A stretch of 11,253 bases of DNA, from contig JAVZXS010000017.1 in the NCBI GenBank assembly GCA_038886535.1, forward strand, positions 1 through 11,253, read 5' to 3'. Origin of the DNA: Candidatus Micrarchaeia archaeon. GTDB lineage: Archaea > Micrarchaeota > Micrarchaeia > CABMEP01. Every line of letters begins with the position of its first letter. The first letter of the stretch is position 1. Shown here piece after piece: positions 1 to 11,253 of this stretch. A program made the translations under genes and the position numbers. The notes under the pieces were generated by a model that was not told where the DNA came from, ran no database searches, and saw only the letters and a list, made by a program, of their open reading frames with translations.

Positions 1-37
1 TATTTTATGAAATACCTTCCTCCAAAACTTTCTGAAT

Positions 38-526
38 CTAATTCCCGCTAACATATGGTTCCAGAACCTTCCAGACCTTCCTGCTGTACCTAGCCCTTTT
101 TGGCTTTGAAACAGCGTTGTAGCAGCCTACTGCCTCCCAACTGTAACCGTGCTGGTGGATACACTGGGCCAGAATCCACGCCCCCACGTGTATGTTGTAA
201 CAGGGATTCCAGATTTGTCTTTCGTCATACAGTCCATGTTTCTTAAGCGCTGGCAGCCATGAGGTGTTTATCTGCATTATTCCTATGTCGTAGGTTCCAT
301 TGTTATTTTTGTTTATAGCCGTATAGTTAAAGTTTGACTCCACCTTTGCTATTGCCCAGAGCAGGTTAGGGTGGATATTGTATACCTTTCCAGCATCAAT
401 AAAGCATTGATTCAGATTGTAAGATGAAAGAAACTGACTATTGCTAATGTTAGAGGTAGAAAATATGAGGATAAATGCTATAACCGTAATTGCAGATATT
501 TTTACCATTATTCTTTTATTCTCCAT
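38..526 (-). CDS. Lytic transglycosylase (SLT domain, VirB1/IagB-like), exported
   Basis: SLT motifs: 'CF..AG..YNIHPNLLWAIAKVESNFN' (catalytic E-S), 'N.NGTYDIGIMQIN', 'NIHVGAWIL', 'WEAVGCYN'; hydrophobic N-terminal signal/anchor. ATG at 526 (MENKR) preferred over 562 because it overlaps the upstream stop at 516-518. Confidence 0.9.
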   Translation of the reverse strand: MENKRIMVKISAITVIAFILIFSTSNISNSQFLSSYNLNQCFIDAGKVYNIHPNLLWAIAKVESNFNYTAINKNNNGTYDIGIMQINTSWLPALKKHGLYDERQIWNPCYNIHVGAWILAQCIHQHGYSWEAVGCYNAVSKPKRARYSRKVWKVLEPYVSGN

Positions 527-821
527 GCAGAATTCTTTTAAGATGTAAAATATCTGCTTCAATTTTTTTTAAAAATACTTTAGCCTTGTAAGAACCTACC
601 AGAAAGGAAAGGAGATTAAAGGCATCGTTTTCCCAGAATTCTATTATCTGCCTTGAAGACTCTCTTTTGCGGGAAAAAATTTCTCTGTATTTATAAGGGT
701 TTTTTAGATAACTTTTTAAATCTTTGTAAGAAAGGATAATAATCGCTTTAATTAATCTTTTAATGCCCTCAAGTTCCTTATTTACCTGTTGTTCCTGTAA
801 TGTTTCCAAATACTTTGTCAT
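516..821 (-). CDS. Hypothetical protein, 101 aa
   Basis: ORF with AGGAG RBS upstream of ATG; overlaps both neighbours in an operon-like arrangement; no motif recognised. Confidence 0.7.
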   Translation of the reverse strand: MTKYLETLQEQQVNKELEGIKRLIKAIIILSYKDLKSYLKNPYKYREIFSRKRESSRQIIEFWENDAFNLLSFLVGSYKAKVFLKKIEADILHLKRILHGE

Positions 822-1242
822 TATGCTTCTCCTGTAAAAAGTTAATTAGTTCATCAATGTTTTTTATTACAATAGCTAGTCCACCAAGACTTTCTACTTT
901 TTTTAGAAATTCCTGTTGAGCTCGGGACAGTTTTCCCTTCCCGCTTTTACACTCTATTGCAAGAAATCTACCGCCTGGCACACATGCTATAATATCCGGA
1001 GAACCCGCAGCCCCCATTTTGATTGCTCTTCTTTTTTCATTTCCTACAACAATTAGCCCCGAATTATTTCTAACTGGTAGATATCCTTTTAAAGAGAGAT
1101 ATTGCATACATGCTTTTACCAGTGCAGACTCCTCTTTCTTATGGTATTTTCTGAGAAACTTATTCTCTGAAAATTTTCTTTCTCCATTCTTCTGTAAATT
1201 TTTGAACAGGAGATTGGCTTCCTTTTCCGTTAAAAAGGGCAT
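778..1242 (-). CDS. VRR-NUC domain (PD-(D/E)XK) nuclease
   Basis: 'GSPDIIAC..GGRFLAIECKSGKGKLSRAQQEFL..VESLGGLAIVI' is the VRR-NUC pattern. Start moved to ATG 1242 (MPFLTE), which has a GGAGG RBS. Confidence 0.88.
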   Translation of the reverse strand: MPFLTEKEANLLFKNLQKNGERKFSENKFLRKYHKKEESALVKACMQYLSLKGYLPVRNNSGLIVVGNEKRRAIKMGAAGSPDIIACVPGGRFLAIECKSGKGKLSRAQQEFLKKVESLGGLAIVIKNIDELINFLQEKHNDKVFGNITGTTGK

Positions 1243-1393
1243 TTTCAGCCTCCTCTGTGATTTCAATGTTATCAATCACAAAAGTATTTTCAAGATATGG
1301 AATAATTGAGACTATGAATTTATCGTCTTTACGATCAATAATGACTTTACCCATTGGTATCTCCATCACTCTGTCTGATACTAAGTAGTTCAT
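1160..1393 (-). CDS. Small hypothetical protein, 77 aa
   Basis: Fills the gap between two minus-strand genes and overlaps both; protein-like composition; start uncertain. Confidence 0.5.
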   Translation of the reverse strand: MNYLVSDRVMEIPMGKVIIDRKDDKFIVSIIPYLENTFVIDNIEITEEAENALFNGKGSQSPVQKFTEEWRKKIFRE

Positions 1394-1919
1394 TTAATTC
1401 TTTTATCTGTTTTCCAAACTCAAGATAAATTCTTGCAATTTTTTCAACCCCTGCAAGATTTCCTTCTCTGGGGAAGTCAATTCTTTTTTTGCTGAGAATT
1501 TTAAAAGCCATCATAATTTGGGCACCTTCGTTTGAACGAGGGATAAAGACAATAGTATTTCTTCTATTAATCAAAATTTGTTTTTGTTCATAAGGCTCAT
1601 TAAGTTCATTCCATCTTTCAGGGGAGAAAAGGAAATACTCTGGAACTGCTTCTTTAAGTCTGTTCCAAAGGGAAACAATCATTTTTCTTACATCTTCAAT
1701 TTTTTTCTTGGCTTCTTCAAGAGAAATAGTGAACCCTACATTTCTCATGATTGAATTAACCTTTTTGTCGAGCTCAAAGATGCTGAAAACTAATTCTCTT
1801 GGTAGTCCCGACTCTGAGATTAAGACAACAATACTTCTTTGATCTTGAATTTGTCTTTTCTTTTTTTCAAGTATTAATTGAGATTTACTTTTGGCTTCTT
1901 GAGCCACTGTTTCAGTCAT
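1347..1919 (-). CDS. Hypothetical protein, possibly AcaB/DUF1845-like conjugation regulator
   Basis: Strong AAGGAGG RBS. Two strand-turn-helix segments (IVVLISESGLPRELVFSIFELDKKV; IVFIPRSNEGAQIMMAFKILSKK) recall DUF1845/AcaB. Gene is well supported; family call is weak. Confidence 0.45.
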   Translation of the reverse strand: MTETVAQEAKSKSQLILEKKKRQIQDQRSIVVLISESGLPRELVFSIFELDKKVNSIMRNVGFTISLEEAKKKIEDVRKMIVSLWNRLKEAVPEYFLFSPERWNELNEPYEQKQILINRRNTIVFIPRSNEGAQIMMAFKILSKKRIDFPREGNLAGVEKIARIYLEFGKQIKELNELLSIRQSDGDTNG

Positions 1920-1948
1920 AAGCTGAACCTCCTTTTAAATTTGATTTT

Positions 1949-2611
1949 TTAATTTAGTGATTTAATTTCAATATCAATATTACCTACAAGACTTTCGAGG
2001 ATCTTTTTAGCGGTTTTGATATTTTTTCCTTTTTCGCCGACAAGAAGACCTACTGAACCATTTTCAGAGTAAACAGTAGCCTGTGAGAGAGATTTAAAAT
2101 AAACTACCCTTTGAATTTTATCTTCATAGTAAAGGAGACTTTTAATTAAATCTTCAACATTTTCATGATATTTAACAAAAAGAAACCTGCCTTCTGGAAA
2201 ATGTCTTTTTATTTCACTGCTTGATACGTAGGGTTTGAAGATATCGTTTAAATCTTTATTTGTGAAATTTTTGCTGGTTTTAATAAGAATTTTAAAAAAA
2301 TTCTGATGAATTCCAATTTTTTTAATGCTTAATTCGTAATTAATGAGAGGTTCATGTAAAAGATATTCAATTAATTTTCTTATATAAGCAGGAGACTTTT
2401 GACTAAGAGTAATTCTTGCTCCCTTTATTTCAAAAACAGCAGCCCAGCCTGTATCGCCGACTTTATAGTCATGGGCAGCATATTTTTTTGGCAACTGTGC
2501 AAAAATTTGAGTACCCACTATGTTACATAGAAGACTGTCATGATCAGGCAATTTTTTCACAACCTGAAAAAGAACAAGGTAGTTGATTTTGATTACTGGA
2601 GAGTTAAGCAT
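1949..2611 (-). CDS. NusA-like RNA-binding protein (S1-KH-KH, no N-terminal domain)
   Basis: S1-like 'AQLPKK....YKVGD...AAVFEI..ARITLSQKSPAYIRKL' parallels NusA 'A.LP....y..GDr....v........iilSRt.p.fv..LF'; C-terminal KH 'GLLVGEKGKNIKTAKKIL....IDIEI' parallels 'lAIGk.GqNvrLA..L.g..IdI'. Confidence 0.75.
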   Translation of the reverse strand: MLNSPVIKINYLVLFQVVKKLPDHDSLLCNIVGTQIFAQLPKKYAAHDYKVGDTGWAAVFEIKGARITLSQKSPAYIRKLIEYLLHEPLINYELSIKKIGIHQNFFKILIKTSKNFTNKDLNDIFKPYVSSSEIKRHFPEGRFLFVKYHENVEDLIKSLLYYEDKIQRVVYFKSLSQATVYSENGSVGLLVGEKGKNIKTAKKILESLVGNIDIEIKSLN

Positions 2612-2692
2612 ATGTTTATTTATTACTTTTTTGTATTTGAGATAATTTGGTTTTTAGTTATTGTAATATTTAATAAAAATTTGAGGACTAAC

Positions 2693-3066
2693 ATGATACA
2701 ATATTTATGGTTTATAATCTGGATAACAGTTTTACTTATTTTTTCATGGAGTAATTCTGGAGATATGAAACAGATTTTTTGTATCTTCTAACTTTAAACC
2801 TTGCACTACTTGGAGCAGGAGCCACATGGCTAAACTCAACAAATATAGAAAAACTTAAAGAGAAAGATAGGAAATTCATTCAATCAAGGAGAAAAATTTT
2901 TAATCTGGTAACATTCACATCATTAATTATTACTGTCACGGGATTAATTTCTTCGTTTATTGATGAAACAAGAGTTCCTCCAATTCTGGGACTTATATCA
3001 ATCGTTCTTATATCGTTTTCAGTTCTACTACTCGGAATTTTGTTTATCAGATTACAGAATAAGTGA
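2693..3066 (+). pseudogene. Frameshifted small multi-pass membrane protein (about 124 aa if repaired)
   Basis: GAGGA RBS then ATG 2693 (MIQYLWFIIWITVLLIFSW) stops at 2791; adding one T to the T6 run at 2775-2780 fuses it in frame to the hydrophobic ORF 2779-3066. Confidence 0.6.
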
Positions 3067-3138
3067 ATTTTTCATACATTTTGCAGGGACCTCAATAAGT
3101 CTTAACCAGGTTAATAACAGGAGAGATAGACATATTTA

Positions 3139-3825
3139 TTACAAAGGAAATAATTTTTTTAATGAGCGAAATAAATTTTTCAGGCATTTTATTGGGGTTT
3201 CAATGAGTCTTAACCAGCAGGGTTTATTTCTTTCAAATTTAAGGCTTTCTATAAGCCCAGAGATGTGCTGTTTTTGTTGGGTTATGATTTCCTGCTGAAT
3301 TTCAAAGTCAATCTCTCTCAGGTATTCATTTAAAGACATTTTGTATGCTTTTATCTCTGTAATGTTCAAATTATCGGGTTCAGCCTCAATAGTTTTGATT
3401 TGTTTCCTTTTAAATTTAAATCCCAAGCTCTTCCAGAAAAAATCTCTTGGATTCAGGTCTTCCTCGCCGTATTCATCTCTGGTTCCAAGTCTTCCTATGA
3501 TCTTTTTTATTGTCAAGTGCTTTTCCCTGTAATAATTAATAGCCCCCCAGAAAAGAAAACTTCCCATATTTAATCTTCTGTATTCTGGATGAATCAGAAT
3601 ATCGTGAATAAAGAGAATTTTCTCAAATCGTCTGTATTCGGTATCAACTCTTGCATAGCAGCATACTGAAGAAAACATTTCTCTGATTTTTTCCTGGGTG
3701 AGTTTGTCAAGAGGATAACCAAGTATTTGTACACTGATAGAACCTAAAGATTCTGCTTCTTGTAACAAACAAAACCATACATTTCCTGCTTTATCCCTAA
3801 CATAGAAATGGTCAACAGTTTTCAC
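3139..3825 (-). CDS. GNAT-family N-acetyltransferase with C-terminal helical tail
   Basis: Acetyl-CoA motif A 'IHDILIHPEYRRLNMGSFL' and 'FFWKSLGF'. GTG at 3825 with GGAG upstream is preferred; the ORF track extends to 3969. Confidence 0.75.
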   Translation of the reverse strand: MKTVDHFYVRDKAGNVWFCLLQEAESLGSISVQILGYPLDKLTQEKIREMFSSVCCYARVDTEYRRFEKILFIHDILIHPEYRRLNMGSFLFWGAINYYREKHLTIKKIIGRLGTRDEYGEEDLNPRDFFWKSLGFKFKRKQIKTIEAEPDNLNITEIKAYKMSLNEYLREIDFEIQQEIITQQKQHISGLIESLKFERNKPCWLRLIETPIKCLKNLFRSLKKLFPL

Positions 3826-4092
3826 CTTACTTTCTCTCCAGAATCGTGTTCTTCGAGAAGCGATCCAGTTTGATGAAAAGATAAAAACAGGAAAACAGCC
3901 AAACGTTAACTGCCACCATGGCATTTTGCCTCTGGTTCCTGCCAGCAATAGGATACTATATTGAAACATGTTATGGGAATATTACTCAAAATTTTTGCAG
4001 GGGGTAATATATAAATAACTTTAGTTCAGTAGATTTCGAATATCAGGTATCAGGTCTGAAAGCCTGAAATTATTTCCTCCCTTCTTTTTCTT

Positions 4093-4173
4093 GCAATGCA
4101 GGCTCTTATTTTTTATTTTCAAATTTTTATTTTTTATTTTCTTTTTTCAGCAATTTTAGTTTGCCTGCATTGC
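4093..4173. repeat. 11-bp perfect inverted repeat around a 59-nt T-rich spacer
   Basis: GCAATGCAGGC (4093-4103) and GCCTGCATTGC (4163-4173); extends 4 more pairs on the + strand if G-U is allowed. Confidence 0.85.
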
Positions 4174-4202
4174 GGGAATAATCACCTTTGGGAGGTAAAA
4201 TT

Positions 4203-4400
4203 ATGTTTACAAAAAATGTGCAAATTTATGAAAAGATTGATTCTTCTTTCTTAGCCAGCCTAACTGGTTTAAAGAAAGAAATTATTGAACAGATATTTCT
4301 TGTTGGAGACACTTTTCGTGTTTCCAATAAGAAATATAAAATTTGCCAGACTGCGGAAGAAAACAACCAGAAGGTTTTCCTCTGCCAGGTCTGGCAGTAA
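4203..4400 (+). CDS. Small hypothetical protein, 65 aa, monocistronic
   Basis: GGAGGT RBS at 4191-4196, ATG 4203, terminator immediately after the stop. Confidence 0.8.
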   Translation: MFTKNVQIYEKIDSSFLASLTGLKKEIIEQIFLVGDTFRVSNKKYKICQTAEENNQKVFLCQVWQ

Positions 4401-4401
4401 G

Positions 4402-4428
4402 AGGGGCGAAAGCCCCTTTTTTATTTTT
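4402..4428 (+). terminator. Rho-independent terminator
   Basis: AGGGGC-GAAA-GCCCCT stem-loop followed by a T-run directly after stop 4400. Confidence 0.92.
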
Positions 4429-4462
4429 AACACCTATTGAAAACTATGTCACGCATATTTTT

Positions 4463-4960
4463 TCACTTCCACAGAATTACACCTGCAAGTAAGCCAATAC
4501 TCACAAGATATTCAGCAGGGCTACCGACTCTCATGATTCCAATAGAAAAAGTTCTCCTTGTTGGATGTATCAACGGAACTGAGGAGCTTAAAGCATCCTG
4601 TAGAACATGTAGAATGCAACCAATTGAAGTATAAAAACAGACAAATAAAAGAGCAAAAATTAAAGTTTCTGAATTAAAAATGGTAAAACTTGATATAAAT
4701 TTAGCAAATGAAATAGAGAGTATATCTATTTTTGTTTTCAAGCGGACAACAGTCCATAATAGAAAAGCAATAAATACATAGCCTAACAACCAATGGCTAA
4801 ATCTTCTATGATTTTTTCTCCATCTCTCGGAGTGGTAATCATGTCCTTCTATAGCATCAGGGAGGATACTGCCTCCAGCAGCCATCAAGGAGGAGACGAT
4901 ATCATGAGTCAAAAGAAAAACCAGAGAAAACGTTGAAATCTTGTGGTTTATCCATTTCAC
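4463..4960 (-). CDS. Membrane-bound metal-dependent hydrolase (YdjM/DUF457-like)
   Basis: 'M...NH', 'GSILPD', 'HRRFSHWL', 'G.ILH..QD.L' motifs with hydrophobic helices; GGAGG RBS; GTGA start/stop overlap with upstream gene. Confidence 0.85.
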   Translation of the reverse strand: MKWINHKISTFSLVFLLTHDIVSSLMAAGGSILPDAIEGHDYHSERWRKNHRRFSHWLLGYVFIAFLLWTVVRLKTKIDILSISFAKFISSFTIFNSETLIFALLFVCFYTSIGCILHVLQDALSSSVPLIHPTRRTFSIGIMRVGSPAEYLVSIGLLAGVILWK

Positions 4961-5151
4961 CGTATGCCTCCTTTTCTTTTAAGCTGTCTGATTTTTCTCT
5001 CATCCAGTCCTGTTATCCTGATCTGATTGTCAGGCCACATCTTCCTTGGCAGAACTATACATTCAAGAATCTTTTCCTCCAGAAACTCCTTTGAATCTGA
5101 AATTATAACTGCCCATGTTTCCTGTCCTGTTTTAACAGTTGCTACTTCCAT
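4957..5151 (-). CDS. Small hypothetical protein, 64 aa
   Basis: Overlaps both neighbours in the operon; no motif recognised. Confidence 0.65.
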   Translation of the reverse strand: MEVATVKTGQETWAVIISDSKEFLEEKILECIVLPRKMWPDNQIRITGLDERKIRQLKRKGGIR

Positions 5152-5516
5152 TTTTCTTTTGCTTGCCTTATCCAGTTTTTTAAATCTTTCACATTGAAAA
5201 TATAATCTCCATTTACTGAAGTTACAGGGATTTTTCCTTTTTTTACCTGAGTAAAAACAAAACGGTATGGTAGCCCCAGTACCAGAGCGAGATTGCTTAT
5301 TCCCTTTATTGATTCATCCTCAGAAAACGTTTCAATTAAAGAGGAAACAGTGGCTCCAGATTTTCTGGAAGATTCAACCCATCTGAGAATATCATCCACA
5401 TCATAAAGCACCATCCTGCCAAGCTTAACTTTGGGAATTCTGGCAGAAGATATGGTTCTTGGCTTTATATTTAGCAAATTGCAAACTTCAACCTCATTAA
5501 GCAGCAGTCTTTTCAA
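5142..5516 (-). CDS. Tandem excisionase-like (HTH_17/MerR-like) DNA-binding protein
   Basis: Domain 1 'LLNEVEVCNLLNI....IPKVKLGRMVLYDVDDILRW'; domain 2 'LALVLGL..RFVFTQVKKGKIP...VNGDYIFNVKDLKNW'; TTG start with GGAG RBS. Confidence 0.8.
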   Translation of the reverse strand: MKRLLLNEVEVCNLLNIKPRTISSARIPKVKLGRMVLYDVDDILRWVESSRKSGATVSSLIETFSEDESIKGISNLALVLGLPYRFVFTQVKKGKIPVTSVNGDYIFNVKDLKNWIRQAKEKWK

Positions 5517-5703
5517 GGGTCTTCTCCTTCCAGTGTTTTAAATCATTGAAGGGAAATCTCAGAAATCTTCCGATTTTCAGATATGGAAGTCCCCTGCCCA
5601 TGTAGTAATTGAGCATGGTTCTACTTTTTAAATTAAGCACTTCCATTGCTTCCTCTTTAGTAAGGAGCAGTTTTTCTAATTTTTCCTGTTTTTCTCTATC
5701 CAT
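5497..5703 (-). CDS. Excisionase-like HTH_17 DNA-binding protein
   Basis: 'LLTKEEAMEVLNL.SRTMLNYY...GLPYLKIGRFLRF...DL..W'; GGAGG RBS. Confidence 0.85.
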   Translation of the reverse strand: MDREKQEKLEKLLLTKEEAMEVLNLKSRTMLNYYMGRGLPYLKIGRFLRFPFNDLKHWKEKTLEKTAA

Positions 5704-5846
5704 TTTTTTAAATCCTCCAGATTAAAAACATAATTCCACTCATTAAGACGTATGTGAGGTATGTTGTGTTTTTTCACAACCTTTTTAAATTGTCTCCCAT
5801 TTTTAAATCCCATTAACTTTGCAGCCTTTTCAATGTCAAGTAGCAT
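5676..5846 (-). CDS. Excisionase-like HTH protein, 56 aa (absent from ORF track)
   Basis: Manual translation: MLLDIEKAAKLMGFKNGRQFKKVVKKHNIPHIRLNEWNYVFNLEDLKKWIEKNRKN*; same LL..e.A..l / IP.i.l / F...DL..W pattern as its neighbours. Confidence 0.8.
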   Translation of the reverse strand: MLLDIEKAAKLMGFKNGRQFKKVVKKHNIPHIRLNEWNYVFNLEDLKKWIEKNRKN

Positions 5847-6056
5847 ATATATTTATTACTTCCTGCAGAGGGCTTTCTCTAAAGAAAAGTATCTCGTAAA
5901 ATCGAGAGAACAATCAGCGAAAAGGAATCAGAAGCTATTTGAGTTTGTCTTTTTTTTTACTGAGAGAACTTCTCTCCTCCTAAAGAGAGGATTTTTAAGG
6001 CATAAGTAAAACTACAGGGGGCTTTTTACTCTGGAGAGGTAAAACTTAGCTTGCCA

Positions 6057-6227
6057 TTTCAATATGCAAAGCATATTGAAACCTGTTTCTTAATTGTAGG
6101 CTTATTAAACAAACGTAGATACTATAACAAATCCTTCAATAAGAGAGAGATAAAAATATTCCCCTTTATAAGGGGAATAAACTAATCCTGGTTGATTTTC
6201 AATAACTACGAAGTAGTTATTGAAAAT
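6057..6227. repeat. Three perfect hairpins with 3-nt loops
   Basis: TTTCAATATGC-AAA-GCATATTGAAA (6057-6081), TATTCCCCTT-TAT-AAGGGGAATA (6157-6179), ATTTTCAATAACTAC-GAA-GTAGTTATTGAAAAT (6195-6227). Confidence 0.95.
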
Positions 6228-6471
6228 TTTTCCTGGTACTAGTAACAATCTTACAATAAAGTACCATGTTACAATACTATATAAAGCTATCTTAAAAAAT
6301 TAATAATTTATTTATATATACCTTACATGAAAAATTTAAAAATTTTCCTTAAAATTCAAATAGTTACAAAAACGATTTTTAATGTAAAAATTGAACAAAA
6401 ATTAAAAATTTCCCTTGAATTTCAAATATTTCGTTTTAAAGGCTGACCGTTAGAAATAAAAATTTTGATGG

Positions 6472-6480
6472 TTATCCCCA
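6472..6480 (+). promoter_or_regulatory. Putative DnaA box
   Basis: TTATCCCCA, one mismatch from TTATCCACA, 12 bp before the repeat array and after an AT-rich tract. Confidence 0.4.
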
Positions 6481-6492
6481 GGTTTCCTTTAT

Positions 6493-6679
6493 GGATTAAA
6501 ATCCCATTTTTGGGATTATAATCTGTTACACGGATTAAAATCCCATTTTTGGGATTATAATCTGTTACACGGATTAAAATCCCATTTTTGGGATTATAAT
6601 CTGTTACATGGATTAAAATCCCATTTTTGGGATTATAATCTGTTACATGGATTAAAATCCCATTTTTGGGATTATAATC
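6493..6679. repeat. 39-bp tandem repeat, 4.8 copies, palindromic (iteron- or centromere-like)
   Basis: Unit GGATTAAAATCCCATTTTTGGGATTATAATCTGTTACAY starts at 6493, 6532, 6571, 6610, 6649 (last partial); only the final base varies. Confidence 0.97.
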
Positions 6680-6700
6680 CTTCGGAAGGAATATATATGA

Positions 6701-8431
6701 GTGCAGAAAGTTTCGGGCATAATAATTCATCAGATAACAACACGAAGGGGGACTTGGTTTCAGCTCAGGAGCAGAACCTGGGTTTATGTTCCTGATATAA
6801 TTTCTTCCTTTTTGATTGGTTCAAAGGGAGAATTTGAGGGAGAAATCAGACGACAAAGGGGATGTAAGCCTTTTATTTATGTCAGGAATTATTCCATCCC
6901 TGAGCCCTTCAATATTGAAGAAGTAATAAATAAAGTAATGAGGTTACTTGAAAAAATAAATTTTAAAGCAATGAATCTTTTAAAGATTCAAGCAGTTTTA
7001 AATCTGCTTGTTTACTTATTTGTTATTGGCAAAATAGCATTAATCAAGAAACTTGCGAAGTGGAAGGCAAAAAAAATCATTGAATACTGTCATTATCCTT
7101 ACAGTTTTTATTTCAACAAACATCTTGATTTTCAGTCAACGAATCTAATTGCTAATGTTTTAATGGTGGAAGAGAGATATAAAATTTATCCTTATGCTCA
7201 TTTTATTCTTGTTGAGGCATATAAAAGTGGCAAGGAATTTTTAACTATTGAAGAGCTACATAAGAGGGTTTTAAAAGGGTTAAAAAATGAAATCACCCTT
7301 GAAGATTTAAGGCAGGAAATTGAAAATAATTCAAGGAAAATGATAGTTCTTTCAGGGGACAAGGCATATCTCAGTTCAGTTTATTATATGAGACAGAGAT
7401 GCCTTGATATTCTTGCAAATAAGAACCTTCCTTCTTTGAATGTATTTGATGGGTTACCGCAGCAGTTGAGGGCAATTTTACAGTGGAAATATAGTATTCT
7501 TACGGGGCAAGCAGGGACAGGAAAAACCACATTAATTAAGCAGTTGAAAAATTCTTCTTTAAACATAAAATTTACAGCTACAATAGGCAAAACAGCCAAA
7601 AATCTTGATGAATCAGCTACGACGATACATGATCTTCTTAATTATCCAAAATTTCAGATTAAAGAGATTGAAACAGATATTGTTGTGATAGATGAATCAA
7701 GTATGCTTACGTGGCAGTTACTATATCATGCATTAACAAAGATAAAGGGTCATATAATTTTTGTTGGTGATCCAGAGCAGACCTCTCCGGTGCAAGGTGC
7801 TGGAATTTTTAAGGAGATGATAGAAGTAATGCCAGAAGGTTCAGTAAAAAAACTTGAGACAGTTTACAGAACTGTAAATACGAAAAGGGAAATTATTAAA
7901 GCAGTTGATAGAAAAACAGCGATACTTAAGGTTATGAATCTGGCATCATATTTTGAGAAAAAGGGCTATGACTGGCAAATACTTACACCCTTAAAGAGGG
8001 TTGCTTATGACCTAAACAATAGGATTCAATATTGTTTCAGGGGTAATGGCTCTTCTGAACCGTTTAAAGTTGGTAACAGGGTTATGTTTTTAAAGAACTT
8101 AAGAATAGATGGAATGCTTGTAGCGAGCAATGGGCAGACTGGAACTGTAGTTGGTAGAGATGGTCAATACTATGTAGTTCGTTTTGGTGACAGATTGATT
8201 AACTGTCTTGAAGAAGAAATTGCCCTTGCTTATGCTATGACCATACATAAAGGGACAGGTTCTGAACATGATTATGTTATATGTTACATACCTTATGGAA
8301 TGGGTAAAAATGAAGAATTTTTCTCAGATGATTTAATAGAAGTTGCAGATACCCGGGCAAAAGTAAAGACAATTTTTATATGTGAAGATACCCAAACAGT
8401 ATCAAGGATTAAAAACTATGTCATGACATAG
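6701..8431 (+). CDS. RecD2/TraA-like SF1B DNA helicase
   Basis: Walker A GQAGTGKTT, Walker B VVIDESSML, motif III VGDPEQ.SPV, IV LETVYR, 2B 'FKVGNRVM..KN....NGQTG.V', V AYAMTIHKGTGSE, VI TRAK; RecD2-like N-terminal extension. GTG start uncertain. Confidence 0.88.
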   Translation: MQKVSGIIIHQITTRRGTWFQLRSRTWVYVPDIISSFLIGSKGEFEGEIRRQRGCKPFIYVRNYSIPEPFNIEEVINKVMRLLEKINFKAMNLLKIQAVLNLLVYLFVIGKIALIKKLAKWKAKKIIEYCHYPYSFYFNKHLDFQSTNLIANVLMVEERYKIYPYAHFILVEAYKSGKEFLTIEELHKRVLKGLKNEITLEDLRQEIENNSRKMIVLSGDKAYLSSVYYMRQRCLDILANKNLPSLNVFDGLPQQLRAILQWKYSILTGQAGTGKTTLIKQLKNSSLNIKFTATIGKTAKNLDESATTIHDLLNYPKFQIKEIETDIVVIDESSMLTWQLLYHALTKIKGHIIFVGDPEQTSPVQGAGIFKEMIEVMPEGSVKKLETVYRTVNTKREIIKAVDRKTAILKVMNLASYFEKKGYDWQILTPLKRVAYDLNNRIQYCFRGNGSSEPFKVGNRVMFLKNLRIDGMLVASNGQTGTVVGRDGQYYVVRFGDRLINCLEEEIALAYAMTIHKGTGSEHDYVICYIPYGMGKNEEFFSDDLIEVADTRAKVKTIFICEDTQTVSRIKNYVMT

Positions 8432-8477
8432 TTTTTCAGAGAGAAAAATTAATGATAAAAAAGGGGGATAGATAGAC

Positions 8478-9194
8478 GTGCAGGCAATAACAGAAAGCAA
8501 AATAACTTATCAAGATATATTTAATAGGGCTTTGTTATTGCTTAATCGTTCAGAGAAAGCCAAAAAAGACCAGATAATTGCCAACTTTCAACTTGGTGAG
8601 CTTGTAGCAGAGGTTCAGGATAATGCCAGTTATGGAGACGCTGCGGTAGTAAAACTTGCAGAGGATTTAACCAGAGCGAAGGGTTATCAGATTCATCCAG
8701 CTTTTTTATGGGGATGTGCAAGGGTATACAGGACGTTTAAGGGTAATCTTCAGCGAGTTTGGAAACTTGAAAAGGAACTGCAGCTAAGAGGGATACAGCT
8801 TAGCTGGAGATTTCTGGTCCGTAATTGCACGCCTATACCTGAACCTGAAAAAGTGCTTGAGGCAGAGGCATACTGGGAAAGACAGATAACAGAGTGGGAA
8901 AATACAGTTCAGGAAATAGAGGAAAAAGTAGAGAAAAAGGAAGAGGTTTTGGAGAGCATGCCACCTCTGGCAAAAAAGCAGTTTGAGGGTTTTGTGGTTA
9001 GGGTTGCAGGAGACAGTGCAGTTAAAGTAAAGTTGAATAATTTTGAAAAAATTAATAATATTTTAAACAAAATGGAAATTTTGTTAGACAGTTTATTATC
9101 AGAAAAGAGATACTTAAGAGAGGAAATAGTGAATCAGTTAAGAAGTATAAAAGGGAAAATTGAAACATTGCTAAACTTAAATAATGTTATGTGA
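8478..9194 (+). CDS. DUF1016 (YhcG) N-terminal-like domain plus coiled coil
   Basis: 'NFQLGELV.E.Q..ASYGDAAVVKLAEDL....G......L......YRTF....LSW' parallels the DUF1016 N-terminus; no PD-(D/E)XK domain follows; GGGGG RBS, GTG start. Confidence 0.65.
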   Translation: MQAITESKITYQDIFNRALLLLNRSEKAKKDQIIANFQLGELVAEVQDNASYGDAAVVKLAEDLTRAKGYQIHPAFLWGCARVYRTFKGNLQRVWKLEKELQLRGIQLSWRFLVRNCTPIPEPEKVLEAEAYWERQITEWENTVQEIEEKVEKKEEVLESMPPLAKKQFEGFVVRVAGDSAVKVKLNNFEKINNILNKMEILLDSLLSEKRYLREEIVNQLRSIKGKIETLLNLNNVM

Positions 9195-9195
9195 A

Positions 9196-9717
9196 CTACT
9201 CCATTTTATAGAAGATGGAGACTTCTTGCGAGAGTTTTGTTAAATATTTTTCTACTCTAAACTTTATAACATCTTGAGAAACTTGAAAAAATTTTGAAAG
9301 ACTGTTGGTGGAGCAATTCATATTTGTTATTTGTTTTAACTTATCTGTTGGCACCAGAAGTTCAGAGGCAAAAATATTAGCTTCTTTTTCCAACTTACCA
9401 TTTTTTAATTCATAGAGGTTGCCAATTTCACACATAATCTGTTGTTTTTTTAAGTGATTTAATACAATATGACCTATTTCATGTGCAATAGTGAATCTTT
9501 TGTGGTTGAAAGGTTTACTAATATTTACTCCTATTATATATGGATATTCAGGATTGTTAACTTCTATGACGAGCCCTGAAATTTTAGGAGGTAATTTTTC
9601 AAAAATAATAATAGCTCCTACAGCCTCTGCAGCTTTATATAGATTTACTGGGAAACTGTAAAGATTATTTTTCTTTAGGAAACCTCTTGCGAGAGCTCTT
9701 ATGCTTTCCTCTGTCAT
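9196..9717 (-). CDS. ImmA/IrrE-family zinc metallopeptidase (anti-repressor)
   Basis: 'RFTIAHEIGHIVL' (HEXXH), 'EKEANIFASELLVP', C-terminal 'LSKFFQVS....R'. Confidence 0.93.
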   Translation of the reverse strand: MTEESIRALARGFLKKNNLYSFPVNLYKAAEAVGAIIIFEKLPPKISGLVIEVNNPEYPYIIGVNISKPFNHKRFTIAHEIGHIVLNHLKKQQIMCEIGNLYELKNGKLEKEANIFASELLVPTDKLKQITNMNCSTNSLSKFFQVSQDVIKFRVEKYLTKLSQEVSIFYKME

Positions 9718-10360
9718 GAGTTTTCCTTTTATAAGCTTCTATAATACTAATTATACCATCGACAAGAGAATTTATATCTTCACTGGATAAATCTTCAAGA
9801 CTTCTGAGGAGAGAGGAAATTTTATCATATTTTAGGAGATTTTTTACGTTATCTGGTACGTAATTAGCAGCCAGAAGATAGTCATATACTGATTGATTTA
9901 GAGCCATAGCAAGGGCAACAACATCTTTTCTTGAGATAATTCCTCTATATTGGAGAATGTTGTTTATAATTTCTTTATTTATCCCTGAATTTTGTGATAT
10001 TTCGTCTATGTTTTTGTTTTCTAAATCCTTTTTAAGTTTTTCAACAAATTCAATAGGCATGCTTTCAGTAGGGATGATTTTTTCAATTTTTTCCTTTTCT
10101 ATACTATTCCTGGCTTCTTCAGCAATTTTTGAGAGAGCCTTTGCTGAAAGCAGTTGTTTTGAAATTTGAGCCTCTTCAACTTCATTTTCAGCCAGAGCGT
10201 GGGCAATTCTTCGAATCATATTATCAGATGGTAGTCTCATATCATTTGGGTTTTCAATGGCATAAATATATACATCTGTAACGCCTGCTTTTTTTGCAAG
10301 TTCCCGTGCTTTAATACCCTTTTTAAGCCTTATTTCTTTTAATAATTTTTTGAATTCCAT
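9665..10360 (-). CDS. XRE/ImmR-like repressor with a probable second HTH
   Basis: 'LKEIRLKKGIKARELAKKAGVTDVYIYAIEN.....PS......IA.AL'; second 'IDEISQNSGINKEIINNIL......S......LA.AL'. Start placed at ATG 10360 (MEFKK). Confidence 0.88.
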   Translation of the reverse strand: MEFKKLLKEIRLKKGIKARELAKKAGVTDVYIYAIENPNDMRLPSDNMIRRIAHALAENEVEEAQISKQLLSAKALSKIAEEARNSIEKEKIEKIIPTESMPIEFVEKLKKDLENKNIDEISQNSGINKEIINNILQYRGIISRKDVVALAMALNQSVYDYLLAANYVPDNVKNLLKYDKISSLLRSLEDLSSEDINSLVDGIISIIEAYKRKTHDRGKHKSSRKRFPKEK

Positions 10361-10368
10361 ACAAGAAA

Positions 10369-10398
10369 AGTATAAATAAAAAATCTCAAAAAAGTAAA
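10369..10398 (-). promoter_or_regulatory. Putative repressor promoter, near-leaderless transcript
   Basis: Minus strand TTTACT-18 nt-TATACT, ending 8 nt before ATG 10360; no Shine-Dalgarno. Confidence 0.5.
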
Positions 10399-10430
10399 TA
10401 TAAATTTCTTGTAACAATAAAAAGGAGGCA

Positions 10431-10460
10431 TTGACACAAACAAATTTATTTGTTTATAAT
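10431..10460 (+). promoter_or_regulatory. Consensus sigma70 promoter with palindromic operator in the spacer
   Basis: TTGACA (10431-10436), 18 nt, TATAAT (10455-10460); AAACAAAT-TT-ATTTGTTT inverted repeat at 10438-10455. Confidence 0.9.
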
Positions 10461-10489
10461 TTTAGAAATACTAATAAATGGAGGGGTAA

Positions 10490-11059
10490 ATGGATAATTC
10501 AATATTATTAGAAGAATATCTTGAAAAATATTCAGAAGAGGCTATGAGATGGTATGAGGACAAAGACATGAGAAATATAATTCAAAAGGTTATAAATCAG
10601 ATAAAGCAGTATAACAGAGTTTGTGATGAAGAAGATTACTGGTCAGAAGCGTTTTTAGCTTTACAGATTGGGGTAATAAAATATAATAAGTTTAGAAAAT
10701 ATTCAGTAGGTTTCTCCGAAAATTTCCTTGAGGAAGATGACGAGGAAGTCTATGAGTATCTGTCACGTAATCCCACTATGAAATTTCAGACATTTGCTTA
10801 TTGGTATCTACAAAAAAGACTTTATAAACTTGCAGATATGGGAGATGTTGAATTTATTGTTTCTGTAAATGGAACTGATAACATAATTTCTGCTGAAGAA
10901 TATTATAAAAACAGACATAAATATAATGGTAATGCGAGGTCAGTGCAGAGAGTTTATTCATTTACTGAGCTCGAAGTGGAGAACGATAGAGGAAAGGAAT
11001 GTTTCGAACCTGTGAGTTATGAAGATTTTATTAATATAAAAAGAAACTGTAGGGGGTAA
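10490..11059 (+). CDS. Sigma70 region-2-like protein with no evident region 4
   Basis: 'DEEDYWSEAFLALQIGVIKYN' resembles region 2.2 (eDL.qEg.igL..av.kfd) and 'KFQTFAYWYLQKRL' resembles 2.3-2.4 (kFstYA.wwIr..i); GGAGGGG RBS. Confidence 0.65.
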   Translation: MDNSILLEEYLEKYSEEAMRWYEDKDMRNIIQKVINQIKQYNRVCDEEDYWSEAFLALQIGVIKYNKFRKYSVGFSENFLEEDDEEVYEYLSRNPTMKFQTFAYWYLQKRLYKLADMGDVEFIVSVNGTDNIISAEEYYKNRHKYNGNARSVQRVYSFTELEVENDRGKECFEPVSYEDFINIKRNCRG

Positions 11060-11063
11060 TAAT

Positions 11064-11253
11064 ATGGGTTTAGTGACAGTTGATGAATTTGTCCGAAGTG
11101 GCAGGCTACCAATGGTAAAAAATAAGCATGATGTATATATGCTTATCAGAATGGGTGGACTGAGAGCGATAAAACAGGGAAGAAGGACATATATTGTTAC
11201 TGATAACTCAGATATTGACAGTATAAGCCAGAGTAAGGAAGAAAGAAACAAGA
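11064..11253 (+). CDS. Excisionase-like HTH protein, partial (runs off the window; absent from ORF track)
   Basis: AGGGGG RBS, ATG 11064: MGLVTVDEFVRSGRLPMVKNKHDVYMLIRMGGLRAIKQGRRTYIVTD...; 'VY.LIR.G.L.A.K.GR...I' is the HTH_17 wing pattern. Confidence 0.7.
   Translation, partial: MGLVTVDEFVRSGRLPMVKNKHDVYMLIRMGGLRAIKQGRRTYIVTDNSDIDSISQSKEERNK

Follow-up and report, generated by a model that had tools for sequence, protein, structure and literature searches.

How does a conjugative element control the transcription of its own genes? We addressed this question in the window, by which we mean the whole 11,253-nt stretch analysed here (contig JAVZXS010000017.1 of assembly GCA_038886535.1, binned as Candidatus Micrarchaeia archaeon). 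According to the original prediction, it carries a mobile element in which proteolysis of a repressor releases a sigma-like activator, while a NusA-like protein controls elongation.

Gene content and origin of the window

The features of the window are as follows.

38..562, minus strand: VirB1-like lytic transglycosylase (SLT, E 1.9e-22), the last window gene ahead of tra in relatives
778..1275, minus strand: VRR-NUC nuclease (PF08774, E 3.5e-7), a backbone gene, syntenic in G007
1347..1919, minus strand: orf190, helical protein without family match, near-constant neighbour downstream of the NusA paralog
1949..2611, minus strand: NusA paralog with S1, KH1 and KH2 only; no N-domain, KH1 GxxG lost, KH2 GxxG kept
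2621..2626, minus strand: GTAATA, 9 nt ahead of the nusA start, no Shine-Dalgarno; candidate −10 box of half-sigma
3139..3969, minus strand: GNAT acetyltransferase (PF00583, E 4e-4), cargo inserted ahead of nusA
3980..3985, minus strand: GTAATA, 10 nt ahead of the GNAT start codon
4004..4040, plus strand: tripartite GTAATA-N18-AGTAG-N4-CGAA, pointing to orf70
4188..4400, plus strand: orf70, a short conserved gene whose long leader is structured (53% identity in G007)
5142..5846, minus strand: three Xis-like HTH_17 genes (124, 68 and 56 aa), syntenic in G007
5854..5859, minus strand: GTAATA, 7 nt ahead of where the first HTH gene starts
6493..6679, no strand: tandem array with a 39-bp unit (4.8 copies) ahead of recD2, possibly iterons or a binding array for HTH proteins
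6701..8431, plus strand: RecD2-like SF1B helicase (TIGR01448, E 6.5e-38)
8411..8436, no strand: perfect 26-bp palindrome ahead of orf238; candidate operator
8478..9194, plus strand: orf238, DUF1016_N-like, putative DNA-binding (E 2.2e-6, below cut-off)
9196..9717, minus strand: ImmA/IrrE-family metallopeptidase (Peptidase_M78, E 9.5e-19, over cut-off)
9665..10417, minus strand: ImmR-like XRE repressor (HTH_3, E 3e-11) with a second repressor-like region
10431..10460, plus strand: consensus sigma-70 promoter with dyad spacer (putative ImmR operator)
10490..11059, plus strand: half-sigma (189 aa), predicted sigma-70 region-2 fold (residues 1-118) and a small beta-rich tail
11064..11253, plus strand: HTH gene, 5′ part only (contig end); relatives continue with a ParB-like gene and then the coupling protein

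Although the bin (G000) is archaeal by its gene order rpoA''-L30e-short nusA-S12-S7, we rejected an archaeal system because the window contig deviates from the main contigs of the bin in tetranucleotide composition (r 0.906 versus 0.99) and matches Thermodesulfovibrio elements. In the related genome G007, 17 of the 21 window genes were found in the same order within a 76-kb tRNA-Pro integrative and conjugative element (ICE), followed by a full tra cluster. That element encodes TraC, TraN, TraU, TraF, TraE, TraK, TraB, TraV, TraG and a coupling protein; its tyrosine integrase adjoins tRNA-Pro, and the 3′ part of the tRNA is repeated 76 kb away, as att repeats. No relaxase model matched, including for a protein with an HD domain (PF01966, E 2.4e-4) encoded close to the coupling protein. 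The sequence identifies the window as the regulatory core of an ICE with F-type transfer genes (MPF-F), of the Thermodesulfovibrio type and wrongly binned with an archaeal genome; the contig stops before the T4SS genes, so the MPF-F genes are read from the syntenic G007 element. Synteny likewise places this ICE in thermophilic Nitrospirota. In both L006 and G007 the SLT gene is followed by DsbC, TraF and TraC.

Other features varied among relatives. The GNAT gene is present in L006 and missing from G007, which has a related 39-mer in 9 copies where the window has its tandem array; the only Rfam match was a chance one on the array of the window. The 26-bp palindrome recurs in G007 (3 copies), G001 and L068 (1 copy each). 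The orf70 leader folds with z −3.5, and a terminator-like hairpin lies at 4399-4420. Several Xis-like HTH genes had been predicted: those of 124 and 68 aa exceeded the HTH_17 cut-off, and those of 56 and 63 aa fell under it.

Half-sigma and NusA paralog occurred together in 9 of 11 genomes from two phyla, on homologous elements carrying T4SS genes, as the original prediction anticipated; G275 and G586 have half-sigma and miss the element NusA. A tblastn search of 72,556 plasmid records with half-sigma or the NusA-like protein gave no match, and the viral contigs searched held no relative. The 12 sequencing runs listed were hot-spring metagenomes, none of RNA, and 3 contained at least half of the words. 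Our literature search, which covered mostly freely accessible papers, found no description of half-sigma combined with an element NusA, none of an element NusA as such, none of a GTAATA promoter with a conjugative sigma, and only unrelated work on Thermodesulfovibrio ICEs.

Half-sigma and its putative ImmR/ImmA switch

Half-sigma of the window gave no family match in Pfam, NCBIfam or PHROG. Among its relatives, 15 of 44 matched Sigma70_r2 (best E 9.3e-7) and 0 of 44 Sigma70_r4, in agreement with the predicted sigma gene restricted to region 2. Its Atlas feature score to sigma-factor clusters was 0.96. The best fold match of the model was the SigE N-terminal domain (Z 7.7, a middling value; rmsd 2.4; 77 aligned residues); Foldseek returned nothing at E<=0.001, and a PDB sequence search with the family profile nothing under E 0.26. 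Residues 120-189 of the model are beta-rich. W105 and K109, on a predicted DNA-facing helix, are nearly invariant in the family.

Modelled with a β′ fragment from G001, a stand-in for the host subunit, half-sigma scored 0.67 compared to 0.01 for the best control, although this score may reflect memory of solved sigma2-β′ structures. The mark used for such scores was reached by 116 of 157 solved pairs and 2 of 215 mismatched pairs; the runs showed contact agreement of at least 69% and partner pLDDT of at least 69. The model puts half-sigma residues 48-60 on the β′ clamp helices. Half-sigma thus looks able, in these models, to bind RNA polymerase, and would dock on the clamp helices of the host polymerase in the fashion of sigma region 2.

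An HTH-type gene follows half-sigma in most loci. The genes at this place do not make up a single family, sharing 11-38% identity with that of G007, and are not sigma-4-like: they matched HTH_17 or AbiEi or nothing, never Sigma70_r4. In the window this gene (63 aa) is truncated by the contig end; homologs have 178-192 aa. Sigma-2-only subunits that need a co-activator are known from T4 (gp55/gp33) and B. subtilis (RsoA/SigO), according to a preprint (bioRxiv 10.64898/2026.10.01.756105). Unlike these, half-sigma resides on conjugative elements, has a different candidate box, GTAATA, and carries an extra beta-rich tail; no co-activator comparable to gp33 or SigO was identified. The HTH and ParB-like proteins would probably add the missing specificity, by analogy with gp33. 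Another precedent is Sig7-8 of Tn916, an ICE-encoded partial sigma that drives excision and transfer genes; there, region 2 and region 4 come from separate proteins, and control is positive, with no repressor involved (the same preprint). Here, in contrast, no region-4 gene was found, promoter-like sites are many, and half-sigma lies under ImmR/ImmA in one subfamily.

The pair that had been likened to ImmA and ImmR was borne out by the domain matches listed above. The peptidase carries HEIGH and EKEANIFA motifs, the repressor gave PHROG repressor matches at residues 124-191, and the XRE repressor and HExxH M78 peptidase genes stand divergent from the target promoter, as in ImmR/ImmA. That promoter (TTGACA-18-TATAAT, 10431-10460) was the sole 12/12 site among 39 promoter-like sites in the window; shuffled sequence gave 42 sites at >= 9/12. 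Its spacer forms a dyad of 16/18 nt in the window, 20/22 in G001 and just 10/12 in G007. Of the predicted operator-overlapped promoter, the promoter and dyad are therefore present, and we infer that the dyad is the operator of ImmR. Of 17 non-redundant loci, only 3 have both ImmR and ImmA next to half-sigma; the protease switch is therefore a module of one subfamily.

XRE repressors with an M78 peptidase in one operon and a divergent promoter are shared by ICEBs1 ImmR/ImmA, DdrO/IrrE and CapH/CapP (bioRxiv 10.1101/2022.04.27.489752). Here the controlled gene is half-sigma, not xis as it is in ICEBs1; compared to all three systems, the repressor has ~230-250 aa, the peptidase lacks a GAF domain, and no RapI-like gene was seen. 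In this subfamily, the repressor would shut the consensus promoter until stress-activated ImmA cuts it, as ImmA/IrrE/CapP biology suggests, and the freed promoter would yield half-sigma, the HTH protein and the ParB-like protein. The predicted half-sigma/HTH activator thus gains from the modelled polymerase binding and the promoter-like signals of the elements, and loses from the narrow distribution of the switch and the lack of a single HTH family.

The GTAATA signal and the NusA paralog

Among 481 element ORFs, 26 had GTAATA 5-10 nt before the ATG, most often at 7 nt, compared to none of 229 host ORFs (p 4.8e-5); this control is partly richer in G+C, and element borders were set by eye. Shine-Dalgarno sequences were missing at 23 of these 26 sites, but at only 12 of the 41 that lie 11-60 nt away (p 2.9e-6). 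A distance of 7 nt would also suit an RNA site that recruits ribosomes. The base after GTAATA is T in only 8/26, unlike the −10 box of sigma-70 promoters. The hexamer occurred in 27 of 45 nusA leaders (2.2 shuffled). By itself, a 6-bp box cannot be specific, because host DNA contains ~0.5 per kb.

A longer form, GTAATA-N18/20-AGTAG-N3/8-CGAA, stands at the head of element operons. All 7 genome-wide matches of the bipartite pattern in G007 fell inside the 76-kb element; 3 of them had helped to define the pattern, and the loci counted are related. CGAA came next in 23 of 24 bipartite sites, though absent from the query. In G005, which was kept out of motif building, 8 of 8 matches lay in its ICE, co-directional with genes. 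The tripartite motif was absent in G289 and G241, both of which have half-sigma. Upstream of −4 we found no conservation at 32 sites, and no sigma-70 promoter of at least 10/12 nearby. We rejected the opposite reading, CTACT..TATTAC, because sites between co-directional genes make sense only as GTAATA.

T4 gp55 recognises a −10 element only. Half-sigma may likewise open element promoters whose sole fixed upstream feature is GTAATA as a −10 box. From such promoters, nusA-tra and the genes for the coupling protein, ParM and the NusG-like protein would be transcribed without a leader or nearly so, and the operons for replication and establishment with a leader that carries the AGTAG..CGAA signal.

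The predicted NusA-like gene was recovered by profile and structure (T. maritima NusA, E 8.8e-14; Foldseek E 1.1e-14, TM 0.70). Its family resembles bacterial NusA (TIGR01953) in its S1-KH1-KH2 fold; archaeal NusA has no S1. Unlike bacterial NusA, it forms a clade on mobile elements, apart from 4 host NusA. Its family rows start at S1, without the N-terminal polymerase-binding domain, and GxxG is kept in KH1 of 0/28 and KH2 of 24/28 paralogs. No separate gene supplies the N-domain: in 5 of 5 genomes the one NusA_N match was the host gene. Because the polymerase-binding domain and KH1 GxxG are missing, the paralog cannot work as plain NusA. It heads an operon that runs through SLT into tra, as the leftward operon had been drawn, except that the VirB1-like SLT gene at 38-562(-) falls left of the predicted span (1347..11253). 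In 14 of 44 non-redundant paralog loci no element marker was seen.

orf190, a candidate partner, comes next after the paralog in 25 of the 26 element loci that leave room for it. Family and Atlas searches gave no family and no usable match. We rejected AcaB/DUF1845: none of 26 members matched PF08900, hhalign gave a probability of 0.4% against 5 plasmid AcaB-like proteins, and 5 genomes held no PF08900 match, although controls there also stayed silent. Intrinsic terminators were not in excess in the tra region of G007, where 20 kb contained 9, against 11.7 in shuffled sequence. A NusG-like gene is present in 5 of 11 related genomes and none in the window; the paralog is therefore not replacing NusG-type control.

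In what is the least certain step, the paralog, unable to dock through a flap-tip domain, would most likely act as an RNA-binding adaptor on element transcripts, possibly with orf190 and the NusG-like protein. The ops element shares only GTAG with AGTAG..CGAA and otherwise differs from it. Long tra operons with a resident elongation factor are also known from plasmid NusG paralogs and RfaH/ops (PMC7593976); in the present elements, the factor that stays constant is a NusA without N-domain.

Competing readings and their meaning

We slightly favour the reading that ImmA cleavage frees the sigma-70 promoter and that half-sigma then reads GTAATA as a −10 box. Together with the shortened NusA, this would free the transfer genes of the element, to a large extent, from the usual promoters of the host. 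The fuller picture is rather doubtful: ICEs of Nitrospirota and Desulfobacterota would share a private system, built on the host polymerase, in which half-sigma starts, often leaderless, at −10-only GTAATA sites and a promoter-proximal AGTAG..CGAA loads an antitermination complex of the N-domain-less NusA, orf190 as a stand-in polymerase tether and a NusG paralog, with half-sigma and NusA kept in some Syntrophorhabdus chromosomes. Less likely, GTAATA could be an RNA signal for the S1 and KH domains of the paralog, substituting for Shine-Dalgarno and serving as the first box of a nut-like site for antiterminator loading (GUAAUA, short hairpin, CGAA) repeated along long operons. The spacing equals that of Shine-Dalgarno sequences and mostly excludes them, several G005 and G007 sites lie right behind the stop of a co-directional gene, many AGTAG spacers could form a short hairpin, and chromosomal Syntrophorhabdus copies retain GTAATA ahead of nusA. 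However, this leaves unexplained why a normal Shine-Dalgarno follows 29 of the 41 sites that lie 11-60 nt away, the KH1 loop is degenerate, and in G275 a tripartite site occurs without an element NusA.

More improbable again is an ECF-like promoter, with GTAATA as −35 (the HTH partner substituting for sigma-4), AGTAG as −10 for half-sigma and CGAA in the start region, akin to the split sigma of Tn916. The 18-20 nt between the boxes fit −35/−10 geometry, an ECF sigma domain is the best fold match, and an HTH-type gene usually follows half-sigma; yet the same hexamer 7 nt before start codons is impossible for a −35 box, and the motif is conserved across phyla while the partner gene is not one family. 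We give least weight to operators or single-strand promoter parts (as Reg576 and Frpo) used with host sigma, half-sigma being an anti-sigma or decoy and the paralog recruited to DNA transfer. Tripartite sites do head primase, methylase, clamp and nucleotide-reductase operons, and their surroundings fold as single-stranded DNA (median z −2.4, mononucleotide shuffles). Against this stand the missing sigma-70 promoters, the leaderless geometry, which it leaves unexplained, and the conserved W105 and K109.

ICE-borne split sigmas (Tn916) and NusG paralogs of plasmids were already known; the GTAATA hexamer is new here. The elements would form an ICE family, so far undescribed, of anaerobic, hot-spring and bioreactor bacteria. 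If half-sigma acts on GTAATA as we slightly favour, alternative sigma factors would gain a class that lacks region 4 and has a predicted promoter box, and possibly an orthogonal promoter system. A natural NusA that lacks the polymerase-binding domain and is conserved in two phyla makes the S1-KH-KH module alone testable.

Origin of the window and its parent element

The window takes up an entire contig (C17) of the genome bin G000, which is identified as archaeal by an rpoA''-L30e-nusA-S12-S7 cluster. Tetranucleotide use of the window contig (C17) correlated with that of the main contigs at r 0.906, against at least 0.99 for contigs C2 to C5. The closest named relative of the window was a Thermodesulfovibrio contig, in which the NusA-like gene is 87% identical and is followed by orf190 and the VRR-NUC, SLT, DsbC, TraF and TraC genes. 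In a single-contig genome of the same family (G007), we found 17 of the 21 window ORFs with their order kept; the four without a counterpart are two small membrane genes, a GNAT gene and orf64. The G007 element spans about 76 kb, bounded by tRNA-Pro and a repeat of the 3′ part of the tRNA. It carries genes for an integrase and an HD-domain protein, for an F-type T4SS with a coupling protein, and for primase, beta clamp, NrdD and ParM-like and NusG-like proteins. Taken together, the synteny with G007, the ICE gene content and the composition of C17 indicate that a bacterial ICE has its control region in the window, which was most likely mis-binned in an archaeal genome.

Most of the bin's small contigs (C6 to C40) are unlike C1 to C5 in composition, so its share of foreign mobile DNA is probably larger than the contamination figure of 0.25% indicates. 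A second F-type conjugative region lies on contig C7 of the same bin (L003, L004). Its NusA-like gene (267 aa; TIGR01953, E 1.8e-8) adjoins a coupling protein and falls outside the NusA family of the window.

Half-sigma, NusA paralog and repressor switch

The window genes considered here are:
1347-1919 (-), orf190
1949-2611 (-), NusA paralog
4188-4400 (+), orf70
6701-8431 (+), recD2
8478-9194 (+), orf238
9196-9717 (-), ImmA-like peptidase
9665-10417 (-), ImmR-like repressor
10431-10460, divergent promoter
10490-11059 (+), half-sigma

The 189-aa half-sigma had no family match of its own, and a profile search with it returned 56 representatives at E ≤ 0.001. Sigma70_r2 was matched by 15 of 44 aligned members and Sigma70_r4 by none (0/44), in line with the original prediction of a gene with sigma region 2 only. 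Its Atlas score against sigma-factor clusters was 0.96. The predicted structure (pLDDT 86) best matched the SigE N-terminal domain, with a middling score (Z 7.7, rmsd 2.4, 77 residues), followed by further sigma-2 domains; Foldseek with the model gave none at E ≤ 0.001. Residues 120 to 189 are modelled as a small beta-rich part distinct from region 4. The predicted complex with a beta' fragment from another genome (G001) scored 0.67, versus 0.01 for the best control, and passed a mark reached by 116/157 solved and 2/215 mismatched pairs. Across runs, contacts agreed to at least 69%, the partner had a pLDDT of at least 69, and residues 48 to 60 were placed by the model on the beta' clamp helices. 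Polymerase binding is a modelled property, and because sigma2-beta' complexes have already been solved, the pass may reflect structures that the predictor had learned.

The NusA-like gene was borne out as an S1-KH1-KH2 fold, in a form without the N-domain, the part of NusA that binds the polymerase flap tip. A separate N-domain gene was absent in all five genomes tested. The GxxG loop of KH1 was gone in 28/28 members, and that of KH2 was present in 24. In a tree with a small outgroup, a long branch with full support set the 28 paralog rows apart from four host NusA sequences. One element carries two copies within 4 kb (L087:6322-7005 and 10001-10684).

ImmR/ImmA-type switches are reviewed in 10.1101/2022.04.27.489752. 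Both proteins of the window scored above Pfam cut-offs and the HExxH site of the peptidase is whole, confirming the pair; the divergent promoter, also foreseen, is the sole perfect consensus within the window. A TTGACA-type promoter is kept in 5/5 examined loci with a divergent repressor; the window and G001 have a strong dyad there, G007 a weak one. Several Xis-like HTH genes had been proposed: two HTH_17 genes lie above the cut-off and two below. Among 17 non-redundant half-sigma loci (4 further loci without enough room were dropped), ImmR and ImmA both flank half-sigma in 3, the repressor alone does so in 3, and half-sigma is directly divergent from nusA in 4. Because the pair occurs in only 3/17 loci, the protease trigger is a module of one subfamily. 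In the ICE of G005, a genome of another phylum, another repressor/peptidase pair lies ahead of a cargo operon (L041:13063-16875) whose sequences, judged by eye, look ubiquitin-system-like.

Half-sigma was found in 2/21, 6/301, 3/401 and 2/96 genomes of four overlapping samples, or 11 distinct genomes. The expected co-occurrence was seen in 9 of these 11, element NusA not being found in G275 and G586; a NusG-like gene lay within the stretches fetched in 5/11. On the NusA side, 90 loci gave 84 called genes and 44 non-redundant ones, 30 with element markers. Directly after the paralog came orf190 in 25/26 loci with room; tra genes or SLT lay downstream in 14/17, which, with the F-type T4SS of the G007 element, agrees with the anticipated synteny with T4SS genes. 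Half-sigma was upstream in 8/14 loci, plus L011. The usual order is half-sigma, a variable HTH-type gene, a ParB-like gene, NusA paralog, orf190, SLT and tra. In Syntrophorhabdus-type chromosomes (L013-L019, L021-L025, L118-L120, L155-L157), a NusA paralog with GTAATA in its leader sits among housekeeping genes, and a half-sigma homolog occupies a separate site beside a ParB-like remnant, a possible case of domestication.

Sequence signals and repeats

The GTAATA and tripartite signals were missed by the original prediction. The signals and repeats of the window are:
4004-4040, tripartite GTAATA-N18/20-AGTAG-N3/8-CGAA
near-start GTAATA sites, one each ahead of nusA, of the gene for GNAT and of the first of the HTH genes
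4017-4205, orf70 leader with a 16-bp inverted repeat (z -3.5)
6197-6225, near-perfect 29-bp palindrome between the HTH cluster and recD2, conserved in G007
6493-6679, 39-bp tandem array ahead of recD2
8411-8436, perfect 26-bp palindrome

GTAATA occurred in 27/45 distinct nusA leaders versus 2.2 in shuffles. It stood 5 to 10 nt ahead of ATG in 26/481 element ORFs versus 0/229 host ORFs (p 4.8e-5), at exactly 7 nt in 13 of the 26. A Shine-Dalgarno sequence was absent in 23/26 of these sites and present in 29/41 sites at 11 to 60 nt, as expected for a -10 box whose messages start either with or without a leader. Just 8/26 sites have T as the next base, a position at which T is near-invariant in sigma-70 -10 boxes. 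A rival reading has GTAATA read at the RNA level.

Genome-wide in G007, all 7 matches to the bipartite core lay inside the element, 3 of the 7 having contributed to the definition of the pattern. In G005, which was not used in building the motif, 8/8 matches lay in the ICE and were co-directional with genes (control 0). CGAA followed the core in 23/24 sites, though absent from the search pattern. G313 and G275 had one match each, G289 and G241 none, and the 2 core matches in each of G008 and G009 were not above their controls. The motif p-values overstate independence because the loci are related and element borders were drawn by eye. Across 32 sites, there was no conservation upstream of -4 and no good sigma-70 promoter nearby. 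The tripartite motif could alternatively be a -35/-10 promoter, or an operator or a single-strand promoter. PMC6294495 describes repeated elements upstream of establishment genes, and PMC9849209 concerns Frpo promoters. Short second tyrosine-recombinase genes lie inside elements near GTAATA-type sites (L033:12047-12667, L087:7020-7598).

The 39-bp array, a candidate set of iterons or HTH binding array, has a counterpart in G007, where a related 39-mer is repeated nine times at the equivalent position. Copies of the 26-bp palindrome, a candidate operator for orf238, number three in the G007 element, one in G001 and one in L068. The orf70-leader repeat has related arms with changed letters in G007 and L067.

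Proposed mechanism and precedents

Starting from the observed gene identities, synteny, ICE context and motif enrichment, we propose that ImmA cleavage would free the sigma-70 promoter. Half-sigma, aided by an HTH or ParB-like protein, would then read GTAATA as a -10 box and turn on the nusA-tra, coupling protein and replication operons. In the least certain step, the NusA paralog would load at AGTAG..CGAA and serve there as an adaptor on RNA, perhaps together with orf190 and the NusG-like protein. Intrinsic terminators showed no excess in a 20-kb part of the tra region in G007, which counts against simple antitermination. The original observation holds up, and its interpretation, in which ImmA/ImmR-triggered half-sigma and NusA-like control govern transcription of a conjugative element, is supported in part: gene identities and ICE synteny favor it, and the subfamily-limited trigger and this terminator result weaken it.

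Other conjugative elements employ antitermination of the NusG type (RfaH/ActX) or by ConAn, and AGTAG..CGAA has only GTAG in common with the ops sequence. The individual parts of the system all have precedents. For Tn916, 10.64898/2026.10.01.756105 describes an ICE that carries a split sigma, with T4 gp55/gp33, SPO1 and SigO-RsoA as precedents; PMC7593976 reports NusG paralogs in tra operons. Our literature searches, of incomplete coverage, found nothing on a NusA paralog carried by a mobile element, on ICEs of this family or on the motif. As far as these searches reach, two features are undescribed and open to direct testing: a sigma that lacks region 4 and has a predicted box, and a conserved NusA that heads tra and lacks the N-domain.

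Follow-up and report, generated by a model that had tools for sequence, protein, structure and literature searches.

The first gene of an operon that lies behind a strong host-type promoter and faces an ImmR/ImmA-like gene pair encodes a protein in which a sigma-70 domain 2, interrupted by a variable insertion, precedes a conserved C-terminal domain of a non-HTH type. Since this divergent sigma-2 gene heads the switch-on operon of a mobile element, its product probably diverts the RNA polymerase of the host to genes of the element, and we lean, by a small measure, towards reading it as a sigma-like transcription initiation factor of an F-type integrative conjugative element (ICE) of Thermodesulfovibrio-like bacteria. 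A two-subunit form, completed by the HTH protein encoded next to it, is possible. Positions refer to the window, the whole stretch of 11,253 nucleotides that was analyzed (Table 1).

Table 1. Position of the sigma-like gene, its domains and the neighbouring features in the window
Feature	Position	Strand	Basis or remark
ImmA-like metalloprotease (Peptidase_M78), 173 aa	9196..9717	-	PF06114 E 9.5e-19; phrog_87 metallo-protease E 7.1e-23
ImmR/Xre-like repressor	9665..10360	-	N-terminal HTH_3 E 3e-11; phrog_8/phrog_3 repressor
Sigma-70-type promoter TTGACA-18-TATAAT	10431..10460	+	12/12 matches; drives the sigma-like operon
Palindrome ACAAACAAATTT/AAATTTATTTGT in promoter spacer	10436-10453		candidate repressor operator
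Sigma-like gene (P0001), 189 aa	10490..11059	+	ATG 10490 to TAA 11057-11059
Sigma domain-2 fold, residues 1-118, five helices	10490..10843	+	model, VIA-align, hhalign, conservation
Variable linker and helix between the 2.2-like and 2.3-like helices, residues 66-96	10685..10777	+	pLDDT, length survey
Beta-rich family-specific C-terminal domain, residues 119-189	10844..11056	+	secondary structure, conservation
HTH_17/excisionase-type gene, 5' part, 63 codons	11064..11253	+	cut by the contig end

A divergent sigma domain 2

Four close and 38 representative homologues of the sigma-like protein were collected. The window protein itself has no match in Pfam (E<=1), PHROG (E<=0.1) or NCBIfam (E<=1), so that neither Sigma70_r2 nor Sigma70_r4 can be called for it: it does not reach the curated cut-off of Sigma70_r2 (PF04542, 24 bits), and neither Sigma70_r4 nor r4_2 was found in it in Pfam at E<=1. 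The half sigma factor that the earlier note had seen here thus escapes both profiles in the window protein and emerges in its family, where Sigma70_r2 is matched at E<=1 by 15 of the 40 members scanned (best E 9.3e-7). Two distant relatives exceed the cut-off (L009, 28.4 bits; L015, 30.2 bits), a third scores just under it (L027, 23.3 bits), and eight of the 40 match phrog_351, 'RNA polymerase sigma factor'. As the window protein lacks any Pfam match and 25 of the 40 members have no Sigma70_r2 match at E<=1, standard sigma HMMs miss such proteins. In the ESM Atlas, it lies nearest to clusters of short viral 'sigma factor' proteins (score 0.96). A PDB sequence search with the family profile A1 returned a single chance row (E 0.43), tblastn gave no match for P0001 against phages and plasmids, for P0014 and P0019 against phages or for P0016 against plasmids, and scans of IMG/VR with profiles A1 and A3 gave no relative.

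In the AlphaFold model (pLDDT 85.2), the N-terminal part forms the sigma-2 helical bundle that the earlier reading implied. Sigma domain 2 accounts for 18 of the best 19 VIA-align rows, with Z 7.5-5.8, a range described as 'middling' for helical domains in the tool's own note, and with rmsd of 2.4-3.5 A over 65-84 residues, apart from one outlier of 9.5 A over 132. Foldseek alone gave no significant match, as the full model found nothing in PDB and BFVD at E<=0.001 (best sigma row, E 0.13).

A region-2.2-like stretch, EEDYWSEAFLALQIGVIKYNKF, is followed by an acidic string and then by a region-2.3/2.4-like stretch, MKFQTFAYWYLQKRLYK. When the 40-member profile was aligned by hhalign with RpoD of a Thermodesulfovibrio MAG (L020/G401), both stretches paired with their RpoD counterparts, LDLIEEGNIGLMKAVDKFKY and FKFSTYATWWIRQAITR, and the residues between them, about 22 in the window protein, had no RpoD partner; with only one sequence as template, the statistics are weak (E 0.0021, probability 13%). 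The conserved columns, aligned to LDLIEEGN... and FKFSTYATWWIRQ of RpoD, comprise D49 (40 of 40 members), Y50 (38), E53 (32) and A54 (38) in the region-2.2-like helix, and M97 (39), F/Y102 (39), W105 (39), Y/F106 (37) and K109 (37) in the region-2.3/2.4-like helix. We take D49 and E53 to be equivalent to D403 and E407 of E. coli sigma-70, involved in core binding, and F/Y102, W105 and Y/F106 to Y430, W433 and W434, involved in -10 melting. Judging from these alignments, the residues of the core-binding and DNA-melting motifs are nearly invariant across the family.

The protein is related, though very distantly, to the promoter-melting half of bacterial sigma factors and has a small additional domain at its C-terminus. 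With sigma-70 domain 2 (PF04542; ECF/group 4 and RpoD) it shares the fold over residues 1-118 and the same two motifs in the same order, and it keeps both the region-2.2 D/E residues and the three aromatic residues of region 2.3. It differs in staying under every HMM threshold, in having K109 and Y112 where RpoD has Q and T, and, as a family, in the insertion of 4-68 residues (median 29) between regions 2.2 and 2.3 and in the absence of regions 3 and 4, in whose place a beta-rich domain is found.

In the window protein, the insertion contains the acidic string reported earlier (FSENFLEEDDEEVYEYL, residues 75-91, nt 10712-10762), and the pLDDT of the model drops to 62 at residues 71-80. The suggestion that this acidic loop mimics nucleic acid found no support at the level of the family: of the 40 members, 12 have a net acidic linker and 22 a neutral or basic one.

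A C-terminal domain in place of regions 3 and 4

Residues 119-189, at the position where regions 3 and 4 would be, are predicted to form beta strands and short helices, in agreement with the earlier observation that a region-4 HTH is missing. This domain holds a conserved basic helix (E-Y-[RY]-K-x-[KR]-[KR]; E137 in 32 of 40 members, an aromatic residue at 138 in 39, K/R140 in 36 and K/R142 in 38) and an F-x-P motif close to the tail. Folded alone from a seven-sequence alignment (A7), it reached a pLDDT of 64.6, and the rows retrieved with this model by VIA-align were of low Z (best 4.1) and mixed, OB-like, HypC and NusG-domain, so that no fold is assigned to it. In the ESM Atlas, residues 116-189 found Sigma70_r3 clusters with a score of 0.80, a value that the tool's figures place at chance level.

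The ImmR/ImmA-like switch and a proposed mode of action

The sigma-like gene is the first behind its promoter, as the earlier note had stated, and this promoter is opposite an ImmR/ImmA-like pair (HTH_3 and Peptidase_M78). The repressor gene is divergent from the sigma-like gene and co-oriented with the ImmA-like gene, and its start is likely the ATG at 10360 (MEFKKLL...), not the listed TTG at 10417, in view of the 233-238 aa forms of its relatives. The same pair of HTH_3 repressor and M78 protease is present in L002, L007 and L024/L031. The -35 box is invariant, as ATTGACA, across four related elements; the palindrome in the spacer may serve as operator for the repressor. GGAGGGG, at 10480-10486, lies 5' of the start codon of the sigma-like gene.

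This arrangement resembles the switch of ICEBs1, where a divergent HTH_3 repressor and an M78 protease likewise face the operon that is switched on. In ICEBs1, xis comes first behind the promoter that ImmR represses, whereas the operon in the window starts with the sigma-like gene and has the HTH_17 gene in second place.

We propose that, once the repressor is inactivated, host sigma-70 holoenzyme would transcribe the sigma-like gene, whose product would dock with its region-2.2-like helix on the beta-prime clamp helices of the host core RNA polymerase and open a -10-like element with the conserved aromatic residues F102, W105 and Y106. Docking and -10 opening would together direct transcription to element genes without host-type promoters, the candidate targets being the helicase operon and the long transfer operon, which begins at 5846 (minus strand). 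The contacts upstream of the -10 element, normally made by region 4, may be provided by the basic C-terminal domain, by the co-translated HTH_17 protein or by both. The minus strand ahead of the transfer operon (5800-6720) showed no sigma-70-like promoter, which counts weakly for a sigma function; in an alignment of 5800-6720 with the related element G463, conservation is limited to a repeat array and the beginning of the first gene, and a search for a target promoter motif of the sigma-like protein found none. There is a precedent in Tn916, where, according to the available text of the report, the ICE-encoded sigma Sig7-Sig8 drives the main promoter of the element (bioRxiv 10.64898/2026.10.01.756105).

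The downstream HTH gene and a conserved cassette

An HTH-type gene indeed starts 4 nt past the stop codon of the sigma-like gene, as first noted from the sequence, with its ribosome-binding site (AGGGGG) inside the end of the latter. Its matches to HTH_17 (E 0.0051, 17.5 bits against a cut-off of 27) and to the excisionase family TIGR01764 (E 0.0033) are both below the curated cut-offs. The open reading frame aligns with L002, P0054, P0055 and L007, and its full-length relatives have 172-229 aa.

A gene of about 170-330 aa follows the sigma-like gene in all 14 relatives with downstream DNA (L002, L006, L007, L008, L009, L014, L015, L016, L023, L024, L026, L027, L028 and L029; 22-85% identity, GC 31-58%), it has an HTH-family match in 8 of the 12 cases scanned, and a ParB_N-like gene comes third in 13 of the 14. 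The order sigma-like gene, gene of about 170-330 aa (with an HTH in most) and ParB_N-like gene is therefore kept across distant relatives.

This pairing raises the question of an obligate split sigma, in which the sigma-2 protein and the HTH_17 protein would jointly constitute the specificity factor, the HTH protein taking the part of region 4 in reading upstream promoter DNA. Two-subunit sigmas of this kind are SigO-RsoA, Tn916 Sig7-Sig8 and SPO1 gp33-gp34. We regard an obligate split sigma tentatively, as a sub-case of the preferred sigma reading and not as an exclusive rival. Besides the close spacing of the two genes and their constant association, it is favoured by the partner in L023, which has an HTH_17 match (E 8.6e-14) and a second HTH that matches Sigma70_r4 (E 1.5e-4, 21.6 bits), and by the ICE precedent of Tn916, as far as the available text describes it (bioRxiv 10.64898/2026.10.01.756105). 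Nevertheless, the HTH of the partner is of the excisionase/MerR-like HTH_17 type and not of the region-4 type; the Sigma70_r4 scores, including that of the L014 partner (12.8 bits), are below the cut-off, and the partner profile aligned to region 4 of RpoD by hhalign without significance (E 0.15, probability 0.4%). Moreover, the HTH is N-terminal in the clade of the window and central in the distant clade, and the likeness of the two partner groups, compared with each other, was not significant, so that they are not demonstrably homologous. The HTH_17 gene could also have no other role than that of an excisionase or regulator, as the place of xis in ICEBs1 would suggest. A complex prediction for the L002 sigma-like protein (A6) and its HTH partner (A5) scored 0.11 against a mark of 0.32, the fold of the partner being uncertain, and speaks neither for binding nor against it.

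Other readings of the sigma-like protein

It is unlikely, in our estimate, that the protein is an RNA-polymerase-binding modulator or sigma competitor, which would fill the sigma-2 site and damp or re-route host transcription during transfer and would have no promoter recognition of its own. The absence of region 4 would fit such a role, as would the region-2.2-like helix being the best conserved part (D49 40/40, Y50 38/40, A54 38/40), and alternative sigmas are described, in the available part of the Tn916 report, as toxic when overproduced (bioRxiv 10.64898/2026.10.01.756105). However, conservation of the aromatic residue at 102, W105, the aromatic residue at 106 and K109 equals that of the core-binding helix (37-39 of the 40 members), and a pure competitor would not need melting residues; because these -10-opening aromatics are kept, the alignments make a competitor less likely than a working sigma. 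The conserved basic C-terminal domain also argues against it, as it suggests contact with nucleic acid.

The same domain could be seen as part of a polymerase-independent DNA binder, an explanation to which we give rather little credence. It would then use its sigma-2 fold together with its basic C-terminal domain to bind single-stranded or repeat DNA of the element, at a site such as oriT or the array of 39-bp repeats (4.8 copies, 6493-6679) that adjoins the helicase gene, where G463 also has an array, and the protein would be an accessory of the relaxosome, replication or partition together with the HTH and ParB-like proteins. The ParB_N protein of the cassette would suit such a function, and isolated sigma-2 domains bind -10 single-stranded DNA without polymerase (PDB 3UGO, row 15 of the VIA-align results for our model; available text of bioRxiv 10.64898/2026.10.08.757525). 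Against it stands the conservation of the region-2.2-like helix, together with the position as first gene after de-repression, which fits a regulator. We know of no role for sigma-70 region 2.2 besides core binding.

In T4 late transcription, the region-4-less sigma gp55 and the co-activator gp33 are switched on by the DNA-loaded sliding clamp gp45, and a very improbable reading by analogy, to which gene order and the missing region 4 alone point, would make the three-gene cassette one such machine, whose ParB-type (ParB_N/coiled-coil) protein would load at, for instance, the 39-bp array, slide like ParB clamps and stand in for the -35 element as the source of the activating contact, so that expression of the transfer genes would depend on the state in which the DNA of the element is.

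Relation to known systems

The moment at which phages and conjugative elements seize host transcription is set by the sigma factors they encode. T4 gp55, a region-2-only sigma-like factor of a mobile element that depends on helper proteins, is similar in size to the window protein (184 against 189 aa). Kinship with gp55, which the earlier note had cited as a region-4-less phage sigma, found no support in hhalign with profile A2 (probability 0.1%, E 0.53), and gp55 is absent among the 50 structure matches listed for the sigma-like model; gp55 itself matches Sigma70_r2 only marginally (E 0.086).

For Tn916, it was reported only recently that an ICE encodes a two-subunit sigma, again as two adjacent small genes proposed to act on the element's own promoters after activation (bioRxiv 10.64898/2026.10.01.756105). 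By the description of Sig7 and Sig8 in the available text, on which our comparison is based, the likeness is to region 4 for the first gene and to RsoA for the second, whereas in the window the first gene encodes a complete sigma-2 that carries an additional domain, followed by a gene of the HTH_17 type; the window operon is moreover under ImmR/ImmA-like control, with diderm hosts and an F-type apparatus. The sigma-like family would be a second and different ICE solution, combining a complete melting domain with a new C-terminal domain, wired directly to the ImmR/ImmA switch and followed by an HTH-bearing gene in most relatives and by a ParB-like gene in 13 of 14.

'Domain-2-only' sigma-like proteins, with sigma-2 and without sigma-4, have been reported as common in bacteria and phages in a survey that relied on Pfam trusted cut-offs (bioRxiv 10.64898/2026.10.08.757525). 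The window protein falls short of these cut-offs, as does most of its family, and the available text of the survey describes no C-terminal domain, ICE context or gene cassette. In the literature searched, we found no sigma-2-only protein in an ImmR/ImmA-controlled ICE operon. The family raises the question of what is the least sigma that supports promoter-specific initiation and of what can replace -35 recognition; its small size (about 190 aa) makes it a convenient test case for a minimal sigma.

The conjugative element and its host

The element is an F-type ICE of Thermodesulfovibrio-like bacteria, and one member of the sigma-like family, P0042, comes from an isolate. The relative G463 encodes TraC (E 3.2e-65), TraN (2.3e-19), TraF (5.1e-47) and TraT (9.9e-70), and its element also carries T4CP, SLT, DsbC and an S26 peptidase; among the F-type transfer parts, the window itself holds SLT only, and no integrase was seen on its contig. 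T4CP is found downstream in L002.

The window contig (C17) sits in an archaeal genome bin that has no bacterial RNA polymerase as a partner, and the sigma reading accordingly rests on the contig being bacterial. Its presence there is most likely due to mis-binning; composition cannot settle the matter, since C17 is not separable by tetranucleotide distance from the other short contigs of the bin. The sequencing runs listed are of hot-spring DNA, with no RNA among them. The same bin has a T4CP on contig C31 and, on contig C7, a TraC that is 56% identical to that of G463, and at least three contigs of a bacterial ICE are thus flagged within an archaeal genome bin.

Sigma domain 2 and its conserved residues

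Although the sigma-like protein had no match in Pfam (E<=1), PHROGs (E<=0.1) or NCBIfam (E<=1), its relatives did match known sigma profiles. Among 1.84 billion proteins we found four close homologues and 38 representatives at E<=1e-3; in a 40-member alignment of the family, 15 members matched Pfam Sigma70_r2 (E<=1, best 9.3e-7) and eight matched phrog_351, 'RNA polymerase sigma factor', exclusively at profile positions ~485-583 of 928, the region-2 part. The HMM search against Sigma70_r2 and r4 proposed in an earlier note was thus negative for the window protein and positive, for Sigma70_r2, in part of its family. Two further distant metagenome relatives lie above the Sigma70_r2 curated cut-off (28.4 and 30.2 bits versus 24), and the nearest ESM Atlas clusters of the window protein consist of short viral 'sigma factor' proteins (score 0.96).

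The AlphaFold model built from the alignment (pLDDT 85.2) has five helices within residues 2-115, followed by strands and short helices. Foldseek gave no match to this model at E<=0.001. In VIA-align, which is independent of Foldseek, 18 of the first 19 rows were sigma domain 2 (SigE, sigma-28, WhiG, sigma-70, SigB, pro-sigma-K, SigA domain 2, AlgU and sigma-32 being included), all spanning model residues 1-118, with Z 7.5-5.8, values that the tool's own warning classes as middling for helical domains. We give this result weight because the row list is uniform and agrees with the HMM matches; residues 1-118 are predicted to resemble sigma domain 2, as the earlier note had anticipated.

The two motifs by which that note recognised regions 2.2 and 2.3/2.4 both paired with RpoD in hhalign (E 0.0021, probability 13%, against a single RpoD sequence, taken from the Thermodesulfovibrio MAG in which the closest relative occurs): the consensus eDYxqEAylAcxxAvxkY with LDLIEEGNIGLMKAVDKFKY, and MkxeTfAyWyiqKrlyk with FKFSTYATWWIRQAITR, the stretch inserted between them having no RpoD partner. 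The conserved positions include D49 (40/40), Y50 (38/40), E53 (32/40) and A54 (38/40) in the first motif, and M97 (39/40), an aromatic residue at 102 (39/40), W105 (39/40), an aromatic residue at 106 (37/40) and K109 (37/40) in the second. We take D49 and E53 to stand in the places of E. coli D403 and E407 (core binding), and residues 102, W105 and 106 in those of Y430, W433 and W434 (-10 element opening), and K109 and Y112 in those of Q437 and T440, readers of the -12 pair.

Insertion and C-terminal domain

The acidic string on which the earlier note remarked is present (residues 75-91), but it is not a family trait. Across the alignment, 4 to 68 residues (median 29) are inserted between the helices that resemble 2.2 and 2.3, and this insertion is net acidic in only 12/40 members, so that the acidic loop, judging from these sequences, belongs to the clade of the window protein rather than to the family. 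Region 4 is absent from both the Pfam scan (E<=1) and the model, in agreement with the first reading. In its place, residues 119-189 make up a domain that is conserved throughout the family and comprises a hairpin, then a basic helix (E137 32/40, an aromatic residue at 138 39/40, K/R140 36/40, K/R142 38/40), more strands and an F-x-P motif near the tail. Modelled alone, this domain was poor (pLDDT 64.6), and a structure search with the lone model led to no fold assignment (best Z 4.1).

Gene context and the HTH partner

The window is one complete contig (G000:C17; 11,253 bp, 33% GC). As previously described, the sigma-like gene is the first behind a promoter facing a repressor, here a full consensus site next to a divergent HTH_3 and Peptidase_M78 pair, and an HTH-type gene follows closely behind its stop. 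The ATTGACA box shows no variation among four related elements.

Features of the window
Feature	Position	Strand	Remarks
SLT gene	38-562		reached by the minus-strand operon from 5846
NusA-like KH gene	1949-2611	-	~210-220 aa, weak match
Three consecutive small HTH_17 genes	5142-5846	-	excisionase/AlpA-type; head the long minus-strand operon
ORF across repeat array	6422-6730	-	probably spurious
39-bp tandem repeat	6493-6679		4.8 copies, 99% matches; just upstream of helicase gene
RecD/TraI-type helicase	6701-8431	+	576 aa; AAA_30 and UvrD_C_2
Peptidase_M78 gene			Pfam, E 9.5e-19; ImmA/IrrE-like; same orientation as repressor-like gene
Repressor-like gene			Pfam HTH_3, E 3e-11; upstream of sigma-like gene, divergent
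Promoter TTGACA-18-TATAAT	10431-10460		12/12 match; between divergent genes
Palindrome	10436-10453		within promoter spacer
GGAGGGG	10480-10486		precedes sigma-like ORF
Sigma-like ORF	10490-11059	+	189 aa
Downstream ORF	from 11064	+	4 nt past TAA; leaves contig after 63 codons

The order sigma-like gene, ~170-330 aa protein and ParB_N-like protein recurs at related loci (L002, L006, L007, L008, L009, L014, L015, L016, L023, L024, L027, L028 and L029), and in L026 the third gene is antirepressor-like instead; the cassette loci range over 22-85% identity and 31-58% GC. Partners of the window clade have an HTH_17-like motif at the start and a short hydrophobic segment at the end, those of the distant clade an HTH_17 motif near residue 145. 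The second HTH of the L023 partner matches Sigma70_r4 below cut-off, and in the family scan the L008, L027 and L029 partners had no clear HTH family match. Profile comparison linked the partners neither to RpoD region 4 nor, between the two groups, to each other. The hydrophobic end of the full-length window-clade partners (L002 6608-7123, P0054, P0055, L024 912-1487) comprises 11-15 residues and then a few charged ones, a length that falls short of a clear membrane helix.

The ~210-220 aa protein with the weak NusA-like KH match recurs in these elements, as in the window and in L009 (5008-5637, minus strand); throughout L009-L016, the distant clade, its gene is divergent from the sigma-like gene, where the window has its ImmR-like gene. 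The metagenomic relative L007 has a Cas6-like gene at 2235-2966 (Cas_Cas6_C, E 1.8e-7), some 3 kb upstream of its ImmA/ImmR pair.

A bacterial conjugative element in an archaeal bin

The closest relative of the sigma-like protein (80% identity) is found in an uncultured Thermodesulfovibrio MAG (L002), and one family member is a hypothetical protein from a Thermodesulfovibrio isolate. L002 reads helicase, DUF1016_N-like, inserted restriction-modification pair, ImmA-like, ImmR-like, sigma-like (194 aa), HTH protein (172-178 aa), ParB_N/coiled-coil protein (404 aa), type IV coupling protein, membrane proteins and HD protein. The inserted pair (2541-4593, between the DUF1016_N-like and ImmA-like genes), an Eco57I-like methylase and an R.Pab1-like endonuclease, is absent from the window. 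G463, a complete-looking chromosome from the phylum of this MAG, carries the same element with TraT, SLT, DsbC, S26 peptidase, TraF, TraC and TraN; these Tra genes, SLT, DsbC and S26 peptidase mark the element, by its gene content, as conjugative and F-type, with a diderm bacterium as its host. The window, the L002 genes scanned and a 40-kb G463 stretch yielded no recognisable relaxase; the N-terminal ~250 residues of the window helicase, which have no family match, are a candidate. Of the three small HTH_17 proteins that head the minus-strand operon, the 124-aa one has two HTH_17 stretches.

The window's bin is archaeal (TBP present) and had no Sigma70_r2 match, the same search being positive in 10/10 control bacteria. 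The family profile matched 7/401 genomes of the Thermodesulfovibrio MAG's phylum and 2/401 of the bin's phylum, namely the bin itself and one weak match. Two other contigs of the bin belong with the window: C31 carries the final 282 residues of the ParB-like gene (85% identity to L002) and then the coupling protein, and C7 a TraC 56% identical to that of G463; in 200 further genomes from the archaeal phylum, the nearest TraC-like proteins reach only 22-28% identity. The three contigs carry SLT, coupling protein and TraC of a bacterial F-type conjugative element whose relatives, at 56-85% identity, are in Thermodesulfovibrio-like genomes. Because peptidoglycan and outer-membrane parts would be senseless in such an archaeon, these contigs most probably derive from a bacterial ICE and joined the archaeal bin through similar composition; tetranucleotide distance did not separate them within the bin. 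Distant relatives of a VirB4-like gene on another contig, C8, do exist in the archaeal phylum.

Possible role of the sigma-like protein

We lean, by a modest degree, towards a promoter-specificity factor. Once the repressor is inactivated, host holoenzyme would transcribe the sigma-like operon; its product would bind host core polymerase via the 2.2-like helix and open -10-like elements in promoters of the ICE, with the HTH_17 protein, the basic C-terminal domain or both making the contacts further upstream. One transcription unit that it may serve is the long transfer operon beginning at 5846 on the minus strand; a search of 5800-6720 found no sigma-70-like site upstream of it on that strand. 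Within this promoter-specificity reading, a strict need for the HTH protein as second subunit is conceivable, though doubtful. The conserved melting residues favour a functional initiation factor over a protein that only blocks the sigma site, and a competitor, the other role proposed earlier, or a modulator seems unlikely; a polymerase-independent DNA-binding role is slightly less probable still.

An ICE-encoded two-subunit sigma, Sig7-Sig8 of Tn916, was recently reported in a preprint, with the region-4-like protein first and the RsoA-like one second (10.64898/2026.10.01.756105), whereas here the sigma-like gene precedes the HTH gene. Sigma-2-only and sigma-4-only proteins are described as common in bacteria and phages in a survey preprint (10.64898/2026.10.08.757525), whose set was drawn by Pfam trusted cut-offs, below which most of the window's family falls. 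T4 gp55 is alike in size and principle, with no kinship at sequence level. Our literature search found no description of the sigma-like family, its C-terminal domain or the three-gene cassette.

Each unit of the 39-bp array carries the internal inverted repeats GGATTAAAATCC and GGGATTATAATC, and the G463 relative has an array at the same place with the common core AACAGATTA...AAAATGG. Iterons, a centromere-like site or an oriT are candidate identities for the array.
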